The notes under the pieces: model-generated | What the model was told of the DNA's origin: nothing | Database searches by the model: none | The model's input: only the letters and a program-made list of their open reading frames with translations | Shown: positions 1 through 38,277 of the stretch, one piece after another | Numbering within the stretch: the stretch's first letter is position 1 | How the letters are laid out: every line of letters begins with the position of its first letter | Program-made: the position numbers and the translations under genes | Virus genome (UHGV): UHGV-0391791 | DNA: 38,277 nucleotides | Source of the DNA: a virus | Strand: one strand, 5' to 3'

Positions 1-1262
1 ACCTTCGCAGACAGATACATGGTTCCAAGATCAGAGAACGATGACAGCAACGCGGATCCGAGTCTGCTGGCAACCAGCCAGTTGCGGATATTGTCAGACC
101 ATCGCGCGATGTGCGGATTCGCTACAGGCTGTGTCTTTCCGGAAATAAAGTTGTACAGATTCTCTGTGTTGTTCGCCAGCCGCTCGACTTTACCGGTTTT
201 ACTCGGGTTAGCTGTTGCCGTTTCTGCCTTCACCTGATCAAGAAGAGAGCGGAAAACATGATCGGGGTTTGGGCCATATGTTTCCACCAGTGCAATATCT
301 TTACTGATACCTTCCAGGTGACCGACCATGATTTCCCATAGAGAGCGATCGCCATAAAGTTGCTGATATTGAAGATAGGAATCTGCATCTTTGAAATGTA
401 TCTGTCGTGATGCATTACCACGGTTAGCACGTGCGCCGGAAATTCGCATTCCGGTATCAGTAAGCTTATTCAACCCACCAGTAGCGATCGTGTTATAAGC
501 CTCTCCAAGAAATGCAGACAACTCGGCATCGTTCATCAGTTGTCCATCGGCTCGGGTATAATATTTGCGATCCAGCTTACCTATAACATCGCTAACCCAT
601 TTATCTTTTGATACCGCCCCAACCTTTTCCATAGAATGATGTTGAGGGATCCCCCAGTTTTCGAGATAGCCAATGTCCCCACCAGCATCATTAAACCGGC
701 GGCGCAGCAGCTCTGTAACTTCTCTCCACGCCTTAGCACCTTTTCTTGCTTTAGCATTGCCAGTATTTTGCCCCCGCATTTCATATACCAGGTCACGTAC
801 GCCAGCTTCATCTTCAAACAGACCAAAAAAGCGAGGATCAACTGCTTCGAATGCCTCCTGCAATTGACTCAATGCATAATCACGGGTGGCTTTTGTTCTG
901 GATTCAACAGAGAGGAAATTCGATTTACCGTCTGCATTAAAAGCAATAGTACGGTTAAGAGCGCCAAGTTTCCCATCAGCCCCTTGATAGCTATTGATAA
1001 ATTTATCCAATCTCTGACGTGCGGCTATAGTGAGGGCCACACGACGTTTCTTTAATGCCGCTTCTCGCTGTAATTCTTCAGATGCCAATTGTGCTGCACG
1101 ATATAGCCGCTCTGATTCGGAAAGTTGTCTCCACGACATCGGGTCATCACGAGCAATAGAGCGCATATTTCGATAAATGCGGTCTTCAATGTTCTGTATT
1201 TCTCGCGCCGTTAACGTGCGCTGCGCCGCCTGCTGGACCGCTTGTATACATTCCTGTCTCAT
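1..1262 (-). CDS. Internal virion/ejection protein, N-terminal part; ORF starts at ATG 1262..1260 and runs off the left edge with no stop
   Basis: Not in the ORF track because it is edge-truncated. Manual minus-strand translation from 1262 (MRQECIQAVQQAAQRTL...) is open to position 1. In frame with the ORF at the right window end if the sequence is circular. Confidence 0.5.
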   Translation of the reverse strand, partial: MRQECIQAVQQAAQRTLTAREIQNIEDRIYRNMRSIARDDPMSWRQLSESERLYRAAQLASEELQREAALKKRRVALTIAARQRLDKFINSYQGADGKLGALNRTIAFNADGKSNFLSVESRTKATRDYALSQLQEAFEAVDPRFFGLFEDEAGVRDLVYEMRGQNTGNAKARKGAKAWREVTELLRRRFNDAGGDIGYLENWGIPQHHSMEKVGAVSKDKWVSDVIGKLDRKYYTRADGQLMNDAELSAFLGEAYNTIATGGLNKLTDTGMRISGARANRGNASRQIHFKDADSYLQYQQLYGDRSLWEIMVGHLEGISKDIALVETYGPNPDHVFRSLLDQVKAETATANPSKTGKVERLANNTENLYNFISGKTQPVANPHIARWSDNIRNWLVASRLGSALLSSFSDLGTMYLSAK

Positions 1263-1267
1263 TTAAT

Positions 1268-3070
1268 TTAACCTCTCAAGAAACACGCCACAGCGACATC
1301 AAACAGGCTGGAATCCTGTATTGCCTGCTCACTTTCCCTGTTCGCTTCATCCAGTACTTCACGCGCGCTGCGCGATTGTGGATTACCATCATCATCCAGC
1401 ACGGTGATTATCATGTCAGGTGATTCAAGCAGCGAGTCTTCAGCTATGCGCAGATCAATATCTCCTGCCTTATCTGACATCATTTTTTGTTCTGCCTGTT
1501 GCAATATTTTATCAGGCTCAAAAGGAGCTACTTCGTCTGGCGTCCTGACCTCTGCTGTTTTATAGAATGAAACAGCCTGAGCATTAAGTTCACTTTCTGC
1601 CTGCTGTCTCCGAGCCAGTTCTGCTCGAGCTTCAAAAAGCTGACCGCCAGGCTCGTGCGGTGCCAACGCGTTACGGGAAAATTCCAGGCGTTCTTGTGCC
1701 TGCCGGATTCGTTGATCAATATCGCGAAGTCTGGCCTGTTTATCTGATCGAGCACGAGACAAAGCTTTACCGCTACCGGTTGGCTCTTCTGCAAGAATTT
1801 GTGCACGCTGTTCAGTGAGATTTTCAATAATTCGTTGGCTATTAGCGATTTCAGACTGGTAAACCTGTCTATCTCCACGCGGCAAAAGCTGCGCGGCCTG
1901 TTCTTCAAGCAACCGATTTTCTATAGCGCGCGCCGTTACTCCATCATCTACAGATGACAGAGCCTCATTAACTGCCTGAGACAGCAGACTCTTGCGCCCA
2001 GGAATTTCACTGAAAGATGCAGACTCAACAATGCTGGCAACGTCTACAGGTCTCCCCTGGCTAACATCAGACATAGCTTTTCGCAGAGCCTGAATGTGAG
2101 AATTGCGCGAAAGCACGTTGATCGGCACGCCGGGCGCAATATCAATTTCAGCATGATGAGCGGCATTCGCCGCCAGTGCAGCATCGATATCAACTGGTGA
2201 AAAATTTGGTGCGTTTGTAGACTCGCCGCGAGAGTTAATAAATCTGCCGACACCACCAAACGCCACCCCAAGAACAGCATCAATAGCAATTGCCTGTCGA
2301 TCCAACACATCATACTGGTTAGCCATTTCGCTATAGCCACCATCACGAAGCGTTTTTGCAGTAAGCCCACGCTGTGCCATACCGAACGCAATATTTGTAC
2401 CTGCGGCATAGGCAATATCTGGCGTTGCACGTACTGCTGTTGCTGCGGCGCGTCGTACTGAACTTTCACCCGTCCGCGCGAGCTGAGCCGCCACACCTTC
2501 CGCCAGCGCACCACCAGCACGTAACCCGAGGCTCATAGGGATCAATGTCCCGGCCCCAGCAGTAATGCCCTGCACTAATCCCGCTTCCTGCGCTGTCCTG
2601 AAATCAACACCCTGTGCTGTCAGCCGTTCAAACTCAGAAAAACCCTGTAGCGAAGTTACCGCCGCTGCACCTCCGACAGGACCACCGAGCGTTGTACCGA
2701 CAACAGCCTGCCCGCCCATATCGAACAACCCATAAAGAACCTGCCCGGCGGTTCCGGTTGTCGCGGCATCAGGCGTCAGCCGCTTAACCTGCTGCTCTGC
2801 TAGTTTTCTCTGCTCGGCAATGTATGAAACTGAAGTGTCATTGAGCGAGGTGTTTTCGTTAACAAACTGAGCAATCGGGGATACGATTTTATCCATCCCT
2901 GCCCATAGCAACTGATCTGGCTTTGCCACCAGCCCGGAGTACAAACCAGACAATGCCGCTCCTACAGCATTGTCGAAAAAACCAACATCGCTGTTAAAGC
3001 CAGCTGGATTTGATACTGCTTCGTCAAGCTGCTGATTCTGGTTTACTGGATTAAGGCCAAAGTAACTCAT
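1268..3070 (-). CDS. Internal virion/ejection protein (600 aa), Gly/Ala-rich central segment
   Basis: Track ORF; lies in the run of large genes downstream of the tail tube genes; start overlaps upstream gene stop (3067..3070), typical translational coupling. Confidence 0.55.
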   Translation of the reverse strand: MSYFGLNPVNQNQQLDEAVSNPAGFNSDVGFFDNAVGAALSGLYSGLVAKPDQLLWAGMDKIVSPIAQFVNENTSLNDTSVSYIAEQRKLAEQQVKRLTPDAATTGTAGQVLYGLFDMGGQAVVGTTLGGPVGGAAAVTSLQGFSEFERLTAQGVDFRTAQEAGLVQGITAGAGTLIPMSLGLRAGGALAEGVAAQLARTGESSVRRAAATAVRATPDIAYAAGTNIAFGMAQRGLTAKTLRDGGYSEMANQYDVLDRQAIAIDAVLGVAFGGVGRFINSRGESTNAPNFSPVDIDAALAANAAHHAEIDIAPGVPINVLSRNSHIQALRKAMSDVSQGRPVDVASIVESASFSEIPGRKSLLSQAVNEALSSVDDGVTARAIENRLLEEQAAQLLPRGDRQVYQSEIANSQRIIENLTEQRAQILAEEPTGSGKALSRARSDKQARLRDIDQRIRQAQERLEFSRNALAPHEPGGQLFEARAELARRQQAESELNAQAVSFYKTAEVRTPDEVAPFEPDKILQQAEQKMMSDKAGDIDLRIAEDSLLESPDMIITVLDDDGNPQSRSAREVLDEANRESEQAIQDSSLFDVAVACFLRG

Positions 3071-5580
3071 TGCGGAATATCTCCGGAGAATCTCTGACGC
3101 TTCTGTGTCAGATCAAGAACAACAGGAGAACCATCATCCTTCAGCAGATATCCAGTCCCAAGTTTTACCAGGTACTGACTATCGCCGTAACTTTGCAAAC
3201 CATACTGACCAGGCGGTGTTTTTATCCCTGTGCCGACAACTTGTTCATTCCAAGCCTGATTAACCTGCTTATCGAATTGCTCTGCAGACATTCCCCACGG
3301 CAAAAGGACATTCCCCATTCCGTTATAGTCATGCACGCCACCTGTAGCTACGTTAACAGCCTGTTTCCAGATATCATTGTCAATTTCGCCTGATACCACG
3401 CCTTTTTTCGCCATCACACCAGCGTAATAGTCCTTTGCGATCTCGTATGCCATTGATGCCCCCTGAGCATCACCAGCAAATGCATCCTTCACCATGTCAG
3501 AAAACTCAAGGCGAAGATCAGCATCTTTAGGCATCGGAATACCTTTCGCATCATCAGTACCTTTACGAGCCGCCGCGCCAGCAAGAATTGTCTGCGCAGC
3601 GGTTTCAGGTGACACGGAAACATCCGGATTAAACCAGTTTTTTTCTGCCAAAATACCACCAGGTTTATCCATCAGTATCCCGGCAACGGCAGCAGATGGA
3701 GCGTTGGCACTGATCTGCTGTAGTGCTGACATATACACCTGCCCACCACCAGTGCTTTGCCTGATGGTATCGAGATATGCTGCCTGTTGGGAAACGGGCG
3801 CATCACGAAAGAAAACACCGATCTGATTGGCCTCGTCTTTGGAAAAGAACGTCAGTGGAGTGCCATATGACTTGGCAAGGTCACTGACCTGAGCGGCACG
3901 CAAGGCAACGCTCTGTCCAAAGTTATCCTTATTGCTCATGTCGATAGGCTTTGCCTGTCCGGCGGCAAGAGAGAACTGCACAGGATCCGACTGCCGCTGC
4001 TTTATCACCTGATTTGCAGCCGAAACAACGTTGTCATAAAGAGCTGCGCGTGCCGCATACCCCTCCCCTGTCTCACCAGTATCCGGGCGTAATTGCTCAA
4101 CATATGCTGTAATGCTGCTTGTCGGCATGTTGCGGAAAGAGCCTATATACTGTCCGGCGATCTGCGTATTTCTGAACTCGGTATATCGCAGGTTTCCTTC
4201 TCTGACGCCATAAGCTGCAATAAAATCAGCCTCACCAGGTGGATTAGGAAATTCAACGCCACGCATATACGCAGCCGTCGCATCGCGAACCTGGCTGTCA
4301 ATCATCGTTTTATATTCAGCCTGCTGCTGCCGACGCAGTTGATCCGCCTGTCGCATATAACTTGCCTGCGCCTCAGGAGATGCCGCATCGAATGCTGCAT
4401 TACCGGTATAGCGTTTGGTGTTGGTTGGAATTGTTGATAAACCAAGTGCTGCACTGACACCAGCAGTTAACTGCTGATCACTGTATGGCTGGCTACCGTT
4501 CTCATGATGGATAATGGCTGCACAAAGCGCCTTCAGGGTATCAGGATTTGATGCATCGAGAGGCTCATCAGCAGAAACGCCAAGTTGTTCGCACACTGCT
4601 TTGATATACGACATAGTGTCATTTTTATCAGTAGGCGGTGCCCAGCGATTAATTATCTCGCTGACTGTATCAATACCCTGCCGCTGATACGACATCAGGT
4701 TCCGCCCTAATGCACGAATCCCGTGTTCAGGTGTTTCGAATTTAGCAAATCGACCATCATCACCGGTCTGGCCTACCCACGGATTAGTTTTGCTGTATTC
4801 GAGATTTCCTGGGTTATTGTTGCGTATGCCACGGGCACGCTCGGAAGAGTCACTATCTGCTACAGCACGGCGAGCTCCAGCAGCAGTATCACTTAACTCG
4901 CCATTACTTTGGATGAATGCGGTCGCATTGTTTGCCGACCACTGGGACAATGCAGCATCAGCAACCTTCTCTTTAAACTCGATTTTCTTGGCCTGGATTT
5001 GCTCGTCACTCCAGCCATGTGCAATGCCGTAATCCTCAATTTGCTGGAAAGTTTGCTTATTAGCCAATACGTATGCGGCGTTGTCGCCATACAATGCTGC
5101 GGCATTTTTACCATTGTTCAGCAGCGCAGCCTGAAACTGGCCTTCTTCGTAGGCATTTATTTGCCCTATCTCGTGCCGCCCTGCCTGCGTAGTGAACTGA
5201 ATGCGCTGCTGCTGCGCCTGCTGCATGAAAGCATTACGAGCCTGTTCATCCGGCAGCGACATAGCCAGTTGTTCGACCTGAGCATCAAACTGCTGCGTAT
5301 ACTCCTGACCTTTTCCAATAGCATTTTTCCCTTTCAGGTTAAGCAATCCTGTTTCAGGATTATTCAGCAGATCGCTGCTTATCTGGCTTAAGCTAAGAGA
5401 AGCATCCTGAGCCATAGCAACATTCGCACGCTGTTTTGCCTGCGCAATAATACCTGCATATTGCTCTGCAACATCGCCAAGTACATCACCGACATTTAGT
5501 GTCTGAAACGATGAGAATCCCTGCGTCGAAATCCCTCTGCTCTGAACCTGACGGCCCGATGTTGTTGGTACAACTGGCAT
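3067..5580 (-). CDS. Large internal virion protein (837 aa), in the position of T7 gp15-type core proteins; possible peptidoglycan-degrading segment
   Basis: Track ORF; size and position in the structural operon; central segment GIRNNNPGNLEYSKTNPWVGQ recalled as muralytic-like (unverified). Confidence 0.55.
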   Translation of the reverse strand: MPVVPTTSGRQVQSRGISTQGFSSFQTLNVGDVLGDVAEQYAGIIAQAKQRANVAMAQDASLSLSQISSDLLNNPETGLLNLKGKNAIGKGQEYTQQFDAQVEQLAMSLPDEQARNAFMQQAQQQRIQFTTQAGRHEIGQINAYEEGQFQAALLNNGKNAAALYGDNAAYVLANKQTFQQIEDYGIAHGWSDEQIQAKKIEFKEKVADAALSQWSANNATAFIQSNGELSDTAAGARRAVADSDSSERARGIRNNNPGNLEYSKTNPWVGQTGDDGRFAKFETPEHGIRALGRNLMSYQRQGIDTVSEIINRWAPPTDKNDTMSYIKAVCEQLGVSADEPLDASNPDTLKALCAAIIHHENGSQPYSDQQLTAGVSAALGLSTIPTNTKRYTGNAAFDAASPEAQASYMRQADQLRRQQQAEYKTMIDSQVRDATAAYMRGVEFPNPPGEADFIAAYGVREGNLRYTEFRNTQIAGQYIGSFRNMPTSSITAYVEQLRPDTGETGEGYAARAALYDNVVSAANQVIKQRQSDPVQFSLAAGQAKPIDMSNKDNFGQSVALRAAQVSDLAKSYGTPLTFFSKDEANQIGVFFRDAPVSQQAAYLDTIRQSTGGGQVYMSALQQISANAPSAAVAGILMDKPGGILAEKNWFNPDVSVSPETAAQTILAGAAARKGTDDAKGIPMPKDADLRLEFSDMVKDAFAGDAQGASMAYEIAKDYYAGVMAKKGVVSGEIDNDIWKQAVNVATGGVHDYNGMGNVLLPWGMSAEQFDKQVNQAWNEQVVGTGIKTPPGQYGLQSYGDSQYLVKLGTGYLLKDDGSPVVLDLTQKRQRFSGDIPQ

Positions 5581-5592
5581 CTTATTATCCCC

Positions 5593-6132
5593 TTATCGAC
5601 CGGTTGGAGTGCCAACAGCAGCAGAAATCGGCGCAGCCTTCTGAGAGAACGGGCTCCACGTTCCTCCGCCCATCTGGTATGCACCGTATGCTTTTAGTGG
5701 TGCCGTTAACAAAGTGCTGGTCATCGATGATTTAGCAGCCGACTGAGCAGCAGCCCCCTGTGCCCGAGCATTCATTCCCTGAACCTGATACCCATATGCC
5801 TCACGCTGAGCGTTATTCACTGTCGTTAACGCATCAAGAGTGCCGAACTGAGCATTATCCGCAAAAACGTCAAGAGCTGTTCCGCTACTTAATTCCGCAC
5901 CGGTAGCCCCCATAGTGGCCGCCGCAGTGCCTGAGCGTTGACGCATTTCACGACGACGCTGATCCGCTTCAATATTCCCACGATTGATTGAATCCTGTGC
6001 CTGAGCTTCAGCAATTTCAGCATTCCGATCAGCTATGGCTGACTGGTATTTTGCCTGCTTGCTCTGGCTGTACATTGACGCGGCTGTGGATGCCACTGTG
6101 ACGGCAACCAAAGCGATGGCTGGGTTACACAT
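5593..6132 (-). CDS. Small internal virion protein (179 aa) with N-terminal hydrophobic helix and Ala/Gln-rich body
   Basis: Track ORF; N-terminus AIALVAVTVASTAAS is hydrophobic; position equivalent to T7 gp14. Confidence 0.45.
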   Translation of the reverse strand: MCNPAIALVAVTVASTAASMYSQSKQAKYQSAIADRNAEIAEAQAQDSINRGNIEADQRRREMRQRSGTAAATMGATGAELSSGTALDVFADNAQFGTLDALTTVNNAQREAYGYQVQGMNARAQGAAAQSAAKSSMTSTLLTAPLKAYGAYQMGGGTWSPFSQKAAPISAAVGTPTGR

Positions 6133-6596
6133 TATTTTCTCTCCATGTGAAATCTGTGGAAATTAAGACCAAGAGCACCATAAGGCGCGGCTTCTTCAAG
6201 CCTGAATCCAAGCCAGTGCAGCCATGCTTTGGCAACGTGGTTTCGCTCGTCGACGTAGTTTTCCAGGCGCGGATAAACTGCCAGCATCTGCTGCAATACA
6301 GGGCGGCAGTGGCGAAGAAATGTCTTCTGATATTTTTCGATACGGCTGGTTCCGACCAGCCAGGGCGTACCATTGCCACCGATCATTGACGCCGGAGATA
6401 CGCCAAACATGGTTACCAGTTCTCCGTTCGCAAATCCTGACCAGGCCATAGTCGCAGTACGCAGACCAACACGCAGCGCATCTTCGGTAGTCATCAGCGA
6501 TACCGCATACAGTTCGTCAATATCAGCCTGACGAACATCCGGCAAAATCATCTGAAGATGCTCTTCGGTTGCGGGAATAATTTGAACATCGATCAT
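6132..6596 (-). CDS. Virion/tail-associated protein (154 aa)
   Basis: Track ORF; start abuts stop of the upstream tail tube B-like gene; structural operon context. Confidence 0.45.
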   Translation of the reverse strand: MIDVQIIPATEEHLQMILPDVRQADIDELYAVSLMTTEDALRVGLRTATMAWSGFANGELVTMFGVSPASMIGGNGTPWLVGTSRIEKYQKTFLRHCRPVLQQMLAVYPRLENYVDERNHVAKAWLHWLGFRLEEAAPYGALGLNFHRFHMERK

Positions 6597-9067
6597 CAGA
6601 ACCCCCCAACAGTAAGGCGAGGAATAACGGCAAGAACAGACAGCGGCAACGGGTCAAGCTGACGGATTTTTACACGTCCGTTTTTGCCCCAGTTACTGTC
6701 CAGTTTCACTTCTACTTTTCCGGTAGCATCATCAACAGGATCATCGTAGAACTCGAATTCACGCTGTGGATATTCGTACCATTTACCGCCAGGCGTAGTC
6801 GCCCAGATGCCGCGGCTGGCATTCACAACCAGAGTAACGGAGGGGATCACCTGTTTTTTGTCCAGCAGCGTTTCCTGTCCGTTAATGTTGATATCCAGTG
6901 TTTCGAATTCAGCAGTTATTGGCAGGCCGATGTGCACTACAGCCCCCGGAGATTCCAGTGTGACGGCACCTCCGGAAACAACTTTCTGTGGCTCAACATT
7001 CGCATCAGAAAGAATGTTTACGGTCTGGCCTTCAAGATGAGACAGGCCTCCAAATGTCCGGCGCGCCATCTGCCAGTTCGTGGTGGCCACATTCCTGAGG
7101 GATGGCGGGACGTTCCTGTTAGCACGAACCACTACAGCGGTATTGCTGGTTACAGAAATAATGTCGCAACGTAATTCTTTTGACACTTCATCGCCAGTAT
7201 CAGGATCAGTTCCGGTATAAGGGAACTGTAGTTGCGCGCCGACATCACTACTGGTGAAGTACGCACCACCAGAAACACTGATTGTATATTCCGCATGGTA
7301 ATCCCATTCACCAGAACCACCAGTGATGGTCATCGTTCTGTCAGACGTATTTCTTCCATCATAGCTAAGGCCAGAATCAACAAAGAAAGCATCTTCATCG
7401 CTGGTAAATAAACGGCTGGACAGTCGCTCGATGTATCTCACTGTTTGCCCGTTAACGGTTCGGTTAACGACGAAATACACCGCATCTTCATTGCCTTCGC
7501 TGATACTGCATGTGCTTTCATATTTTCCGGTACTGGATTGTGGTGCCCATGCAAAAACCTGCTGATCACGCAAATAGGTCATCACCAGTAATTTACCGTC
7601 ATCACGAATGCAGAAGGCACTGGAGTAAGGGACAATCGAGAAGCACCAGTCAACAATGCTGTGCTTCTGAAAAAGATGATTGGCAAGGATGGTCAGGTCG
7701 TTCCCCTGATAGCCGTCAACATCGAATGAGTAGGCCAGATCACGGACAACGCTGCCTTTCTCCTGGACGAACAGAGCAATATTCGCCACGGCAATTGGCG
7801 GGACGTTGCTTGAGCCATTTGATCCCTGAGAGCTGAATGCAAATGATGATGGGGTTAACACTTTGTTCTGGTCGCCGGTGATGACGTACTCACCTCCGGA
7901 AGTCAGCGCCACCAGAGAACCAACATCAATCAGGTGGCGGATCTCATTAACCTGACGTCCGGCATAGGTGTAGATAATTCTGTCGTCATCCTGCGTAGGA
8001 TTGCTTTTGCCAAAATCCTTATAATCCCCGGTACGGCTGGCCCAGATAGTCTGAGGAAACGCAGTCGATGCGGCGAAGTAAAGACGTTGTTGATAATAAA
8101 CAACAGTGCCAGGATAACCATTAACACTGTTCCAGGCATATTTAGCCCATTTATAGCTGGCATTATCCTCGCCAACGACCTGCGAAGGGATATAGGAAAT
8201 CACCTCAGCAGTTGCAGTAGTGCCATTTGCAGCAGTGATACGGGCAATGCCAAAACCACTGTGCAGATACTCCCACTCAATGCCAGTATCATCATCACCG
8301 GATCCGCCCCAGCCATCCCATGATGTGCCTTCTGTATGCGAAGGGCGCAAAGTACCTGTTTTGCCTGCTGTAACGGCGCGATAGTAGTTACTGTCTGCAC
8401 GGCGAATATCGCCAATCGACGTACTCTTACTGGTTTCCCATACCGGCACAGAATCCACTGCAGGCTGTTCCAGATAGAACAATTTGCCTACCTGCTCCGC
8501 GCCAAAAATAGAGGCGCTTGCCGTTAACGTAATTGTCCCGGTGCTGGCGCTGGCATAAACCGTCACTGACTCGTCAATATTGATATCTTCAAATGGCCCG
8601 TTCTTCGTTACCACATCAACCAGTTGCCAGTTGTCATGCGCATAGCGGCGCAACTCTTTCGGCGGGTATGCCGGATGAACCAGCGTAAGCACGTCTGCGC
8701 TTTGCGTGAATTTAATTCGGAACAGATCGGCTTCAGTATATGGCGTGGAAATTTCATAAATAACATTGCTGCTGTTCAGCACCAACGCACCATCTTTGAT
8801 AACGCGCATGTACTGGTGTCCGAACTCCAGAGCATAGGTCTGAACCGTCGAGAACTGGAACGGGATCAGGCGGCATTTCCGATTTGGGTATTTGGCGGCA
8901 CCGACAAAACGCGTACCAGGTCGATTCTCAACGCCGCCATACTGCCGCACGATAAAGTTATCGCACTTGCGCAATGCCACCTGGTACTTCGCCATGTCGA
9001 TACGACCGTACAACGACGGTCCAATCTCACCACCGGCAAAGCTGGGCTGTATCCAACTGATAGCCAT
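6596..9067 (-). CDS. Tail tubular protein B-like (823 aa)
   Basis: Track ORF; N-terminus MAISWIQPSFAGGEIGP follows the pattern recalled for T7 gp12 (MALISQSIKNLKGGISQQP); size close to gp12; directly follows the gp11-like gene. Confidence 0.6.
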   Translation of the reverse strand: MAISWIQPSFAGGEIGPSLYGRIDMAKYQVALRKCDNFIVRQYGGVENRPGTRFVGAAKYPNRKCRLIPFQFSTVQTYALEFGHQYMRVIKDGALVLNSSNVIYEISTPYTEADLFRIKFTQSADVLTLVHPAYPPKELRRYAHDNWQLVDVVTKNGPFEDINIDESVTVYASASTGTITLTASASIFGAEQVGKLFYLEQPAVDSVPVWETSKSTSIGDIRRADSNYYRAVTAGKTGTLRPSHTEGTSWDGWGGSGDDDTGIEWEYLHSGFGIARITAANGTTATAEVISYIPSQVVGEDNASYKWAKYAWNSVNGYPGTVVYYQQRLYFAASTAFPQTIWASRTGDYKDFGKSNPTQDDDRIIYTYAGRQVNEIRHLIDVGSLVALTSGGEYVITGDQNKVLTPSSFAFSSQGSNGSSNVPPIAVANIALFVQEKGSVVRDLAYSFDVDGYQGNDLTILANHLFQKHSIVDWCFSIVPYSSAFCIRDDGKLLVMTYLRDQQVFAWAPQSSTGKYESTCSISEGNEDAVYFVVNRTVNGQTVRYIERLSSRLFTSDEDAFFVDSGLSYDGRNTSDRTMTITGGSGEWDYHAEYTISVSGGAYFTSSDVGAQLQFPYTGTDPDTGDEVSKELRCDIISVTSNTAVVVRANRNVPPSLRNVATTNWQMARRTFGGLSHLEGQTVNILSDANVEPQKVVSGGAVTLESPGAVVHIGLPITAEFETLDININGQETLLDKKQVIPSVTLVVNASRGIWATTPGGKWYEYPQREFEFYDDPVDDATGKVEVKLDSNWGKNGRVKIRQLDPLPLSVLAVIPRLTVGGF

Positions 9068-9672
9068 CAGGACAACCTCGCAATGGTAAACTCGTCAACC
9101 GGTGGCTGTGGTTCCTGTGATTCATTCTGGCTATGCGAGCCAGCACTAAGAATCACGCGATTGTACATATTGAGGGCAAACGTACCGAGGTCTGCATTCC
9201 CAGTCAGCGCCATGTTAATAGCTGCCGCAAGACGCCAGGCCAACGCCTCCATAAAAATGGCATCAAACATGTTCACATCTGTAACGCGAGAGACATACTT
9301 GAGCCATGCCTGAGGCTGGTCTGTGTAGATCAACTTTCCTGTTCCGTTGGTGTCTACACCTACTTCGTACTGAACGCGCATTGCTGCTGTTGGATTGCGT
9401 ACACCAGGAAGCATAATTTCAGTAATGCGCAGACAATCGGACGGGTACTGATACGCATATTCCCAGTCAGGCGGTGGATTGCTCGTATCTGCCAGCGCCA
9501 CGCGTTTGGTAGCAAAGTTCCAGTCAAAATCAGAAAGCACAGCATCACGGCAGGCCTCAAAGTGCAGCGAACATTCCCCCGCTTCCTTGCTGGCTTCCGT
9601 CAGGCTGTTAATGCTGCGGCTATTGCCAATATTGGACAGCGCACGATTGCAGATCTCTACTACAGAGGCCAT
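9067..9672 (-). CDS. Tail tubular protein A / gatekeeper-like (201 aa)
   Basis: Track ORF; N-terminal pattern ...NRALSNIG...SINSL...DFDWNF resembles recalled T7 gp11 (...NDILASIGEPPVSTL...RGWTF); size about 200 aa. Confidence 0.55.
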   Translation of the reverse strand: MASVVEICNRALSNIGNSRSINSLTEASKEAGECSLHFEACRDAVLSDFDWNFATKRVALADTSNPPPDWEYAYQYPSDCLRITEIMLPGVRNPTAAMRVQYEVGVDTNGTGKLIYTDQPQAWLKYVSRVTDVNMFDAIFMEALAWRLAAAINMALTGNADLGTFALNMYNRVILSAGSHSQNESQEPQPPVDEFTIARLS

Positions 9673-10001
9673 TACTCACCCCCATTGCCGTACAGGGTTT
9701 CAGCCGCTGATTTTTCTACATCCCCGGAAACAGGAGCGATCGCCATATCAGTGATCTGCAGATCGGCGCTGCGATTAACACCATCGTCAGTTTCTCTGGC
9801 AGACAGGCCTCGAATAACAGCCTTTGCAGTTATCATCACTTCTGTTCCGACGCCCTGAGGTTGCGCCTTCAGCTTATTCAATGTGTCGTTATTAAGAGTG
9901 ATGCACAGCCCCCACGGGTATTCATCGCGAGTTCTGGTTTCTCCGCTCTCATCCTGGTAGCTGTCAGTGCCGGTTTTGAGGTTTACGAGTTCCATATACA
10001 C
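9672..10001 (-). CDS. Hypothetical head/neck protein (109 aa)
   Basis: Track ORF in structural operon; a GC hairpin (10012..10029) lies just upstream. Confidence 0.4.
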   Translation of the reverse strand: MYMELVNLKTGTDSYQDESGETRTRDEYPWGLCITLNNDTLNKLKAQPQGVGTEVMITAKAVIRGLSARETDDGVNRSADLQITDMAIAPVSGDVEKSAAETLYGNGGE

Positions 10002-10045
10002 TCCTGCAATAAAGGGGCCGAAGCCCCTTGTCTGATCCGCGAGGC

Positions 10046-10390
10046 TTACACGCCCAGTTCTTTACGCTTATCTGCGATCTTCTCGCGGAGCGTTTCGGCT
10101 TTGGCGTTATGGTGTGGCTTCTCGTTAAAGAGCAATTCGTACTCTTCACGGAGCTTATCCAGTTCACCATCATCTGACACATCGTTGATGATTTTGGTGC
10201 TGGTTGCTGCCATTGACTCTTTTCCTGCAACTTTTGCTTTTGCCTGTCTGGCTGCATCGTTAACAGGTTCCAGTGCGCTACCAGGCTCACCTTCGTATTC
10301 GATTTCTGCCCCCTCCGGCCACAGAGTGTTATGGATATGAGAGAGGCGCAGAACGCGGTATCTTGGTTTCTCACCTGACATCAATATCAC
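10046..10390 (-). CDS. Hypothetical charged structural-module protein (114 aa)
   Basis: Track ORF; starts 2 nt after the stop of the upstream gene; overlapping alternative-frame ORF 9964..10374 judged less likely. Confidence 0.4.
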   Translation of the reverse strand: MILMSGEKPRYRVLRLSHIHNTLWPEGAEIEYEGEPGSALEPVNDAARQAKAKVAGKESMAATSTKIINDVSDDGELDKLREEYELLFNEKPHHNAKAETLREKIADKRKELGV

Positions 10391-10391
10391 C

Positions 10392-10829
10392 TTAACCAGT
10401 TACTTTTGAGCGGATCGGATACGGCGTATTGGCATCAACATCAAGATTGATACCCGCAGTGAATTTGCCAGCCGTTAGTGGGCCAGTTGCGACGGAGTAG
10501 TTAACACGCAGATATCGCTGAACACCGGCTGGCACCTTTGCAGAAACAACTCGCTTACCTGCTGTCAGGGTGGCCTTTGCCAGTGCGCCACTATCATAAA
10601 TAGTGGACCATGAGCTGTTATCCTCACTCGTCTGCAACTGGATGTTTACAGTTGCATCACCGCTTGCTGCGGCGGCTGTGTTAACCAGCGCCCAAAACTC
10701 AAGCGGGTAACCCACGCCGATATCACGACGTTTTCCGTCAATTGGACCGAGATCGATTACGTCAGTAGAAGCCGCGGTATCAGTTACCGCCTGTGCTTCG
10801 GAGAACATCAACAGTTTGTCGGTGATCAT
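10392..10829 (-). CDS. Hypothetical head protein, possibly capsid decoration (145 aa)
   Basis: Track ORF immediately downstream of the major capsid gene; Ser/Thr/Ala-rich. Confidence 0.4.
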   Translation of the reverse strand: MITDKLLMFSEAQAVTDTAASTDVIDLGPIDGKRRDIGVGYPLEFWALVNTAAAASGDATVNIQLQTSEDNSSWSTIYDSGALAKATLTAGKRVVSAKVPAGVQRYLRVNYSVATGPLTAGKFTAGINLDVDANTPYPIRSKVTG

Positions 10830-10880
10830 CTTCTTTCTCCATTAGTGGGTCTGTTACGACCCACAGGTTAATAACAGGCG

Positions 10881-11873
10881 TTACACCACGCGGGCTTCTG
10901 TTTCCAGAAGCGCATCAGTTTCACGGATTGGTACACCACGGAATGAAGTCCACCACTCGCCTTCTGTCTCTTTTACGCTGATCGCCAGAGATGTTTTCTC
11001 CAGAGATTGCAGATCAAGAGCCTGGCCTACAGTGCGGTTCATGTAGAACACCGGGCGACCCATGCCACGATTTGGAATGCGATGCAGTGCTTTAACCATC
11101 AACTTCGCAATATTTGCGGCAGAGGAAGGTTCTGAAAGATTGCTGACATCGATGTTTGCAATGCGAACAACATAACGCCAGTCACGCAGAGCAAGTCCGT
11201 TATCCCATTTGTAATGGGTGCGATAGCCTTCGTACTTGCCGCCATTAGCATCTTCCAGTGTCACCTGGCCTTTATCTTCCATCTGGATGCCAGCCTTCTG
11301 CCCTTTCGGGAAGATGCCATGCACGGTGTTTTCGCCCCACACCACTAACCAGATTGAGGTGTTATCTGTACCCGTGCCACCAGCATCAATGATGTTCTGA
11401 GCATTACCCGCAGACAGGCTGGAATAGCGGGAGGACAGTCCCATAAACTGCTGAGGGTTAACGCTGGAATCACCATAAAACAGCGTCTGCGCCATCTGCT
11501 GATTCATCGCTTCAATAAATGCGCGGTCTTCAGACAGGCGGAATTCGGCGGTATTGCCGTTCAGATCAGCCAGTGACTTATCGACTTCCGCATAGGTTTC
11601 CAGCATGCCAACGGAATCGGTTACCTGTACTGTGGTTGATTTGCTTGGCTGTACGCCATAGTTCAGCAAACGCCAGGTAGCTGAAGGTAAACCAGAACGA
11701 ATGGTGGTTCGGTGTCCGGTAGGAAGGTTCCCTTCGACAAAAGGCATATCCTGAAGGATCGGGTTAGTTTGACCGAGAAGCTCGATAATCTTATCGACTT
11801 TCCCGTTTGGATCGACGCGCTTACCCCAGTCAGCCAGCGTTAGCGCAGTTAAGCCTTTAACAGCCATTGTCAT
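10881..11873 (-). CDS. Major capsid protein (330 aa)
   Basis: Track ORF; follows the scaffold-like gene and precedes the tail genes; size typical of HK97-fold capsid proteins. Confidence 0.6.
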   Translation of the reverse strand: MTMAVKGLTALTLADWGKRVDPNGKVDKIIELLGQTNPILQDMPFVEGNLPTGHRTTIRSGLPSATWRLLNYGVQPSKSTTVQVTDSVGMLETYAEVDKSLADLNGNTAEFRLSEDRAFIEAMNQQMAQTLFYGDSSVNPQQFMGLSSRYSSLSAGNAQNIIDAGGTGTDNTSIWLVVWGENTVHGIFPKGQKAGIQMEDKGQVTLEDANGGKYEGYRTHYKWDNGLALRDWRYVVRIANIDVSNLSEPSSAANIAKLMVKALHRIPNRGMGRPVFYMNRTVGQALDLQSLEKTSLAISVKETEGEWWTSFRGVPIRETDALLETEARVV

Positions 11874-11881
11874 TTCCTCTC

Positions 11882-12583
11882 TTATTTGCCATAGAGCACT
11901 TCGGCCGCACTACGCTGGCCTTCATTACCACCGGTGACCATGCCATCTTCAGACATCGCCTTTCCGATTTTCACGAACGTTTTAACCAGATCAGGGTGAT
12001 TACCCAGCCCGGTGGTGTTCAGATATTCTTTGAGTTCAGGTGTCCCGAACTGGTCAAGCGCACGCTGTGCGGCGCTAAGGTTAGAAATCAACTTGTCGCC
12101 ACCGATTTCTTTGTCAGCTTTTACATCCGCAGCCCACTGCTCGGTTGTTTTCTGCCAGGCTTCTGCCTGGCGCTGCTGAACACCTGCCAGAATCTTCGGA
12201 TAAGCATCAACCAGCTTTTGCGCTTGCTCGTTGGTCAGGTTAAGTTCTCGCGCCACCGGCTCGAATTCCTTCAACGCTTCTGTATCCAGCTCTACGCCTT
12301 CGGCAGCCTGAAACTCGTACTTTTCAGGCGCACCCTCAGGTTTATCGCCGTCCTTTTTTTCATCCTGCTTATCGTTTTCAGGCTTTTTGTCATCAGCAGG
12401 TTTATCGCCATCAGCAACAGGTTGTGGCTTATCACCTTCCTGTTGTGATGGATCACCAACTGGAGCAGGGGTATCACCTGCAGGCGCTGACGGTTCTGAC
12501 GCAGCCGGAGCTGCTCCACCATCGACTGGTTGCTCATTGCAAAGACGGCGATACAGCAAACGCTCAAATAAATTCATGATCAC
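11882..12583 (-). CDS. Scaffolding protein (233 aa)
   Basis: Track ORF; low-complexity acidic Pro/Ala/Asp/Lys-rich N-terminal half and helical C-terminus; sits between portal and capsid. Confidence 0.55.
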   Translation of the reverse strand: MIMNLFERLLYRRLCNEQPVDGGAAPAASEPSAPAGDTPAPVGDPSQQEGDKPQPVADGDKPADDKKPENDKQDEKKDGDKPEGAPEKYEFQAAEGVELDTEALKEFEPVARELNLTNEQAQKLVDAYPKILAGVQQRQAEAWQKTTEQWAADVKADKEIGGDKLISNLSAAQRALDQFGTPELKEYLNTTGLGNHPDLVKTFVKIGKAMSEDGMVTGGNEGQRSAAEVLYGK

Positions 12584-12876
12584 TCCTGTTCACTGGCCTC
12601 TTTGGCCATCTTCAAATACTGTTCAGGGCAATGCGCCATAACGCGCTGAAACAGTTCCAGCGCCAGATTGCGTTGCCCCTCATTAAATGCCATTGCCATA
12701 GCGTCCATCGGCGAGATAGCGGAAAACACACGACCTTTCTCCAGCACCGACCAGACAACGCGACGCCCCTGTTCACTGCTCATGACAAAGCGAATGTCAT
12801 CAATTTCACGCTGTGCCATGTCACGTTGCTTACGGGCGTTTTCTTCTTTCAGTTGATCATCTTCGTAATCTGTCAT
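12580..12876 (-). CDS. Hypothetical protein (98 aa) between portal and scaffold
   Basis: Track ORF, overlapping-stop coupling on both sides. Confidence 0.4.
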   Translation of the reverse strand: MTDYEDDQLKEENARKQRDMAQREIDDIRFVMSSEQGRRVVWSVLEKGRVFSAISPMDAMAMAFNEGQRNLALELFQRVMAHCPEQYLKMAKEASEQE

Positions 12877-14552
12877 TGTGATTGCCCACCCTGACCACTA
12901 ACTGCATTCGCCATAGCTGACAAAACACTCGGATCAGAAGTTTTAGCTTCGCTTAGCGTCTTGGCACCCTGTGCCGCCGCCATCCCCATCGCCATCATTT
13001 GTTGCTGCTGTTGCTGCTGTGCCCGTTGCTGGCGAGTCTGCTCAACCTGTTCCTGCGGAACAATGACGGTTGGAGACACTCCGGACATATCAGCGAATGC
13101 ATCGATCGCCTGATCAACGTTGAGTTTGTCGAGAGCTTCTGGTTTCGCTTGCGCAAGTTGACCAATGAAGTTGACCGTGGATGCCAGACTGGACAGGCCG
13201 ATAGACTTCTGCGCCTGAGCCATGACGGAAATGTATTCGACCTTCAGGGGCATACCTTCCATCGCGTCAGGCGGTGGCGGCAGCATGTTTTTACGCACCA
13301 TCATCGAGAAAGCGCGGTCAATGAGAGGATTAAGACATTCGTCGTTCAGACGCTCCAGAACCGGCCCCAACATCAGAAGTTTTTCTTCTTTCATTTCGAT
13401 CACCGCTTCAACAGGCATCGAGCGGGTATTGATGTTATGCAACATCATGAACAGATCGACAAAGTAGGCGCTGTTAATGATTTGCCGAGTGTCCTGAATG
13501 TCTGCTACCAGATCTGCTGTACTGGGGTTAACCAGATAAGCAGGCCTGAAACCATCCTGACCAGTAATCTGATCGATATACGTGATGTCGCCAGGAAGAA
13601 GGGAGGCACGCTGATTCTTGAGGGAAGTCGGAGCAACCATCGGCGGATTGGTGGCTTTATCAATCAACTGCGACTTGCGCTTCTGAAGAAGCTGCAATGC
13701 CTTAACAGGTCCAAGCGCCAGCATACCCGGGCATGATGATCCATAAACATCTTCGCCGTTAACTTCCCAGCGCGGAGCCATAATTGGAAACTCATCGAAT
13801 CCGGACTCACGCAACAACTTGTCGTTATCGCCACCAACCTCGTAATAAACCGATTTGAATGGCTTGTTCTTGCTATCCAGCTTCGATGTATCGCGGTCAA
13901 TGTTCGGGTAAACCGAATGCATCACTTCAATCCACTTCTCGTAGGTGCCGCTTTCCCACATGCTTTTTACGGATTCGCTGACGTTATTTAGCCCGAACTC
14001 CTGAACAAGCTGACGAACAGTCATAGCGAACTTGCGAAAACAGGTGTCCACACTGCCACGAGGTGAGTTAGCCAGGTAGTAACTGCCTATCGGGAATGGC
14101 ATTGTGCGAATGATGCCCTCGTCATCTTCCAGCACTGCCATTGCACCAGTGCTGTATGTGCCGAGGCTTCCGTATAACTGCGGCAGCGACTGATAGAGAT
14201 TCGACTTATTGAACATATCGTTCATGCGGTTCTGCACCGCCTCAAGCCACAACTTAACAGGGCCATAATCCATCATTTCAGGATCTGGCGTAGCCAGGCG
14301 AAACCACGGACGCGCGGGGCTTGTGATGCCTGACATCATGCCGCTGGCGAGAGTGCGCGCCGCCATAGTCCCGGTCGAATCAATAATGCGTGTATTGCGT
14401 CGATCGTTACGGTTGACCTCAGAAGTCAGAAAGCGGGAACCACGCGGGTTGATGTAATCACTCAACTCGCGCCAGTGCGGCTCGAACGACTGACGCTCGC
14501 TTTCAAGTTGTGCGAACTGTTTGTTCAATCGCTCTTTAGTTGTTTCCGCCAT
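12873..14552 (-). CDS. Portal (head-to-tail connector) protein (559 aa)
   Basis: Track ORF; size; Gln-rich/Ala-Met-rich C-terminus (QQQQQQQMMAMGMAAAQGA) like recalled T7 gp8 C-terminus; follows large terminase. Confidence 0.75.
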   Translation of the reverse strand: MAETTKERLNKQFAQLESERQSFEPHWRELSDYINPRGSRFLTSEVNRNDRRNTRIIDSTGTMAARTLASGMMSGITSPARPWFRLATPDPEMMDYGPVKLWLEAVQNRMNDMFNKSNLYQSLPQLYGSLGTYSTGAMAVLEDDEGIIRTMPFPIGSYYLANSPRGSVDTCFRKFAMTVRQLVQEFGLNNVSESVKSMWESGTYEKWIEVMHSVYPNIDRDTSKLDSKNKPFKSVYYEVGGDNDKLLRESGFDEFPIMAPRWEVNGEDVYGSSCPGMLALGPVKALQLLQKRKSQLIDKATNPPMVAPTSLKNQRASLLPGDITYIDQITGQDGFRPAYLVNPSTADLVADIQDTRQIINSAYFVDLFMMLHNINTRSMPVEAVIEMKEEKLLMLGPVLERLNDECLNPLIDRAFSMMVRKNMLPPPPDAMEGMPLKVEYISVMAQAQKSIGLSSLASTVNFIGQLAQAKPEALDKLNVDQAIDAFADMSGVSPTVIVPQEQVEQTRQQRAQQQQQQQMMAMGMAAAQGAKTLSEAKTSDPSVLSAMANAVSGQGGQSQ

Positions 14553-14566
14553 TTCAATGACTCCGG

Positions 14567-14773
14567 TTACTGACCAAGCAGCGTTTTACCGCTGGTATTA
14601 GCGGTTGATGTGTCGCCCTGAGAACCGGTAAGCAGCGTAGAACTACGACCAGCAGCAGCGCGACGGCGACGAGTTTCTTCGTCGCGGGCATCAACAACGG
14701 CGGCATCCTGCTCCTGTGGTGCTGCCTGAACTTCTGGTGTTGCAGGCACTGATGGTGAGCTACCCATGCACAT
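14567..14773 (-). CDS. Small Ser/Pro/Ala-rich ORF (68 aa) upstream of portal; uncertain
   Basis: Track ORF; GGAG Shine-Dalgarno upstream; alternative overlapping frame 14554..14793 cannot be excluded. Confidence 0.25.
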   Translation of the reverse strand: MCMGSSPSVPATPEVQAAPQEQDAAVVDARDEETRRRRAAAGRSSTLLTGSQGDTSTANTSGKTLLGQ

Positions 14774-14863
14774 ATCAATGACTCCGTACGCAATTAAATT
14801 ATTACCAATTTAACCACATATGATTTATTTATCGTAGATAGTTGACATTTAACGCACGAATTA

Positions 14864-14878
14864 TTACCTTTCAGGTAA
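14864..14878. promoter_or_regulatory. Operator-like palindrome TTACCTTTCAGGTAA, with a perfect TTGACA -35 hexamer at 14842..14847
   Basis: Perfect TTACC-N5-GGTAA dyad; identical 15-mer recurs at 34071..34085; intergenic. Confidence 0.55.
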
Positions 14879-15200
14879 CCAAAGAGTTCATTCCGGTTAC
14901 TAACCTGACTGGCTTGTCGTTAAATTGAACAGGTGGAGTGAGCTTTTATTTTGAGCAGTACGGCGTATGGCACATGCGCCGATAGCGGTCTGGATACGTT
15001 TAAGGGGCACCCTCCCTTGCTCGGGCAAACGAACCAGGTAGCCGGAATGTGCAAGTCAAGCGGTTTTATTCCGCGCACGGGGATTCACCATCCCGGCGAT
15101 TCGGTGTGACACCTCGGAAGAGACGAGGGTGCAACGATGAGAGCATTTATGGAGCCGCGACAAAGTGTGGTGCCTTAACAGGCTAAGTGCTATCAGCGTT

Positions 15201-15277
15201 GTGGCATTAGCTCAGTTGGACAGAGCAACCGCCTTCTAAGCGGTTGGTCGCAGGTTCGAATCCTGCATGCCACGCCA
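15201..15277 (+). tRNA. tRNA-Arg, anticodon UCU (reads AGA), phage-encoded, argU-like
   Basis: Manual cloverleaf: 7-bp acceptor stem GTGGCAT/ATGCCAC, D-arm GCTC/GAGC, anticodon stem ACCGC/GCGGT with loop CTTCTAA, T-arm GCAGG-TTCGAAT-CCTGC, discriminator G plus encoded CCA; 77 nt. Confidence 0.85.
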
Positions 15278-15320
15278 GAATCACGCCTAAGGACCGTGAT
15301 GCCAGAAGTTCCAGGTGCTT

Positions 15321-15364
15321 GGCGGTGATGGTTTCCCTTGAAGGACTATCACCGCCCTTTTTAC
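15321..15364 (+). terminator. Rho-independent terminator downstream of the tRNA
   Basis: 9-bp stem GGCGGTGAT/ATCACCGCC followed by CTTTTTTA. Confidence 0.5.
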
Positions 15365-15440
15365 AGCAGGACGCCATTGCGATGACTTCATGCTGTAAAC
15401 CAGTACAGCCACGGAAGGCATAACTCATTGCTTCCAGTTC

Positions 15441-15464
15441 GCCCGGTTCGCCGGGCATTTTTTT
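15441..15464 (+). terminator. Hairpin plus T-tract immediately upstream of the RBS of the 15476 gene
   Basis: GCCCGG-ttcg-CCGGGC followed by ATTTTTTT, then AAGGTGAG and ATG. Confidence 0.45.
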
Positions 15465-15475
15465 AAGGTGAGATT

Positions 15476-15853
15476 ATGAACGACCAGCAAATCGAAAAAG
15501 AAATCGTTGAGAAAGGCAAAACGGCACCGCGAATCACCCCGCAGCACATCGAAGACGTGATTATTAGTGAGCACTATTTCACGGCTGCAGAAGGGGTTCA
15601 TGGCGCTAATGAGCTTTTAAAACCGCATGAAAGCCCAATTGACTATTACCAGGAAGCGCACCCTGCTGAGTCACTTCTGACCTTCTGCGTCCTGGTGCTG
15701 CGCAACGGCTTCACCGTCACCGGAGAAAGCGCCTGTGCAAGCCCGGAAAACTTTGATGCAGAAATTGGTCGGAAGATTGCCCGGCAGAATGCTGTAAACA
15801 AAATCTGGATGCTCGAAGGTTACTTGCTGAAGCAGAAGCTAAGCGAGCAATAA
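15476..15853 (+). CDS. Hypothetical phage protein (125 aa), moron-like, opposite strand to the late operon; resembles Gp49-like phage proteins (recalled, unverified)
   Basis: Track ORF with SD AAGGTGAG; bracketed by terminators; C-terminal segment ...SPENFDAEIGRKIARQNAVNKIWMLEGYLLKQ. Confidence 0.5.
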   Translation: MNDQQIEKEIVEKGKTAPRITPQHIEDVIISEHYFTAAEGVHGANELLKPHESPIDYYQEAHPAESLLTFCVLVLRNGFTVTGESACASPENFDAEIGRKIARQNAVNKIWMLEGYLLKQKLSEQ

Positions 15854-15856
15854 CAC

Positions 15857-15870
15857 CGTGACATGTCACA
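15857..15870. repeat. 14-bp palindrome CGTGACATGTCACA (copy 1 of 3)
   Basis: Exact 14-mer also at 18122..18135 and, inverted, at 36466..36479. Confidence 0.8.
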
Positions 15871-15873
15871 AAC

Positions 15874-15900
15874 AGCCAGCCTATGAGCTGGCTTTGTTTT
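15874..15900 (+). terminator. Rho-independent terminator
   Basis: AGCCAGC-ctatga-GCTGGCT followed by TTGTTTT. Confidence 0.6.
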
Positions 15901-15943
15901 ATCCTCACCAGAGGATATCAACGACATGATCCCCACCAGCGGA

Positions 15944-17419
15944 TTAAGCATAGGGATCGTAATCTGTGATGGCCTTGCCTTGCTGGTTCTGCTGACCGGG
16001 AATTCGCAGACGCTTCGACACAGGGAACGCAAACGTCAGCAGTAGCGCATCGCCTTTACCAGGAGAACGCCCAAGTCGCTCTTTGATATCTTCCTTCGGT
16101 TCGATAACGATTTTACCGTCCACTCGAACTTTGTACTCTGCTGCCGACAGGTCGTCCGCTGTTTCCTGGTCATCAAGCATGCCGCCCAGCCTCAGCCATG
16201 TCTTGCATGAGTTGAACATCTCCCCACGCTTGTTGAGCATCTGCGGGTCAGTAGACGCGCCACCGAACTGAACAAGTTGCCATGTACGACCCCAGCCGTC
16301 ACCGATTGACTTCAGACCAGTTCCGTAACCGAAGTCGATGAACACTGCGTCAGCCTGGTACTGGTCTTCAAAGTCAGCGATACGCTTCGCCATAATCAGA
16401 TCGTCAGTGGTCTTGTTGCCAGTCCACAGCATCTTACTGTGTAGCCCCTGCCGCAGGTATATCACCGCGTCATCAACGCCTGAATATGCCGGGTCAACAC
16501 CGATTATCACCGGAGCATGCGCCACCTGCGCAGCGGTTACCACCCGTTTCATTGCCTCATCAGTAAGACCGGTAGGGATAAACTGCAATTCAGATGCATC
16601 AGGGAATATGCCGCGCACACGGATTTTAACGAAGTCGCTGTCTTCCCCGTAGTCATCAACCCATTTCTGCAACTGCTGTTTGTTAGTGCCTTCCACCGTC
16701 CGGCTGTCAATCTGCGCAGTTTTCCAGCGGTGTTTATATTTGCGGAAACATTCGCGGAAACGCCCGGTGTTACGTGTAGGGTTTCCGAACGCCACCCAGA
16801 TAATCTCAGTGTCTTCGTCCGTAAGCGCACCCTCAGCAACTTCCCACACCAGATCCGCAATGTTCGACGCTTCATCGAATACCACGATGATGCGTTTGCG
16901 CTCGTTGTGTAGTCCGGCGAATGCCTCAGTGTTGTGCTCAGACCAGGGGATTGCGTCAGCTCGCCACCGCTTGTCGTGCCCAGGATCATTGCTGTACATC
17001 GCGGTAGCGGTACAGGTAAACCAGTCTTTCGTGATAGCAAGGTTCGACCACTTGATAATTTCCGGCCAGGTCTTCGTTCGTAGCTGGTTGTCGGTGTTGG
17101 CGGTCACCACGACCTTACAATCCTCGCAAGTGGACATGCCCCAGTTGATCAGCATTGAGATGAATGCGGATTTACCAATACCGTGACCAGAAGCGCGTGC
17201 CAGCATAAGCGGCTGATAGCGCGTCTCTGGATTCTGCAGGTGATCACGTATCTCTCGGAACGCATCGGCCTGCCACTGACGTGGGCCGGTAGCATGTGCC
17301 AGTTCAGTCCCCTCTTCCCCCCAAGGGAACGCATAGAGGGCATAACCAAGCGGATCGTGAGTGAACCCTGCAATATCCTCGATTAACTGCTCTTCAGGAG
17401 ATAACACGGTATCTGTCAC
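15944..17419 (-). CDS. Terminase large subunit (491 aa)
   Basis: Track ORF; Walker A-like GHGIGKS; size; between small terminase and portal. Confidence 0.85.
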   Translation of the reverse strand: MTDTVLSPEEQLIEDIAGFTHDPLGYALYAFPWGEEGTELAHATGPRQWQADAFREIRDHLQNPETRYQPLMLARASGHGIGKSAFISMLINWGMSTCEDCKVVVTANTDNQLRTKTWPEIIKWSNLAITKDWFTCTATAMYSNDPGHDKRWRADAIPWSEHNTEAFAGLHNERKRIIVVFDEASNIADLVWEVAEGALTDEDTEIIWVAFGNPTRNTGRFRECFRKYKHRWKTAQIDSRTVEGTNKQQLQKWVDDYGEDSDFVKIRVRGIFPDASELQFIPTGLTDEAMKRVVTAAQVAHAPVIIGVDPAYSGVDDAVIYLRQGLHSKMLWTGNKTTDDLIMAKRIADFEDQYQADAVFIDFGYGTGLKSIGDGWGRTWQLVQFGGASTDPQMLNKRGEMFNSCKTWLRLGGMLDDQETADDLSAAEYKVRVDGKIVIEPKEDIKERLGRSPGKGDALLLTFAFPVSKRLRIPGQQNQQGKAITDYDPYA

Positions 17420-18012
17420 TGATTACCATCCTGACGTTCTTTGAGTCGCTTCCTGGCTGCTGCTATGCGATCAGCAATTGTCACATTCACATTAACATCC
17501 AGACGTTCTTTGAACGCGTTGACATCAACATGCTTACCAATCAGCTCAAGGTTCTTCACCTTGTCAGGCCATTTAATTTTTTTGAGGATTGTCTCTATCG
17601 AATCCTCGTTCATGTTCATGATGGTCGATGACAGATCAAAGCCACTAAGCGTAGTGCGCCAGATTTTCGGCCACTCACGGATTGGTTTAAGGCTCCCATC
17701 GTCGTTGAGGATATCGATCACGTCCATCTGGTCGATCTCCACCAGGCGCATGAGAACGTAATCAGCACTGACGCGCATTCGTTTGTTGCGCTCCTCCATC
17801 AACTCGGCAATCCGTTTTTGAATGCGTTCATCGCGCATCATGACACTGGCTTTAACTGCCGCTGTATTTGGGGAGAATCCTGCGTTAATCGCTGCCTGAG
17901 TCTGGTTTTCAGGCGTTTTGATGTATGACTGGCAATAAGCCTCCTGCATTGCTGTTAGTGGCTTAAATTGCGTTGATTTGCGTTTATAGGTTTTAGGTTC
18001 AGCAGGCATCAT
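17416..18012 (-). CDS. Terminase small subunit (start placed at MMPAEP..., about 198 aa; track start 18090 judged too far upstream)
   Basis: Track ORF 17416..18090; its first 26 codons span tandem DNA repeats and a terminator hairpin, so the internal Met-Met at 18012 is preferred; overlaps terL start. Confidence 0.6.
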   Translation of the reverse strand: MMPAEPKTYKRKSTQFKPLTAMQEAYCQSYIKTPENQTQAAINAGFSPNTAAVKASVMMRDERIQKRIAELMEERNKRMRVSADYVLMRLVEIDQMDVIDILNDDGSLKPIREWPKIWRTTLSGFDLSSTIMNMNEDSIETILKKIKWPDKVKNLELIGKHVDVNAFKERLDVNVNVTIADRIAAARKRLKERQDGNQ

Positions 18013-18018
18013 AACCAC

Positions 18019-18051
18019 CGTGGTAATAGTTACCGTTGTGGTAATAGTACC
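18019..18051. repeat. Tandem repeat GTGGTAATAGT(T)ACC x2 in the small-terminase leader; contains everted half-sites GGTAA-tag-TTACC
   Basis: Read directly: ccgtGGTAATAGTTACCgttgtGGTAATAGTACCatg. Confidence 0.6.
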
Positions 18052-18081
18052 ATGCAAAATAAAGCCGCCATAGTTGGCGGC
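18052..18081 (-). terminator. Rho-independent terminator on the minus strand just upstream of the small-terminase gene
   Basis: Minus strand GCCGCCA-acta-TGGCGGC followed by CTTTATTTTG. Confidence 0.55.
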
Positions 18082-18121
18082 AGTATTCAAAACCCATCAA
18101 ATTCATCATGCATAATCTACT

Positions 18122-18135
18122 CGTGACATGTCACA
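18122..18135. repeat. 14-bp palindrome CGTGACATGTCACA (copy 2 of 3), overlapping the stop codon of the 18131..18472 gene
   Basis: Exact match to copies at 15857 and 36466. Confidence 0.8.
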
Positions 18136-18472
18136 CTATTAATTTCGTTTCATGCCAGCCTTTAGTCACCCAGCATTGCGAGTCACCATTGCACGGGCAT
18201 GAATTCACAGGAACTCTCTCGCCGCACTTACCGCAACGTTTTCTGCTGATCGATTTTATACGCCCGCGCACGCGTGCATCATCCTGGCGGATCAGTAACG
18301 CTATATACTCACCAAATTCGTAAGGCGCACGCCCGGGGCGACGCGTGGCACAGTTACGCTCCAGCATTTCAATTTCCTGAGCATCAAGCACAATCTCCAG
18401 CTTACGCACACCAGATGCAGCTTGTCTGGCTCTCTGAGCGGCTTTGCGCTCTGCTGCTGATTTAGCCATCAA
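18131..18472 (-). CDS. Hypothetical protein (113 aa) with basic N-terminus and C-terminal Cys cluster (zinc-ribbon-like); last gene before the late operon
   Basis: Track ORF; C-terminus RKRCGKCGERVPVNSCPCNGDSQCW. Confidence 0.45.
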   Translation of the reverse strand: MMAKSAAERKAAQRARQAASGVRKLEIVLDAQEIEMLERNCATRRPGRAPYEFGEYIALLIRQDDARVRGRIKSISRKRCGKCGERVPVNSCPCNGDSQCWVTKGWHETKLIV

Positions 18473-18496
18473 TATTTACCTTTATCGCGAACATAC

Positions 18497-18718
18497 TTAG
18501 CTGTGTGTTGCCGATGTGCGGAGATTCTCTTCTATCAATTCCACGCATTCTGACCGACGAACAAATAATTCGTCTCCGTTATGAATTACGACATAGCCGT
18601 AAGCGGTTTTACGCATCACATCGAACTCATCCCATACGGAAATACCGCACTCTGCTAACGAGCAATCCAAATAATCTTCCGGATGCTTGTCGGTGTTATT
18701 AATGATGCGAATCCTCAA
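18497..18718 (-). CDS. Hypothetical protein (73 aa)
   Basis: Track ORF in the nin-like early cluster. Confidence 0.4.
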   Translation of the reverse strand: MRIRIINNTDKHPEDYLDCSLAECGISVWDEFDVMRKTAYGYVVIHNGDELFVRRSECVELIEENLRTSATHS

Positions 18719-18748
18719 ATCTTTTCACCTTTAAGGATAAGTTGCATG

Positions 18749-19345
18749 TTAGCCACGGTTAACCTCCTTCGGCGGTTCTGGTAGCGGCATCCAGTGGGTT
18801 ACCTCTTTGAGATACAGGTCTTCGCCATCACCGTCATCCCAAGTGGGATTGCCATCATTAAACCAGTCGCCATATACGCCGACCTGAGTGTTGGGGATGT
18901 TTGGCGGGTAGTTGTTTTTAAAGTCAGCTGCTAACACATAGCATTGTCGCTCTCCCATTTCTGGCATTCGCTCACTACAGCTTATCCAACCATCCGGAGT
19001 TACCGGAGAGTTGCCAGCGGCCTCGGGCATATCCGGACCTTTGCGAATAGCCTTTGCAAGCTCAACAGGGTCATCGTAAAGCCAGTCGCCAGTTTGTGGG
19101 TGATTTGCTTCTGCAAGCTGCGCAGCCCATTCAAGACCATCTTTTTGACCTTGGAGATAATCAAGCGGCAACTCTTCATGATTACTTGCAGGTTCGGCAC
19201 TATCAGCTTCGCGCCGCTTCTGTAGCTCTGCTGCCATTGCTCTCACGACTTCAACTGGTGCCCTTGCAGCAAACTCTATGTTGGTGATCAGCTCATTAAG
19301 ATATTGCTCGCCTGGATACTGTTTCTTATCGGTTATAGTGGTCAT
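18749..19345 (-). CDS. Hypothetical prophage protein (198 aa), DUF551-like C-terminus (recalled)
   Basis: Track ORF; Trp/Asp-rich C-terminal segment typical of small lambdoid accessory proteins. Confidence 0.5.
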   Translation of the reverse strand: MTTITDKKQYPGEQYLNELITNIEFAARAPVEVVRAMAAELQKRREADSAEPASNHEELPLDYLQGQKDGLEWAAQLAEANHPQTGDWLYDDPVELAKAIRKGPDMPEAAGNSPVTPDGWISCSERMPEMGERQCYVLAADFKNNYPPNIPNTQVGVYGDWFNDGNPTWDDGDGEDLYLKEVTHWMPLPEPPKEVNRG

Positions 19346-19355
19346 GTGTTACTCC

Positions 19356-19622
19356 TTAACCCGCAGTGCTTTCAACTGATGAGGGGAATAAAATCTTTTC
19401 ATCAAATCCGGCATTCATATCATGGACAGCAACACACCAATCCATCGACGAACGATTATCAAGAGCCTCCATGATTTCATCCATGCGGCGCAGGTCATAC
19501 AGGTAAATGCTTTTATCGCCAATGGTGTAAAAACCAATTTTTTTCGGTGATGGGCAGCGATCAAGAACGTCCTGTAATTCGCTCAACCATGCTTGTTCTT
19601 TTTTTGTCAAAGTTGCCATATC
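19356..19622 (-). CDS. Hypothetical protein (about 88 aa; start placed at MATLTKKEQ)
   Basis: Track ORF 19356..19661; internal Met gives start abutting the upstream gene stop. Confidence 0.35.
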   Translation of the reverse strand, partial: DMATLTKKEQAWLSELQDVLDRCPSPKKIGFYTIGDKSIYLYDLRRMDEIMEALDNRSSMDWCVAVHDMNAGFDEKILFPSSVESTAG

Positions 19623-20172
19623 ACTCTCCTTTGATGCCAATGCCAGCGGCGCGGGAATCATCCCATCGCTTTACTTCTTCACGAATTACGTCAATGCATT
19701 CTTTCGAATCCATTAGGTAATCTTCATCAAAAAGACGTTCCTGTTCGTTTTCTATCGCAACAATGATTGCTTCAACTAACTTTTGTGCCTGAGAACCACT
19801 TTCTAACTCTGCTATGCGCTTACTCCCATCAGAGATAACACCTTCGTAATACTCACGCTGCTCGTTGAGTTTTGATTTTGCTGCTTCCAGCTCAACGCGC
19901 AACTTCCCTACCGTTAGCGCAATATCCTCGTTCTCCTGGTCGCGGGATTTGATGTATTGCTGGTTCCTTTCCCGTTCATCCAGTAGTGCCAGCACGGTTT
20001 CTGGTCCGGCCAGAAATTTGAAGGCGTTGAGCGCATCAATATCCACACCGTAATCTTTAAGTTCCTGTTCACTTAACAAATCATCATCAGCTGGCAACAT
20101 TAACAGGCGTTCCATTGCTGGAATTGCACGTTCCGCCGCCTCACGCAGTGCCTGGTAATTAATTTCGCTCAC
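19621..20172 (-). CDS. Hypothetical acidic coiled-coil protein (183 aa)
   Basis: Track ORF; overlapping-stop coupling with neighbours. Confidence 0.45.
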   Translation of the reverse strand: MSEINYQALREAAERAIPAMERLLMLPADDDLLSEQELKDYGVDIDALNAFKFLAGPETVLALLDERERNQQYIKSRDQENEDIALTVGKLRVELEAAKSKLNEQREYYEGVISDGSKRIAELESGSQAQKLVEAIIVAIENEQERLFDEDYLMDSKECIDVIREEVKRWDDSRAAGIGIKGE

Positions 20173-20705
20173 TGGTTGCCTCCTTTGCGAAGCTGGGCAG
20201 CAAAGTCAACTAACCACTCAGTCATTTCAACCTTCCCTACCAGGTCTGAACCAGGGTGCATACAGCAATCACTCTGCGCCGCTTTGAAATCCTTATACTC
20301 ATATTCTTGGGCCACCAGATTTTTTGCAGCTTCTATAGCAGCATCCACGCCCTGCGCCCGTACTTCAGCCAGGAAAGCGTCGGTGGCTGGGGTGTCAACA
20401 CGGATGCTGTCGCGCAAGATGAAAAATGCATTGAGCATTCCAGTCTCTGGCACTTCATCCTGATGCTTCTCATACGCATCAAGAGCCTTCATCATCTCAT
20501 GTCCGAATGGTTGAGGGTGCGCAGACTTCAGCCCCGCACTCTCCGCTGCCAGCGCATTAGCACGCACCAGTTGCACTTCCAGTTGCGTTGCCAAATCGCT
20601 GAGCAGCTTTGCCACACTACGCATATCAACGGCACCACATTCAGCTTTCAGTTCCGAAGCCATCTCATGCCCGGCGGAAACTAACCCTTTGATATTACTT
20701 TCCAT
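20169..20705 (-). CDS. Hypothetical protein (178 aa)
   Basis: Track ORF in the early leftward operon. Confidence 0.45.
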   Translation of the reverse strand: MESNIKGLVSAGHEMASELKAECGAVDMRSVAKLLSDLATQLEVQLVRANALAAESAGLKSAHPQPFGHEMMKALDAYEKHQDEVPETGMLNAFFILRDSIRVDTPATDAFLAEVRAQGVDAAIEAAKNLVAQEYEYKDFKAAQSDCCMHPGSDLVGKVEMTEWLVDFAAQLRKGGNQ

Positions 20706-20766
20706 CTTTACCCTCGCTTATCCACATAACTTATTGATTACATTGATAACTAAAAAGATCGTCGAT

Positions 20767-21114
20767 TCAGAACTCTTCGATGTTCCAGCCGCCACCTGCT
20801 TTCTTTGGTTTAACCGTTACCCCGATGATTCGGAACGGATACTGATCTGCGGCTACTTTGGTTTTCACCCTGGCGTCGTCGGTCCAGAATCCCCCTTTCA
20901 CTTCGTGCAGTTCCATCTCTCCGGTGGCGAGCATCACAGCGAAATCGGGCGTATAGAACGTGTTGTCAGCTAACCGCAGCTTAATACCCTCGAATCGATA
21001 CCAGGCGATTTCCCCTGCACGTTTACGCTGCTCAAGGTGCTGGCAATACGCAGATTCTGTTTTGTTCATCTGGCCTGTTTTGAGTCGACCAAGAGCCTGT
21101 ATCTGTTTTCTCAT
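20767..21114 (-). CDS. Small putative PD-(D/E)xK-type nuclease (115 aa)
   Basis: Track ORF; motif ...YTPDFAV...ELHEVKG consistent with a D...E-x-K active site; SD GAGGT. Confidence 0.45.
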   Translation of the reverse strand: MRKQIQALGRLKTGQMNKTESAYCQHLEQRKRAGEIAWYRFEGIKLRLADNTFYTPDFAVMLATGEMELHEVKGGFWTDDARVKTKVAADQYPFRIIGVTVKPKKAGGGWNIEEF

Positions 21115-21117
21115 GAT

Positions 21118-21132
21118 TTACCTCTAAGGTAA
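21118..21132. promoter_or_regulatory. Operator-like palindrome TTACCTCTAAGGTAA overlapping the RBS of the 20767..21114 gene
   Basis: Perfect TTACC-N5-GGTAA dyad 4 nt upstream of the start codon. Confidence 0.55.
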
Positions 21133-21179
21133 TTAAAAACCACATAAGACACGAAATCAATAGATTTTAGAATATTTTA

Positions 21180-21194
21180 TTACCCAACAGGTAA
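21180..21194. promoter_or_regulatory. Operator-like palindrome TTACCCAACAGGTAA
   Basis: Perfect dyad; an AT-rich promoter-like stretch lies between it and site 21118..21132. Confidence 0.55.
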
Positions 21195-21204
21195 TTATCA
21201 AGAC

Positions 21205-21228
21205 GTAAAAAAATGCGCTATCGCGCTG
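21205..21228 (-). terminator. Weak terminator after the P-like gene (short GCGC stem plus T7 run on the minus strand)
   Basis: Minus strand GCGC-gata-GCGC followed by ATTTTTTT; stem only 4 bp. Confidence 0.3.
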
Positions 21229-21231
21229 GTA

Positions 21232-22032
21232 TTACTTGATAAATCCTGCCGCCTTTCCCCGCCTGTATTCCTCCATCAGCCACTGCGCCGGTGTTATTCC
21301 CCCAAGGGTGGCGGCGTTAGGCATGCACCCGAAACTTCGCCCTGGTGGATGGTAAACGTCTCTCCCTGTGTCCGGAGGCGTACTCATGGGTTCTGGCTTT
21401 GCCTGTATGCTGATCACCGGATCGGGTATCTGCTGTCCGGAAGCCACCTTTTTCGCCCAATCATCGAGCAGCCTGCGTGCGTGTTTCTCAACCTCAATCT
21501 CGCTAAGCTGGCGCTGATACATTGCGCGGCGGGTATCACATACGACCCAGTACATAACCGGATGTCGCCACGGGAATCTTTCGGGACCACCAGGATATAA
21601 ACTTTTTTCCTTGCTGTACCGGTGAAACTCCGCCATCACATCGTCAATGGTGACGCCAAGAACCATCTTGCTGTCTTTGCACCACTTGATAAATTGCCCT
21701 GGAGACGGCCAGAACGGAGATTCACTGGCGCGGGCGTGGCGCATACCAGCAGAAACCTGTTCACGGGTTCGGATCCCCCCTTCGGCAAACGCAGCAATCC
21801 ACTGCTGTTTTGCAGCAACTTCCTGCTCTGGCGTCTTCAGGTTGGTTACCACTGCCGCCGGAAACAGTTGTTTCAGCTGTTTAAAAAGGGCATCAACAAG
21901 CCTCTCTGCTGACATGTTCACCACATTGTCATTGTTGACGTACTGATGCTCATAACCTGACATGCGAGAAAGGGCTTCTCCGTCACGGTTTTGTATCGCG
22001 GTAAAAACGTTGTTCACAAGAAATCCTCCCAT
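21232..22032 (-). CDS. Replication protein P-like (helicase loader)
   Basis: Track ORF; segment ...QWIAAFAEGGIRTREQVSAGMRHARASESPFWPSPGQFIKWCKD matches recalled lambda P (...QWVLAFRENGITTMEQVNAGMRVARRQNRPFLPSPGQFVAWCRE). Confidence 0.75.
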   Translation of the reverse strand: MGGFLVNNVFTAIQNRDGEALSRMSGYEHQYVNNDNVVNMSAERLVDALFKQLKQLFPAAVVTNLKTPEQEVAAKQQWIAAFAEGGIRTREQVSAGMRHARASESPFWPSPGQFIKWCKDSKMVLGVTIDDVMAEFHRYSKEKSLYPGGPERFPWRHPVMYWVVCDTRRAMYQRQLSEIEVEKHARRLLDDWAKKVASGQQIPDPVISIQAKPEPMSTPPDTGRDVYHPPGRSFGCMPNAATLGGITPAQWLMEEYRRGKAAGFIK

Positions 22033-22829
22033 GCTTCAGGGCTGTTCCAGTGCGGAACGTTGTTATCAGGTAATGTTGATTGCTTCTGTCTGCTAATCTG
22101 CAGCCGCCTTGCCAGCTTCTGCTCCCACTGTGCCTGATGGTATGCCTTACCCTCAGCCATCCAGTAAATTCTGAACTCTGCAAGTTCCTGTGCCGTTGGC
22201 AGACTGTCCAGGTAGATCCCCTGCAATGAGCTTTTCCGAAGAAAGTCATCTGATGGCTGCCATTGTTCATGCATGACAAATTTGCCTAATTGCCCTGGCC
22301 CACCAGGAGGAACAAAGTTATTCATCACGGCGTTGTTTGCGTCGGGGTCATGAGGCACAGAATCCCCGTTTTTTGTCCTGCTCTCCCTCTCTTGGTTAAA
22401 TGACTGGTTATATGACTGGTTCTGGATCCCGTTTTTGGGATCATTCAACATCCCGTTTTTGGGATCATTCAACATCCCGTTTTTGGGTATATTCCCGTTT
22501 TCGGTAACATTACCGTTTTCGGGTTCATTGCCCCCCTCCCGGTTGCCTTTAATGTTCCCGTTTTTGGTTATATTAAGAGAGAAAACCCGCACTCTTTTTG
22601 TCGCTCCCTTTCTCTCTCCGGTATCTGAAATAAGCCCCATTTTCATGAGCGATATAAGCCCGGCCTGCACGGTTTTTTTATTCAGGCAAGTGTCTTTAAC
22701 GAGGCGTTCTATGCTGGGGTAGCAGAGGTTATATTCATCGGCTCTGTCAGCCATCGAGAGCAGTATGAGCTTTAATGATGAGCTACCTGGATCTGTCTCC
22801 CAGGCCCAATCTGTTGCATGTCTGCTCAT
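22014..22829 (-). CDS. Replication initiator O-like protein with origin iterons inside the gene
   Basis: Track ORF; N-terminal HTH-like region, central Asn/Gly-rich peptide repeats encoded by DNA iterons; directly upstream of the P-like gene. Confidence 0.6.
   Translation of the reverse strand: MSRHATDWAWETDPGSSSLKLILLSMADRADEYNLCYPSIERLVKDTCLNKKTVQAGLISLMKMGLISDTGERKGATKRVRVFSLNITKNGNIKGNREGGNEPENGNVTENGNIPKNGMLNDPKNGMLNDPKNGIQNQSYNQSFNQERESRTKNGDSVPHDPDANNAVMNNFVPPGGPGQLGKFVMHEQWQPSDDFLRKSSLQGIYLDSLPTAQELAEFRIYWMAEGKAYHQAQWEQKLARRLQISRQKQSTLPDNNVPHWNSPEAWEDFL
22418..22570. repeat. Putative replication origin: about six iterons with core CCCGTTTT(T/C)GG, flanked by tandem TATGACTGGT repeats
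   Basis: Read directly: atcattcaacatcccgtttttggg repeated twice exactly, with further CCCGTTTTCGG / ACCGTTTTCGGG / CCCGTTTTTGG copies. Confidence 0.55.
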
Positions 22830-22844
22830 GATTAATCTCCGCTA

Positions 22845-23045
22845 TCAGCTTGAATGTTGTGGGGAGGAATTAATCATGATCTGCTTAATCTCAGCCCTGA
22901 TGCGACGGTTTGATTCCATGGTGCACTCAACACAGTGTCCGTTGTAAACCCAACGTTCACTGTCATGTCCGTGCTTACATGGTTTTCCGGTGTAGTAGCG
23001 TTTAAGTCCGCGCTTTGCGGCATCAATACGTGTAATGATTTCCAT
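22845..23045 (-). CDS. Small zinc-ribbon protein (about 66 aa from MEIITRID...), in the cII-equivalent position
   Basis: Track ORF 22845..23108; Cys/His cluster KPCKHGH...GHCVEC; internal start chosen because the upstream residues are hydrophobic and lack an SD. Confidence 0.4.
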   Translation of the reverse strand: MEIITRIDAAKRGLKRYYTGKPCKHGHDSERWVYNGHCVECTMESNRRIRAEIKQIMINSSPQHSS

Positions 23046-23124
23046 GGTAAGCCCTGTTATTAGTATTGGGATTACGGTCATTTTGTGCTGACACAAAAAA
23101 AAGATCAACCAGATTTGGTTTTTT

Positions 23125-23139
23125 ATTACCTTTGAGGTG
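23125..23139. promoter_or_regulatory. Variant operator-like site TTACCTTTGAGGTGC
   Basis: Left half-site perfect, right half GGTGC; same variant right half as site 23494..23508. Confidence 0.3.
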
Positions 23140-23152
23140 CGAATAGATATGA

Positions 23153-23172
23153 AAAGACCGCCGGGTGGCGGT
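23153..23172 (-). terminator. Hairpin between the Cro-like gene and the next leftward gene (tR1-like position), weak T-tract
   Basis: AGACCGCC-gggt-GGCGGTCT; downstream run on the minus strand is only TTT. Confidence 0.3.
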
Positions 23173-23195
23173 CTACAGAGGGTTGTGGCTGGATA

Positions 23196-23426
23196 TCATG
23201 AGTAGAAGAAGTATGCCAGTTCTGCTTTTGAGCGCAGCCATTGTCTTGTTTTACAGGCTTTAAAAAGCCCATTCATCAATACTTTACCTGGCATTTTGCG
23301 CTTACCTGTTAAGTGAGTCTGGATATAGTGACTCGTCGTTCCGGCTTCCTGTGCGAAGGCTTCACGCTCATCCGGAGTAAGTGCAAGCCAGTGCTTTTTG
23401 AAATCGAAATGTCCGTTATCGCTCAT
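23196..23426 (-). CDS. Cro-like small HTH regulator (76 aa)
   Basis: Track ORF; divergent from the repressor gene, pointing toward the O and P genes. Confidence 0.5.
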   Translation of the reverse strand: MSDNGHFDFKKHWLALTPDEREAFAQEAGTTSHYIQTHLTGKRKMPGKVLMNGLFKACKTRQWLRSKAELAYFFYS

Positions 23427-23462
23427 AGCTATTGCCTGATATTTATTTCAGATAATAAATAT

Positions 23463-23477
23463 TCACCCATAAGGTAA
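23463..23477. promoter_or_regulatory. Operator site (variant TCACCCATAAGGTAA) in the spacer of a leftward PR-like promoter
   Basis: Minus strand TTGTTA-17 nt-TATTAT with the dyad inside the spacer. Confidence 0.45.
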
Positions 23478-23493
23478 CAAAAATCAAGGATAG

Positions 23494-23508
23494 TTACCTA
23501 TGGGGTGC
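23494..23508. promoter_or_regulatory. Operator site (variant TTACCTATGGGGTGC)
   Basis: Perfect left half, degenerate right half; lies between the two other sites of the divergent region. Confidence 0.3.
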
Positions 23509-23510
23509 AT

Positions 23511-23525
23511 TTACCTGTTGGGTAA
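23511..23525. promoter_or_regulatory. Operator site TTACCTGTTGGGTAA (perfect) in the repressor/Cro divergent region
   Basis: Perfect TTACC-N5-GGTAA dyad. Confidence 0.6.
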
Positions 23526-23580
23526 TATTGCTTTAAATTGAATCATCTACTGATTCATATACGAGGCGATTTTCCAGAAA

Positions 23581-24165
23581 ATGAAAAGTATCCAGGACGT
23601 CCGCAGGCAAAATCTCAACGACTTGATCGACCGTGAATTCAATGGTGTTCAGACGCGGATGGCAGAAAAACTTGGAACTCAGGCAAATCTGGTAAACCGC
23701 TGGGCTCTTGGCAAGAAGGTTATCGGCGACCAGGTTGCGCGAAAAATTGAAGCTGCCGCCAATAAACCCCGTAACTGGCTTGATATCGATCGCTCGCTTT
23801 CTCAGGAAGGTTTTCAGCCTGTCGGCCCAAGCGACATTGGTCAGCTGGCGGCTCACAACCTGGAACGCTGGATGAGCGAAAGCCGCGACCTTTCAACACA
23901 GGGAAAACTTCACCGCGCATCCGGCGTCGCCCAGGTGACAATCAGCCGCCTGTTAAACAATGAGGTCAGCGTTTCCATTTCCACCCTGGAGAATGTTGCA
24001 TCCGCATTCGGGCGTCACGGCTATGAATTACTGATTCACCCGCACGACCCTGCGACCATCAACTATGACCGCTCGCGCTACGCATTGTTACCCGAAACCG
24101 AGAAAGCAAAGATCGAAAGTTACATTGAATTTGTCATCAACCAGAACGAAAAAAACAAACAATAA
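23581..24165 (+). CDS. Phage repressor (194 aa) with two HTH-like segments and no recognisable LexA/S24-type autocleavage domain
   Basis: Track ORF; HTH-like segments MAEKLGTQANLVNRWALGKK and GVAQVTISRLLNNEVSVSISTLENVASAFG; no Ala-Gly/Ser...Lys peptidase module by eye. Confidence 0.6.
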   Translation: MKSIQDVRRQNLNDLIDREFNGVQTRMAEKLGTQANLVNRWALGKKVIGDQVARKIEAAANKPRNWLDIDRSLSQEGFQPVGPSDIGQLAAHNLERWMSESRDLSTQGKLHRASGVAQVTISRLLNNEVSVSISTLENVASAFGRHGYELLIHPHDPATINYDRSRYALLPETEKAKIESYIEFVINQNEKNKQ

Positions 24166-24186
24166 AATCATATTTTTCAGTAAGTA

Positions 24187-24210
24187 AGCCGCCTTCTGGC
24201 GGCTTTTTTA
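24187..24210 (+). terminator. Rho-independent terminator after the repressor gene
   Basis: AGCCGCC-ttct-GGCGGCT followed by TTTTTTA. Confidence 0.7.
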
Positions 24211-24222
24211 TTGTCTACACAA

Positions 24223-24237
24223 TTACCTTAAGGGTAA
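24223..24237. promoter_or_regulatory. Operator site TTACCTTAAGGGTAA upstream of a rightward PL-like promoter
   Basis: Perfect dyad; promoter TTGACA at 24257..24262. Confidence 0.6.
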
Positions 24238-24256
24238 TTTTTTTAACTCATATCTA

Positions 24257-24285
24257 TTGACACCAAACCAAATACGCATAATCAT
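24257..24285 (+). promoter_or_regulatory. Sigma70-like promoter (TTGACA with weak -10 TAATCA/CATAAT) for the rightward early operon, flanked by two operator dyads
   Basis: Perfect -35 hexamer; -10 candidates at acceptable spacing. Confidence 0.4.
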
Positions 24286-24299
24286 TACCTCAACGGTAA
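24285..24299. promoter_or_regulatory. Operator site TTACCTCAACGGTAA overlapping the -10/+1 of the PL-like promoter
   Basis: Perfect TTACC-N5-GGTAA dyad. Confidence 0.6.
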
Positions 24300-24318
24300 C
24301 AGACCGAGGTAACAAGTT

Positions 24319-24471
24319 ATGCAGTGGAAAATCATCAACGGTTGGTACTGCGTTACTGCATGCGGATTCATGAGCTGGAAGTTCCGCACCTTACAGGAAG
24401 GCATTAAGTGGGCTTTCGTCAGCAAAGAAGCTCGCGATGTGGCCAACGATAACGAGATATGGGAGGGCTGA
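24319..24471 (+). CDS. Small ORF (50 aa), first gene of the rightward early operon
   Basis: Below the track size cutoff; found manually; SD GAGGT upstream; Trp/Cys-containing peptide MQWKIINGWYCVTACGF... Confidence 0.3.
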   Translation: MQWKIINGWYCVTACGFMSWKFRTLQEGIKWAFVSKEARDVANDNEIWEG

Positions 24472-24473
24472 TA

Positions 24474-24773
24474 ATGAACGTTAATCAGCAGAAAAATCTT
24501 CAAAAAATCATGCTGGCATTCGACAAGGACTACCGCCTGTCAGAACAGCTATATGACCGACAAGTCGAACTGATTGAGAGTATCCGGCTTCATCAACTGG
24601 CCTCAACTTTTGACGTTGTAACAGGCAAAGGCGTTCGTCAGGAAGTGCTGGAGGCCGCTAAAGACAGCCCTGAGTTCGAAGAACTAATGGATGCCTACCG
24701 GCGAGAGGCAATGGCAATTATCGCCCGCTGGGATCTGGCGGATCAGCTTGATGGACAGAAGGACGCGGCATGA
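24474..24773 (+). CDS. Hypothetical protein (about 100 aa; start MNVNQQ with SD GGGAGGG)
   Basis: Track ORF 24459..24773; in-frame ATG at 24474 has the better RBS. Confidence 0.5.
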   Translation: MNVNQQKNLQKIMLAFDKDYRLSEQLYDRQVELIESIRLHQLASTFDVVTGKGVRQEVLEAAKDSPEFEELMDAYRREAMAIIARWDLADQLDGQKDAA

Positions 24774-25591
24774 AACCGGGAATTTATTTCGGCATCAGCA
24801 ACGAAGACTACCACGCCGGTGACGGCGTGAGTAAGTCGCAACTTGACATGGTTGCCAAGAATCCGGCGCTTCTTAAATGGGTTCAGGCAGCACCAGAAGA
24901 CGAAGAGAAAAAGTCTGCACTGGATATGGGAACCGCATTGCACTGTCTGCTTCTGGAACCTGGAGAATTCGACAAACGCTTCATCGTTTCACCGAAATTC
25001 GATCGTCGGACAAAACAAGGTAAAGCTGACGAAGAAGCATTTCTTCGTGATGTGGCGGATATGGGTATTACGGTACTTGATGTCGAGCAGTGGCGAAAAC
25101 TGGAGCTGATGCGTGATAGCACAATGGCTCACCCGGCTGCACGCTGGATGTTGGAAGCACCTGGTTACTGCGAAGCGTCAATGTACTGGAACGATGAAGA
25201 GACGGGTGAGTTGTGCCGAATTCGTCCAGACAAATGGCTGAACGAGCACAACGTGATCGTCGACGTGAAAAAGGTTGCAGATATGGACCGTTTTGCACGC
25301 CACATCGAGGAATTCCGCTACCACGTGCAGGACGCAATGTACCGCGAAGGCGCAATGAGGGTTACTGGTCAGCCGCATGGTTTTTTCTTTCTTGCCGTGA
25401 GCGAAAGCATTGATTGTGGTCGGTATCCGGTACGCGTGTTCGAGCTGGATGCGCAGGATGTCGATGCCGGGCACGCTCTGTTCCGCCGGGATCTGAATAC
25501 CTATCACGAATGCCGCATCAATGATGAATGGGGCGGTGTGGAAATCATTAAACGCCCTGAGTGGGCACGCAAACAGGATATGTACATATGA
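24770..25591 (+). CDS. RecE/YqaJ-type PD-(D/E)xK exonuclease (273 aa)
   Basis: Track ORF; motif IRPDKW...VIVDVKKVAD fits D...D-x-K; immediately followed by a RecT-like gene. Confidence 0.65.
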   Translation: MKPGIYFGISNEDYHAGDGVSKSQLDMVAKNPALLKWVQAAPEDEEKKSALDMGTALHCLLLEPGEFDKRFIVSPKFDRRTKQGKADEEAFLRDVADMGITVLDVEQWRKLELMRDSTMAHPAARWMLEAPGYCEASMYWNDEETGELCRIRPDKWLNEHNVIVDVKKVADMDRFARHIEEFRYHVQDAMYREGAMRVTGQPHGFFFLAVSESIDCGRYPVRVFELDAQDVDAGHALFRRDLNTYHECRINDEWGGVEIIKRPEWARKQDMYI

Positions 25592-26529
25592 GCAACGACA
25601 TCGCAAACATCAACGCACCAGTAGACACAGCAATCGCTGGAACTGCTGCAACTATTTTCAGCCCAGACGGCTTGAACCAACTGATGAAATTCGCCGAGGT
25701 AATGGCGCAAAGCCGCGTAACGGTACCGGCGCACCTCGCCGGGAAACCAGCTGATTGCATGGCCGTGGCAATGCAGGCTGCGCAGTGGGGAATGAACCCG
25801 TTTGCCGTGGCTCAGAAAACCCATGTTGTGAACGGCACGCTAGGTTATGAAGCCCAATTAGTAAACGCAGTTATCTCAACGATGTCGCCAACAAAAGATC
25901 GCATCAACTACGAGTGGTTCGGGCCGTGGGAACGCGTGATCGGTAAGTTTGTTGAGAAAACATCCAAAAACGGCAATCCATATATTGCACCAGGCTGGAC
26001 TCTAAAAGACGAAGAAGGCTGCGGTGTTCGCGTATGGGCAACCATGAAGGGCGAGGATCAACCTCGAGTGCTTGAGTTAATGCTATCTCAAGCACAGGTA
26101 AGAAACTCCACACTTTGGGCCAGTGATCCGAAACAACAACTCGCATACCTTGCGACAAAACGCTGGTCTCGCTTGCACTGTCCTGACGTAATCATGGGCG
26201 TCTACACACCAGACGAATTACAGGAAACGGCACCGCGCGTTGAGCGAGACATTACTCCGCAAACGACCACTGCTGCGGGAATGAACAGTCTGATCAACGC
26301 TAAACAAGTGAAAAAGCCTGATGAGCAAACGCGTAAAGCGGATAGCCGTGATCCAGAAGAAATGCTGATGGCCTTTACCAGCGCAGCGATGAATTACAGC
26401 ACTGTCTCCGAACTGGATAAAGCTTACAAATACATTGCACAAAAACTTTCAGATGATGACGAACTGCTGGCAAAAGCCACCGACGTTTACAGCGTTCGTC
26501 GGGAAGAATTAAACGAAACATCTATGTAA
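25588..26529 (+). CDS. RecT-like single-strand annealing protein (start at ATG 25588, MSNDIANI...)
   Basis: Track ORF 25561..26529; start overlaps the exonuclease stop (ATATGA); paired genomic context. Confidence 0.6.
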   Translation: MSNDIANINAPVDTAIAGTAATIFSPDGLNQLMKFAEVMAQSRVTVPAHLAGKPADCMAVAMQAAQWGMNPFAVAQKTHVVNGTLGYEAQLVNAVISTMSPTKDRINYEWFGPWERVIGKFVEKTSKNGNPYIAPGWTLKDEEGCGVRVWATMKGEDQPRVLELMLSQAQVRNSTLWASDPKQQLAYLATKRWSRLHCPDVIMGVYTPDELQETAPRVERDITPQTTTAAGMNSLINAKQVKKPDEQTRKADSRDPEEMLMAFTSAAMNYSTVSELDKAYKYIAQKLSDDDELLAKATDVYSVRREELNETSM

Positions 26530-26578
26530 CCACCACCGCGGCGCCACGCGCGCCGCACTGCAACCAAGAGAGGTATTT

Positions 26579-26827
26579 ATGAAAGGTGCATTAGGTAAGA
26601 AGGAACTCCTGGCGGTGGTGCCACTGTCATGGAGCACTATCGACCGCATGGAGCGCGCAGGGGAATTTCCTAAACGCTGGTATATCACTGACAAACGCTG
26701 CGCATGGAACCGTGATGAAGTTGAGCGTTGGCTTGATGAACGTCAGGCAGCAAGCCCGGCAGAGTTCCAGGGTAAAAAGCCTCCTGTTCAGCAACGTGTA
26801 TATCGTCCTGTGAGCAACGCTGCATGA
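26579..26827 (+). CDS. AlpA-family HTH regulator / excisionase-like protein (82 aa)
   Basis: Track ORF; small winged-HTH-like segment (ELLAVVPLSWSTIDRMERAGEFPKRWYITDKRCAWNRDEVERWL); near the integrase. Confidence 0.55.
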   Translation: MKGALGKKELLAVVPLSWSTIDRMERAGEFPKRWYITDKRCAWNRDEVERWLDERQAASPAEFQGKKPPVQQRVYRPVSNAA

Positions 26828-26936
26828 GTGTGCTGCTAAGGCACTGGAGCAAATGGTCAGGATGGTACTTATTCCTGGCCTCTGTTTCAGCATGGCTTTA
26901 TCTGCTGGCATTAATTTTCAGAGAGGGTTGGATTAA

Positions 26937-27236
26937 GTGAGAAAGTTAAGCCGACTTGAAAAATATCACATGAACAAGGTTTCAATGCGCAGTCCGTCAA
27001 AGATTGTCGCCGTTACTCCTGCGGCGATAGAGTTCGAAAAACGCGCAATTGAAAGAGAGAAAAAAGGACAGTTCCGCATTGCCGCTCACCTTTGGCTTAA
27101 GTGTATGGATGTTGCTTCTGGTGATGTTGAGCGTGCAAGGATCGCGGTTCGCAGGGACCAATGTATCACAAAAGGTAACGGCCTTCGCCGTGGCGACTAT
27201 AGCGGCATAGGATGTTGCGGGGTGGTTTATGACTAA
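26937..27236 (+). CDS. Hypothetical protein (99 aa), GTG start
   Basis: Track ORF; SD GAGAGGG upstream of GTG; overlaps the methyltransferase start. Confidence 0.4.
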   Translation: MRKLSRLEKYHMNKVSMRSPSKIVAVTPAAIEFEKRAIEREKKGQFRIAAHLWLKCMDVASGDVERARIAVRRDQCITKGNGLRRGDYSGIGCCGVVYD

Positions 27237-27879
27237 GAAATACACGCTAATCTATGCAGATCCACCCTGGGTATACCGGGACAAAGCCGCAGATGGTAAT
27301 CGCGGTGCCGGTTTTAAATATCCGGTTATGAGTGTGCTGGATATCTGCCGCCTTCCTGTGTGGGATTTGGCCGATGAAAACTGTCTGTTGGCCATGTGGT
27401 GGGTGCCAACACAACCACTCGAAGCACTAAAAGTTGTTGAAGCCTGGGGATTCCGTCTGATGACCATGAAGGGTTTCACGTGGATAAAATGTGGTAGTCG
27501 ACAACCAGATAAACTGGTTATGGGTATGGGACACATGACTCGCGCCAATAGTGAAGATTGCCTGTTTGCGGTAAAGGGAAAATTACCTACGCGCATTAAT
27601 GCAGGGATCGTTCAGTCATTTACCGCACCGCGGCTTGAGCATTCAAGAAAACCAGATGTCGTTCGTGAAAAACTTGTGCAATTGTTAGGCGATGTTTCTC
27701 GCATTGAACTGTTCGCCCGCCAGTCGTCTCATGGCTTCGATGTTTGGGGTAATCAGTGCGAAGACCCGGCAGTGCAACTACATCCTGGATACGCGTTGGA
27801 TATTGGCGGATTAACAAATGCATTCAGCAATGCTCCGCTGTCACCAACAGACAACCAGGGGCGGGAGCGTGCAGCATGA
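27229..27879 (+). CDS. MT-A70-family N6-adenine DNA methyltransferase (216 aa)
   Basis: Track ORF; catalytic motif DPPW (LIYADPPWVY) near the N-terminus. Confidence 0.8.
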   Translation: MTKKYTLIYADPPWVYRDKAADGNRGAGFKYPVMSVLDICRLPVWDLADENCLLAMWWVPTQPLEALKVVEAWGFRLMTMKGFTWIKCGSRQPDKLVMGMGHMTRANSEDCLFAVKGKLPTRINAGIVQSFTAPRLEHSRKPDVVREKLVQLLGDVSRIELFARQSSHGFDVWGNQCEDPAVQLHPGYALDIGGLTNAFSNAPLSPTDNQGRERAA

Positions 27880-28070
27880 ACAGGGCATCACCAGCAGATT
27901 TAAGGAAATGCCTTGAAACTGCAAACATGCTTGCACACAGCGGGATCAGGTTTGTTCCAGTTCCAGCTGTCACTGATGCTGAATTTGCAACACTGTCAGC
28001 AATATTCGCAGATAAAATTGAATCACTGGCAGCAGAAGCCGAGATGGAAGAAAATCAGCAGAATAATTAA
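27876..28070 (+). CDS. Hypothetical small protein (64 aa, MNRASPADLRK...)
   Basis: In-frame part of track ORF 27756..28070; ATG overlaps the methyltransferase stop. Confidence 0.4.
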   Translation: MNRASPADLRKCLETANMLAHSGIRFVPVPAVTDAEFATLSAIFADKIESLAAEAEMEENQQNN

Positions 28071-28073
28071 ACG

Positions 28074-29324
28074 TTATTCCCCCGCCATCCACTTCTCAAA
28101 CTTCGACGGGGAGAACGGAATCAGATCCGTATGCTCCCCGTTAATCCAGGAATCAATCATATCGGCCCACTGCTGCAACATGTAGGCGCGCTGTCTGGCG
28201 TATTCCGCTTTGTTATATACGGCGCGCACACCTTTCTGCTCATGTGCCAGAGCCTTTTCAATCCAGTCTGAAGGATAACCAGCCTCATGCAACAACGTAC
28301 TGGCTGTACGGCGCATATCGTGTACGGTGAAGCCCTGAATATGCTCACCATCTTCATTTATTATTTTCACCGTTCTGTCGATCAGAGAGTTCAGCGCGGC
28401 ATTAGATAATGGCTTCCGGAAATTGTAACGACCAGGAACCAGATATTCACTTCCACCAGCGCACATCTGCAACCCAACCAATATATCCTGTGCCTGTTTA
28501 GGCAGGTAAATAACGTGCGCCCGGCTTCCCTTCATGCGGTCTGAAGGAATTGTCCATGTCCATTTTTTAAAATCTATTTCATCCCACGTTGCATTGGTGA
28601 ATTCGCCTTTACGAACCATAGTGATAAGCACCAGCTTTAAAGCCATTTTCATAGTGCCCATAGCACCAATGGCATCCAGCGTGCGGAAGAACAGGCCAAT
28701 TTCTTCTGGTGTCAGTGTTCGCTCTCGTGGTTTAAATATGGCGATAGACGAAGGTTTAATGTCAGCCGCAGGATTAAACAAACCATGACCACGGTCATTG
28801 GCGTGACGGTATACGCTGCTGATGATCTCCCTGGCCTGTACTGCTGTTGCACGGCCACCGCGTTCGACAATCCGGTCACACAAATCACGAACCATCGATG
28901 TGGTAATTTCAGCCATCATTTTGTTGCCAAGAACCGGAAGTATGTCACGGTCGATCACCGCCTGCTTCATTGCGCGGGTACTGTCAGCCAGGATGACGTG
29001 TTTCATATAACTGTCGGTATGTACCGCAAACGTCTCGGCACCACGAATCTTTTTGATACCGTCACGTTTAGCCGCAGCCGGCGACTGGCCTGCTTTAAGC
29101 AGCTTCTTTGCAGCAATCAGTTCTTCTCGCGCTTCTGCCAGGCTGATACCGTCACGCCCATACTGCCCGATTACCAGTGTTTCGCGGCGACCGTTGATAC
29201 GGTAGTCATAGCGAAACGAGACCGTGCCTGACGTAAGCACAGCTACATACAGCCCGTCACGATCGGAGACCTTGTACAGTTTGTCCTGCGGCTTGAGGTT
29301 TTTTAATTTTGTATCGGTAAGCAC
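28074..29324 (-). CDS. int: Tyrosine integrase, P4-type (416 aa)
   Basis: Track ORF; N-terminus MLTDTKLKNLKP...LYVAVLTSGTVSFRYDYR typical of P4-like integrases; C-terminal catalytic region HDMRRT...VRAVYNKAEY. Confidence 0.9.
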   Translation of the reverse strand: MLTDTKLKNLKPQDKLYKVSDRDGLYVAVLTSGTVSFRYDYRINGRRETLVIGQYGRDGISLAEAREELIAAKKLLKAGQSPAAAKRDGIKKIRGAETFAVHTDSYMKHVILADSTRAMKQAVIDRDILPVLGNKMMAEITTSMVRDLCDRIVERGGRATAVQAREIISSVYRHANDRGHGLFNPAADIKPSSIAIFKPRERTLTPEEIGLFFRTLDAIGAMGTMKMALKLVLITMVRKGEFTNATWDEIDFKKWTWTIPSDRMKGSRAHVIYLPKQAQDILVGLQMCAGGSEYLVPGRYNFRKPLSNAALNSLIDRTVKIINEDGEHIQGFTVHDMRRTASTLLHEAGYPSDWIEKALAHEQKGVRAVYNKAEYARQRAYMLQQWADMIDSWINGEHTDLIPFSPSKFEKWMAGE

Positions 29325-29339
29325 AATTCACCCGTATAG

Positions 29340-29620
29340 AAACCATTTTCATGACGGTATGAGAGTATACCTTTAAGGTAATACCGTCACCTGTACCGCC
29401 GAAAAATATGGTGTAGAGTGAATAGAAATGAATACATAAAAACAAAAACCCTCTGCAAAAACAGAGGGTTGAGTTGGCATCTGAATAGGAATGATTTGCT
29501 ATGAGTTAGCTGTTAATCATTCCCACTCAATTATTTACGATACACATAAACAATTGACTGATAACAACTTTCTTCCAAATGATTTTCACCGTACCGTTTT
29601 ATATACCGTCACCGGAAATC
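29340..29620. other. Candidate attP: arm-type repeats TACCGTCACC (29382, 29604; inverted copy 29352; partial 29587) flanking a 9-bp inverted repeat GGAATGATT/AATCATTCC (29488..29523)
   Basis: Repeats read directly from the sequence; location adjacent to the integrase start. Confidence 0.35.
29438..29468 (-). terminator. Rho-independent terminator ending the leftward tailspike-lysis operon before the integrase
   Basis: Minus strand CCCTCTG-loop-CAGAGGG followed by TTTTTGTTTTT. Confidence 0.6.
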
Positions 29621-30116
29621 AGTGCCACGATTTTTGCTTCTTCAGTGAATCGTATTGCTGTTCGCAGGATTCTCCTGCAATCCGATACTTTTCAGCCTCA
29701 GCTGCTGTTGCGTTGTAAACTCGGTTGCTTTCTTCAAGCATGTCGGCGAGCACACCGATGACCTTGCTGGCTGGCGTGCCAGTGGGGAAAGATCCGGTAT
29801 AGTGTTCGGCGAGTCGCTTGGTTTTGTCAAGCTCGGCGCGCAGGCTGTCAGCAGCGGCATTAGCATGCTCAGCATCAACACGCGCCACATCGATACGGGA
29901 CTGTGCTTCACGTTCAATTTGTGTTTTCTCCTGATCACGTTGTGACCTGGCCTTATCATCAGCCTGTTTCTGATCTTCCTGTGCCTGCGCATACCCGGCG
30001 TCGTACTGACGACTGCCGTGTGCATTCCAGGCTACAACTCCTGATATGACCAGAACAGCAAGCATCGCCATGATAACCAACTGTTTCCAGTATGCTTTTG
30101 CGAATGCCCAGATCAT
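29619..30116 (-). CDS. i-spanin (Rz-like; 165 aa) with N-terminal TM helix and coiled coil
   Basis: Track ORF; N-terminal WKQLVIMAMLAVLVISGVVAW, charged helical body; follows the endolysin. Confidence 0.55.
   Translation of the reverse strand: MIWAFAKAYWKQLVIMAMLAVLVISGVVAWNAHGSRQYDAGYAQAQEDQKQADDKARSQRDQEKTQIEREAQSRIDVARVDAEHANAAADSLRAELDKTKRLAEHYTGSFPTGTPASKVIGVLADMLEESNRVYNATAAEAEKYRIAGESCEQQYDSLKKQKSWH
29642..29890 (-). CDS. o-spanin (Rz1-like lipoprotein) embedded in the +1 frame of the i-spanin gene
   Basis: Internal start of track ORF 29642..30025; lipobox LLTAC; Pro-rich mature region. Confidence 0.45.
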   Translation of the reverse strand: MWRVLMLSMLMPLLTACAPSLTKPSDSPNTIPDLSPLARQPARSSVCSPTCLKKATEFTTQQQLRLKSIGLQENPANSNTIH

Positions 30117-30742
30117 ACCGCCAGCACCTTACTGGCAGTGATGTACCGCGCGCGCCGGTCGTCGATGCCGTTCCGGCCACCATTGATAATCAGAGTTACA
30201 CGTGCAATATCGCCGGTATACTTCATGCATCCTTTGCTGGCAAAGAACCACGCCGCGCTACGAGCCGCGTATTCGTCCTGCGCCAGCAGTTCAGGACTCT
30301 CCAGCAGGTCAACCTTAAGACCGTTTCCACAGTCACGATAGTTATTCAAACCGGTAATCTGGATAAGTCCGCGACCACGGTAATTCCAGCCATCACCAGA
30401 GGCATTGTTACCCATGCGTTTGCTGTACACCAGATTTGCGATCGCGCGCTGGCGCTCAAGTGGCAATGGTGGCTCACCAGCACGGCGGCCCAGTGCGTTA
30501 GCCTGTCCCTGGGTGAGACGCCCAGCCCGAACGAAGTTAGCCAGTCCGGTGACGCTGTAGTTGAAATTTTCCTGCAACCGGTTGAAGCCACCAGACTCAT
30601 GCCCGACCTGAGCAATAAACATTGCCTGATCTTCGGGTTTGCTGATACCAAACTCTTTCATCGCAGAAGTTATATGCGAGAACCAGCGAGCGGCCAGCGC
30701 CTCGCTAATACCAGCAGCTCGCTGGAATTGTTTAATCTCCAT
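30113..30742 (-). CDS. Endolysin, glycoside hydrolase family 19-type (about 209 aa from MEIKQFQ)
   Basis: Track ORF 30113..30973; motifs VGHESGGF and NYRGRGLIQITGLNNY; internal ATG at 30742 has SD GAGGT, and the N-terminal extension overlaps the upstream membrane-protein gene. Confidence 0.8.
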   Translation of the reverse strand: MEIKQFQRAAGISEALAARWFSHITSAMKEFGISKPEDQAMFIAQVGHESGGFNRLQENFNYSVTGLANFVRAGRLTQGQANALGRRAGEPPLPLERQRAIANLVYSKRMGNNASGDGWNYRGRGLIQITGLNNYRDCGNGLKVDLLESPELLAQDEYAARSAAWFFASKGCMKYTGDIARVTLIINGGRNGIDDRRARYITASKVLAV

Positions 30743-31040
30743 GTTTAGACCTCGATATTTTGAAAATATGAACAACGTTACCGCGTGTTTTAATAACCGC
30801 GGCAAGCATGACAGCGTTGATAATGACCTCAGATAAATCCACAGCCATTGGCGTGCGTAACCAGATTGCATAGACGACACGAACAGGAATACTTGCCGCA
30901 GCAACAATAAGGAAATAAGCAAGCCACCCTCCCCATCTTCGATGTTGAGAGCCGTTACGCCGGAATGTGACAACGCGAATTGCTATGCCAGTACAAATAA
31001 CTGCATTGGTGATAAGCAAAAAAAACTCATGCGTTACCAT
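30732..31040 (-). CDS. Small membrane protein of the lysis cassette (102 aa; holin/antiholin candidate)
   Basis: Track ORF; about three hydrophobic segments; sits between the other membrane protein and the endolysin. Confidence 0.4.
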   Translation of the reverse strand: MVTHEFFLLITNAVICTGIAIRVVTFRRNGSQHRRWGGWLAYFLIVAAASIPVRVVYAIWLRTPMAVDLSEVIINAVMLAAVIKTRGNVVHIFKISRSKHGD

Positions 31041-31431
31041 CGTCTTTTCTCCCCGGAATTAACTCGCGTGGATTATCGGAACGGTGATAGAGCCAGATGC
31101 CAATACGCACGGCGACAATTGCTGACACGAATGCGCCTGCAGAGAAAACAATCCCTTTTTCAAAAGAGTCCTGCGTGATGGTAGGGATCAGGCTGGCTAT
31201 GCCGATAAGAATTGATGCTGCTGGTTTGTAAAAGAGAAGGCCGCAAAGAAAGCTGAGCATCGACAGGAGCACCCGGCGACGGATGGGGTACTCTACTGCA
31301 GAGGTAACAAAAATTACCGCCCCAGCCAAAGCCCCTAAAGCAACCTCCGGAGGGACACCTGCAATAACCGCAGCAAGAGAACTAACACTAAGCCACTGAT
31401 TTGAAGTTTCATTGGTTAGTTGGAATGACAT
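31027..31431 (-). CDS. Membrane protein (134 aa), holin candidate
   Basis: Track ORF; multiple hydrophobic helices; first gene after the tailspike. Confidence 0.45.
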   Translation of the reverse strand: MSFQLTNETSNQWLSVSSLAAVIAGVPPEVALGALAGAVIFVTSAVEYPIRRRVLLSMLSFLCGLLFYKPAASILIGIASLIPTITQDSFEKGIVFSAGAFVSAIVAVRIGIWLYHRSDNPRELIPGRKDDGNA

Positions 31432-31503
31432 AACGAAACCCGTTTATTTGCAAACACCCTGCTTCAGGAAAAGTATACCGCGCAACAACACACCATTTAC
31501 GGT

Positions 31504-33966
31504 TCAATTCCCTGTTAATTGCAAAACTTGCTCTTCCAGCTTTTTAACCCTGCGTCTCATCATCGCAGATTCCAGAATCAGAGCCTCTTCATAACGGATA
31601 CCGTAACATTCACCAGCCTCGACGGCTTCGCGTACCAGAACCTTTGTCTGTATAAGTGGGTAAACTCCTGCAGAATGCTCTTCTTCCGTCACATCCCTGT
31701 ATTCTGCCGGGGTCTCATTCCACTTGTCATAACAGATAAATGCCAGTCGTGACACATCTATGCCTTCATTCTGAAATACACTGATAACATGCTGCGCAAC
31801 TGCACCAAAGTGCCATCTTGCTCCGTCTTTACCTTTCACTTCGATCCTGTCAAGGTACTGGTATGAAACCCATTCCACTCTTTCCCATGCGTCCAGTATT
31901 TTCTCATCAATAACCTCTGGAGCAGTCTTGAAACGCGCATCGGACAGCACCGTAAACGCTGACTGGGTAAATCCCCCCGACCATGCACGACCAGCCAACC
32001 CAAGAGAATAAGTATTCGTTGTCGATGGTGTCATGGCTGAATCAGAAAACTGTATATATTCTGAATTTCCAGTAGATATTCGAATATTTCCATTTATTAG
32101 CGACATAGTGCCTTTAGTATTATCACTATTGAATAATTTCAATTGCGAACTTATACCGCCTCCCACAGCCAGAGATACATCGCCTTCAGCAAGCATTCTG
32201 AATTTATCTGCAGAAACAAGCGTCTGGTTAGCAAGGTTAAAATATTTAACCCACCATTCAAAACGCCCTGACATAGTCCCAACGTACTGACCAAGCGCAG
32301 GGACGTGAACAACATTGCTATTTGTAGTGCCGTCTATACTGGAAATACCAGTCACCGCTGATGCAGAACTCAGAATATTATTTCTGTCACCCGGATGTTT
32401 AATTTCAACAAAGTTCCTGATACACCCTTCCTCGAAGGTAACCACGCCGGAAGAACTATACATGGGGAATATTGACGCATAATTACTGCGTGCAGCATCT
32501 AAGAAACGAATGGTTGTAGATGTCTGCAGATCTCCTGATTCATTTTTCCCATCACACCCAGTCATTAGAATATTACTGGCAATATTATTATTTCCCTGAA
32601 CGGTGACTCCGTGCGCCTGCTTTGCGTCCGATTCAGAGTAATCAACCAGCACATTCGAAATCAGGTTACCAGTCCCCTTGCCAACAACTACTGCGGCGTA
32701 TTTTGGGTTGTTAGCCATTACACTGCTAATGATATTATTCGTTGGGGCAGTTTCCGTCTCAGTTCCATTGTAAACAACGTGCTGACACTCTTCACCAATA
32801 ACATTGCTGACAATGTTATATTTTGCTGCTGTTTTAAGTTCCACTGCACCAAACTGAGGATAATTTCTGGCTATCACACCATCAATTAGCGTATTTTGCG
32901 ATGAATCAAAAAGCACACAACCTGCTTTTTTATTATTTGCGAACCCTAAATACTCTCCTCTTATATCTCTAACAATGTAACCTGACGGAATACCATTATT
33001 CGGATAAGCGATCAAGCTAAATCCTGTTCCTCGCGTATTTGTAAATCTGATATTTTTAACCGATACATCATGGCCACCTGAAAATGACACCTGGTGTCCC
33101 TGCACACTATCATCTGATTTATTTCCCATAATTGTTAGCGTACTAAGCATGCCACCATCGGGCATGTTAAAAACCAGATGATTACCATCTCTGTCATACT
33201 GTTTTATCGTTCCCCCACCTGTTCCGTACAAGCCACAACGTGAAAGAGAAACTAAAGATGTATTGAATACCCCTTCCGGAACAAAAACACTGCTAAACGA
33301 ATGTAATGATTTTGTAAAAGCATCCTTGTTATCATTTAAGATTCCATTTTGAGCTCCAAAATCCTTAATGCTGACACCATCACGCATCTTATCCTGGAAC
33401 GTTCTGTATACCGCTCCAGAACCATACTGAATAAACCAACCAAAACCACCAATAACTCCGGCGATTGCAGCATCGACATAATTACGCATTGAGCGATTAT
33501 TTACAGCGTCCTGCTCAAGTGATGGATCGGCAAGGTTAGATATTCTGTTTTGCTTTGCATCGTAATATTTTGCAAGCAAAGATGGTTTCATCAATGCACG
33601 TCTGAACCACCCAAAACATCGCTGGATCAGCATCGTCAGGTAGTCAAATGCATCCTCATGAACTTCGGGGAAAAATTTTCCCTGATTGCGAAGATCAGTC
33701 TCCTGCACCACATCAAGCACACGCTCTATCGTGATTCGCCAGCCAGCAGCAAGCGGCGACGGAAGAACCACTGCACCGCCACTATAAGTTCCCGCCCCTG
33801 TTACCGTATAACCAGCATCCAGCACTAGTTTTGTAACGTTACCGTTAAGGTCAGACACCTGAACAACCAGGTCGGATTTTTTGAAAATACGGAAGGTATA
33901 CGGAAATGATGTCGTAACGCCGTTACCTGTGTATTCGTTGTGGTCAACTTCGGTTGAGACCGTCAT
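31504..33966 (-). CDS. Tailspike / tail fibre (820 aa) with C-terminal intramolecular chaperone (peptidase S74-like) domain
   Basis: Track ORF; Asn/Gly/Ser-rich central region; C-terminal block ...SDARFKTAPEVIDEKILDAWERVEWVSYQYLD...GARWHFGAVAQHV typical of self-cleaving chaperone domains. Confidence 0.8.
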   Translation of the reverse strand: MTVSTEVDHNEYTGNGVTTSFPYTFRIFKKSDLVVQVSDLNGNVTKLVLDAGYTVTGAGTYSGGAVVLPSPLAAGWRITIERVLDVVQETDLRNQGKFFPEVHEDAFDYLTMLIQRCFGWFRRALMKPSLLAKYYDAKQNRISNLADPSLEQDAVNNRSMRNYVDAAIAGVIGGFGWFIQYGSGAVYRTFQDKMRDGVSIKDFGAQNGILNDNKDAFTKSLHSFSSVFVPEGVFNTSLVSLSRCGLYGTGGGTIKQYDRDGNHLVFNMPDGGMLSTLTIMGNKSDDSVQGHQVSFSGGHDVSVKNIRFTNTRGTGFSLIAYPNNGIPSGYIVRDIRGEYLGFANNKKAGCVLFDSSQNTLIDGVIARNYPQFGAVELKTAAKYNIVSNVIGEECQHVVYNGTETETAPTNNIISSVMANNPKYAAVVVGKGTGNLISNVLVDYSESDAKQAHGVTVQGNNNIASNILMTGCDGKNESGDLQTSTTIRFLDAARSNYASIFPMYSSSGVVTFEEGCIRNFVEIKHPGDRNNILSSASAVTGISSIDGTTNSNVVHVPALGQYVGTMSGRFEWWVKYFNLANQTLVSADKFRMLAEGDVSLAVGGGISSQLKLFNSDNTKGTMSLINGNIRISTGNSEYIQFSDSAMTPSTTNTYSLGLAGRAWSGGFTQSAFTVLSDARFKTAPEVIDEKILDAWERVEWVSYQYLDRIEVKGKDGARWHFGAVAQHVISVFQNEGIDVSRLAFICYDKWNETPAEYRDVTEEEHSAGVYPLIQTKVLVREAVEAGECYGIRYEEALILESAMMRRRVKKLEEQVLQLTGN

Positions 33967-34070
33967 GTTAAATCTCCAGATAGTCGCAGCACCCGTTGCG
34001 CCGCATATCTGGTTATTCTATTACCCAAAAAACCATATATGGATAGAAAGACTGTGAATATGAATAGATA

Positions 34071-34085
34071 TTACCTTTCAGGTAA
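34071..34085. promoter_or_regulatory. Operator site TTACCTTTCAGGTAA (identical to 14864..14878) in the tailspike / antirepressor divergent region
   Basis: Perfect dyad. Confidence 0.55.
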
Positions 34086-34122
34086 TTTGCAAAACGTGCT
34101 GGATAGCAAACAAATTATTTGC

Positions 34123-34142
34123 TACTGTATAAATATACAGTT
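34123..34142. promoter_or_regulatory. LexA (SOS) box TACTGTATAAATATACAGTT
   Basis: CTGT-N8-ACAG with AT-rich spacer, close match to the E. coli consensus TACTGTATATATATACAGTA; about 20 bp upstream of the first antirepressor-module ORF. Confidence 0.65.
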
Positions 34143-34162
34143 ATTGCATGGAGAAGATTAAG

Positions 34163-34420
34163 ATGCAGCAGTATCACTATCCACTGGAAGAGGGATTTAC
34201 CGAAAGGATTCACACGCCGGGAGGCGTCAGGTCACTGGTGGAGGGATCGCACTTGATGAAATTACTCCGGGATCTCGATAAGGATGGATTTAATGTCGAT
34301 GGCCCACTTGCCGAACTGACTGCACTGATTAACTACGTCACCAGCTCACAGATGTCTATGCAGGATCTGCAAACACATCTCGACTATTGTGCCGAACAAT
34401 TACGAAAACAAACCAGATAA
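34163..34420 (+). CDS. Small protein homologous to the C-terminal domain of the downstream antirepressor (about 85 aa from MQQYHYP); candidate SOS-induced antirepressor
   Basis: In-frame part of track ORF 34148..34420; SD GGAGAAG; IHTPGGVRSLVEGSHLMKLLRDLDKDGFNVDGPLAELTALINY aligns with [43 protein letters not shown] of 34738..35394. Confidence 0.5.
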   Translation: MQQYHYPLEEGFTERIHTPGGVRSLVEGSHLMKLLRDLDKDGFNVDGPLAELTALINYVTSSQMSMQDLQTHLDYCAEQLRKQTR

Positions 34421-34451
34421 GGTTTGAAATTACCAAATGGAGTGCTTATAT

Positions 34452-34466
34452 TTACCTTTGCGGTAA
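34452..34466. promoter_or_regulatory. Operator site TTACCTTTGCGGTAA in the loop of an inverted repeat GGAGTGC/GCACTCC (34439..34482)
   Basis: Perfect dyad; flanking 7-bp inverted repeat read directly. Confidence 0.5.
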
Positions 34467-34557
34467 ATTTACATCGCACTCCTCTTGTGCCATAGTAATC
34501 GGGCACTGGCAAAATCCAGTGCCGGGATTGGTCTCCCGGATTACTAAGTGGCGCATA

Positions 34558-34579
34558 CCACGCCAGACGTGGTTTTTTT
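34558..34579 (+). terminator. Terminator-like hairpin plus T7 run inside the leader between the two antirepressor-module genes
   Basis: CCACG-ccaga-CGTGG followed by TTTTTTT; preceded by overlapping alternative hairpins at 34501..34538. Confidence 0.45.
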
Positions 34580-34737
34580 ATGCGTATAGCACAGTCATGC
34601 CAGAATTATGGTGGGCTGAATGGGGGTCCGAAAGGACGCCGGTACCACTTAGGCCGGTAAGACCAACTCCGTTCAGTTCACCACCATCTGATTGGTCTCA
34701 GCGGTGGTGATGTAATTCGCTAAGTGGAGACGCCATC

Positions 34738-35394
34738 ATGAACGCTCAACTCATCCCCGTATTCAACGGCACTATATCTAACGAAACAGCCCTACTTTGT
34801 AATGCCCGCGATCTGCACGCTTTTTTAGGTGTTAAAAAGGTGTTTGCAGCATGGATTACAAATCGCATATCAGAATACGAATTCATTGAAAATCAAGACT
34901 ATATTTTGCTTTCCAATTTGGGAAAGCAAACATCTGGTAGAGGCGGCCACAACCGCAAAGAGTACCACCTCACCCTTGATACAGCCAAAGAGCTGGCGAT
35001 GGTCGAGCGTAACGAAAAAGGTCGCCAGGTGCGACGCTACTTCATTGAATGCGAGAAACGTTTAAGACAACAAGAAACAAAAGTGGAGAAGGTCTTGTCA
35101 GGCTTCATGCCCGCCATTATGGAGGCGATCAAGCTGGAAGACAAAAAAGAATACAGTGCCCCACTGAAGCCCGGCTACCGCAGCCTGATTCACTCGCCGT
35201 CTGGTGTTCTCGGCCTGACGGAGAACTCACTGCTGATGAATCTGCTGAACCAGTTACAGGACGACGGGCACGACGTATCGGGCGCGGCGGCGGAGCTGAC
35301 CACCATGTTCTGCTACATCGTTGGTGTGAGCAAATGCCTGCGTGATATCCAGACGCACGCGGAGTACATCAACGACAAGGCAGGGTTCTTCTGA
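34738..35394 (+). CDS. Antirepressor (218 aa), AntA/AntB-type N-terminal domain plus C-terminal domain shared with 34163..34420
   Basis: Track ORF; N-terminal segment ...[30 protein letters not shown]...[42 protein letters not shown] recalled as antirepressor-type; SD GGAGA. Confidence 0.65.
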
Positions 35395-35466
35395 CGGGCG
35401 GCGGCACAGGGATGTGCCTTTAAATAATTCTGTACAGATTGCAGACTGGGGGTGAATAGCGTACTA

Positions 35467-35481
35467 TTACCTCAAGGGTAA
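35467..35481. promoter_or_regulatory. Operator site TTACCTCAAGGGTAA upstream of the 35541 gene
   Basis: Perfect dyad about 60 bp upstream of the start codon. Confidence 0.55.
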
Positions 35482-35540
35482 GAAAGCATTTTTAATCTTC
35501 CCTTCAAAACGCGTCCTGTAGCCAAACATGGGAGGACGAA

Positions 35541-36173
35541 ATGAGAACAAATACAACAAGAAAAGCGATGCCATACATTATCCCAGAAGCAGATTTCGAT
35601 AGAAAACTGAACATGTCTGAGAAGAACACTAGTCACACCGAAAGCTACTTAGCGAAAGGTGTGGTTGATTTCGTTCTTCCGGGATTCACAACACCTTATG
35701 GTTATCGCCTTGTAAAATCTTGTAATGGCGATCATTACAGAATGATTACTACCAGCGATACTCCAGAAACGGTGTATGCGGTTAAGTTAATCTTTCGGGA
35801 AGATATCGTCGAAGCCAAAAGAACATGTACGCAGATCATGGTATGGCGTACGCCTAATGTTATTCATGACCGTGCTGTTCATGGTTTGCCTCAGATTTTT
35901 TTTCAGTTCTTCCTAGAGCAATATGCGATCGTTGTATCTGATGAGCAACAAACAATCGATGGGAGAAGATTCTGGGAAAGAATGATTTCTTGGGCTATAA
36001 ACACCCCAGGATATAATGTATACGTTTCAGATGGCTCTGAAGAAGATAGACCTCTTAGCTTCATGACATCATGGGATGATTTCTATAGCCAGTGGGCTGA
36101 TTTCTGTTGGGGCAGTGATAAAGATGTGCATACCCACAGACTACTGGTTATAAGCAAAGATAAACTGCATTAA
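35541..36173 (+). CDS. Orphan hypothetical protein (210 aa), moron with its own operator and terminator
   Basis: Track ORF; strong SD GGAGGA 5 nt upstream; no motif recognised; surrounding DNA is AT-rich by eye. Confidence 0.5.
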   Translation: MRTNTTRKAMPYIIPEADFDRKLNMSEKNTSHTESYLAKGVVDFVLPGFTTPYGYRLVKSCNGDHYRMITTSDTPETVYAVKLIFREDIVEAKRTCTQIMVWRTPNVIHDRAVHGLPQIFFQFFLEQYAIVVSDEQQTIDGRRFWERMISWAINTPGYNVYVSDGSEEDRPLSFMTSWDDFYSQWADFCWGSDKDVHTHRLLVISKDKLH

Positions 36174-36176
36174 TAG

Positions 36177-36199
36177 AAGCCCGCAGCGCGGGCTTTTTT
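36177..36199 (+). terminator. Rho-independent terminator after the 210-aa gene
   Basis: AAGCCCGC-agc-GCGGGCTT followed by TTTTTTG. Confidence 0.7.
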
Positions 36200-36271
36200 G
36201 TGGACGAAACAAAAGTCAGTGCTACACTCATTGACGCCACATTGAGGTGGCTTATAGATGGAAATTTCACA

Positions 36272-36433
36272 ATGAAAAAAGCATTTGCTGCACTGTTCGT
36301 TTTGTTGTCTCTGGTAGCTTCAACTCAGGCCTTTGCCGGTCGTTGTCAGCACGACAGCGACACTGCTGCTGACGGCTCCCGCTGCGGTGGGCGTTCTGCG
36401 GATTCCCGCCCGGGTGGCGGTGGCATTCGTTAA
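36272..36433 (+). CDS. Small ORF for a putative secreted peptide (53 aa, signal peptide MKKAFAALFVLLSLVASTQAFA)
   Basis: In-frame part of track ORF 36200..36433; typical Sec signal with AFA-G cleavage motif; weak SD, so uncertain. Confidence 0.3.
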   Translation: MKKAFAALFVLLSLVASTQAFAGRCQHDSDTAADGSRCGGRSADSRPGGGGIR

Positions 36434-36464
36434 AAACAAGGCCGCGAAAGCGGCCTGTGACATG

Positions 36465-36845
36465 TCACGCAACGCAATTATTACCGCGCCATGTAACATT
36501 TTTAATAATCTTATCAGCACCAAACTCAACGTAAACAGAGCAACTGAAATGGAGTGTATAACCGCCATCAGTTGTTGCGTATGTGTTTGAATATATAGTA
36601 TTACCAATTAGATTAGACGTAGTATTATACGTTGTGGTTTGTGGTACGTTATAACTACCAGAGCTTGAGTAAACATACACTCTGTTTCCATCTGGAGATG
36701 TAATCTCTCCCTGAGGATACCCCCACTGCTGAACCATTGCGTCTATACTCTGCCCGCGCCACGTAAGCATATTTCTTTCAAACTGTGCAGCTGACTGGCA
36801 TCCAACGAGAAGCATAAATCCAAAAATCAAAAATACTTTTCTCAT
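36465..36845 (-). CDS. Lipoprotein (about 126 aa; signal peptide MRKVFLIFGFMLLVGC)
   Basis: Track ORF 36465..36881; internal ATG at 36845 preceded by SD AGGGG; lipobox LVGC; Tyr/Thr/Asn/Ser-rich mature part. Confidence 0.5.
   Translation of the reverse strand: MRKVFLIFGFMLLVGCQSAAQFERNMLTWRGQSIDAMVQQWGYPQGEITSPDGNRVYVYSSSGSYNVPQTTTYNTTSNLIGNTIYSNTYATTDGGYTLHFSCSVYVEFGADKIIKNVTWRGNNCVA
36466..36479. repeat. 14-bp palindrome, inverted copy TGTGACATGTCACG (copy 3 of 3), overlapping the lipoprotein stop codon and next to hairpin GGCCGC-gaaa-GCGGCC
   Basis: Reverse complement is CGTGACATGTCACA, identical to copies 1 and 2. Confidence 0.8.
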
Positions 36846-36892
36846 AATTACCCCTATCATGGAAAAACAGCACCAATCCACAAATTAACTAG

Positions 36893-37081
36893 TTATTTTA
36901 TTATTCTTCCGAACAATACAATTCCGAATACTACAAAGCCGAACCATGCCGCTGCACGCAACAGAGATTCCAATTGAAACCCATTTTTATCAAAATGTAT
37001 GAATAGCATAAAAACGCTGCACATATTAGTACAATAAAAGTTATTTGAACCATCATATCTCCTTTTATTGCGGAGTGACAT
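36893..37081 (-). CDS. Small ORF (62 aa) with hydrophobic C-terminus; uncertain
   Basis: Track ORF; start overlaps the stop of the upstream large gene; AT-rich. Confidence 0.25.
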   Translation of the reverse strand: MSLRNKRRYDGSNNFYCTNMCSVFMLFIHFDKNGFQLESLLRAAAWFGFVVFGIVLFGRIIK

Positions 37082-38277
37082 CCTGTGGTCGCCACCAGTA
37101 TGTCTGGTTAAACTCTTTCTTCGAACGTTGCTCCATTTTACGCAAATAGCCTGGTGAAAAATACTCCTGCATCTGGTTAAAGATCATGTGATCGAGAGCC
37201 GCCTTCAAGTACCAGAGATTCGCACCAGGCATCAAACCTTTCCCCAGCTTCACCAGATCACCACCAGTCTGCTCACTCTTCCCTTCCACAGCATTTAACG
37301 GTATGCCCTGAGCAATCTTCACTACGTCATCAACCAGACCAGCTACCGGGCCAAGCATCGACGCCAGCGCGCCGCTTCCGTACCTAGTGTGATCTGACAA
37401 TAAAAAGTCACCGTAAAGGCCAAGACCACCACCTTTCAGTAGAGCACCAAGCCAAAATTTAGCAGCATCTTCTCCTGTCATCTCGCGAGGATTACGACCA
37501 GACGCAAGGTCGTTAAGTTGCTGCGACAAAGCGCCAAGAATGGTCGTACTGGCAATAAACGTCGCAATATATGCCGCACGCCCACCAGCAGACGGCATAC
37601 CCATAGCGCGTGACCAGTGACGCATAACCACCGAGATAGGGAACGATTTAAACAGGAAAACACTTCTCGTTAATTCACCTTTCCATGTTCCACGCTGAAT
37701 ACCAGAACCGGTTATCAGTTGCTCACGTGCTCCCGGTGTAATAACAGCCATATCAACTTCTTCAGTTACGGCACCGAGCAGTTTACGCATTGCCTCAAAT
37801 TTCACGCGTTCAGGCTCACCAAGATGTTTAACTGCTGAATCAGGGATACGCATAATGCTTTCCGGTGTCAGCATCGTATTATTGCCGTTCCCCCAGTCCT
37901 CCTGTTGCGCCAGCTTCCATACGCTCCAGTCTGTGTCAGTAATCCCTTTGCTTTTCAGGATACGAAAATCAGAATCATCGAGGCTACGAAGGTCTGGTGT
38001 CCGTGACACTACTTCTCCCAAGCTTCCCATCATGGTTACGCCATAGGCGCGCTTGTGCGCATCTGACCATGCTGTAAGCCCACTGGCACGCATTACCGCC
38101 GTTGCAGCCCAACGAGACACAGACGGCCCCATATTATCCATCGCCCAGCGGTTAACGCTGCCAAGTAGAGATTCCATCGCCAGACCAGCGCGGCGCGCCC
38201 GCGCAAGTTCTGTACGGTTCGTTGGGTCCATAGCTTCAAGCTGGTTGCGGAATAACTGGTTCATTGGAAGGTTGGTA
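37065..38277 (-). CDS. Internal virion/ejection protein, C-terminal part; ORF is open upstream to the right window edge and is in frame with the left-edge ORF 1..1262
   Basis: Track ORF 37065..38264 starts at the first Met, but the four codons upstream (T-N-L-P) are open to the window end. Confidence 0.5.
   Translation of the reverse strand, partial: TNLPMNQLFRNQLEAMDPTNRTELARARRAGLAMESLLGSVNRWAMDNMGPSVSRWAATAVMRASGLTAWSDAHKRAYGVTMMGSLGEVVSRTPDLRSLDDSDFRILKSKGITDTDWSVWKLAQQEDWGNGNNTMLTPESIMRIPDSAVKHLGEPERVKFEAMRKLLGAVTEEVDMAVITPGAREQLITGSGIQRGTWKGELTRSVFLFKSFPISVVMRHWSRAMGMPSAGGRAAYIATFIASTTILGALSQQLNDLASGRNPREMTGEDAAKFWLGALLKGGGLGLYGDFLLSDHTRYGSGALASMLGPVAGLVDDVVKIAQGIPLNAVEGKSEQTGGDLVKLGKGLMPGANLWYLKAALDHMIFNQMQEYFSPGYLRKMEQRSKKEFNQTYWWRPQDVTPQ

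What the first reader, a model, noticed from the sequence alone, without database searches (positions are those of the whole stretch)
29619..30116. Embedded spanin pair in a lysis cassette with two membrane proteins and a GH19 endolysin
An Rz1-like lipoprotein ORF (lipobox LLTAC, Pro-rich) lies entirely within the +1 frame of the Rz-like gene. The cassette has two multi-TM proteins upstream of the endolysin, possibly holin plus antiholin or a pinholin variant. This is standard biology but is easily missed by gene callers.
Basis: partly seen in the sequence, partly recalled or inferred. Interest (0 to 1): 0.2.

Follow-up and report, generated by a model that had tools for sequence, protein, structure and literature searches.

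The report
Embedded Rz/Rz1 spanin gene pair
The last gene of this phage's host-lysis cassette hides a second, out-of-frame gene for a small outer-membrane lipoprotein; the pair is a textbook lambda-type "spanin", already catalogued in this phage group, although automatic annotation pipelines still miss the hidden gene.

Summary
Window 29619-30116 (- strand) encodes a 165-aa Rz-like i-spanin (Pfam DUF2514, PHROG 312). It has one N-terminal transmembrane helix and a helix-linker-helix periplasmic domain. A 91-codon o-spanin (Rz1) gene lies wholly inside it in the +1 frame, at 29642-29917. Its lipobox is LLTA|C, Ala follows the lipidated Cys, and the 66-aa mature protein has 8 Pro and a CxPTC motif.

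The most likely start is TTG 29917, not the first ATG of the open frame. That position is TTG or ATG, with AGGAG 10 nt upstream, in all 63 distinct relatives. The lipobox Cys, the ORF length (91 codons in 62 of 63) and the mature-protein Cys positions are also kept. A shared motif persists in phages whose Rz is only 29-42% identical.

The window is an epsilon15/phiV10-like (Uetakevirus) E. coli phage genome. Its cassette is Phage_holin_8 protein, Phage_holin_3_7 holin, GH19 endolysin (SPN1S 4OK7-like, no signal or SAR domain), then Rz/Rz1. Kongari et al. 2018 already list epsilon15, phiV10 and SPN1S spanins as embedded, so this is ordinary, known biology. The pinholin suggestion is not supported.

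Side notes: this spanin allele is a mosaic replacement relative to phiV10, and its Rz1 is absent from a 15-billion-protein collection.

The parts
29619..30116 (-). Rz-like i-spanin gene (165 aa): N-terminal TMD (about residues 12-30), helix to residue 106, linker 107-114, second helix 115-161, single periplasmic Cys151
   Evidence: ORF. Pfam DUF2514 83.3 bits against a cutoff of 26. phrog_312 Rz-like spanin E 1.2e-52. Hydropathy. AlphaFold2 single-sequence model, pLDDT 82.7.
29642..29917 (-). Embedded Rz1-like o-spanin gene in the +1 frame of Rz (91 codons, TTG start): signal peptide MNVKHSPVSMWRVLMLSMLMPLLTA|C, mature 66-aa lipoprotein with Ala at +2, 8 Pro, Cys31/Cys35 (CSPTC)
   Evidence: phrog_11621 E 5e-25. 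The start position is TTG or ATG in 63 of 63 distinct relatives and homologous to the annotated phiV10 start. The lipobox rule is passed in 63 of 63. Conserved in distant DUF2514 phages.
29888..29890 (-). Alternative in-frame ATG start of Rz1 (gives the 16-aa signal peptide MWRVLMLSMLMPLLTA|C and the same mature product)
   Evidence: This ATG is lost in 7 of 63 distinct relatives, and no Shine-Dalgarno sequence lies upstream.
29928..29932 (-). AGGAG Shine-Dalgarno-like sequence 10 nt upstream of the TTG start of Rz1 (also codes Q-E in Rz)
   Evidence: Present in all 63 distinct relatives.
30113..30742 (-). GH19-type endolysin (209 aa), soluble, no signal or SAR segment; its stop overlaps the Rz start (ATGA)
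   Evidence: Pfam Glyco_hydro_19 36.1 bits against a cutoff of 25.5. phrog_181. Full-length match to the SPN1S endolysin 4OK7, E 6e-115. No TM-like window.
30732..31040 (-). Holin candidate (102 aa, Phage_holin_3_7): three hydrophobic segments and a basic C-terminal tail; overlaps the endolysin start by 11 nt
   Evidence: Pfam PF05449 95 bits. phrog_217 holin. Hydropathy.
31027..31431 (-). Second membrane protein (134 aa, Phage_holin_8; epsilon15 gp23-like): 3-4 hydrophobic segments; candidate antiholin, holin regulator or second holin; overlaps the next gene by 14 nt
   Evidence: Pfam PF16931 46.4 bits. phrog_198 holin. Hydropathy. The AF2 model has low confidence. The pairing with Phage_holin_3_7 is kept in Hafnia phage yong2 at 35% identity.
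29447..29470 (-). Rho-independent terminator-like hairpin plus T-run about 150 nt downstream of Rz, closing the lysis operon in the phage (non-integrated) form
   Evidence: Terminators are annotated at the homologous place in phiV10 and epsilon15.

Best explanation
This is a two-component spanin of the lambda Rz/Rz1 kind. It forms the distal end of the late lysis cassette of an epsilon15/phiV10-like (Uetakevirus) temperate E. coli podophage. The outer gene makes a type II inner-membrane protein (i-spanin). Its periplasmic part is two long helices joined by a short linker. The inner gene is read in the +1 frame from its own TTG start (or the ATG nine codons later). It makes a prolipoprotein that signal peptidase II cleaves before Cys26, which is lipidated. 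Because residue +2 is Ala rather than Asp, the Lol pathway sorts it to the outer membrane (o-spanin). The two proteins bind through their C-terminal regions and bridge the periplasm. A holin (most likely the Phage_holin_3_7 protein, with the Phage_holin_8 protein as partner or regulator) permeabilises the inner membrane. The soluble GH19 endolysin then destroys the murein, and the freed spanin complexes fuse or disrupt the inner and outer membranes to complete lysis. Shown here: gene anatomy, family membership, the signal and lipobox features, conservation of the embedded frame, and the cassette context. Inferred from knowledge of lambda Rz/Rz1: lipidation, OM sorting, complex formation, disulfide-linked dimers and membrane fusion.
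For: Rz matches DUF2514 and phrog_312, and the embedded ORF matches phrog_11621 (lysis). Rz has one N-terminal TMD and a helix(2-106)-linker-helix(115-161) model at pLDDT 82.7. The embedded ORF is in frame +1 and spans 0.40-0.95 of the Rz length. Kongari et al. report that typical embedded o-spanins occupy 0.4-0.5 L to 0.9-1 L (PMC6139136). Across 63 distinct relatives, all keep the lipobox, the mature Cys positions (1, 31, 35) and a TTG/ATG start with AGGAG upstream, and 62 keep the 91-codon length. The +1 frame upstream of the start is interrupted by stops at varying positions and evolves neutrally (pN/pS 1.09). In the overlap it falls to 0.87, and Rz-frame synonymous divergence halves from 0.35 to 0.16. 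The motif IPxLSPxARQPxRxxxCxP[TS]C is shared by embedded ORFs of ST46, Tbat1_6, JenP2 and Lana at 29-42% Rz identity. A lipobox context arises by chance in 5 of 20000 shuffles. phiV10, epsilon15 and Tyrion carry annotated Rz1 genes at the same place. epsilon15, phiV10, TL-2011b and SPN1S are listed as embedded spanins in Tables 3 and 4 of PMC6139136. The pair sits immediately after the endolysin with an ATGA overlap, followed by a terminator.
Against: No experiment exists on this allele, and no expression, lipidation or lysis phenotype can be tested here. The selection signal on the +1 frame is modest (pN/pS 0.87), as expected for a largely unstructured protein locked to a second frame. The start codon is not settled between TTG 29917 and ATG 29890. 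The AGGAG lies 10 nt from the TTG, at the long end of usual spacing, and its conservation may partly reflect Rz coding. The mature o-spanin aligns with phiV10 Rz1 only over a 21-residue core (52% identity, E 1e-4 in a pairwise comparison). Which membrane protein is the holin is not known.
Confidence: 0.93

Rival explanations
1. The embedded open frame is a by-product of Rz's amino-acid composition and is not translated. Rz alone, or another protein, handles the outer membrane.
For: Stop-free +1 runs of at least 129 codons appear in about 10% of synonymous-codon shuffles of Rz. The +1 frame pN/pS of 0.87 is only mildly below neutral. No gene caller has ever called this ORF in the large protein collection.
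Against: The lipobox, Cys positions and start codon are invariant in 63 of 63 distinct relatives, and the 91-codon length holds in 62 of 63, although Rz1 identity falls to 33%. A conserved motif persists at 29-42% Rz identity, including in a Pseudomonas phage. A lipobox context arises by chance in 0.025% of shuffles. The ORF hits PHROG 11621 at E 5e-25. Rz-frame synonymous divergence is suppressed only in the overlap.
Confidence: 0.02
2. The pair is real, but Rz1 starts at ATG 29890 (82-aa precursor with a 16-aa signal peptide) rather than TTG 29917, or both starts are used.
For: ATG is the stronger initiator. MWRVLMLSMLMPLLTA|C is a complete, short lipoprotein signal that also passes the PS00013-type constraints (Cys17, Arg3; sequence). 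The ATG is present in 56 of 63 relatives.
Against: The ATG is lost in 7 of 63 relatives, whereas TTG/ATG at 29917 is universal. That position has AGGAG upstream and corresponds to the annotated ATG start in phiV10 and epsilon15. No Shine-Dalgarno sequence lies before 29890. The mature lipoprotein is the same either way.
Confidence: 0.3
3. The two upstream membrane proteins form a pinholin / SAR-endolysin system (phage 21 type) rather than a canonical large-hole holin system.
For: Two small multi-TM proteins precede the endolysin. The functions of Phage_holin_8 and Phage_holin_3_7 are only 'putative' in Pfam.
Against: A pinholin system needs an endolysin with an N-terminal SAR transmembrane segment. 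This endolysin has no hydrophobic window. It aligns from residue 1 with the soluble, crystallised SPN1S endolysin 4OK7.
Confidence: 0.04
4. Both membrane proteins are holins with redundant function, rather than a holin plus an antiholin or regulator.
For: Both hit holin-annotated families (PF16931/phrog_198 and PF05449/phrog_217). Neither gene shows a lambda-like dual start (sequences).
Against: The pair is retained in the same order in all Uetakevirus relatives and in Hafnia phage yong2 at about 35% identity. That retention argues for non-redundant roles, but this is inference only.
Confidence: 0.3

Closest known systems
phiV10 gp30/gp30a and epsilon15 p06/p07 (Rz-like / Rz1-like spanins; 'Bcep176' embedded spanin family of Kongari et al. 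2018)
   Same: Same genus-level phage and the same cassette order (membrane protein, holin, GH19 endolysin, Rz with embedded Rz1, terminator, attP, integrase). Rz1 is 91 codons, starts at the same Rz nucleotide (200) and ends at the same nucleotide (475). The Cys positions are the same.
   Different: This allele is strongly diverged: Rz 50% and Rz1 33% identical to phiV10, while the flanking endolysin (97.6%) and integrase (99.5%) are nearly identical. Rz1 starts with TTG instead of ATG, and Rz is 165 rather than 160 aa.
Enterobacter phage Tyrion spanins (BI095_gp27 / BIO95_gp56)
   Same: The closest annotated allele: Rz 74% and Rz1 66% identical, with the same embedded geometry.
   Different: The Tyrion record annotates a much longer o-spanin (420 nt) from an upstream start. 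In other relatives that start is excluded by in-frame stops.
Phage lambda Rz/Rz1
   Same: Embedded +1 architecture. The i-spanin has an N-terminal TMD and two helices joined by a linker. The o-spanin is a small Pro-rich OM lipoprotein. [quoted passage not shown]
   Different: No detectable sequence homology: the Pfam family is DUF2514, and no lambda-type Rz family was reported. The mature o-spanin is 66 aa rather than 40, with two Cys (CxPTC) instead of one. The i-spanin has one Cys instead of two. The endolysin is GH19 instead of a transglycosylase.
Salmonella phage SPN1S endolysin (PDB 4OK7)
   Same: Full-length match of the cassette's endolysin, E 6e-115, with no N-terminal export signal.
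   Different: A different host phage (Salmonella), and this comparison concerns only the neighbouring gene.

Membership tests
Two-component spanin, embedded architecture (lambda Rz/Rz1 type) | i-spanin with a single N-terminal transmembrane domain (type II, N-in / C-out) | tested here: met
   One hydrophobic window, residues 12-30 (KD 2.37), preceded by Lys7/Lys11 and followed by no other. It is helical in the AF2 model.
Two-component spanin, embedded architecture (lambda Rz/Rz1 type) | Periplasmic domain of the i-spanin made of two alpha-helical (coiled-coil) segments joined by a linker | tested here: met
   AF2 gives helix 2-106, a break at 107-114 (TGSFPTGT) and helix 115-161, with mean pLDDT 82.7. 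Coiled-coil oligomerisation itself was not tested.
Two-component spanin, embedded architecture (lambda Rz/Rz1 type) | o-spanin with a signal peptidase II lipobox and an invariant Cys | tested here: met
   LLTA|C with Cys26. A PROSITE PS00013-type rule is passed in the window and in 63 of 63 distinct relatives. SignalP and LipoP were not available.
Two-component spanin, embedded architecture (lambda Rz/Rz1 type) | Outer-membrane sorting (no Asp at +2 of the mature lipoprotein) | tested here: met
   The +2 residue is Ala in the window. Among relatives it is Ala 59, Ser 3 and Arg 1, never Asp.
Two-component spanin, embedded architecture (lambda Rz/Rz1 type) | o-spanin gene wholly inside the i-spanin gene in another frame, typically from 0.4-0.5 L to 0.9-1 L | tested here: met
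   Frame +1, Rz nucleotides 200-475 of 498 (0.40-0.95 L). The criterion comes from PMC6139136.
Two-component spanin, embedded architecture (lambda Rz/Rz1 type) | Location in a lysis cassette next to the endolysin and holin | tested here: met
   The order is holin_8, holin_3_7, GH19 endolysin, Rz/Rz1, with overlapping gene junctions of 14, 11 and 4 nt.
Two-component spanin, embedded architecture (lambda Rz/Rz1 type) | Periplasmic Cys residues available for homotypic intermolecular disulfides | tested here: met
   Rz Cys151 is conserved in ST46, Tbat1_6, JenP2 and Lana. Mature Rz1 Cys31 and Cys35 are invariant in 63 of 63. Disulfide formation cannot be tested here.
Two-component spanin, embedded architecture (lambda Rz/Rz1 type) | Rz-Rz1 complex formation and a requirement for outer-membrane disruption | not testable with these tools
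   This needs genetics (Rz-silent Rz1 nonsense alleles), pull-downs and microscopy.
Pfam DUF2514 (PF10721) | Score above the gathering threshold | tested here: met
   83.3 bits against 26, covering profile positions 1-160 of 161.
'Bcep176' spanin families of Kongari et al. 2018 (at least 40% identity over at least 40% of the periplasmic sequence) | i-spanin criterion against a listed member (phiV10) | tested here: met
   52% identity over 160 aa, E 2e-52. The divergence is concentrated in the periplasmic part, which was not scored separately.
'Bcep176' spanin families of Kongari et al. 2018 (at least 40% identity over at least 40% of the periplasmic sequence) | o-spanin criterion against a listed member (phiV10) | tested here: inconclusive
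   BLASTP aligns only 21 of 66 mature residues (32% of the length) at 52% identity. Homology is nevertheless clear from position, the motif and phrog_11621. Other listed members were not compared.
GH19 phage endolysin (SPN1S type) | Glyco_hydro_19 domain and a full-length match to a solved endolysin | tested here: met
   PF00182 at 36.1 bits against 25.5. 4OK7 at E 6e-115 over residues 1-208.
Pinholin / SAR-endolysin system | Endolysin with an N-terminal signal-anchor-release transmembrane segment | tested here: not met
   No hydrophobic window in the endolysin. The N-terminus aligns with the soluble 4OK7 chain.
Holin (Phage_holin_3_7, PF05449; Phage_holin_8, PF16931) | Family score above threshold, small size, at least one TMD, charged C-terminus | tested here: met
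   95 bits against 25.4 and 46.4 bits against 26.4. Both have three hydrophobic segments. The 102-aa protein has a basic tail and the 134-aa protein a mixed-charge tail (sequences). Hole-forming activity and the TM count of the 134-aa protein remain undetermined, because its AF2 pLDDT is 54.

The most novel reading that the evidence does not exclude
At the depth of Pfam DUF2514, homologous spanin pairs occur in both 'embedded' and 'overlapped' gene architectures. The window, epsilon15/phiV10, ST46, Tbat1_6 and Lana are embedded. In JenP2 (9g-like) the homologous o-spanin runs 31 nt past the i-spanin stop. Within Uetakevirus, the periplasmic part of Rz plus all of Rz1 is exchanged as one recombination unit between otherwise near-identical genomes. 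Together these would give a concrete case of architecture conversion. They would also show co-inherited interaction modules, which the 2018 survey (families defined at 40% identity or more) reported not finding for embedded families.
Probability: 0.5. Interest if true: 0.25.

Novelty: already known. Interest (0 to 1): 0.1.

Why it matters
Practically, it is an annotation fix. In E. coli prophages and phage records carrying this allele, the o-spanin is not annotated: PGAP calls only a 'DUF2514 family protein'. The exact Rz1 sequence is absent from a 15-billion-protein collection, although Rz is seen on at least 1000 contigs. No NCBIfam model matched either spanin. Anyone engineering these phages, or using the cassette for lysis, needs both genes and must avoid 'silent' edits inside Rz. 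Biologically it adds nothing new to spanin mechanism. It does add a well-documented second allele, with a TTG start, in the epsilon15/phiV10 group.

Tried and rejected
(1) The first ATG of the embedded ORF (30025; 127 aa) and the ATGs at 29992 and 29959 were considered as Rz1 starts. They were rejected because several relatives have +1-frame stops as late as codon 55, the upstream +1 translation is unconserved, and the Cys would lie too far from the N-terminus for a lipoprotein signal.

(2) Open-frame length was tried as evidence of coding. It was rejected as weak, since 10% of synonymous shuffles reach it, and was replaced by lipobox-context and conservation tests.

(3) The antisense ORF 29655-29945 (+, 96 aa) showed no support. 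Open-run lengths in that frame vary from 56 to 167 codons among relatives.

(4) The NCBIfam scan gave no significant model for any of the five cassette proteins.

(5) The single-sequence AlphaFold2 model of the 134-aa membrane protein had pLDDT 54, too low to settle 3 versus 4 TM helices.

(6) Literature searches for experiments on Phage_holin_3_7 / Phage_holin_8 or on epsilon15/SPN1S holins found only family listings.

(7) No tRNA gene lies at the attachment site. The only tRNA is Arg(tct) at 15201-15277.

(8) The large homology searches (search for homologous proteins, the search of protein representatives) were not run. The viral-contig and phage-record relatives already answered the conservation question.

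Full report
**What is at the coordinates**

The interval 29619-30116 is exactly one ORF on the minus strand, encoding 165 aa. It matches Pfam DUF2514 over the whole profile (83.3 bits, cutoff 26). It also matches PHROG 312, 'Rz-like spanin', at E 1.2e-52.

Hydropathy shows a single N-terminal transmembrane segment at residues 12-30. A single-sequence AlphaFold2 model (mean pLDDT 82.7) gives a helix from 2 to 106, a break at 107-114 (TGSFPTGT) and a second helix at 115-161. This is the TMD, helix, linker, helix layout described for lambda Rz (PMC6139136).

**The embedded frame**

A stop-free run in the +1 frame lies entirely inside this gene, and its stop is at 29642. The segment from 29884 down hits PHROG 11621 (category lysis, 'Rz-like spanin') at E 5e-25.

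The mature protein after the Cys has these features:
- It is 66 aa long, with 8 Pro and 16 Ser/Thr.
- Ala is at position +2, which is compatible with outer-membrane sorting under the E. coli +2 rule (established knowledge).
- It has two further Cys, in a CSPTC motif.

**Is it more than chance?**

Length alone is not convincing. In 20000 synonymous-codon shuffles of Rz, 2064 gave a +1 open run at least as long as observed. A hydrophobic stretch followed by a lipobox and a tail of at least 30 residues arose in only 5 of 20000.

Conservation is decisive. I fetched 80 viral-contig relatives plus phiV10, epsilon15 and Tyrion, which gave 63 distinct nucleotide sequences of the gene. Their properties are:
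- All 63 have the lipobox Cys at the same position, and 62 of 63 have a 91-codon ORF measured from the common start (the other has 96).
- All 63 have the mature Cys positions 1, 31 and 35, and all pass a PROSITE PS00013-type lipoprotein rule.
- Upstream of the start, the +1 frame is broken by stops at varying positions and evolves neutrally (pN/pS 1.09).
- Inside the overlap, the +1 pN/pS falls to 0.87, and synonymous divergence in the Rz frame halves from 0.35 to 0.16. This is the signature of a second constraint.

The embedded lipoprotein frame also persists in distant DUF2514 phages whose Rz is only 29-42% identical. These are Salmonella ST46, Tbat1_6, coliphage JenP2 and Pseudomonas phage Lana. 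They share a recognisable motif, IPxLSPxARQPxRxxxCxP[TS]C.

**Start codon**

The first ATG of the open frame (30025) is not the start. Several relatives have in-frame stops up to codon 55 of the +1 frame.

The codon at 29917 is TTG in 61 and ATG in 2 of the 63 sequences. AGGAG lies 10 nt upstream in every one. The position coincides with the annotated ATG start of phiV10 and epsilon15 Rz1. The ATG at 29890 is absent in 7 of 63 and has no Shine-Dalgarno sequence.

I therefore place Rz1 at 29642-29917 (91 codons, 25-aa signal peptide). ATG 29890 is a possible alternative or additional start. Both give the same mature lipoprotein.

**Context**

The window is an almost complete epsilon15/phiV10-like (Uetakevirus) coliphage genome. 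It is 98% identical over most of its length to phages phiv142-3, PAS61 and ZX5. The lysis cassette reads, on the minus strand:

| Coordinates | Product | Evidence |
|---|---|---|
| 31027-31431 | 134-aa Phage_holin_8 protein | |
| 30732-31040 | 102-aa Phage_holin_3_7 protein | |
| 30113-30742 | 209-aa GH19 endolysin | |
| 29619-30116 | Rz, with Rz1 embedded at 29642-29917 | |
| 29447-29470 | terminator-like hairpin | |

Other points about the cassette:
- Successive genes overlap by 14, 11 and 4 nt.
- The endolysin start is ATG 30742, not the longest-ORF TTG 30973.
- The endolysin aligns from residue 1 with the crystallised SPN1S endolysin 4OK7 (E 6e-115).
- The endolysin has no hydrophobic N-terminal segment. 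It therefore needs a canonical holin, and the 'pinholin variant' idea is not supported.

The 102-aa protein has three hydrophobic segments, an Arg-rich first loop and a basic C-terminal tail. This is a class I holin-like layout inferred from the positive-inside rule. The 134-aa protein has three or four hydrophobic segments, and its AF2 model was too poor to decide (pLDDT 54).

Both proteins are kept in the same order in all Uetakevirus relatives. They are also kept in Hafnia phage yong2 at about 35% identity. That phage has the full module: Phage_holin_8, Phage_holin_3_7, GH19 endolysin, and an i-spanin with an embedded +1 lipoprotein. This argues that the two have distinct roles, for example holin plus antiholin or regulator. 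I found no experiment on either family.

**Comparison with what is known**

phiV10 and epsilon15 records annotate an Rz1 of the same length at the same position. Kongari et al. 2018 list Bcep176, SPN1S, TL-2011b, epsilon15 and phiV10 as one embedded i-spanin family and one embedded o-spanin family (PMC6139136, Tables 3 and 4). The same paper notes that gene callers usually miss embedded o-spanins.

That is the case here:
- An E. coli chromosome carrying an identical prophage has only a 'DUF2514 family protein' annotated.
- No NCBIfam model matches either spanin.
- None of three candidate Rz1 sequences exists in a 15-billion-protein collection, although the exact Rz sequence is recorded on at least 1000 contigs.

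The finding is therefore correct but already known in kind and in this phage group.

**Small additions**

Relative to phiV10, the spanin module is a mosaic replacement. Nucleotide identity is 45-68% over about 29540-30010 but 92-100% on both sides. Protein identities are integrase 99.5%, endolysin 97.6%, Rz 50% and Rz1 33%. The first 40 or so Rz residues, including the TMD, are nearly identical. So the periplasmic domain of Rz and all of Rz1 travel together, while start position, length and Cys positions are preserved. The closest annotated allele is that of Enterobacter phage Tyrion (Rz 74%, Rz1 66%).

In JenP2 the homologous o-spanin extends 31 nt beyond the Rz stop, which is an 'overlapped' architecture. 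Its relative 9g is listed as an overlapped singleton in the 2018 survey. At DUF2514 depth, embedded and overlapped forms therefore appear to be homologous.

**Verdict**

This is a genuine, conserved, embedded Rz/Rz1-type spanin pair at the end of a standard holin, endolysin, spanin cassette. The mechanism is inferred by analogy with lambda. Interest is low, and its value is mainly as an annotation correction.

Noticed in passing
window 29540-30010: Relative to phiV10, the spanin module is a mosaic replacement. Nucleotide identity is 45-68% here against 92-100% in both flanks. Protein identities are Rz 50% and Rz1 33%, against endolysin 97.6% and integrase 99.5%. The left breakpoint lies inside Rz just after the TMD, so the Rz periplasmic domain and Rz1 are exchanged as one unit.
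   Followed up: partly
L087 (Enterobacteria phage JenP2) 1995-2502: A DUF2514 Rz homologue (33% identical) carries a homologous +1-frame o-spanin that runs 31 nt past the Rz stop. This is an 'overlapped' architecture in a family that is otherwise embedded. Phage 9g is listed as an overlapped singleton in Kongari 2018.
   Followed up: partly
window 29642-29917 (Rz1) and 29619-30116 (Rz): The exact Rz protein is on at least 1000 contigs of a 15-billion-protein collection, always named DUF2514. None of three possible Rz1 versions (91, 82 or 127 aa) is present. PGAP omits Rz1 in an identical E. coli prophage.
   Followed up: yes
window ~29515 (attP region 29325-29618); L084 2886-3000: E. coli chromosomal matches to the prophage begin at window 29515, next to yfgI, so the att crossover lies there. 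The lysis-operon terminator (29447-29470) lies on the other side of the crossover and is separated from Rz in the lysogen. The host flank carries a hairpin with the same stem (CCCTCTG/CAGAGGG).
   Followed up: partly
L089 (Hafnia phage yong2) 2501-4297: This phage has the same five-gene module (Phage_holin_8, Phage_holin_3_7, GH19 endolysin, weakly DUF2514-like i-spanin with an embedded +1 lipoprotein ORF) at about 35% identity. The embedded o-spanin and the i-spanin are annotated only as 'hypothetical' or not at all.
   Followed up: partly
window 31432-33966: The tailspike gene (31504-33966, -, phrog_14895/1171) lies directly upstream of the lysis cassette. In phiV10 and epsilon15, O-antigen modification genes (oac; serotype-conversion genes) sit between the tail fibre gene and the lysis genes. 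This phage lacks them at that position.
   Followed up: no
window 15201-15277 (+): A tRNA-Arg (anticodon TCT) gene is the only tRNA in the window.
   Followed up: no
window 34148-34420 and 34738-35394 (+): Two neighbouring ORFs share anti-repressor (Ant) C-terminal family hits (phrog_450, 15539, 1760). The longer one is a full Ant-like protein (phrog_377), which suggests a partial duplication.
   Followed up: no
window 27229-27879 (+): A DNA methyltransferase (phrog_359, DPPW motif) lies two genes from the integrase, on the opposite strand.
   Followed up: no
L003 (Enterobacter phage Tyrion) 1736-2155: The RefSeq o-spanin CDS of Tyrion is annotated as 420 nt from an upstream start. Comparison with relatives suggests the conserved TTG start 144 nt downstream, giving the same 91-codon gene as in the window.
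   Followed up: partly

What the first reader, a model, noticed from the sequence alone, without database searches (positions are those of the whole stretch)
31504..33966. Mosaic tailspike: conserved N-terminal anchor and C-terminal self-cleaving chaperone around an AT-rich receptor-binding core
The N-terminal coding part (about 33500..33966) and the C-terminal chaperone-domain part (about 31504..32000) look GC-normal, whereas the central part (about 32000..33400) is visibly AT-rich and encodes an Asn/Ser/Gly/Ile-rich beta-helix-like region. This pattern is typical of horizontal exchange of the enzymatic host-specificity domain. The chaperone domain implies proteolytic maturation after the Ser in ...LSDARFK. 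The specificity (O-antigen or capsule type) is likely different from close relatives.
Basis: partly seen in the sequence, partly recalled or inferred. Interest (0 to 1): 0.45.

Follow-up and report, generated by a model that had tools for sequence, protein, structure and literature searches.

The report
Prophage K5-capsule lyase tailspike, two modules
This gene encodes the tail spike of an epsilon15-like temperate E. coli phage: a shared virion-attachment head is joined to a swapped-in enzyme that very probably cuts the K5 (heparosan) capsule and carries its own self-cleaving folding domain, which is a well-known design and almost certainly the already described ElmA type of enzyme.

Summary
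ORF 31504..33966 (-) encodes 820 aa. Its central 1.4 kb has the lowest GC of any same-size stretch in the window (40.5% vs 49.1%), and it ends in a Peptidase_S74 chaperone domain.

The gene has two modules, not three.
- Module 1, aa 1-196: the virion anchor, ~92% DNA-identical in 493 of 5,426 complete E. coli genomes. There it is fused to endosialidase, GH28-like, SGNH and other heads.
- Module 2, aa 197-820: a K5 (heparosan) lyase core plus its own chaperone. Both parts have the same nearest relatives, the K5 lyases of phages K5, K1-5, Kayfuna-, Vectre- and Kagunavirus (~60% and ~52% identity). Both occur in the same 68 genomes.

In sister prophages, homology resumes only after the stop codon. 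The chaperone's higher GC is also seen in the lytic-phage K5 lyase genes, so it is a property of the module.

Family precedent places the cut before Ser675 (Leu674|Ser675; Ser675/Lys680 dyad), not after it.

Lysogens are enriched for the K5 gene kfiC (37/68 vs 233/5,358).

The protein is probably ElmA (Legoux 1996), but I could not check that sequence. This is ordinary, already-known biology and of low interest.

The parts
31504..33966 (-). Complete tailspike gene, 820 aa (89.7 kDa), stop codon at 31504-31506
   Evidence: ORF list. The exact protein is WP_000218900.1, found on 463 contigs. Molecular weight.
33974..33977 (-). Shine-Dalgarno GGAG, 8 nt upstream of the ATG
   Evidence: Read directly from the sequence.
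33379..33966 (-). Module 1: N-terminal virion-anchor module, aa 1-196 (beta-sandwich plus start of the coiled-coil neck, by homology)
   Evidence: - About 92% DNA identity over nt 1-~600 in 493 of 5,426 E. coli genomes, fused to different heads.
- A sharp identity drop after ...YRTFQDKMRD, at nt ~585.
- Matches the N-termini of 24 PHROG tail families.
- aa 1-179 align to aa 1-183 of Dpo31 of podovirus Carin-1 (PDB 28lx/8ck1, E = 6.5e-30). That protein's D1 domain sits at the virion base (PMC13317679).
31945..33378 (-). Module 2a: K5 (heparosan) lyase-like right-handed beta-helix plus C-terminal trimerising stalk, aa 197-674. This is the AT-rich part.
   Evidence: - aa 199-675 match K5 lyase KflA, PDB 2x3h, at E = 5.8e-185.
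- phrog_14895 at E = 5.8e-178.
- About 60% identity to the K5, K1-5, Kayfunavirus and Kagunavirus lyases.
- GC 0.411, GC3 0.336.
31507..31944 (-). Module 2b: C-terminal intramolecular chaperone / Peptidase_S74 domain, aa 675-820 (16.9 kDa), predicted to be released
   Evidence: - Pfam PF13884, E = 1.4e-13.
- Aligns to the released GA-1 gp12 chaperone (3gud), the endoNF chaperone (3gw6) and T5 pb1 (4uw8).
- About 52% identical to the chaperones of K5 lyases.
31942..31947 (-). Predicted scissile bond Leu674|Ser675 (codons CTG?/TCx of ...FTVL|SDARFK)
   Evidence: - The 3gud chain, which is the released chaperone, begins with SDERHK aligned to Ser675.
- MyRF is cut P586|S587, with S587 equivalent to endoNF S911 (PMC8326128).
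- This is an inference, not shown for this protein.
31927..31929 (-). Lys680, predicted general base of the Ser-Lys dyad
   Evidence: Aligned to the Lys of ...ERK in 3gw6 (endoNF K916) and of SDERHK in 3gud. The dyad S911/K916 is described in PMC8326128.
31449..33381 (.). The exchanged cassette relative to sister epsilon15-like prophages: core + chaperone + ~55 nt of 3' spacer
   Evidence: blastn against L002-L005. Homology ends at window 33385-33317 and resumes at 31448-31402, at the holin start 31431.
31027..31431 (-). Holin gene immediately downstream. It is the first gene of the conserved lysis cassette that forms the 3' homologous flank.
   Evidence: phrog_198 holin; annotation of the identical locus in strain 4/0.

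Best explanation
The gene encodes the tailspike of a complete, circularly permuted ~38 kb epsilon15-like temperate coliphage. It is a two-module chimera.

Module 1 (aa 1-196) is the lineage's common adaptor, which fixes the trimer to the tail.

Module 2 (aa 197-820) is a K5-lyase cassette. It has a right-handed beta-helix that binds the K5 capsule (heparosan, -4GlcA-beta1,4-GlcNAc-alpha1-) and cleaves it by beta-elimination. This is followed by an interdigitated stalk and a C-terminal intramolecular chaperone of the S74 family.

Proposed mechanism. After translation the three chaperone domains nucleate trimerisation of the stalk. The Ser675/Lys680 dyad then cuts the Leu674-Ser675 bond. This releases a 16.9 kDa fragment and leaves a 72.8 kDa mature spike. 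On the virion the spikes digest a path through the K5 capsule to the outer membrane.

Module 2 was acquired as one piece, enzyme plus its cognate chaperone. The 5' recombination junction lies just after ...FQDKMRD and the 3' junction lies in the spacer before the holin gene. Its low GC is a signature that this enzyme family carries in every phage that has it.

What is shown: domain homologies, junctions, co-distribution, GC pattern, and enrichment of the K5 gene kfiC in lysogens.

What is inferred: lyase activity, K5 specificity, autocleavage and its exact bond, and identity with ElmA.
For: - KflA homology: E = 5.8e-185 over aa 199-675. A full-length K5-lyase-type spike, 9vvr, matches at E = 1.3e-225 over aa 192-814.
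- tblastn hits to annotated K5 lyases of phages K5 and K1-5 span aa 201-817 in one alignment.
- Identity is ~60% for the core and ~52% for the chaperone against four phage lineages.
- The chaperone alone has its best phage hits in K5-lyase phages (47-49%); everything else is 42% or lower.
- Core DNA and chaperone DNA occur in exactly the same number of genomes, 68 of 5,426, all at >=99% identity.
- The N-terminal ~600 nt occur in 493 genomes, with other enzymatic heads.
- Junctions are mapped.
- Pfam S74 is above its cut-off, and Ser675/Lys680 align to the catalytic dyad.
- The core has lower GC than the chaperone in all four lytic K5 lyase genes as well.
- Strain 4/0, which has a 100% identical gene, carries kfiA, kfiC and kfiD.
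- 37 of 68 lysogens have kfiC, against 233 of 5,358 other genomes (odds ratio 26).
- Genome context: the gene lies upstream of holin, GH19 endolysin and Rz, with attP and integrase next.
- The literature lists ElmA as a prophage K5 lyase with this chaperone domain (PMC3594737; PMC8326128).
Against: - Identity to the biochemically characterised KflA is only ~60%, and 40% in aa 201-300. Specificity is therefore inferred.
- 31 of 68 lysogens lack kfiC. One of them, MS8320, has a K1 (neu) capsule locus.
- The K5 enrichment is not corrected for clonality; many lysogens look like ST131.
- The deposited 2x3h chain ends with the residue equivalent to Ser675. This leaves a one-residue ambiguity about the cut.
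- The ElmA sequence and the primary papers were not available, so identity with ElmA rests on memory of its length (820 aa) and origin.
- KflA's proposed catalytic residues could not be checked.
Confidence: 0.85

Rival explanations
1. Three-module mosaic. A conserved N-terminal anchor and a conserved C-terminal chaperone stay in place, and only the AT-rich enzymatic core is exchanged between phages.
For: - GC is lower in the core than at both ends.
- The S74 chaperone is a widespread domain found at the C-terminus of many unrelated spikes; it matches 11 PHROG families.
- The sister prophage's endosialidase also ends in such a domain.
Against: - There is no DNA homology to sister loci anywhere between gene nt ~650 and the stop codon.
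- The chaperone is 30% identical to the sister endosialidase's chaperone but ~52% identical to those of K5 lyases.
- Sensitive blastn finds the chaperone DNA only in the same 68 genomes as the core.
- The same GC step between core and chaperone exists in K1-5, K5, Kayfunavirus and Kagunavirus lyase genes.
Confidence: 0.04
2. The core is a K5-lyase homologue that has drifted to another substrate. It might act on a different capsule or O-antigen, or bind without cleaving. In that case the phage is not K5-specific.
For: - Identity to KflA is only ~60%, with the N-terminal turns of the helix at 40%.
- 31 of 68 lysogens have no kfiC.
- MS8320 carries a K1 locus.
- Another K5-lyase-like fibre, that of phage ES17, is reported to bind heparan sulfate on mammalian cells.
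Against: - kfiC is strongly enriched among lysogens, odds ratio 26.
- The K5 locus is intact in the 100%-identical reference lysogen.
- Long invariant blocks are shared with all K5 lyases, such as NYPQFGAVELK, NNPKYAAVV and QAHGVTV.
- From memory, the 820-aa prophage enzyme ElmA was purified as a heparosan lyase.
- kfiC-negative lysogens are easily explained by replacement of the capsule locus after lysogeny.
Confidence: 0.08
3. The GC dip is purely a by-product of the Asn/Ser/Ile/Gly-rich beta-helix composition and says nothing about horizontal transfer.
For: - The core is 37.7% N+S+G+I.
- First-position GC differs most between parts: 0.466 in the core against 0.56-0.60 at the ends.
- The within-gene contrast is only p ~0.02-0.03.
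Against: - Third-position GC is also lower, 0.336 against 0.43.
- Transfer is shown independently of composition, by homology breakpoints and by the 68-versus-493 genome distribution.
Confidence: 0.03

Closest known systems
ElmA, the chromosomal (prophage-borne) N-acetylheparosan lyase of E. coli K5 (Legoux et al. 1996, J Bacteriol 178:7260; listed as a prophage K5 lyase in PMC3594737 and as an example carrying the intramolecular chaperone domain in PMC8326128)
   Same: - It is prophage-encoded in E. coli.
- It is a K5-lyase homologue with a C-terminal autocleaving chaperone.
- From memory ElmA is 820 aa, the length found here.
- The gene sits in K5-capsulated strains.
   Different: Nothing demonstrable.
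KflA / K5 lyase of lytic coliphages K5, K5A and K1-5 gp46 (PDB 2x3h; Thompson et al. 2010)
   Same: - The same beta-helix lyase core, stalk and S74 chaperone, collinear over aa 201-817.
- The same Ser-x4-Lys motif.
- The same low-GC core and higher-GC chaperone.
   Different: - Identity is only ~60% in the core and ~52% in the chaperone.
- KflA has a 30-aa N-terminus that docks on an adaptor protein of an SP6-like virion, instead of the 196-aa epsilon15-type anchor.
- The chaperone here has a loop about 17 aa longer, at aa ~751-780.
- The host phage here is temperate, not lytic.
Tailspikes of sister epsilon15-like (pro)phages of E. coli, such as vB_EcoP_ZX5, phiv142-3, EC.W1-9 and K1-type prophages with endosialidase heads
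   Same: - The N-terminal 196 aa are 85-87% identical in protein and ~92% in DNA.
- The gene position is the same, between the antirepressor block and the holin.
   Different: Everything after aa ~196 is unrelated (endosialidase beta-propeller, GH28-like, SGNH and others). Where a chaperone is present it is only 30% identical.
Endosialidase endoNF C-terminal intramolecular chaperone domain (PDB 3gw6), GA-1 gp12 (3gud), T5 pb1 (4uw8): MEROPS/Pfam family S74
   Same: Domain homology (E = 1e-19 to 1e-21), conserved Ser/Lys dyad, and position directly after a trimeric stalk.
   Different: About 30% identity. The cores they assist are different (sialidase, neck appendage, fibre).
Dpo31 tail-spike of marine podovirus Carin-1 (PDB 28lx/8ck1; PMC13317679)
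   Same: - N-terminal ~180 aa are homologous (E = 6.5e-30).
- The four-part layout is the same: beta-sandwich anchor, coiled-coil neck, beta-helix, and a released ~18 kDa C-terminal domain.
   Different: The beta-helix is unrelated, and so are the substrate and the host.

Membership tests
K5 (heparosan) lyase tailspikes (KflA/ElmA family) | Catalytic right-handed parallel beta-helix homologous to KflA over its whole length | tested here: met
   phmmer against PDB 2x3h: E = 5.8e-185, aa 199-675 aligned to chain residues 66-542 without gaps. phrog_14895: E = 5.8e-178.
K5 (heparosan) lyase tailspikes (KflA/ElmA family) | Beta-eliminative cleavage of heparosan | not testable with these tools
   This needs enzyme assays. 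It is inferred from homology only.
K5 (heparosan) lyase tailspikes (KflA/ElmA family) | Conservation of the catalytic residues proposed for KflA (Thompson et al. 2010) | not tested
   The paper was not held, and the residue list was not recoverable from citing papers. Only overall conservation was measured: 65-67% identity over aa 301-600.
K5 (heparosan) lyase tailspikes (KflA/ElmA family) | Carried by phages whose hosts make the K5 capsule | tested here: inconclusive
   37 of 68 lysogens carry kfiC, against 4.3% of other genomes. Strain 4/0 has kfiA/C/D. However, 31 lysogens lack kfiC and MS8320 is K1. The test is not corrected for clonality.
ElmA (Legoux 1996) specifically | Sequence identity to the published ElmA protein | not testable with these tools
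The papers were not held. No source name in the cluster mentions ElmA. The length of 820 aa matches my recollection only.
Peptidase S74 / C-terminal intramolecular chaperone domain | Pfam PF13884 match above the gathering score | tested here: met
   51.3 bits against a cut-off of 22, aa 675-735.
Peptidase S74 / C-terminal intramolecular chaperone domain | Catalytic Ser and Lys five residues apart at the start of the domain | tested here: met
   In S675-D-A-R-F-K680, Ser675 aligns to residue 1 of the released GA-1 chaperone and to the S911A position of 3gw6. Lys680 aligns to K916 (dyad defined in PMC8326128).
Peptidase S74 / C-terminal intramolecular chaperone domain | Autoproteolytic release after trimer folding | not testable with these tools
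   This needs SDS-PAGE or mass spectrometry of the expressed protein.
Epsilon15-like podophage tailspike (N-terminal anchor type) | N-terminal domain homologous to that of epsilon15-like phage spikes, and the same gene position | tested here: met
   - nt 1-346 are 73.7% identical to Salmonella phage VB_ST_E15, and nt 1-615 are ~92% identical to coliphages ZX5, phiv142-3 and EC.W1-9.
- Synteny with holin, endolysin and Rz downstream and the Bro/Ant block upstream.

The most novel reading that the evidence does not exclude
The K5-lyase spike may be more than a virion part. It is kept at 99-100% identity in lineages that have since replaced their K5 capsule locus, for example by K1. It also lies 157 nt from a near-consensus LexA box that heads a divergent small antirepressor-like gene. 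It could therefore be expressed from the prophage under SOS stress. In that role it would act for the lysogen, trimming its own heparosan capsule or host heparan-sulfate NAc domains, and the prophage would double as a record of the lineage's former capsule type.
Probability: 0.06. Interest if true: 0.5.

Novelty: already known. Interest (0 to 1): 0.15.

Why it matters
It matters little for basic biology. Modular tailspikes, K5 lyases and S74 chaperones are textbook, and a prophage K5 lyase (ElmA) was cloned in 1996.

There are three practical points.
- RefSeq/PGAP names this protein only 'tail fiber domain-containing protein', and no NCBIfam model hits it. A precise label (K5/heparosan lyase tailspike, ElmA type) could be transferred to several hundred genomes.
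- The unit of exchange is the enzyme plus its cognate chaperone. This is the boundary to respect when engineering chimeric spikes: the junction lies after ...FQDKMRD.
- About half of the lysogens no longer carry K5 genes. Prophage spikes may therefore mislead capsule-type prediction, and they may record past capsule switches in clones such as ST131.

Tried and rejected
- I tried to read Clarke 2000, Thompson 2010 and Legoux 1996. None is held. So ElmA's sequence and length and KflA's catalytic residues could not be verified.
- Literature searches for 'KflA' returned only ophthalmology noise. Searches for ElmA gave no sequence details.
- NCBIfam gave no family.
- I first assumed the window was a prophage end plus host chromosome, by analogy with strain 4/0. 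This was rejected. The window is a circularly permuted whole phage genome, whose early region and integrase match the AR_0086 prophage up to window 29531.
- I first took the PDB hit Dpo31/Dpo36 for a Klebsiella depolymerase. It is the spike of the marine podovirus Carin-1.
- PHROG scoring suggested that the chaperone fits a mixed family (phrog_1171) better than the K5-lyase family. tblastn showed this reflects loop length, not closer kinship: no phage chaperone exceeds 49% identity, and the best are K5 lyases.
- The promoter/terminator consensus scans around the gene gave counts no higher than the shuffled controls.
- I did not run structure prediction, because solved homologues cover all three parts.
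Full report
**1. What is there**

The ORF 31504..33966 on the minus strand encodes 820 aa. It starts at an ATG preceded by GGAG. The exact protein is RefSeq WP_000218900.1, seen on 463 contigs and named only 'tail fiber domain-containing protein' or 'phage tail protein'. NCBIfam has no model for it.

The window is not a chromosomal fragment. It is a complete, circularly permuted epsilon15-like temperate phage genome of 38.3 kb.
- On the minus strand the order runs terminase, portal, capsid, tail and ejection genes. It wraps around the window ends to a small block of opposite-strand genes (Ant/Bro-type). The tailspike follows, then holin, holin, GH19 endolysin and Rz.
- The integrase follows.
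- Window 13000-29531 matches the prophage of E. coli AR_0086 at 99.4%, and the match ends at 29531, the attachment-site side.

**2. The observation**

The GC claim is correct.
That is lower than every other window of the same size (mean 0.491, sd 0.027).
- The two ends are 0.471 and 0.479, at the 24th and 30th percentiles.
- Third-position GC is 0.431 / 0.336 / 0.432 for the three parts (chi-square p = 0.02). Composition of the encoded protein is therefore not the whole story.
- The core is indeed Asn/Ser/Gly/Ile-rich: 37.7% against 23.5% and 17.9%.

Pfam places Peptidase_S74 at aa 675-735 (E = 1.4e-13) and gives a weak Beta_helix match at aa 278-438.

**3. What the parts are**

Sequence search of solved structures gives three results.
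- aa 199-675 match K5 lyase KflA (2x3h) at E = 5.8e-185.
- aa 192-814 match a full-length 843-aa tail spike (9vvr) at E = 1.3e-225.
- aa 1-179 match Dpo31 of podovirus Carin-1 (28lx/8ck1) at E = 6.5e-30.

The C-terminal part matches the chaperones of endoNF (3gw6), GA-1 gp12 (3gud) and T5 pb1 (4uw8).

In Dpo31 the N-terminal beta-sandwich D1 sits at the base of the virion, followed by a coiled-coil neck, a beta-helix and a released 18-kDa D4 (PMC13317679). That is the same layout as here.

PHROGs agree.
- The first 195 aa hit the N-termini of 24 different tail families.
- The core hits essentially one family, the 632-position K5-lyase family.
- The last 146 aa hit the C-termini of 11 families.

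**4. Where the mosaic junctions are**

Distribution among 5,426 complete E. coli genomes:
- 493 carry the first ~580-650 nt of the gene at about 92% identity.
- Only 68 carry the rest.
- The other genomes have endosialidase, GH28-related, SGNH and other heads under the same N-terminus.

I aligned the window against four sister loci: an endosialidase prophage, a GH28-type prophage, a pseudogenised one, and phage EC.W1-9.
- Homology runs from upstream genes into the spike gene and stops at gene nt 582-650.
- It resumes only 56-100 nt after the stop codon, at the start of the holin gene.
- In 30-nt bins, identity falls from 26-30 of 30 to background between nt 570 and 650. This lies right after ...YRTFQDKMRD (aa 196) and before the ...DFGA... 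motif.

The exchanged cassette is therefore window ~31449-33381. It includes the chaperone.

**5. Core and chaperone travel together**

- The K5 lyases of phages K5 and K1-5 (Zinder-/Vectrevirus), Kayfunavirus and Kagunavirus align in one piece to aa 201-817, or from aa 147-193 onward. Identity is ~60% in the core and ~52% in the chaperone.
- The chaperone of the sister prophage's endosialidase is only 30% identical.
- With the chaperone alone as query, the best phage hits are all K5-lyase phages (47-49%). Everything else is 42% or lower, and endosialidases are 27-39%.
- Sensitive blastn finds the chaperone's DNA only in the same 68 genomes as the core, all at >=99%.
- The 'GC-normal' chaperone is not a sign of separate origin. 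In K1-5, K5, Kayfunavirus and Kagunavirus the core is likewise lower in GC (0.44-0.47) than the chaperone (0.47-0.49).

The gene therefore has two modules, not three.

**6. Processing**

- The motif ...FTVL-S675-D-A-R-F-K680 aligns with the start of the released GA-1 chaperone, whose chain begins SDERHK. It also aligns with the S911A/K916 positions of endoNF.
- In MyRF the cut was mapped by mass spectrometry to P586|S587. S587 and K592 there are equivalent to endoNF S911 and K916 (PMC8326128).
- The predicted cut is thus Leu674|Ser675, which is before the serine and not after it. It would give 72.8 kDa and 16.9 kDa fragments.
- One caveat: the deposited 2x3h chain ends with the equivalent Ser. 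The cut has not been shown for this protein.

**7. Specificity**

Homology points to heparosan (K5). I added an independent check.
- Strain 4/0, whose spike gene is 100% identical, carries kfiA, kfiC and kfiD in its kps locus.
- A concatenated kfiC + spike-cassette query hit 301 genomes at 338 places. This implies that 37 of the 68 lysogens have kfiC, against 233 of 5,358 other genomes (odds ratio 26, Fisher p = 3e-31).
- The p-value is inflated by clonality.
- 31 lysogens lack kfiC. MS8320 has a K1 neu locus instead. This is most simply explained by replacement of the capsule locus after lysogeny.

**8. Relation to the known**

- Reviews list ElmA as a prophage-borne K5 lyase of E. coli K5 (PMC3594737). 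Another paper lists it as one of the founding examples of proteins with this chaperone domain (PMC8326128).
- From memory ElmA is 820 aa. I could not obtain its sequence, so 'this is ElmA' remains very likely but unverified.
- A rare 820-aa variant that is 89% identical also exists (P0016).
- Across about 5.8 billion proteins, the cassette's relatives are these two lineages and then the lytic-phage K5 lyases at 54-58%.

**9. Verdict**

This is a correctly spotted but ordinary feature.
- The mosaicism is real, but it is a two-part join of a lineage-specific anchor with a complete lyase-plus-chaperone cassette.
- The specificity can be named as K5.
- The family, the mechanism and very probably this protein are already described.

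Noticed in passing
window 34123-34142: There is a near-consensus LexA (SOS) box, TACTGTATAAATATACAGTT. It has 1-2 mismatches to TACTGTATATNNATACAGTA, with 0.01 matches expected by chance. It lies 5-20 nt upstream of the small + strand ORF 34148/34163..34420 and 157 nt upstream of the tailspike ATG on the other strand. The 16-nt core is conserved at the same place in four related prophage loci (L001-L004). It probably marks an SOS-controlled antirepressor.
   Followed up: partly
window 34148-34420 (+) and 34738-35394 (+): The 90-aa ORF (phrog_450) is homologous to the C-terminal ~85 aa of the neighbouring Ant/Bro-N-type antirepressor (aa 135-216). It is a free-standing copy of that protein's C-terminal domain.
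   Followed up: partly
window ~31200-34400 versus L001 (E. coli 4/0 prophage): A 3.2-kb tract is 100% identical between the window and the strain 4/0 prophage. It covers the whole tailspike gene, the start of the holin gene and the small upstream ORF. Outside it, the lysis genes have 2-8 mismatches per 100 nt and regions further out have 17-60 per 100 nt. About 7 kb of ejection-protein genes (window 36473-38277 plus 1-5162) have no blastn match at all. The same spike gene therefore sits on clearly different backbones.
   Followed up: partly
L014 (E. coli MS8320, NZ_CP059339.1 3246681-3253129), and the genome counts: 31 of 68 genomes with this K5-lyase prophage lack kfiC. MS8320 carries a K1 polysialic-acid (neu) region 2 instead. 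The prophage spike may thus record a capsule type that the lineage has since replaced.
   Followed up: partly
window 29300-29600 and 28074-29324 (-): The window is a circularly permuted whole phage genome. Similarity to the integrated prophage of strain AR_0086 ends at window 29531, next to the integrase gene. This lies in a 35-37% GC stretch that probably contains attP.
   Followed up: partly
window 15201-15277 (+): There is a phage-borne tRNA-Arg (anticodon TCT) between the portal and terminase regions. The strain 4/0 prophage annotation also shows a tRNA-Arg next to its portal gene.
   Followed up: no
tailspike aa ~751-780 (window ~31627-31716): The chaperone domain has a loop about 17 residues longer (ETPAEYR... 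and ...QTKVLVREAVE) than the chaperones of lytic-phage K5 lyases. The endoNF chaperone has a loop of similar length at this position.
   Followed up: no
P0016 (820 aa, from the search for homologous proteins): A rare second allele of the whole spike is 89% identical. Most substitutions are concentrated in aa ~197-420, the first turns of the beta-helix. The anchor and the chaperone are nearly unchanged.
   Followed up: no

What the first reader, a model, noticed from the sequence alone, without database searches (positions are those of the whole stretch)
34071..35394. SOS-controlled antirepressor module paired with a non-cleavable repressor
A near-consensus LexA box (TACTGTATAAATATACAGTT, 34123..34142) sits about 20 bp upstream of a two-gene rightward operon. 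The first gene (34163..34420) is a standalone copy of the C-terminal domain of the second (34738..35394), which has an antirepressor-type N-terminal domain. The candidate repressor (23581..24165) shows two HTH segments and no LexA-like autocleavage domain. This matches the known strategy in which DNA damage derepresses a LexA-controlled antirepressor instead of cleaving the repressor (coliphage 186 Tum, Gifsy-type prophages). Unusual here is that a phage operator dyad (34071..34085) lies in the same control region, implying dual LexA plus phage-repressor control, and that the antirepressor domain is duplicated as a separate small protein.
Basis: partly seen in the sequence, partly recalled or inferred. 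Interest (0 to 1): 0.7.

Follow-up and report, generated by a model that had tools for sequence, protein, structure and literature searches.

The report
Known SOS antirepressor plus RNA-gated second antirepressor

Summary
The window is a Uetakevirus (phiV10/epsilon15-like) E. coli prophage.

- **ant (34163..34420):** 89% identical to Ant of Salmonella phage SPC32H. The 23581..24165 protein is the SPC32H Rep homologue (42%). Their complex is solved (PDB 5D50).
- **LexA box (34123..34142):** 18/20 to consensus and invariant in its CTGT/ACAG halves in relatives. It is the site where SPC32N differs from SPC32H by one base.
- **Not a simple two-gene operon.** The 317-bp gap holds:
  - a Rep operator (34452..34466) abutting a promoter;
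  - an isrK/a1b1 RNA with terminator (34503..34579);
  - a C4 antisense RNA (34604..34688);
  - C4 targets b'/a', with a' covering the Ant2 ribosome-binding site.
- **Covariation:** a and b elements co-vary three ways across seven cassette types.
- **Ant2 (34738..35394):** a swappable N-terminal domain fused to a conserved Ant-like C-terminal domain. That domain occurs only in phages carrying this Rep.
- **Dyad 34071..34085:** one of ten perfect Rep operators. It may control the divergent tailspike promoter, ant, or both.

Verdict: a new member of known kinds (SPC32H-type antirepression plus a P1 immI-like cassette). Interest is modest.

The parts
23581..24165 (+). Rep, the prophage repressor (194 aa). 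Two HTH regions, no S24 autocleavage domain. Homologue of SPC32H Rep.
   Evidence: Pfam HTH_3 at 106-147, weak YdaS HTH at 21-61, no Peptidase_S24. PDB 5d50_A E 4e-42 and 5d4z_A E 4e-20. 42% identity over the full length to SPC32H rep. 100% identical to the phiV10 and ZX5 repressors.
23463..23525 (.). Tripartite operator region between the cro-like gene (23196..23426, -) and rep. Dyads at 23463, 23494 and 23511.
   Evidence: SPC32H has three equivalent TTACC-N5-GGTAA/GGTGA sites at the same place.
34065..34092 (-). Putative leftward (tailspike/lysis) promoter: -35 TTGCAA (34087..34092), 16-nt spacer holding the dyad, -10 TATCTA (complement of 34065..34070).
   Evidence: Read from the sequence. 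Same layout as TTGATA-a-dyad-TAAAAT at 21180. Not picked up by the consensus scan. Inferred.
34071..34085 (.). Rep operator dyad TTACCTTTCAGGTAA.
   Evidence: One of 10 perfect copies against 0.03 expected. Conserved, with central variation, in relatives including SPC32H, Tyrion and Klebsiella phages.
34123..34142 (.). LexA (SOS) box TACTGTATAAATATACAGTT overlapping a possible -10 TATAAA (34128..34133; -35 TAGCAA at 34104..34109, 18-nt spacer).
   Evidence: 18/20 to consensus. CTGT and ACAG invariant and spacer variable in every one of the 82 loci with an intact upstream region (all but 3 truncated or rearranged contigs). Same box in SPC32H. SPC32N differs by C->A in the ACAG half.
34163..34420 (+). 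ant: small antirepressor (85 aa), orthologue of SPC32H Ant. SD GGAG at 34150..34153.
   Evidence: 89% identity to SPC32H Ant, E 2e-57. Family profile against PDB 5d50_E E 5.7e-50. phrog_450. Co-occurs with Rep in 35 of 35 phage records. A 1-nt indel in relatives puts the upstream ATG 34148 out of frame, so 34163 is the start.
34452..34466 (.). Second Rep operator dyad TTACCTTTGCGGTAA. It overlaps the -10 of TTGAAA-17-TATATT (34424..34452) and lies 1 nt upstream of the -35 of the isrK promoter.
   Evidence: An equivalent dyad is present in Tyrion and Klebsiella phages.
34468..34496 (+). Putative isrK/C4/ant2 promoter: TTTACA-17-(TG)CATAGT. The predicted start falls near the 5' end of isrK at 34503.
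   Evidence: Conserved in Tyrion and Klebsiella. The transcription start is inferred, not mapped.
34503..34579 (+). isrK-type RNA (a1/b1 decoy of C4): b1 TTGGTCT at 34528..34534, a1 CTAAGTGG at 34544..34551, intrinsic terminator at 34557..34573 plus a T run.
   Evidence: Rfam RF01394 67.7 bits (gathering 50). Overlapping RF03163 c4-a1b1 39.9 bits, below its gathering score of 46.7. Terminator. Element coordinates.
34604..34688 (+). C4 antisense RNA: a2 CCACTTAG at 34645..34652 (hairpin loop), b2 AGACCAA at 34660..34666.
   Evidence: Rfam RF01695 61.2 bits (gathering 45). Coordinates.
34692..34729 (+). C4 targets on the ant2 leader: b' TTGGTCT at 34692..34698; a' CTAAGTGG at 34720..34727, overlapping the ant2 SD GGAG at 34726..34729.
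   Evidence: Exact complements of b2 and a2. Three-way covariation of a1/a2/a' and b1/b2/b' in 7 cassette types across 75 loci.
34738..35394 (+). Ant2 (218 aa): AntA-type N-terminal domain (residues 22-92) plus Ant-like C-terminal domain (about residues 137-213).
   Evidence: Pfam AntA E 4e-26. C-terminal domain against 5d50_E E 8e-14. phrog_377 and phrog_450. N-terminal domain swapped and C-terminal domain kept at 91-99% nt in relatives. The C-terminal domain occurs only in Rep-bearing phages.
35439..35481 (+). Third local Rep-controlled promoter: TTGCAG-17-TACTAT, with dyad TTACCTCAAGGGTAA (35467..35481) overlapping the -10. Upstream of the 35541..36173 gene.
   Evidence: Promoter read by eye; inferred.

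Best explanation
The locus is the antirepression (induction) region of a Uetakevirus prophage. It consists of two adjacent units of known kinds.

**Unit 1 (34104..34420): the SPC32H-type SOS trigger.**
- In a lysogen, host LexA sits on the box that overlaps the ant promoter.
- DNA damage removes LexA and the 85-aa Ant is made.
- Ant binds the non-cleavable repressor Rep (23581..24165) and strips it from its TTACC-N5-GGTAA operators. These operators are spread over at least ten promoter regions of the prophage.

**Unit 2 (34424..35394): a P1 immI-like cassette inserted downstream of ant.**
- A promoter abutted by a Rep operator transcribes three things in order: an isrK-type RNA carrying decoy sites a1/b1 and a leaky terminator, then a C4 antisense RNA, then ant2.
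- C4 loops a2/b2 pair with b'/a' on the ant2 leader. Because a' covers the Shine-Dalgarno sequence, Ant2 translation is blocked while matching C4 is present.
- Ant2 is a fusion of an exchangeable N-terminal domain (AntA here, Bro-N or others elsewhere) to a conserved paralogue of Ant. That paralogue is most likely the part that engages Rep.
- Ant2 therefore acts as a second antirepressor, gated by Rep and by RNA. It could be a positive-feedback latch once Rep starts to fall. It could also be an anti-immunity weapon on superinfection of lysogens whose C4 specificity differs, as between P1 and P7.

**Shown here by sequence and comparison:** homology, operator and LexA-box conservation, RNA family matches, a/b covariation, domain modularity and co-occurrence.

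**Inferred:** all binding events, transcription start sites, read-through and the biological role of Ant2.
For: **Identity of the phage.** The region is 98% identical to phage phiv142-3, about 90% to phiV10, and 100% to E. coli chromosomes.

**Ant and Rep.**
- PDB 5D50 holds 'Repressor' and 'Anti-repressor protein' chains that match Rep (E 4e-42) and the gene-1 family profile (E 5.7e-50).
- 5D4Z/5D50 are RepSPC32H and Ant of Kim et al. 2016 (PMC9986798 and PMC9638917).
- GenBank KC911856 annotates ant and rep at the syntenic places.
- Ant is 89% identical to SPC32H Ant and Rep 42%.
- Every one of the 35 phage records with an Ant homologue also has a Rep homologue.

**LexA box.**
- 18/20 to consensus.
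- The CTGT/ACAG halves are invariant in every one of the 82 loci with an intact upstream region (all but 3 truncated or rearranged contigs), while the spacer varies.
- SPC32H and SPC32N differ in this 5.2-kb locus at two bases only. One is C->A in the ACAG half-site.

**Operators.** Ten perfect dyads against 0.03 expected. They sit at the rep/cro region and at promoter-like sites.

**RNA cassette.**
- Rfam isrK and C4 score above their gathering thresholds here and in all cassette variants tested.
- a and b elements are exact complements and co-vary three ways. There are 4 a-types, 3 b-types and 7 combinations in 75 loci.
- a' overlaps the ant2 SD in every type.

**Ant2.**
- Modularity: ant is 98-100% and the Ant2 C-terminal domain 91-99% conserved, while isrK, C4 and the Ant2 N-terminal domain are swapped.
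- One relative (L075) has a P22-type mnt/arc/sar cassette driving an Ant with the same C-terminal domain.
- The C-terminal domain is found in only 32 of 50,697 phage records, all of them Rep-bearing.
- Experimental support: ZX5 ORF4 has a Bro-N N-terminal domain, a C-terminal domain 93% identical to the window's, and a Rep identical to the window's. Its over-expression lowered lysogen titre from 1e9 to 1e6 (PMC9782041).
Against: - No binding, transcript or induction data exist for this prophage. The promoters are weak consensus matches and their start sites are unmapped.
- Rep is only 42% identical to SPC32H Rep while Ant is 89% identical. Cognate recognition is therefore assumed, not shown.
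- The Ant-like C-terminal domain of Ant2 is about 40% identical to Ant. It could be an oligomerisation module rather than a Rep-binding one.
- An AlphaFold model of Ant2 was too poor to test the fold (pLDDT 41.5).
- The primary SPC32H papers could not be read here. The statements that SPC32H Rep is not RecA-cleaved and that LexA represses ant rest on my recollection of Kim & Ryu 2013, supported indirectly.
- Relatives carry toxin-antitoxin or other genes inserted between ant and isrK. Some lack the cassette entirely. Any functional coupling between the two units is therefore dispensable.
Confidence: 0.78

Rival explanations
1. One LexA-repressed promoter drives a true two-gene operon. The long AntA-type protein is the antirepressor proper and the small protein is an accessory duplicate of its C-terminal domain. 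The upstream dyad adds direct phage-repressor control of that operon.
For: - Both genes are on the + strand, and no +-strand terminator lies between the ant stop codon and isrK. LexA-promoter transcripts probably do enter the cassette.
- The dyad lies 1 nt from a TTGCAA hexamer that could be a rightward -35. This is the same geometry as at the isrK promoter.
Against: - The small protein is the orthologue of the characterised SPC32H Ant. In SPC32H/epsilon15 it stands alone and is followed by a terminator.
- Several E. coli relatives also lack the second gene.
- Between the genes lie a promoter, an operator, the isrK terminator and C4.
- Other genes are inserted between the two in relatives.
Confidence: 0.08
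2. The Ant-like C-terminal domain of Ant2 is only a tetramerisation module and does not bind Rep. Ant2 acts through its N-terminal AntA/Bro-N domain on other targets, such as repressors of unrelated co-resident prophages. Alternatively it co-assembles with Ant and modulates it, possibly as an antagonist.
For: - SPC32H Ant is a tetramer (PMC9638917).
- The Ant2 C-terminal domain is only about 40% identical to Ant.
- The N-terminal domains belong to families widespread in antirepressors of unrelated phages.
- Cross-talk of antirepressors is documented in Salmonella (PMC3121763).
Against: - The C-terminal domain is confined to phages carrying this Rep family.
- It is retained while the N-terminal domain and even the whole regulatory cassette are swapped.
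- Nineteen residues are invariant between Ant homologues and the Ant2 C-terminal domain.
- ZX5 ORF4, which has a different N-terminal domain, the same C-terminal domain and the same Rep, reduces lysogeny.
Confidence: 0.12
3. The cassette works as described for Gifsy-1 isrK-orf45-anrP. Short IsrK acts in trans on read-through mRNA to switch on translation, giving an SOS-independent, stress-responsive (stationary phase, low Mg2+) route to induction. It is not an immI-type superinfection or anti-immunity device.
For: - Rfam isrK match with a leaky-terminator architecture.
- In Gifsy-1, IsrK activates AnrP translation and prophage induction, and a processed RNA (STnc1160) lies where C4 lies here (PMC4825925).
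Against: - There is no conserved orf45-like leader ORF. The 37-codon frame in the window lacks an SD and is not kept in Tyrion.
- The a' target overlaps the ant2 SD directly.
- Seven a/b specificity combinations among phages with an identical Rep are what diversifying selection for immunity specificity predicts.
- The two readings are not mutually exclusive.
Confidence: 0.2
4. The LexA-like box is a chance AT-rich palindrome with no regulatory role.
For: CTGT-N8-ACAG occurs at two other places in the window.
Against: - 18/20 match to consensus.
- The half-sites are invariant while the spacer varies, in E. coli, Salmonella and Enterobacter relatives.
- One of the only two differences between SPC32H and SPC32N in the 5.2-kb locus is in this box.
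Confidence: 0.02

Closest known systems
Salmonella phage SPC32H Rep/Ant antirepression system (Kim & Ryu, J Virol 2013; Kim et al., PNAS 2016; PDB 5D4Z, 5D50)
   Same: - Same phage genus.
- Same gene order: tailspike, then divergent intergenic region with dyad and LexA box, then ant.
- Ant 89% identical and Rep homologous over its full length.
- Same TTACC-N5-GGTAA operator half-sites.
- No S24 cleavage domain in Rep.

   Different: - Rep is only 42% identical.
- In SPC32H, ant is followed directly by a terminator and convergent structural genes. There is no isrK, C4 or Ant2.
- The window adds a second antirepressor that carries an Ant-like domain.
Phage P1/P7 immI operon (C1-controlled promoter, c4 antisense RNA with a1/b1 and a'/b' sites, icd, ant)
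   Same: - A promoter guarded by an operator of the primary repressor.
- An upstream a1/b1 element, a C4 RNA (Rfam RF01695), and downstream a'/b' targets at a ribosome-binding site in front of an antirepressor gene.
- Specificity variants among phages that share the primary repressor.

   Different: - No icd-like leader ORF. The a' target overlaps the SD of the antirepressor gene itself.
- The a1/b1 element carries its own terminator (isrK form).
- Ant2 carries a C-terminal domain specific to the Uetakevirus Rep.
- The host phage is a podovirus that also has a LexA-controlled Ant.
Gifsy-1 isrK-orf45-anrP-isrJ locus (Hershko-Shalev et al. 2016, PMC4825925)
   Same: - An isrK RNA with a read-through terminator upstream of an antirepressor-like gene.
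- A processed RNA in the C4 position.
- The host prophage also has a separate LexA-controlled small antirepressor (GfoA; PMC3121763).
   Different: - No conserved orf45 equivalent.
- The small LexA-controlled antirepressor is adjacent and is homologous to the C-terminal domain of the large one.
- Homology of AnrP to Ant2 was not tested.
Coliphage 186 Tum and Gifsy GfoA/GfhA/GftA (LexA-controlled small antirepressors)
   Same: The logic is the same: a non-cleavable repressor is inactivated by a small protein whose gene lies outside the immunity region under direct LexA control (PMC3121763).
   Different: No sequence relationship was detected. Pfam gave no DinI/Tum-type hit on the 85-aa protein at E <= 0.01. 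The protein belongs to phrog_450, the SPC32H Ant family.
Phage P22 immI (mnt, arc, sar RNA, ant)
   Same: One close relative (L075) has replaced the C4 cassette by a P22-type cassette: RHH Arc- and Mnt-like ORFs plus Rfam sar RNA at 44.8 bits. It drives an Ant that ends in the same C-terminal domain.
   Different: Not present in the window itself.

Membership tests
SPC32H-type Ant/Rep antirepression system | Small (~86 aa) Ant protein homologous to SPC32H Ant (PDB 5D50 chain E) | tested here: met
   89% identity, E 2e-57. Family profile against 5d50_E E 5.7e-50.
SPC32H-type Ant/Rep antirepression system | Rep homologous to SPC32H Rep (N-terminal HTH domain plus C-terminal Ant-binding/tetramerisation domain) with no LexA-like S24 autocleavage domain | tested here: met
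   5d50_A E 4e-42 over residues 1-190; 5d4z_A (C-terminal domain) E 4e-20. 42% identity. No Peptidase_S24 in Pfam.
SPC32H-type Ant/Rep antirepression system | LexA box at the ant promoter | tested here: met
   18/20 to consensus at 34123..34142. Conserved in relatives and in SPC32H. The SPC32N variant has C->A in the box.
SPC32H-type Ant/Rep antirepression system | Synteny: ant divergent from the tailspike gene, far from the rep/cro immunity region | tested here: met
   Rep lies about 10 kb away.
SPC32H-type Ant/Rep antirepression system | LexA binds the box; Ant binds Rep and releases it from DNA; Rep is not cleaved on SOS induction | not testable with these tools
   Needs EMSA, pull-down and western blots. 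Known for SPC32H only from papers that could not be opened here.
P1/P7 immI-type C4 antisense control of an antirepressor | C4 RNA matching the covariance model above its gathering score | tested here: met
   RF01695 61.2 bits against 45. 61-79 bits in relatives.
P1/P7 immI-type C4 antisense control of an antirepressor | Upstream a1/b1 element complementary to C4 a2/b2 | tested here: met
   isrK RF01394 67.7 bits against 50. c4-a1b1 RF03163 only 39.9 bits against 46.7. Exact 8-nt and 7-nt complements.
P1/P7 immI-type C4 antisense control of an antirepressor | Downstream a'/b' targets at a ribosome-binding site, co-varying with C4 | tested here: met
   b' at 34692..34698; a' at 34720..34727 overlapping SD 34726..34729. 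Three-way covariation in 7 types across 75 loci.
P1/P7 immI-type C4 antisense control of an antirepressor | Leader ORF (icd) whose RBS is the C4 target and to which ant translation is coupled | tested here: not met
   Only a non-conserved 37-codon frame without an SD. It is absent in Tyrion. The target overlaps the ant2 SD itself.
P1/P7 immI-type C4 antisense control of an antirepressor | Operon promoter controlled by an operator of the primary repressor | tested here: inconclusive
   Dyad 34452..34466 abuts the -35 at 34468 and overlaps the -10 of an upstream promoter-like site. Binding and start sites were not determined.
Gifsy-1 isrK-orf45-anrP locus | isrK RNA with a read-through terminator upstream of an antirepressor gene | tested here: met
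Gifsy-1 isrK-orf45-anrP locus | orf45 leader peptide required for anrP translation | tested here: not met
   No conserved ORF.
Coliphage 186 Tum / Gifsy GfoA family | Sequence homology to Tum (DinI-like domain) or to GfoA | tested here: not met
   For Tum: no such Pfam hit at E <= 0.01. The family is phrog_450/5D50. GfoA was not compared directly.

The most novel reading that the evidence does not exclude
E. coli, Enterobacter and Klebsiella Uetakeviruses run a two-tier antirepression circuit built around one Rep-binding domain.
- A LexA-gated free Ant acts as the trigger.
- A Rep-repressed, C4-RNA-locked Ant2 carries a paralogous copy of that domain. It acts as a positive-feedback latch and as an anti-immunity weapon.
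- The isrK/C4/a'b' cassette is a hypervariable second immunity determinant. At least 7 combinatorial antisense specificities occur among phages with a 100% identical Rep, and the cassette is interchangeable with a P22-type sar cassette.
- LexA-promoter transcripts that read from ant into isrK may supply extra a1/b1 decoy. That would titrate C4, so that SOS unlocks both tiers.
Probability: 0.3. Interest if true: 0.55.

Novelty: new member of a known kind. Interest (0 to 1): 0.3.

Why it matters
- **The core mechanism is already established.** LexA-controlled Ant inactivating a non-cleavable Rep is known biochemically and structurally for SPC32H. This window mainly shows that the same switch operates in a very common E. 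coli prophage family: matches in 868 of 5,426 complete genomes, 79 of them covering at least 80% of the region.
- **Annotation gaps.** In that family the small ant gene is annotated only as 'hypothetical protein', and the RNAs are not annotated or are mis-called as ORFs.
- **The modestly new element** is the juxtaposition with a C4/isrK-gated second antirepressor that re-uses the Ant domain, together with clean three-way covariation defining several antisense specificities.
- **If Ant2 really targets Rep,** these phages would be a compact natural system for studying how SOS-dependent and RNA-gated antirepression are layered. They would also show how immI-type heteroimmunity diversifies among phages that share a repressor.

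Tried and rejected
1. **AlphaFold2 of Ant2** with a 17-sequence alignment gave mean pLDDT 41.5. This is too poor for a fold search, so the claim that the C-terminal domain resembles Ant rests on sequence only.
2. **Primary papers could not be opened:** the SPC32H papers (PMC3807360; PMC4983836 / doi 10.1073/pnas.1602618113) and the epsilon15 genome paper (PMC2698709). I used secondary citations and a direct comparison of the SPC32H and SPC32N sequences.
3. **A first dyad search with a 6-nt spacer** (TTACC-N6-GGTAA) found nothing meaningful. The correct spacer is 5 nt.
4. **Unconstrained RNA duplex folding** of C4 against its flanks gave long uninformative duplexes. Exact-complement searching located the a and b elements.
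5. **The search for related loci returned only near-identical E. coli loci**. Diversity came from GenBank phage records instead.
6. **My first ORF-based typing of Ant2** mis-called starts and left 36 loci untyped. It was replaced by the C4-anchored analysis.
7. **PADLOC** found no defence-system match for Ant, Ant2, the 210-aa protein or the 137-aa protein.
8. **A leader ORF equivalent to icd/orf45** was considered and rejected.
9. **Membership in the Tum/GfoA family** was considered and rejected.


Full report
**Context.** The window is an almost complete E. coli prophage of the phiV10/epsilon15 group (genus Uetakevirus).
- The segment 33900..35600 is 98% identical to phage phiv142-3 and about 90% identical to phiV10.
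- It is 100% identical to the chromosomes of E. coli AR_0086 and another strain.
- Some part of it matches 868 of 5,426 complete E. coli genomes.
- The module lies between the tailspike gene (31504..33966, minus strand; Peptidase_S74 and beta-helix) and a group of small genes followed by xis and int at the right end.

**Checking the observation.**
- *LexA box.* TACTGTATAAATATACAGTT occupies 34123..34142, matches 18 of 20 consensus positions and ends 20 bp before the ATG at 34163. CTGT-N8-ACAG occurs three times in the window (0.5 expected), but the other two copies have GC-rich spacers.
- *Shared domain.* The 85-aa product of 34163..34420 aligns with residues 137-210 of the 218-aa product of 34738..35394 (42% identity, E 6e-16).
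- *Second protein.* It has a Pfam AntA domain at residues 22-92.
- *Repressor candidate.* The 23581..24165 protein has two HTH regions and no S24 peptidase domain.
- *Dyad.* The dyad at 34071..34085 is one of ten perfect TTACC-N5-GGTAA sites (0.03 expected).
- *Start codon.* In many relatives a 1-nt deletion puts the upstream ATG at 34148 out of frame, so 34163 is the true start.

The 317 bp between the two genes is densely functional. Rfam finds two RNAs above their gathering scores:
- an isrK RNA at 34503..34579 (67.7 bits against 50);
- a C4 antisense RNA at 34604..34688 (61.2 bits against 45).

The isrK match ends in the only +-strand intrinsic terminator of the region (34557..34573). Upstream lie a second perfect dyad (34452..34466) and two promoter-like sites. 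TTGAAA-17-TATATT (34424..34452) has a -10 that overlaps the dyad. TTTACA-17-TG-CATAGT (34468..34496) has a -35 starting 1 nt after the dyad, and its predicted start coincides with the 5' end of isrK. 'Two-gene operon' is therefore not an adequate description.

**Identity of gene 1 and the repressor.**
- A profile of the gene-1 family hits PDB 5D50 chain E, 'Anti-repressor protein', at E 5.7e-50.
- The repressor hits 5D50 chain A, 'Repressor', at E 4e-42, and 5D4Z at E 4e-20.
- Two papers identify these entries as Rep and Ant of Salmonella phage SPC32H (Kim et al. 2016). They describe a tetrameric Ant that binds two Rep dimers and breaks the DNA-binding tetramer (PMC9986798; PMC9638917).
- GenBank KC911856 annotates ant and rep at the syntenic positions.
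- The window's Ant is 89% identical to SPC32H Ant. Rep is 42% identical over its whole length.
- In the phage database, all 35 records with an Ant homologue also carry a Rep homologue.
- SPC32H has the same upstream layout: dyad TTACCTTACAGGTAA, then the box TACTGTATGTTTATACAGT, then ant. It also has the same operator half-sites between rep and the divergent gene.

From memory of the abstract of Kim & Ryu (J Virol 2013; cited but not readable here): SPC32H Rep is not cleaved on SOS induction, ant is repressed by LexA, and the clear-plaque sibling SPC32N carries a point mutation in the LexA site. I could verify the last point directly. In the 5.2-kb locus the two genomes differ at two bases, and one is C->A in the ACAG half of the box. 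Across the 82 loci, every one with an intact upstream region (all but 3 truncated or rearranged contigs) keeps the CTGT and ACAG halves, while the AT-rich spacer varies (ATAAATAT, ATAAACAT, ATATTTAT, GTATTTAT). Enterobacter phage Tyrion keeps a perfect box, and Klebsiella relatives keep one with a single half-site mismatch. The core of the finding is thus a rediscovery of a published, structurally solved system in a congeneric phage.

**The operator dyads.** The ten perfect and several near-perfect sites sit at promoter-like sequences across the prophage:
- three in the rep/cro intergenic region;
- a pair 62 bp apart flanking TTGACA-17-CATAAT at 24223 and 24285;
- another pair 62 bp apart at 21118 and 21180;
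- sites at 18012/18030 and at 14864;
- the three in this locus.

This dispersed arrangement recalls P1 C1 operators. The dyad at 34071 lies exactly in the 16-nt spacer of a leftward promoter-like site: -35 TTGCAA at 34087..34092 and -10 TATCTA on the complement of 34065..34070. That layout is identical to TTGATA-a-dyad-TAAAAT at 21180, so it would control the tailspike and lysis genes. However, TTGCAA is its own reverse complement. Read rightward, the dyad sits 1 nt upstream of a -35, the geometry seen at the isrK promoter. A Rep tetramer bridging the 34071 and 34452 dyads is also conceivable.

**The RNA cassette.** Exact-complement searching defined the elements:

| Element | Sequence | Location |
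|---|---|---|
| C4 a2 | CCACTTAG | 34645..34652, hairpin loop |
| C4 b2 | AGACCAA | 34660..34666 |
| isrK b1 | TTGGTCT | 34528..34534 |
| isrK a1 | CTAAGTGG | 34544..34551 |
| leader b' | TTGGTCT | 34692..34698 |
| leader a' | CTAAGTGG | 34720..34727 |

The a' site overlaps the ant2 Shine-Dalgarno GGAG (34726..34729), which lies 9 nt before the ATG. The order (a2 then b2 in C4; b then a in the targets) fits antiparallel pairing. This is the P1/P7 immI design. Rfam also holds a 'c4-a1b1' family, which overlaps isrK here at 39.9 bits, below its threshold. Both motifs were described by Weinberg et al. 2010 (PMC2864571).

In 75 related loci the elements fall into four a-types (CTAAGTGG, CTAAAAGG, CTAGTAG, CTACAAAGG) and three b-types (TTGGTCT, TTGGCGT, TTTGCAC), in seven combinations. 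All three copies change together. The only deviation is a G·U wobble in a1 of the CTACAAAGG type. This three-way compensatory variation is strong evidence that the antisense system is functional. No conserved leader ORF equivalent to P1 icd or Gifsy-1 orf45 exists. C4 would therefore occlude the ant2 ribosome-binding site directly.

**Ant2 is modular.**
- Among 80 close relatives, ant is 98-100% and the Ant2 C-terminal domain 91-99% identical at the DNA level. isrK (80-100%), C4 (76-100%) and the Ant2 N-terminal domain are exchanged as a block.
- N-terminal domains include AntA (the window), several Bro-N types and an unrelated 168-aa form.
- One relative (L075) has an inverted P22-type immI cassette instead: Arc- and Mnt-like RHH ORFs plus Rfam sar RNA. 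It drives a 312-aa Ant that ends in the same C-terminal domain.
- Tyrion and Klebsiella prophage-derived phages keep the whole composite: LexA box, ant, operator, isrK, C4 and Ant2 with the C-terminal domain.
- The Salmonella epsilon15/SPC32H group and a few E. coli loci have ant alone.
- A search of 1.84 billion representative proteins found only 59 clusters with the Ant domain. Some are free-standing (about 85 aa) and some have it at the C-terminus of proteins of 130-319 aa.
- In 50,697 phage records, the Ant2 C-terminal domain occurs in 32. All belong to the Rep-bearing set. By contrast, isrK/C4 modules occur in many unrelated phages such as APSE, Stx phages, phiP27 and Yersinia phages.
- The simplest reading is that the conserved C-terminal domain is the Rep-directed part of Ant2.
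- Experimental support comes from phage vB_EcoP_ZX5. Its repressor is identical to the window's. Its ORF4 'anti-repressor' has a Bro-N N-terminal domain and a C-terminal domain 93% identical to the window's. Over-expressing ORF4 lowered lysogen titres from 1e9 to 1e6 and lowered repressor transcription by 75% (PMC9782041). That paper did not recognise the small ant gene or the RNAs.

**Mechanism proposed.** *Shown by sequence and comparison:* the parts, their homology, their conservation and their covariation. *Inferred:*
1. LexA represses ant.
2. On DNA damage, Ant accumulates and removes Rep from its operators, as in SPC32H.
3. The isrK-C4-ant2 promoter is Rep-repressed, and any ant2 mRNA is translationally blocked by C4.
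4. When Rep falls, or when the phage enters a cell lacking matching C4, Ant2 is made and reinforces or achieves Rep inactivation through its Ant-like domain.

Rep is 100% identical among the E. coli phages while a/b types differ. The cassette therefore probably confers P1/P7-style heteroimmunity. No +-strand terminator separates ant from isrK, so LexA-promoter transcripts probably add a1/b1 decoy RNA. This could couple the two tiers. The coupling cannot be essential, because other genes are inserted there in relatives: YafO, a HicAB-like pair and a 242-aa protein. The Gifsy-1 work shows that an isrK locus can trigger prophage induction through its antirepressor AnrP, and that Gifsy-1 also has a separate LexA-controlled small antirepressor (PMC4825925; PMC3121763). 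The two-antirepressor logic is thus not without precedent.

**Comparison and novelty.**
- For unit 1, every testable defining feature of the SPC32H-type system is met.
- For unit 2, the C4, a1/b1 and a'/b' features of P1 immI are met. The icd-type leader ORF is not, so it works like immI but is a variant.
- It is not a member of the Tum or GfoA families. No homology was found; the resemblance is functional only.
- I rate the finding as a new member of known kinds. The one modestly new point is the fusion of an Ant paralogue to exchangeable N-terminal domains under exchangeable antisense cassettes, next to the LexA-controlled original.

**Limits.**
- No experiment on this prophage exists.
- Promoters are weak consensus matches.
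- The AlphaFold model of Ant2 failed.
- The primary SPC32H papers were not readable here.

Noticed in passing
window 14864, 18012/18030, 21118/21180, 23463/23494/23511, 24223/24285, 29367, 34071, 34452, 35467: Rep operator dyads (TTACC-N5-GGTAA) are dispersed over the whole prophage at promoter-like sites, in the manner of P1 C1 operators. Two pairs (21118/21180 and 24223/24285) are each exactly 62 bp apart, which suggests cooperative or looped binding by the tetrameric Rep.
   Followed up: partly
window 23581..24165 and 34163..34420, compared with L084 and L083 (SPC32H): Ant is 89% identical between the E. coli prophage and SPC32H, but Rep is only 42% identical, and the operator half-sites are the same. 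Either Ant recognises a small conserved surface of divergent Reps (cross-reactivity), or the ant region was exchanged recently.
   Followed up: partly
L016 3281..4009; L086 3846..4749; E. coli hits H44-H48: The gap between ant and isrK is an insertion hot spot in relatives. Inserts include a 242-aa membrane/zinc-ribbon-like protein (minus strand), a HicB-like plus small-ORF pair in a Klebsiella phage, and a YafO-family toxin gene in several E. coli genomes.
   Followed up: no
L075 3333..5063: One close relative carries an inverted P22-type immI cassette in place of isrK/C4: Mnt-like and Arc-like RHH ORFs, Rfam sar RNA at 4273..4340, and a 312-aa Ant. Its Ant still ends in the Uetakevirus-specific Ant-like domain.
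   Followed up: partly
L001 (phiV10) 3333..4012: In phiV10 the Ant2 homologue is split (p23 of 194 aa plus p22 of 30 aa). tblastn needs two pieces to cover the C-terminal domain. This suggests a frameshift that truncates the Ant-like domain in the type phage.
   Followed up: no
window 35541..36173 (+), promoter/operator 35439..35481: A 210-aa protein of unknown function (phrog_1349; no Pfam or PADLOC hit) has its own promoter-like site with a perfect Rep operator over the -10. It is present in only some relatives.
   Followed up: partly
isrK a1 sites in L006, L016, L038, L046, L079: In the CTACAAAGG specificity type, the decoy a1 reads CTACAGAGG. It therefore pairs with C4 through a G·U wobble, whereas the real target a' pairs perfectly. 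This may be a built-in affinity difference between decoy and target.
   Followed up: no
window 15201..15274 (+): A tRNA gene (Rfam tRNA, 73.3 bits) lies between the late and early regions, downstream of a TTGACA promoter-like site whose -10 region overlaps the dyad at 14864.
   Followed up: no
L079 6137..6221 (-): A second C4 RNA match (61.2 bits, the window's type) lies on the opposite strand about 2.6 kb downstream of the first. This relative may therefore carry two C4 specificities.
   Followed up: no
GenBank annotations under window 34440..34745 homologues: The isrK/C4 region is annotated as protein-coding in several phage records ('ash family protein' in ZX5, 'similar to hypothetical protein SF0880' in phiV10). 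Only APSE-7 annotates the RNAs and the a'/b' sites.
   Followed up: no

What the first reader, a model, noticed from the sequence alone, without database searches (positions are those of the whole stretch)
34430..34737. Highly structured 300-bp leader with mutually exclusive hairpins between the two antirepressor-module genes
Between the small gene and the antirepressor lies a non-coding stretch packed with dyads: an inverted repeat GGAGTGC/GCACTCC enclosing an operator site, two hairpins sharing the segment CCGGG (GGGCACTGG-caaaat-CCAGTGCCGGG versus CCGGGA-ttggtc-TCCCGG), a terminator-like CCACG/CGTGG stem plus T7 run, a GNRA-capped stem GTCC-gaaa-GGAC, and a possible pairing GGTCTC/GAGAC that would occlude the antirepressor SD (GGAGA at 34726). 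Alternative overlapping stems ahead of a terminator are the signature of an attenuator or riboregulator. It could gate read-through from the LexA-controlled promoter into the antirepressor gene, or encode a small RNA.
Basis: seen in the sequence. Interest (0 to 1): 0.5.

Follow-up and report, generated by a model that had tools for sequence, protein, structure and literature searches.

The report
IsrK and C4 antisense-RNA switch guarding antirepressor
The "structured leader" is a known phage immunity cassette with its own promoter: a small terminated RNA (IsrK), then a C4 antisense RNA whose two exposed segments pair with the ribosome-binding region of the antirepressor gene. It is an ordinary new example of a system first described in phages P1 and Gifsy-1.

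Summary
It is not an attenuator with mutually exclusive hairpins. Rfam places two curated RNA families here above their gathering scores: isrK (34503-34579, 67.7 bits) and C4 antisense RNA (34604-34688, 61.2 bits).

The layout copies the P1 immI operon.
- A repressor operator and promoter lie just upstream of isrK.
- IsrK carries sites a1 (TTGGTCT) and b1 (CTAAGTGG) and ends in a terminator.
- C4 exposes a' (AGACCAA) and b' (CCACTTAG).
- The same two words recur downstream as a2 and b2, and b2 overlaps the ant Shine-Dalgarno sequence.
- Neither b-word nor the 9-mer ATTGGTCTC around the a sites occurs anywhere else on the + strand of the 38-kb window.

Across 95 related modules the C4 loops co-vary with their own flanking sites. 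Two-site complementarity averages 15.2 and 13.7 nt for own partners against 4.4 and 6.4 nt for swapped partners. The modules show 61 distinct a/b combinations.

Most likely C4 blocks ant translation, and IsrK, in cis or in trans, competes for C4, as shown experimentally for Gifsy-1.

Differences from the models: C4 targets the ant ribosome-binding site directly, with no icd or orf45 relay ORF, and a LexA-controlled small gene lies upstream.

Verdict: a new member of a known kind, of low interest.

The parts
34123..34142 (+). LexA-box-like site TACTGTATAAATATACAGTT, just upstream of the 90-aa ORF
   Evidence: It is the only CTGT-N8-ACAG site with an AT-rich core in this region. It is conserved in phiV10, HEMP4, ZX5 and Tyrion.
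34148..34420 (+). 90-aa ORF, a stand-alone homologue of the Ant C-terminal domain (context, not part of the RNA module)
   Evidence: It matches phrog_450 at 3.5e-48, as do Ant residues 135-216. It is 42% identical to Ant residues 128-210 by BLASTP.
34424..34452 (+). Upstream promoter-like site TTGAAA-17-TATATT. Its -10 hexamer and predicted start lie under the operator, so it may correspond to P1's C1-controlled P2c4.
   Evidence: Consensus scan, 10 of 12 matches. The comparison with P1 rests on the P1 annotation. This is inference.
34439..34482 (.). DNA inverted repeat GGAGTGC...GCACTCC enclosing the operator TTACC-TTTGC-GGTAA (34452-34466)
   Evidence: TTACC-N5-GGTAA occurs 14 times in the window against 0.52 expected. 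The half-sites are conserved while the 5-bp spacer varies in relatives. In phiV10 the arms are a perfect 18-bp palindrome.
34468..34496 (+). Promoter of isrK (TTTACA-17-CATAGT, with TG before the -10 hexamer); predicted start at about 34503
   Evidence: Promoter scan. A good promoter ends about 7 nt before the first hairpin in Gifsy-1, P1, APSE-7 and yong2 as well. P1's P1c4 is annotated at the same relative position.
34503..34579 (+). IsrK-family small RNA: hairpin 1 (34503-09/34516-22); hairpin 2 (34523-27/34534-38) with a1 in its loop; b1; intrinsic terminator (34558-62/34568-72 plus U7)
   Evidence: Rfam RF01394, 67.7 bits against a gathering score of 50, full length. Across 63 sequences hairpin 1 is 88% paired with 6 of 7 pairs changed on both sides, and hairpin 2 is 90% paired. 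Terminator scan.
34528..34534 (+). a1 site TTGGTCT, complementary to C4 a'
   Evidence: The a1-a' helix is 97.7% paired across 63 sequences, and 6 of 7 pairs change on both sides. The 9-mer ATTGGTCTC occurs only here and at a2 in 38 kb.
34544..34551 (+). b1 site CTAAGTGG, complementary to the C4 b' loop
   Evidence: The word occurs only at 34544 and 34720 on the + strand, and its complement only at 34645. Own-versus-swapped complementarity test.
34552..34584 (+). Outer helix CGCATA/TATGCG bracketing the terminator hairpin; it can form only in read-through RNA
   Evidence: 72% paired, with 3 of 5 pairs changed on both sides. Anchored test: own pairing 4.6 nt against 2.7 nt for swapped partners. 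Moderate support.
34604..34688 (+). C4-family antisense RNA: 17-bp closing stem (34609-25/34667-83), GAAA-capped hairpin (34626-37), b' hairpin (34638-42/34654-58), and a 3' ACCA-like tail
   Evidence: Rfam RF01695, 61.2 bits against a gathering score of 45, full length. It folds alone into the consensus structure at -41.2 kcal/mol, z = -5.5. The closing stem is 99.5% paired, with 8 pairs changed on both sides.
34645..34652 (+). b' (CCACTTAG) in the 11-nt hairpin loop of C4
   Evidence: It is the exact complement of b1 and b2. Duplex energy is -12.4 to -12.6 kcal/mol.
34660..34666 (+). a' (AGACCAA) in the single-stranded junction of C4
   Evidence: It is the exact complement of a1 and a2. Duplex energy is -9.2 kcal/mol. 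It covaries with both sites.
34692..34698 (+). a2 site TTGGTCT in the ant leader
   Evidence: The a'-a2 helix is 86.8% paired, and 5 of 5 aligned pairs change on both sides.
34703..34710 (+). Conserved GGTGGTGA box, the exact complement of the C4 3' strand TCACCACC (34678-85); function unknown
   Evidence: The columns are nearly invariant in the 63-sequence alignment. Word positions are given.
34720..34729 (+). b2 site CTAAGTGG (34720-27) overlapping the ant Shine-Dalgarno GGAG (34726-29)
   Evidence: Word positions. In most of 91 modules the b2 word abuts or overlaps a GGAG/GAGG about 7-12 nt before the ATG, and the a2-b2 gap is usually 20-27 nt (21 here, 22 in P1).
34738..35394 (+). ant, 218 aa: AntA-domain antirepressor, the regulated gene
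   Evidence: Pfam AntA at 4.2e-26. phrog_377 'anti-repressor Ant' at 2.8e-66.

Best explanation
The region is a P1-immI-type antisense-RNA immunity cassette, consisting of isrK (the a1/b1 element), C4 and the a2/b2 target sites, placed in front of an AntA antirepressor gene in a phiV10/epsilon15-like (Uetakevirus) prophage.

Shown by sequence:
- A promoter with an adjacent phage-repressor operator starts transcription at 34503.
- The first 77 nt form IsrK, which ends at an intrinsic terminator and displays the words a1 and b1.
- RNA that reads through contains the C4 fold. C4 exposes b' in a hairpin loop and a' in a single-stranded junction.
- The ant leader repeats the same words as a2 and b2, and b2 covers the Shine-Dalgarno sequence.

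Inferred from P1 and Gifsy-1 experiments:
- C4 is cut out of the read-through transcript (by RNase P in P1). It pairs with a2 and b2 and so blocks 30S binding to ant. Loss of translation then probably reduces ant transcription through polarity.
- IsrK carries targets as good as the real ones. It competes for a'/b', in cis within the precursor and in trans as the short RNA.
- The IsrK:C4 ratio, the frequency of terminator read-through and repressor occupancy of the operator would therefore decide whether Ant is made and the prophage repressor is inactivated.
- The a/b word pair sets which phages can repress each other's ant, that is, heteroimmunity.
For: - Both Rfam families match above their gathering scores and at full length. 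The same isrK-then-C4 order is found in 11 relatives and in Gifsy-1, and P1 has C4 plus the c4-a1b1 element.
- The element order matches the annotated P1 locus: operator, tandem promoters, a1, b1, c4, a2, b2, start codon. The a2-b2 spacing is nearly the same, 21 nt here and 22 nt in P1.
- In the window a', a1 and a2 are mutually exact, as are b', b1 and b2. These words are unique in 38 kb. Fewer than 1e-5 of shuffled flanks carry both words in the right order.
- In 95 modules, a C4 core paired with its own flanks gives 15.2 nt (downstream) and 13.7 nt (upstream) of two-site complementarity. Swapped partners give 4.4 and 6.4 nt. There are 61 distinct a/b combinations.
- Formal pair counts on 63 sequences beat all 500 shuffles and all slid controls. 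a1-a' is 97.7% paired and a'-a2 is 86.8% paired.
- The read-through RNA has two near-isoenergetic folds. The MFE fold (-99.7 kcal/mol) pairs a1/b1 with a'/b' in cis. The canonical IsrK plus C4 fold is -97.4 kcal/mol. This mirrors structures A and B of Gifsy-1 (PMC4825925).
- In Gifsy-1 the activating mutations G28A and G31A fall in a1, and their compensating partners C162U and C159U fall in a' (my numbering of the sequence).
- Experimental precedent: IsrK expressed in trans raises anrP translation more than 100-fold. In P1, c4 RNA represses Ant synthesis (P1 annotation; PMC8546580).
Against: - No transcript, processing or binding data exist for this phage.
- Promoter, start site and read-through are predictions.
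- The window's C4 has a 4-bp rather than 5-bp GAAA hairpin and scores lowest among the relatives (61 bits against 66-81 bits).
- The window has no ORF over C4: the two AUGs in C4 hit stops after 3 and 10 codons. The translational-coupling step shown for Gifsy-1 orf45 and for P1 icd therefore cannot apply, and direct ribosome-binding-site occlusion is assumed instead.
- MAFFT aligns the b loops poorly, so the column-based figures for b'-b2 and b1-b' are only 40-64% paired. Support for the b sites comes from the alignment-free test.
- Whether IsrK acts mainly as a decoy for free C4 or by refolding the long mRNA cannot be told from sequence.
Confidence: 0.8

Rival explanations
1. Strict Gifsy-1 model. 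No free C4 repressor is needed. The read-through isrK-C4-ant mRNA folds on itself into a translationally silent form, with a1/b1 paired to a'/b' and the downstream leader closed. The only trans-acting RNA is short IsrK, which invades this fold and opens the ribosome-binding site.
For: The MFE fold of 34503-34750 has exactly this cis pairing. The two folds differ by only 2.3 kcal/mol. The experiments in PMC4825925 were interpreted this way.
Against: In the cis-paired fold a2 and b2 are not held by C4, so silencing of the ant ribosome-binding site would depend on a local hairpin. That hairpin is neither significant (z = -1.4) nor conserved. The strict co-variation of a2/b2 with a'/b' is unexplained unless C4 pairs with them. 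The orf45 relay that this model uses is absent here. In Gifsy-1 a stable processed STnc1160 species exists, and P1 C4 acts in trans (own knowledge: Citron and Schuster 1990).
Confidence: 0.3
2. P4-type immunity. The C4-like RNA, like P4 CI RNA pairing with seqA and seqC, causes premature transcription termination rather than a translational block.
For: C4 and its a1/b1 target element share one Rfam clan. The Gifsy-1 authors call IsrK a structural homologue of P4 SeqA and liken STnc1160 to CI RNA. IsrK in trans also raised the transcriptional fusion 8-fold.
Against: b2 overlaps the Shine-Dalgarno sequence here and in most modules, which points to a translational target. No terminator-like site lies between C4 and ant on the + strand. 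The translational fusion responded 139-fold against 8-fold for the transcriptional one. In P1 the transcriptional effect is secondary to the translational block (own knowledge: Biere et al. 1992).
Confidence: 0.12
3. One reading: a cis-acting attenuator in a leader transcribed from the LexA promoter. Mutually exclusive hairpins sharing CCGGG decide whether the T7 terminator forms.
For: A terminator does lie between the two genes. No + strand terminator separates the LexA-box gene from it, so read-in is possible.
Against: The two hairpins are adjacent, coexist in the consensus and the MFE fold, and both covary. Nothing pairs with the terminator's 5' strand as an antiterminator. The element has its own conserved promoter. 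It also persists in relatives that lack the LexA-box gene, namely TL-2011b and the Klebsiella phages.
Confidence: 0.03

Closest known systems
Phage P1/P7 immI operon (Oc4, P2c4/P1c4, a1, b1, c4 RNA, a2, b2, icd, ant1/2)
   Same: Same order of elements. Same C4 fold (Rfam RF01695 hits both). Two-site antisense recognition with b in the hairpin loop and a in the junction. Duplicated target words up- and downstream. b2 lies at the ribosome-binding site. A repressor operator sits at the promoter. An antirepressor is the final output. The a2-b2 spacing is 21 nt here and 22 nt in P1.
   Different: C4 here targets the ant ribosome-binding site itself, whereas P1 targets icd, to which ant is translationally coupled. 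The upstream a1/b1 element here is a discrete terminated sRNA of the isrK family, while P1 matches only the c4-a1b1 model. The antirepressor is an AntA-domain protein unrelated in its N-terminus. The host phage is a podovirus-type Uetakevirus prophage rather than a plasmid prophage. P1 is too diverged to be found by blastn.
Salmonella Gifsy-1 isrK-orf45(STnc1160)-anrP locus (Hershko-Shalev et al. 2016, PMC4825925)
   Same: Same two Rfam families in the same order before an antirepressor gene. Short terminated IsrK plus a read-through mRNA. Near-isoenergetic alternative folds in which a1/b1 pair with a'/b'.
   Different: No orf45: the reading frame over C4 is closed by stops in the window, so the coupling step is missing. 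The a/b words differ (Gifsy-1 TTGGCGT and TCACCG). AnrP has an ORF6N domain and this Ant an AntA domain. The neighbours differ: antQ upstream in Gifsy-1, a LexA-box mini-Ant gene and the tailspike here.
APSE phages of Hamiltonella (isrK + c4 + BRO gene; PMC7313666; annotated in LR794147)
   Same: The identical cassette, already annotated as isrK sRNA, C4 sRNA and a'/b' regions upstream of an antirepressor-like BRO gene.
   Different: Different a/b words (TTGAGAC and CTAACAAGG) and a different downstream domain (Bro-N).
Satellite phage P4 CI RNA with seqA/seqB/seqC
   Same: A processed small RNA lies between two copies of its target sequence. The Gifsy-1 authors regard IsrK as a structural homologue of P4 SeqA and liken STnc1160 to CI RNA.
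   Different: P4 acts by premature transcription termination on the replication operon, not at the ribosome-binding site of an antirepressor (own knowledge). P4 was not examined with tools here.
Phage P22 immI sar RNA/ant
   Same: A small RNA limits antirepressor translation in a secondary immunity region next to the tailspike gene.
   Different: sar is a true cis-antisense transcript from the opposite strand and has no C4 fold (own knowledge). Nothing of that kind is seen here: both RNAs are on the sense strand.

Membership tests
C4 antisense RNA (Rfam RF01695) | Covariance-model score at or above the curated gathering score, full-length match | tested here: met
   61.2 bits against 45, model positions 1-87 of 87, at 34604-34688 on the + strand
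C4 antisense RNA (Rfam RF01695) | Long closing stem enclosing a tetraloop hairpin and a second hairpin with a large loop, supported by covariation | tested here: met
   It folds alone into this shape (z = -5.5). The closing stem is 99.5% paired with 8 compensatory pairs, and the b' hairpin stem is 98.4% paired.
C4 antisense RNA (Rfam RF01695) | Two unpaired segments (a', b') complementary to two sites (a2, b2) in the downstream mRNA, with b2 at the ribosome-binding site | tested here: met
   Exact 7-nt and 8-nt complements at 34692-98 and 34720-27. b2 overlaps GGAG at 34726-29. Co-variation across 95 modules.
C4 antisense RNA (Rfam RF01695) | Processed from a longer precursor (RNase P) to a stable RNA of about 77 nt that represses ant in trans | not testable with these tools
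   This needs Northern blots, an RNase P mutant or reporter assays. Only the ACCA-like tail after the stem (34683-86) is visible in the sequence.
isrK sRNA (Rfam RF01394) | Covariance-model score at or above the gathering score, full length | tested here: met
   67.7 bits against 50, model positions 1-77 of 77, at 34503-34579
isrK sRNA (Rfam RF01394) | Own promoter and Rho-independent terminator that give a short RNA, with a C4/STnc1160 element and an antirepressor gene downstream | tested here: met
   Promoter-like site at 34468-96 and terminator at 34557-73 plus a T run. C4 begins 24 nt downstream, and ant starts at 34738. These are predictions, not transcript data.
isrK sRNA (Rfam RF01394) | Activation of the antirepressor through translation of an upstream ORF (orf45) coupled to it | tested here: not met
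   ORFs starting at the AUGs in C4 stop after 3 and 10 codons. Only 12 of about 83 modules have a coupled-type ORF.
isrK sRNA (Rfam RF01394) | Hfq binding | not testable with these tools
   No binding data. Only the terminator U-tail is visible.
c4-a1b1 motif (Rfam RF03163) | Covariance-model score at or above the gathering score | tested here: not met
   39.9 bits against 46.7 (E = 8.6e-9) at 34490-34542. It describes the same two hairpins as isrK. P1 and Gifsy-1 pass.
Transcription attenuator (terminator/antiterminator leader) | Mutually exclusive stems, one of which overlaps the terminator | tested here: not met
   Hairpins 1 and 2 and the terminator coexist in the consensus and the MFE fold. 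No alternative partner for the terminator strand was found.
P1-type immI operon | Primary-repressor operator at the promoter of the c4 operon | tested here: inconclusive
   The TTACC-N5-GGTAA palindrome abuts the -35 hexamer, and the motif is enriched 14 against 0.5 across the phage. The binding protein is not identified.

The most novel reading that the evidence does not exclude
SOS induction may be wired into the antisense switch at the RNA level. No + strand terminator separates the LexA-box promoter (34123-42) from isrK. LexA cleavage would therefore send extra transcripts through a1/b1 and, by read-through, through a2/b2. These would out-titrate the fixed pool of C4 and release Ant translation. 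At the same time the LexA-controlled 90-aa protein, a free-standing copy of the Ant C-terminal domain, would be made. The cassette would then combine DNA damage, repressor occupancy of the operator and RNA stoichiometry into one induction decision. That coupling has not been described for P1, P4 or Gifsy-1.
Probability: 0.2. Interest if true: 0.5.

Novelty: new member of a known kind. Interest (0 to 1): 0.2.

Why it matters
- Annotation. This 300-bp stretch, and its counterparts in 467 of 5426 complete E. coli genomes, is not blank intergenic DNA and not an 'Ash family' or 'immunity region' ORF. It holds two RNA genes and their targets.
- Biology. It shows that epsilon15/phiV10-like prophages use a P1-style secondary immunity layer on their antirepressor. 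The a/b word pair predicts which co-resident or superinfecting relatives are cross-immune.
- Mechanism. This natural variant lacks the relay ORF. That argues that direct occlusion of the ribosome-binding site by C4 is sufficient and that orf45/icd coupling is an add-on.

None of this changes the picture of the family.

Tried and rejected
- RNAcofold and duplexfold of whole C4 against IsrK or the ant leader were uninformative. These programs cannot model loop-loop (kissing) contacts that keep the intramolecular stems. I used short-duplex energies instead.
- Column-based pair counting for the b sites is weakened because MAFFT misaligns the variable-length b' loop and the b words (40-64% paired). 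It was replaced by an alignment-free own-versus-swapped test.
- My first regex parse of the b' hairpin mis-called several loops and was dropped in favour of using the whole C4 core.
- blastn in distant mode did not reach P1, so I fetched P1 and Gifsy-1 by accession.
- The original P1 papers (PMC312442, PMC196329) are not held. Statements about RNase P processing and polarity rest on my own knowledge.
- The local hairpin pairing a2 (GGTCTC) with the Shine-Dalgarno region (GAGAC) was considered as a cis-silencer and rejected as not conserved.
- Coding explanations were rejected. The 107-aa TTG ORF at 34387-34710 and the 26-aa ORF at 34580-34660 cross the RNA elements and have no support. No tRNA lies in the region.
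Full report
**Observation.** I read 33600-35800 and listed the ORFs. The stretch 34421-34737 lies between a 90-aa ORF (34148-34420) and a 218-aa ORF (34738-35394), both on the + strand. A consensus scan finds an intrinsic-terminator-like site at 34557-34573 followed by T7, and two sigma-70-like promoters at 34424-34452 and 34468-34496. As RNA, 34503-34750 folds at -99.7 kcal/mol against -76.6 +/- 5.2 for dinucleotide shuffles (z = -4.5). The region is therefore structured beyond chance.

**Identity.** A scan of the whole window against Rfam at gathering thresholds gives three hits. One is a tRNA elsewhere. The other two fall inside the finding: isrK (RF01394) at 34503-34579 with 67.7 bits against a cut-off of 50, and C4 antisense RNA (RF01695) at 34604-34688 with 61.2 bits against 45. 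Both are full length and on the + strand. A permissive rescan adds a sub-threshold hit to c4-a1b1 (RF03163, 'a1, b1 targets of C4 antisense RNA') at 34490-34542, with 39.9 bits against 46.7.
- The 'two hairpins sharing CCGGG' are hairpins 1 and 2 of isrK.
- The 'terminator-like stem plus T7' is the isrK terminator.
- The 'GNRA-capped stem' is the first hairpin of C4.

**Context.**
- The window is a phiV10/epsilon15-like (Uetakevirus) phage. It is 98.5% identical over 1.4 kb to Escherichia phage phiv142-3, and the 316-bp region is 100% identical.
- The downstream protein has an AntA antirepressor domain (Pfam 4.2e-26; phrog_377 'anti-repressor Ant').
- The same module is present in 467 of 5426 complete E. 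coli genomes. Only the Ant CDS is annotated under the listed matches.

**Anatomy compared with P1.** The P1 record annotates the following order: operator Oc4, promoters P2c4 and P1c4, a1, b1, c4 RNA, a2, b2, then icd and ant. Reading the P1 sequence shows that b' is the loop of the second C4 hairpin and a' is the single strand after it. The window has the same design.

| Element | Sequence | Position |
|---|---|---|
| b' | CCACTTAG | 34645-52 |
| a' | AGACCAA | 34660-66 |
| a1 | TTGGTCT | 34528-34, in the loop of isrK hairpin 2 |
| b1 | CTAAGTGG | 34544-51 |
| a2 | TTGGTCT | 34692-98 |
| b2 | CTAAGTGG | 34720-27 |

- b2 overlaps the Shine-Dalgarno GGAG (34726-29), which ends 8 nt before the ATG.
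- The a2-b2 gap is 21 nt here and 22 nt in P1.
- CTAAGTGG occurs on the + strand only at b1 and b2, and its complement only at b'. The 9-mer ATTGGTCTC occurs only at a1 and a2.
- Fewer than 1e-5 of shuffled flanks contain both words in the right order.

**Relatives and covariation.**
- Rfam finds isrK followed by C4 in all 11 related phage loci I fetched and in Gifsy-1. P1 has C4 plus c4-a1b1.
- Laying the loci side by side shows the a and b words changing together in C4 and in both flanks. phiV10 has TTGGCGT/CTAAAAGG, APSE-7 has TTGAGAC/CTAACAAGG, and Ayreon has TTGGCGT/GCATACGG.
- A pattern scan of IMG/VR gave 120 more stretches, from which I extracted 95 usable modules.
- The C4 core against its own flanks shows two ordered complementary sites summing to 15.2 nt downstream and 13.7 nt upstream on average. 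C4 cores from other modules give 4.4 and 6.4 nt.
- Ninety-one modules carry 18 a2 words, 47 b2 words and 61 combinations. The b2 word usually abuts or overlaps a GGAG/GAGG just before the ATG.
- The window's pair is a mosaic. Its a word is shared with Tyrion and the Klebsiella phages, and its b word with HEMP4. The combination is seen only in the window and an identical IMG/VR contig.

**Formal pair counts.** On a 63-sequence alignment the structure beats all 500 shuffles and all slid controls.

| Helix | Cells paired | Pairs changed on both sides |
|---|---|---|
| isrK hairpin 1 | 88% | 6 of 7 |
| isrK hairpin 2 | 90% | 2 of 5 |
| C4 closing stem | 99.5% | 8 of 17 |
| a'-a2 | 86.8% | 5 of 5 |
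| a1-a' | 97.7% | 6 of 7 |

Column-based values for the b sites are lower (40-64%) because the variable loop aligns badly. What covaries is the Rfam structure and the antisense contacts, not the proposed competing hairpins.

- Hairpins 1 and 2 are adjacent and coexist. Nothing competes with the terminator.
- The GGAGTGC/GCACTCC dyad lies upstream of the RNA start and encloses TTACC-TTTGC-GGTAA. That motif occurs 14 times in the window against 0.52 expected. Paired sites flank ORF 23581-24165, and single sites lie before the LexA-box gene, before isrK and before the next gene. The half-sites are conserved and the spacer varies in relatives. It is a dispersed repressor operator, the counterpart of P1 Oc4.
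- The promoter TTTACA-17-CATAGT ends 7 nt before hairpin 1. A good promoter sits at the same place in Gifsy-1, P1, APSE-7 and yong2. The module therefore has its own promoter.
- The module is also present in relatives without the LexA-box gene.
- The GGTCTC/GAGAC pairing appears in a local MFE fold that is not significant (z = -1.4). It is absent from relatives with the same a2 word.

**Mechanism.**

Shown experimentally elsewhere:
- In P1, c4 RNA represses Ant synthesis through a2/b2 (annotation; PMC8546580; Citron and Schuster 1990 from my own knowledge).
- In Gifsy-1 the isrK promoter yields short IsrK plus a silent read-through isrK-orf45-anrP mRNA. IsrK in trans raises anrP translation by more than 100-fold.
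- Numbering the Gifsy-1 sequence places the activating mutations G28A and G31A inside a1, and their compensating partners C162U and C159U inside a'. The published 'helix b-I' is therefore the a1:a' contact. The authors themselves liken IsrK to P4 SeqA and STnc1160 to P4 CI RNA.

Shown here by computation:
- The window's read-through RNA has two nearly isoenergetic states. The MFE fold pairs a1/b1 with a'/b' in cis (-99.7 kcal/mol). The canonical IsrK plus C4 fold is -97.4 kcal/mol. This parallels the published structures A and B.

Inferred for this phage:
- C4, cut from the read-through RNA, binds a2 and b2 and blocks the ant ribosome-binding site.
- IsrK, in cis or in trans, competes for a'/b' with equally good sites.
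- Promoter activity, repressor occupancy and terminator read-through set the balance.

**Differences from the models.**
- The AUGs inside C4 run into stops after 3 and 10 codons, so there is no orf45/icd-type relay ORF. Across modules such an ORF is inconsistent: 12 are coupled-type and 22 stop within 30 codons. Database ORFs called 'Ash family protein' or 'immunity region' lie over these RNAs.
- The antirepressor N-domain varies between modules: AntA here, Bro-N in phiV10, ORF6N in Gifsy-1 AnrP, and Rha, P22_AR_N and 77-aa proteins elsewhere. The RNA cassette is a portable front end.
- Upstream lies a strong LexA box (TACTGTATAAATATACAGTT), conserved in relatives, in front of a 90-aa protein that is 42% identical to Ant residues 128-210.

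**Prior knowledge and novelty.** Both motifs were catalogued in 2010 (PMC2864571). The isrK, c4 and BRO arrangement is already annotated in APSE phages. The Gifsy-1 locus has been dissected experimentally. This is therefore a new, unannotated member of a known kind. The variant features are direct targeting of the ant ribosome-binding site, the LexA-gene neighbour and a particular a/b word pair. Interest is low (0.2).

**Most novel reading not excluded.** SOS-driven read-in from the LexA promoter may titrate C4 and so couple DNA damage to Ant release. I put its probability at about 0.2.

Noticed in passing
window 14864, 18012/18030, 21118/21180, 23463/23511, 24223/24285, 29367, 33839, 34071, 34452, 35467: The palindrome TTACC-N5-GGTAA occurs 14 times against 0.5 expected. 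Sites often come in pairs. Two pairs flank ORF 23581-24165 (194 aa, a repressor candidate), and single sites lie in front of several + strand genes. It looks like a dispersed operator regulon of the kind P1 C1 uses.
   Followed up: partly
window 34123-34420: A near-consensus LexA box precedes a 90-aa ORF that is a free-standing copy of the Ant C-terminal domain. It is 42% identical to Ant residues 128-210, and both match phrog_450. Box and gene are conserved in phiV10, HEMP4, ZX5 and Tyrion. It may be a mini-antirepressor under SOS control.
   Followed up: partly
window 34703-34710 (and 34678-34685): A nearly invariant GGTGGTGA box lies between a2 and b2. It is the exact complement of the C4 3' strand TCACCACC and resembles the C4 5' strand. 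It could compete for the C4 closing stem in unprocessed RNA or pair with the start-codon region. Its function is unknown.
   Followed up: partly
window 34552-34557 with 34579-34584: The helix CGCATA/TATGCG brackets the isrK terminator and can form only in read-through RNA. It covaries in relatives (GCGACA/TTGTCG, GCGTAC/GTACGC, CACAT/ATGTG) with moderate statistical support.
   Followed up: partly
L053 9640-11213 (IMGVR_UViG_2671181028_000005): Three tandem isrK-C4-gene modules sit at 656-bp spacing. The 120-aa proteins are nearly identical, but each C4 and its targets use a different a/b word pair.
   Followed up: partly
L005 686-799, L010 288-971, L003 470-1306: Deposited CDS features named 'ash family protein', 'Ash family protein' and 'immunity region' lie directly over the isrK and C4 RNA genes. 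They are probably ORF calls on RNA genes.
   Followed up: no
window 31504-33966 (- strand): An 820-aa tailspike-like ORF ends (its 5' end) about 150 bp from the LexA-box gene. The secondary immunity region therefore sits next to the tail fibre gene, as immI does in P22. phiV10 annotates its counterpart as a putative tail fiber.
   Followed up: no
window 15201-15277: A tRNA-Arg (anticodon TCT) gene lies inside the phage.
   Followed up: no

What the first reader, a model, noticed from the sequence alone, without database searches (positions are those of the whole stretch)
35400..37081. AT-rich accessory island: orphan 210-aa protein, small secreted peptide, lipoprotein
Between the end of the virion-protein operon and the antirepressor module lies a patch that is AT-rich by eye and carries self-contained transcription units. 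A 210-aa protein with no recognisable motif (35541..36173) has a perfect operator dyad and strong SD upstream and a strong terminator downstream. A 53-aa ORF has a canonical signal peptide. An oppositely oriented lipoprotein of about 126 aa (36465..36845) and a small hydrophobic ORF follow. Such stand-alone units in prophages are often superinfection-exclusion, anti-phage defence or host-fitness cargo; the lipoprotein is a plausible receptor-blocking exclusion factor. The 210-aa protein is the best candidate for an undescribed function, and the operator upstream suggests it is switched on at induction rather than expressed constitutively.
Basis: partly seen in the sequence, partly recalled or inferred. 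Interest (0 to 1): 0.65.

Follow-up and report, generated by a model that had tools for sequence, protein, structure and literature searches.

The report
Swappable cargo slots in a prophage
This stretch is a variable accessory region of an E. coli prophage in which related phages plug different unknown genes into fixed sites; here the cargo is an uncharacterised acetyltransferase-like protein and an outer-membrane lipoprotein, which is typical prophage cargo, and no function was tested.

Summary
The window is a Uetakevirus (epsilon15/phiV10-like) E. coli prophage. Region 35400-37081 is AT-rich (42.3% vs 49.1% GC) and holds the 210-aa ORF, a 53-aa signal-peptide ORF and a 126-aa lipoprotein. 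The "island" has three parts. Slot A (35482-36177) lies between a conserved promoter-like leader after the antirepressor gene and a conserved terminator. Relatives carry at least seven other cargos there, including YafO-like toxins, DUF2335 and DUF4760. The 53-aa peptide gene is constant. Slot B lies after the last large virion gene and always holds envelope proteins; here these are a small membrane ORF and the lipoprotein.

The 210-aa protein is not an orphan. It belongs to phrog_1349, a family of about 300 clusters under strong purifying selection. It always occurs alone, in several phage types and in fixed chromosomal sites. Its model has a GNAT (acetyltransferase) fold but lacks the canonical CoA motif, and it matches no known defence system. 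The lipoprotein has a BamE-like fold.

The "operator dyad" is the hairpin that follows the antirepressor gene, so induction-specific control is unsupported. All functions remain inferred. This is an ordinary kind of locus whose anatomy is now well resolved.

The parts
34738..35394 (+). Antirepressor gene (AntA/Bro-N type), the constant left neighbour of slot A
   Evidence: Pfam AntA E 4e-26 and PHROG anti-repressor Ant. Annotated as a BRO-N protein in E. coli CE10.
35403..35418 (+).
   Evidence: It is the only perfect inverted repeat with arms of 6 or more in 35395-35540 (P about 0.19). Folding energy -10.1 kcal/mol, z -1.1. It is conserved in 9 slot variants and also follows a second ant gene in TL-2011b.
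35440..35468 (+). Conserved promoter-like element TTGCAG-N17-TACTAT in the shared left flank (7/12 match to the sigma-70 consensus; inferred)
   Evidence: Conserved upstream of seven different cargos, and sequence divergence starts about 13 nt downstream. It falls below the threshold of the consensus scan.
35482..36177 (+). Slot A cassette: the segment unique to this variant, carrying the 210-aa gene with its own leader and SD site
   Evidence: Local blastn against TL-2011b and phiv142-3 places the junctions at 35481/35482 and 36177/36178. GC is 40.9%.
35541..36173 (+). 210-aa protein of family phrog_1349: cytoplasmic, GNAT-like fold, function unknown
36175..36202 (+). Intrinsic terminator shared by all slot A variants
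   Evidence: -15.3 kcal/mol, z -3.0. The stop codon of every cargo abuts the GCCCGC stem.
36272..36433 (+). 53-aa pre-peptide (Sec signal peptide plus a 31-aa mature peptide with two Cys); a constant gene of the lineage
   Evidence: phrog_14503 E 2e-40. The exact sequence is indexed in 18,473 blocks of the assembly collection. 82-86% identical in Klebsiella Uetakevirus-like phages.
36439..36456 (-). Terminator hairpin with a U-tail on the minus strand, ending the lipoprotein transcript; it is also present in phiV10
   Evidence: -16.5 kcal/mol, z -3.5. Annotated as a terminator in phiV10.
36465..36845 (-). 126-aa outer-membrane lipoprotein, BamE/BLIP-like fold (slot B cargo)
36931..37056 (-). 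41-aa single-pass membrane ORF with SD site AAGGAG, directly after the virion gene stop codon; the preferred reading of the 'small hydrophobic ORF'
   Evidence: Sequence. Its start is positionally orthologous to the phiV10p21 start. The single substitution seen among copies is synonymous in this frame.
36893..37081 (-). It is probably not the real gene, or it is the 3' half of a frameshifted two-TM gene.
   Evidence: Not annotated in RefSeq CE10 or in phage ZX5.
37065..38264 (-). 3' part of the 824-aa virion structural gene (cut by the window end), the constant right neighbour of slot B
   Evidence: phrog_684 virion structural protein E 2e-184. The gene is 2475 nt in CE10 and phiV10.

Best explanation
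The region is the accessory (moron-type) module of a Uetakevirus prophage. It lies between the antirepressor gene and the 3' end of the late virion operon.

Anatomy:
1. Slot A is a fixed 'expression socket'. It consists of a conserved leader after ant (hairpin, then a TTGCAG-N17-TACTAT promoter-like element) and a conserved intrinsic terminator. Related phages carry different cargo genes between them. Here the cargo is the 210-aa gene.
2. A constant 53-aa secreted-peptide gene follows.
3. Slot B lies directly downstream of the last large virion gene and always holds envelope proteins. Here these are a 41-aa membrane ORF and a BamE-like outer-membrane lipoprotein.

Inferred functions:
- The 210-aa protein is a solitary cytoplasmic member of a large uncharacterised family with a GNAT (acyl-CoA N-acyltransferase) fold. 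It most likely modifies or binds a cellular or invading target to the benefit of the lysogen. It is probably transcribed from the socket in lysogen cultures.
- The lipoprotein is probably made from the late operon transcript and sorted to the outer membrane. There it most likely interferes with a surface step such as superinfection or re-adsorption.

What is shown and what is inferred: the anatomy, family membership, folds and variability are shown. Promoter activity, enzymatic activity, substrate and phenotype are inferred.
For: - Phage identity and variability.
- Exact mosaic junctions at 35481/35482 and 36177/36178.
- Nine slot variants with seven cargos share the left flank up to GGTAA and the right flank from the terminator stem.
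- GC steps coincide with the junctions.
- 210-aa family: phrog_1349; 63 close homologues and 297 clusters; pN much lower than pS.
- The family gene is always solitary and sits in accessory positions of unrelated phage backbones: a Serratia siphophage, P1-like phage-plasmids, the lambdoid phage LLS, and prophage ends after tail fibre genes beside Imm_superinfect. It also occurs in syntenic chromosomal sites and in a degraded prophage remnant.
- Family-wide conserved polar residues N29, Y79, Q98, R103, D134, T138, Y161, D164 and S205.
- Cargo in the same slot of phiv142-3 (orf10) is transcribed in lysogen cultures and has a fitness phenotype (PMC7724020).
- Lipoprotein: lipobox and invariant Cys; BamE-like fold.
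- In Salmonella relatives the lipoprotein gene starts 10 nt after the virion gene.
- All alternatives in slot B are membrane or secreted proteins.
Against: - No sequence-level match to any GNAT Pfam family or to any PDB chain.
- The promoter-like element matches only 7/12 and was not called by the scan. Transcription could instead read through from ant.
- In phiv142-3 most prophage genes rose in serum, so that expression could reflect partial induction.
- No PADLOC hit for any cargo, and no clear defence-island association for the chromosomal homologues.
- Structural relatives occur in lytic jumbo phages, which does not fit a purely lysogen-protective role.
- Nothing here tests any phenotype.
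Confidence: 0.6

Rival explanations
1. The 210-aa protein is a toxin or abortive-infection effector, for example a GNAT that acetylates charged tRNA. It would be held in check until phage attack, like the YafO-type toxins that occupy the same slot in sibling prophages.
Against: There is no partner gene: the cassette holds a single ORF, and no neighbour is conserved across about 25 distinct contexts. The gene is stably fixed in syntenic chromosomal sites across Enterobacter-clade genera. All 93 E. coli copies span the full gene at 99% identity or more. There is no PADLOC match. The MqsA fusion is a single contig with no MqsR gene nearby.
Confidence: 0.13
2. The 210-aa protein is a phage-benefit factor used during lytic growth or induction (anti-defence or host takeover). 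It would be co-transcribed with the antirepressor gene, and might modify a host immune protein, as the acetyltransferase AcrVA5 does (from general knowledge).
For: The gene lies directly downstream of ant on the same strand, behind only a weak hairpin. Structural or sequence relatives occur in lytic jumbo phages such as Atu_ph07 and BCSR5. No strong promoter of its own was found.
Against: The gene is retained in a degraded prophage remnant in Yersinia and at non-prophage syntenic sites in Enterobacter, Photorhabdus, Proteus and Morganella. It is present in only 93 of the 533 E. coli genomes that carry part of this region. Sibling cargo in the same slot has a phenotype in lysogen cultures.
Confidence: 0.15
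3. The 210-aa protein is a non-catalytic GNAT-like scaffold, that is, a binding or regulatory protein and not an acyltransferase.
Against: Nine polar positions are conserved across a family with members down to about 25% identity, and purifying selection is strong. Both are typical of a catalytic or ligand-binding pocket. Divergent GNATs such as Mu Mom also lack strong sequence signatures yet bind acetyl-CoA (PMC7261163).
Confidence: 0.2
4. One reading: the 210-aa gene is a self-contained unit with its own operator, repressed in the lysogen and switched on at induction.
For: A perfect 6-bp-arm dyad exists upstream. The antirepressor module is adjacent.
Against: The dyad lies 9 nt after the ant stop codon and is conserved regardless of cargo. 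It is duplicated with the 3' end of a second ant gene in TL-2011b, and it is not statistically unusual. The terminator is part of the socket and not the gene's own.
Confidence: 0.08
5. The lipoprotein is a lytic-cycle component (a spanin-like lysis factor or a virion or assembly protein) and not an accessory envelope factor.
For: It is the last gene of the late structural operon in Salmonella and Klebsiella relatives. A weak homologue sits at the same inter-module position in a Burkholderia phage.
Against: The holin, endolysin and lysis genes lie elsewhere, beyond the tail fibre gene. The lipoprotein is replaced by unrelated membrane or secreted proteins, or by nothing, in close relatives that are viable phages such as phiV10, TL-2011b and phiv142-3. 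This allele is present in only 34 of 5426 E. coli genomes.
Confidence: 0.07

Closest known systems
Morons / lysogenic-conversion cargo of temperate phages (concept of Juhala et al. 2000, from general knowledge). Within this phage group: phiv142-3 orf10 (PMC7724020) and the oac O-acetyltransferase of phiV10.
   Same: Presence/absence and replacement polymorphism among otherwise near-identical phages. Atypical low GC. A terminator-bounded unit placed between functional modules. One sibling cargo in the same slot has a reported host-fitness phenotype.
   Different: Here the promoter-like leader and the terminator stay fixed and only the coding cassette changes. At least seven cargos have junctions at the same two points. 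A classic moron brings its own promoter and terminator.
GNAT superfamily acetyltransferases, including divergent phage members such as Mu Mom (PF25680) and the GNAT toxins AtaT/TacT
   Different: No sequence-level relationship: no Pfam hit, hhalign against Mom gives probability 0.15%, and the canonical CoA motif is not conserved. There is no com-like regulator and no RHH/DUF1778 antitoxin partner.
BamE/SmpA_OmlA, OsmE and BLIP-like small lipoproteins
   Different: No Pfam BamE hit. It has an extra long beta-hairpin sheet and two conserved Cys. It is phage-borne, at the end of a virion operon, and is not the housekeeping BAM subunit.
Phage superinfection-exclusion lipoproteins T5 Llp and Cor of phi80/N15/HK022 (from general knowledge)
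   Same: A small outer-membrane lipoprotein encoded beside the tail or host-recognition genes of the phage. The proposed mode of action is blocking a surface step.
   Different: There is no detectable sequence relationship: PHROG hits are only the unknown-function families phrog_3716 and phrog_25563. The receptor of this phage group is O-antigen or capsule, not FhuA. No phenotype was tested.

Membership tests
GNAT (acyl-CoA N-acyltransferase) superfamily | Mixed alpha/beta GNAT fold | tested here: met
GNAT (acyl-CoA N-acyltransferase) superfamily | Motif A pyrophosphate-binding loop Q/R-x-x-G-x-G/A after strand beta4 | tested here: not met
   After the conserved W102-R103 only 5 of 223 family sequences fit the motif, against about 3.6 expected by chance. 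The window protein has RTPNVI at that position.
GNAT (acyl-CoA N-acyltransferase) superfamily | Sequence match to a curated GNAT profile or to a solved GNAT | tested here: not met
   No Pfam hit for the protein or for 46 diverse relatives. No PDB sequence or profile hit to a GNAT at E up to 10.
GNAT (acyl-CoA N-acyltransferase) superfamily | Binds acyl-CoA and transfers the acyl group | not testable with these tools
   Needs biochemistry.
Mom DNA-modification family (PF25680) | Profile match to Mom, with a com-like translational activator upstream | tested here: not met
   Mu Mom itself hits PF25680 at 2e-75, while the 210-aa protein has no hit. hhalign of the family profile against Mom gives probability 0.15%. 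There is no upstream small ORF in the cassette.
T4 Mrh-like family (PF24070) | Profile match | tested here: not met
   The only signal is E 0.08, below the cut-off, in one distant fusion protein. hhalign against T4 Mrh and ModA.3 gives probability 0.2%.
GNAT/RHH type II toxin-antitoxin systems (AtaT, TacT, KacT) | Adjacent small antitoxin gene (RHH/DUF1778) in one operon | tested here: not met
   The cassette holds a single ORF. No neighbour is conserved across 64 loci.
Known anti-phage defence systems (PADLOC-DB v2.0.0) | Profile match to a catalogued defence protein | tested here: not met
   No hit for the four ORFs, for 46 relatives, or for 10 alternative slot cargos. The library dates from 2023.
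Moron (autonomous accessory unit in a phage genome) | Present or absent, or replaced, between otherwise homologous phages | tested here: met
Moron (autonomous accessory unit in a phage genome) | Own promoter | tested here: inconclusive
   Only a 7/12 promoter-like element, and it belongs to the conserved flank, not to the cassette.
Moron (autonomous accessory unit in a phage genome) | Terminator downstream and atypical base composition | tested here: met
   The terminator is confirmed but is part of the conserved flank. Cassette GC is 40.9% against 49.1%.
Bacterial lipoprotein (Lgt/LspA substrate) | N-terminal signal peptide ending in the lipobox [LVI][ASTVI][GAS]C | tested here: met
   MRKVFLIFGFMLLVGC, with Cys16 invariant in 21 homologues. 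Residue +2 is Gln, which predicts outer-membrane sorting under the Asp+2 retention rule (from general knowledge).
BamE / SmpA_OmlA (PF04355) | Profile match, and a role in the BAM complex | tested here: not met
Cor / Llp superinfection-exclusion lipoproteins | Sequence relationship to Cor or Llp, and receptor blocking | tested here: not met
   Sequence part: PHROG and Pfam scans return only unknown-function families. The receptor-blocking part cannot be tested with these tools.
Sec-dependent secreted peptide (the 53-aa ORF) | n-region, hydrophobic h-region and an AxA cleavage site | tested here: met
   By inspection only: MKK / AFAALFVLLSLVAS / TQAFA|G. No signal-peptide predictor was available.

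The most novel reading that the evidence does not exclude
The 210-aa family (phrog_1349) could be a new single-gene, GNAT-fold immunity or conflict factor. It would act by acylating a phage or host macromolecule and would be spread as a stand-alone cargo among podo-, sipho-, P1-like and lambdoid prophages, and domesticated in several enterobacterial chromosomes. The fixed promoter/terminator socket after the antirepressor gene could be a general 'plug-in' site that Uetakevirus prophages use to sample such factors.
Probability: 0.15. Interest if true: 0.65.

Novelty: new member of a known kind. Interest (0 to 1): 0.4.

Why it matters
About one in ten complete E. coli genomes (533 of 5426) carries part of this module, many of them extra-intestinal pathogens such as CE10 and APEC O1. 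The analysis turns a vague "AT-rich island" into a defined map. There are two exchange sites with base-pair junctions, a catalogue of at least seven slot A cargos and six slot B cargos, and one constant secreted peptide. That gives experimenters a natural, isogenic series for testing what prophage cargo does, whether exclusion, defence, toxin or virulence. One sibling cargo already has a reported serum-resistance phenotype. The analysis also flags a large, strongly constrained, entirely uncharacterised GNAT-like family that recurs in accessory positions of unrelated phages.

Tried and rejected
- **Mu Mom membership:** rejected (hhalign probability 0.15%).
- **T4 Mrh-like membership:** suggested by a weak Pfam hit in one fusion protein, then rejected.
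- **Canonical GNAT motif A after W102-R103:** a few members looked convincing, but the count (5 of 223) equals the chance expectation, so it was dropped as evidence.
- **Functional link between the 210-aa gene and the lipoprotein:** the Serratia prophage that carries a family member also has a BamE-like 126-aa lipoprotein. The two lipoproteins are unrelated in sequence (E 3.3), and the two slots assort independently.
- **Immunity gene downstream of a large exoprotein in Morganella:** the 1544-aa neighbour resembles a ShlA/HpmA-type haemolysin (judged by eye, not scanned) and the arrangement is lineage-specific. Not pursued.
- **Guilt by association with defence genes:** 148 neighbour clusters gave only scattered single PADLOC hits. 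Inconclusive.
- **LexA box at CTGTACAG...CAGA:** does not fit CTGT-N8-ACAG (read directly from the sequence).
- **AlphaFold DB (afdb50) fold search:** the library was unavailable.
- **Literature searches:** accession numbers, phrog_1349 and GNAT-type prophage defence found nothing specific.
Full report
**What the window is**

Region 35400-37081 matches E. coli chromosomes at 99.7-100% identity (AR_0086, the neonatal-meningitis strain CE10, APEC O1). It matches parts of the phages TL-2011b, phiv142-3, vB_EcoP_ZX5 and phiV10, the last three classified in genus Uetakevirus (epsilon15-like podophages). The local gene order is:
- tail fibre, 31504-33966 (-);
- an 85-90-aa conserved ORF (+);
- an AntA/Bro-N antirepressor gene, 34738-35394 (+);
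- the finding;
- the large virion structural genes on the minus strand, beginning with the 3' end of an 824-aa protein at 37065.

The antirepressor gene is upstream of the island, and the virion operon runs into it from the right.

**Checking the observation**

All the ORFs exist at the stated coordinates.
- The 210-aa ORF has the SD site GGGAGGA 5 nt before its ATG.
- It is followed by a canonical intrinsic terminator, 36175-36197 plus a T-run (-15.3 kcal/mol, z = -3.0).
- The 53-aa ORF reads MKK-AFAALFVLLSLVAS-TQAFA|G, a textbook Sec signal. The mature peptide has 31 residues and two Cys.
- The minus-strand ORF has the lipobox L-V-G-C. Cys16 is invariant in 21 homologues, as are two further Cys.
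- A second strong hairpin (36439-36456) has its U-tail on the minus strand and ends the lipoprotein transcript.

The region is AT-rich, 42.3% GC against 49.1% for the window, which puts it in the lowest 2% of sliding windows. The AT-richness is patchy: cassette 40.9%, lipoprotein 39.9%, the spacer before it 33.8%, but the 53-aa segment 54.5%.

Two items do not hold up.

First, the dyad. The only perfect inverted repeat with arms of 6 nt or more upstream of the 210-aa gene is GGCACA-GGGA-TGTGCC at 35403-35418. It lies 9 nt after the ant stop codon and 123 nt before the ATG. It is not statistically unusual (P about 0.19; hairpin z = -1.1).

Second, the small ORF. The 62-aa "small hydrophobic ORF" overlaps, in another frame, a 41-aa ORF (37056-36931). 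That ORF has the SD site AAGGAG directly after the virion gene's stop codon. Its start codon is positionally orthologous to that of phiV10 gene 21, a 46-aa two-TM protein, and to the lipoprotein start in Salmonella relatives. The single substitution seen among E. coli copies is synonymous in the 41-aa frame and non-synonymous in the 62-aa frame. That is only a weak hint.

**Anatomy: two exchange slots around a constant gene**

Local alignment against sibling phages gives sharp mosaic junctions.
- Window 35300-35481 is shared at 97-98% identity. It covers the ant 3' end plus 87 nt.
- Window 35482-36177 is unique.
- Window 36178-36469 is shared again.

I used the exact 53-aa protein as an anchor in public assemblies; it is indexed in 18,473 blocks of the collection. 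This recovered slot variants with different cargo between ant and the 53-aa gene:
- a 108-aa ORF plus a 182-aa DUF2335 protein;
- a 179-aa DUF4760 protein;
- a 181-aa YafO-toxin-like protein with a small upstream ORF;
- a 108-aa ORF plus a 170-aa weakly YafO-like protein;
- 62-aa plus 110-aa membrane proteins;
- two small ORFs (phiv142-3);
- the 210-aa gene of this window.

phiV10 lacks the slot altogether.

Aligning nine variants shows that all share the ant stop codon, the hairpin and a TTGCAG-N17-TACTAT element (35440-35468). They diverge just after GGTAA, about 13 nt past the -10-like hexamer. At the other end, the stop codon of every cargo abuts the GCCCGC stem of the same terminator.

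So the leader and the terminator are fixed and only the coding cassette changes. The "operator dyad" belongs to the ant 3' flank: it is also duplicated, together with the end of a second ant gene, in TL-2011b.

On the other side of the 53-aa gene is a second variable position, directly after the 824-aa virion gene. In different relatives it holds:
- a 98-aa multi-TM protein;
- a 104-aa TM protein;
- a 186-aa or a 283-aa protein with a signal peptide;
- a two-TM 46-aa protein (phiV10);
- an ant/arc module;
- the lipoprotein of this window.

Apart from the ant/arc module, every alternative is an envelope protein.

The two slots assort independently. The 210-aa gene is in 93 of 5426 complete E. 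coli genomes, all copies at 99% identity or more. The lipoprotein segment is in 34. The full arrangement of this window is in 16. Some part of the region is in 533. Strain CU532-9 pairs the lipoprotein with DUF2335 cargo.

**The 210-aa protein**

It has no Pfam, NCBIfam, PADLOC or PDB-sequence match. It is a full-length member of phrog_1349, a family of unknown function.

It is not an orphan. It has 63 close homologues across Enterobacterales, nearly all about 210 aa, and 297 clusters at 50% identity in an exhaustive search. None is named or annotated.

Against homologues at 63-84% protein identity, non-synonymous divergence is 0.10-0.27 while synonymous sites are saturated at 0.74-0.81. The gene is therefore real and strongly constrained.

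The family conserves a set of polar residues: N29, Y79, Q98, W102-R103, D134, T138, G141, F144-W145, Y161, D164 and S205. This suggests a pocket. The canonical CoA-pyrophosphate motif, however, is not conserved: 5 of 223 sequences, about the chance level.

Profile comparison rejects membership of the Mu Mom family and of the T4 Mrh-like family.

**Context of the 210-aa family**

The gene is always solitary. No neighbour is conserved across 64 genomic loci. It recurs in accessory positions of unrelated mobile backbones:
- after the lysis cassette at the end of the lambdoid phage LLS;
- between tail genes, next to an ant/arc module, in Serratia siphophage-type prophages;
- on the opposite strand between baseplate genes and sit in P1-like phage-plasmids;
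- right after tail fibre genes at prophage ends, beside an Imm_superinfect gene.

It also sits in a degraded prophage remnant in Yersinia. It occupies syntenic, apparently non-prophage chromosomal sites in the Enterobacter clade, Photorhabdus, Proteus and Morganella.

This pattern favours a function that benefits the cell carrying it over a step of one phage's life cycle. It does not identify that function. PADLOC scanning of 148 neighbour clusters gave only scattered hits. Relatives in lytic jumbo phages keep an anti-defence or host-takeover role open.

**The lipoprotein**

It belongs to phrog_3716 (unknown function). It has 37 homologues, which occur in E. coli, Shigella, Salmonella, Klebsiella, Enterobacter, Raoultella and Citrobacter.

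Residue +2 is Gln, which predicts outer-membrane sorting under the Asp+2 retention rule (from general knowledge).

In Salmonella relatives the gene starts 10 nt after the 824-aa virion gene, and in Klebsiella relatives 143 nt after its homologue. It is therefore the terminal gene of the late operon. I found no convincing promoter of its own in the window.

An outer-membrane lipoprotein encoded beside the host-recognition and ejection genes is the arrangement of T5 Llp and of Cor from phi80/N15 (from general knowledge). There is no sequence relationship to either, so exclusion is an analogy and not a membership.

**Expression**

The only experimental evidence comes from the sibling prophage phiv142-3, whose slot flanks are 97-98% identical to the window's. 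Its orf10 (QGF19616.1) lies in the same slot. It was among the most up-regulated prophage genes in chicken serum (2^4.12-fold). Its deletion lowered serum survival and colonisation, and complementation restored the in vivo bacterial loads (PMC7724020).

This shows the socket is transcribed in lysogen cultures. It argues against strict induction-only expression. However, most prophage genes rose in serum, so partial induction cannot be excluded. The ZX5 paper noted that these ORFs differ among Uetakeviruses but did not study them (PMC9782041).

**Verdict**

The operator, the induction timing and the orphan status are not supported.

The best explanation is a two-slot moron-type module. Slot A is a fixed leader/terminator socket that here carries a solitary GNAT-fold protein of a large uncharacterised family. 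Slot B is an envelope-protein slot at the end of the late operon that here carries a small membrane ORF and a BamE-like outer-membrane lipoprotein. A constant secreted peptide gene lies between them.

Function is inferred, not shown. I put about 0.85 on the anatomy. I put about 0.3-0.4 on "acyltransferase that benefits the lysogen" and on "envelope-acting exclusion factor".

In kind this is ordinary prophage cargo, that is, a new member of a known kind. Its value is a base-pair-resolved natural cassette series and a well-defined unknown family worth testing.

Noticed in passing
window 34148-34420 (+) and 34738-35394 (+): The conserved 85-90-aa ORF upstream of ant (the homologue of epsilon15 gp19 and phiV10p24) shares its C-terminal ~55 residues with the C-terminal domain of the antirepressor. 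Both hit phrog_450 and phrog_15539. This could be a truncated paralogue acting as a partner or competitor of Ant.
   Followed up: no
window 36931-37081 (-), A5 run near 36988: Two overlapping small ORFs each encode one hydrophobic helix. A 1-nt slip in the run GATAAAAATGG would join them into a two-TM protein of about 56 aa, resembling phiV10p21 at the same position. The run is identical in the three E. coli copies compared (window, CE10, CU532-9). The possibilities are an old frameshift, programmed slippage, or simply a 41-aa gene.
   Followed up: partly
window 31504-33966 (-): The 820-aa tail fibre has the conserved epsilon15-type N-terminus, and the same-length (820-aa) tail-fibre gene in the related locus L075 carries a Peptidase_S74 hit. 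It also has a low-GC (about 40%) central part. CE10 carries a K1 endosialidase at this position and phiV10 a different fibre. This indicates receptor-binding domain swapping next to the cargo slots.
   Followed up: no
L110 (metagenome contig) 1519-2262 and 2969-3580: A distant family member is fused to the Zn-ribbon N-domain of the MqsA antitoxin. A second, weaker paralogue (E 1e-5 in a search of only the 8 ORFs of this contig) lies 700 nt downstream and carries a canonical-looking R-E-G-G-L-A motif. This is a single contig with no MqsR gene nearby.
   Followed up: partly
window 35541-35567: The first nine codons of the 210-aa ORF vary in sequence but are constant in length among close homologues. 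Met10-Pro11 is nearly invariant, and many distant members start there. The model has pLDDT below 50 for residues 1-10. The strong SD site favours the 35541 start, but the start codon is not certain.
   Followed up: partly
L113 (Burkholderia phage vB_E332) 5001-5399: A weak homologue of the lipoprotein (28% identity, E 1e-3) sits between the tail fibre gene and the large virion genes of a Burkholderia phage with the same module order. If it is real, this inter-module accessory site is very old.
   Followed up: no
L081 (Serratia prophage) 4001-6459: A Serratia siphophage-type prophage carries a 210-aa family member, an ant/arc module and an unrelated BamE-like 126-aa lipoprotein side by side between tail genes. 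The kinds of cargo match this window, but the lipoprotein is of independent origin.
   Followed up: partly
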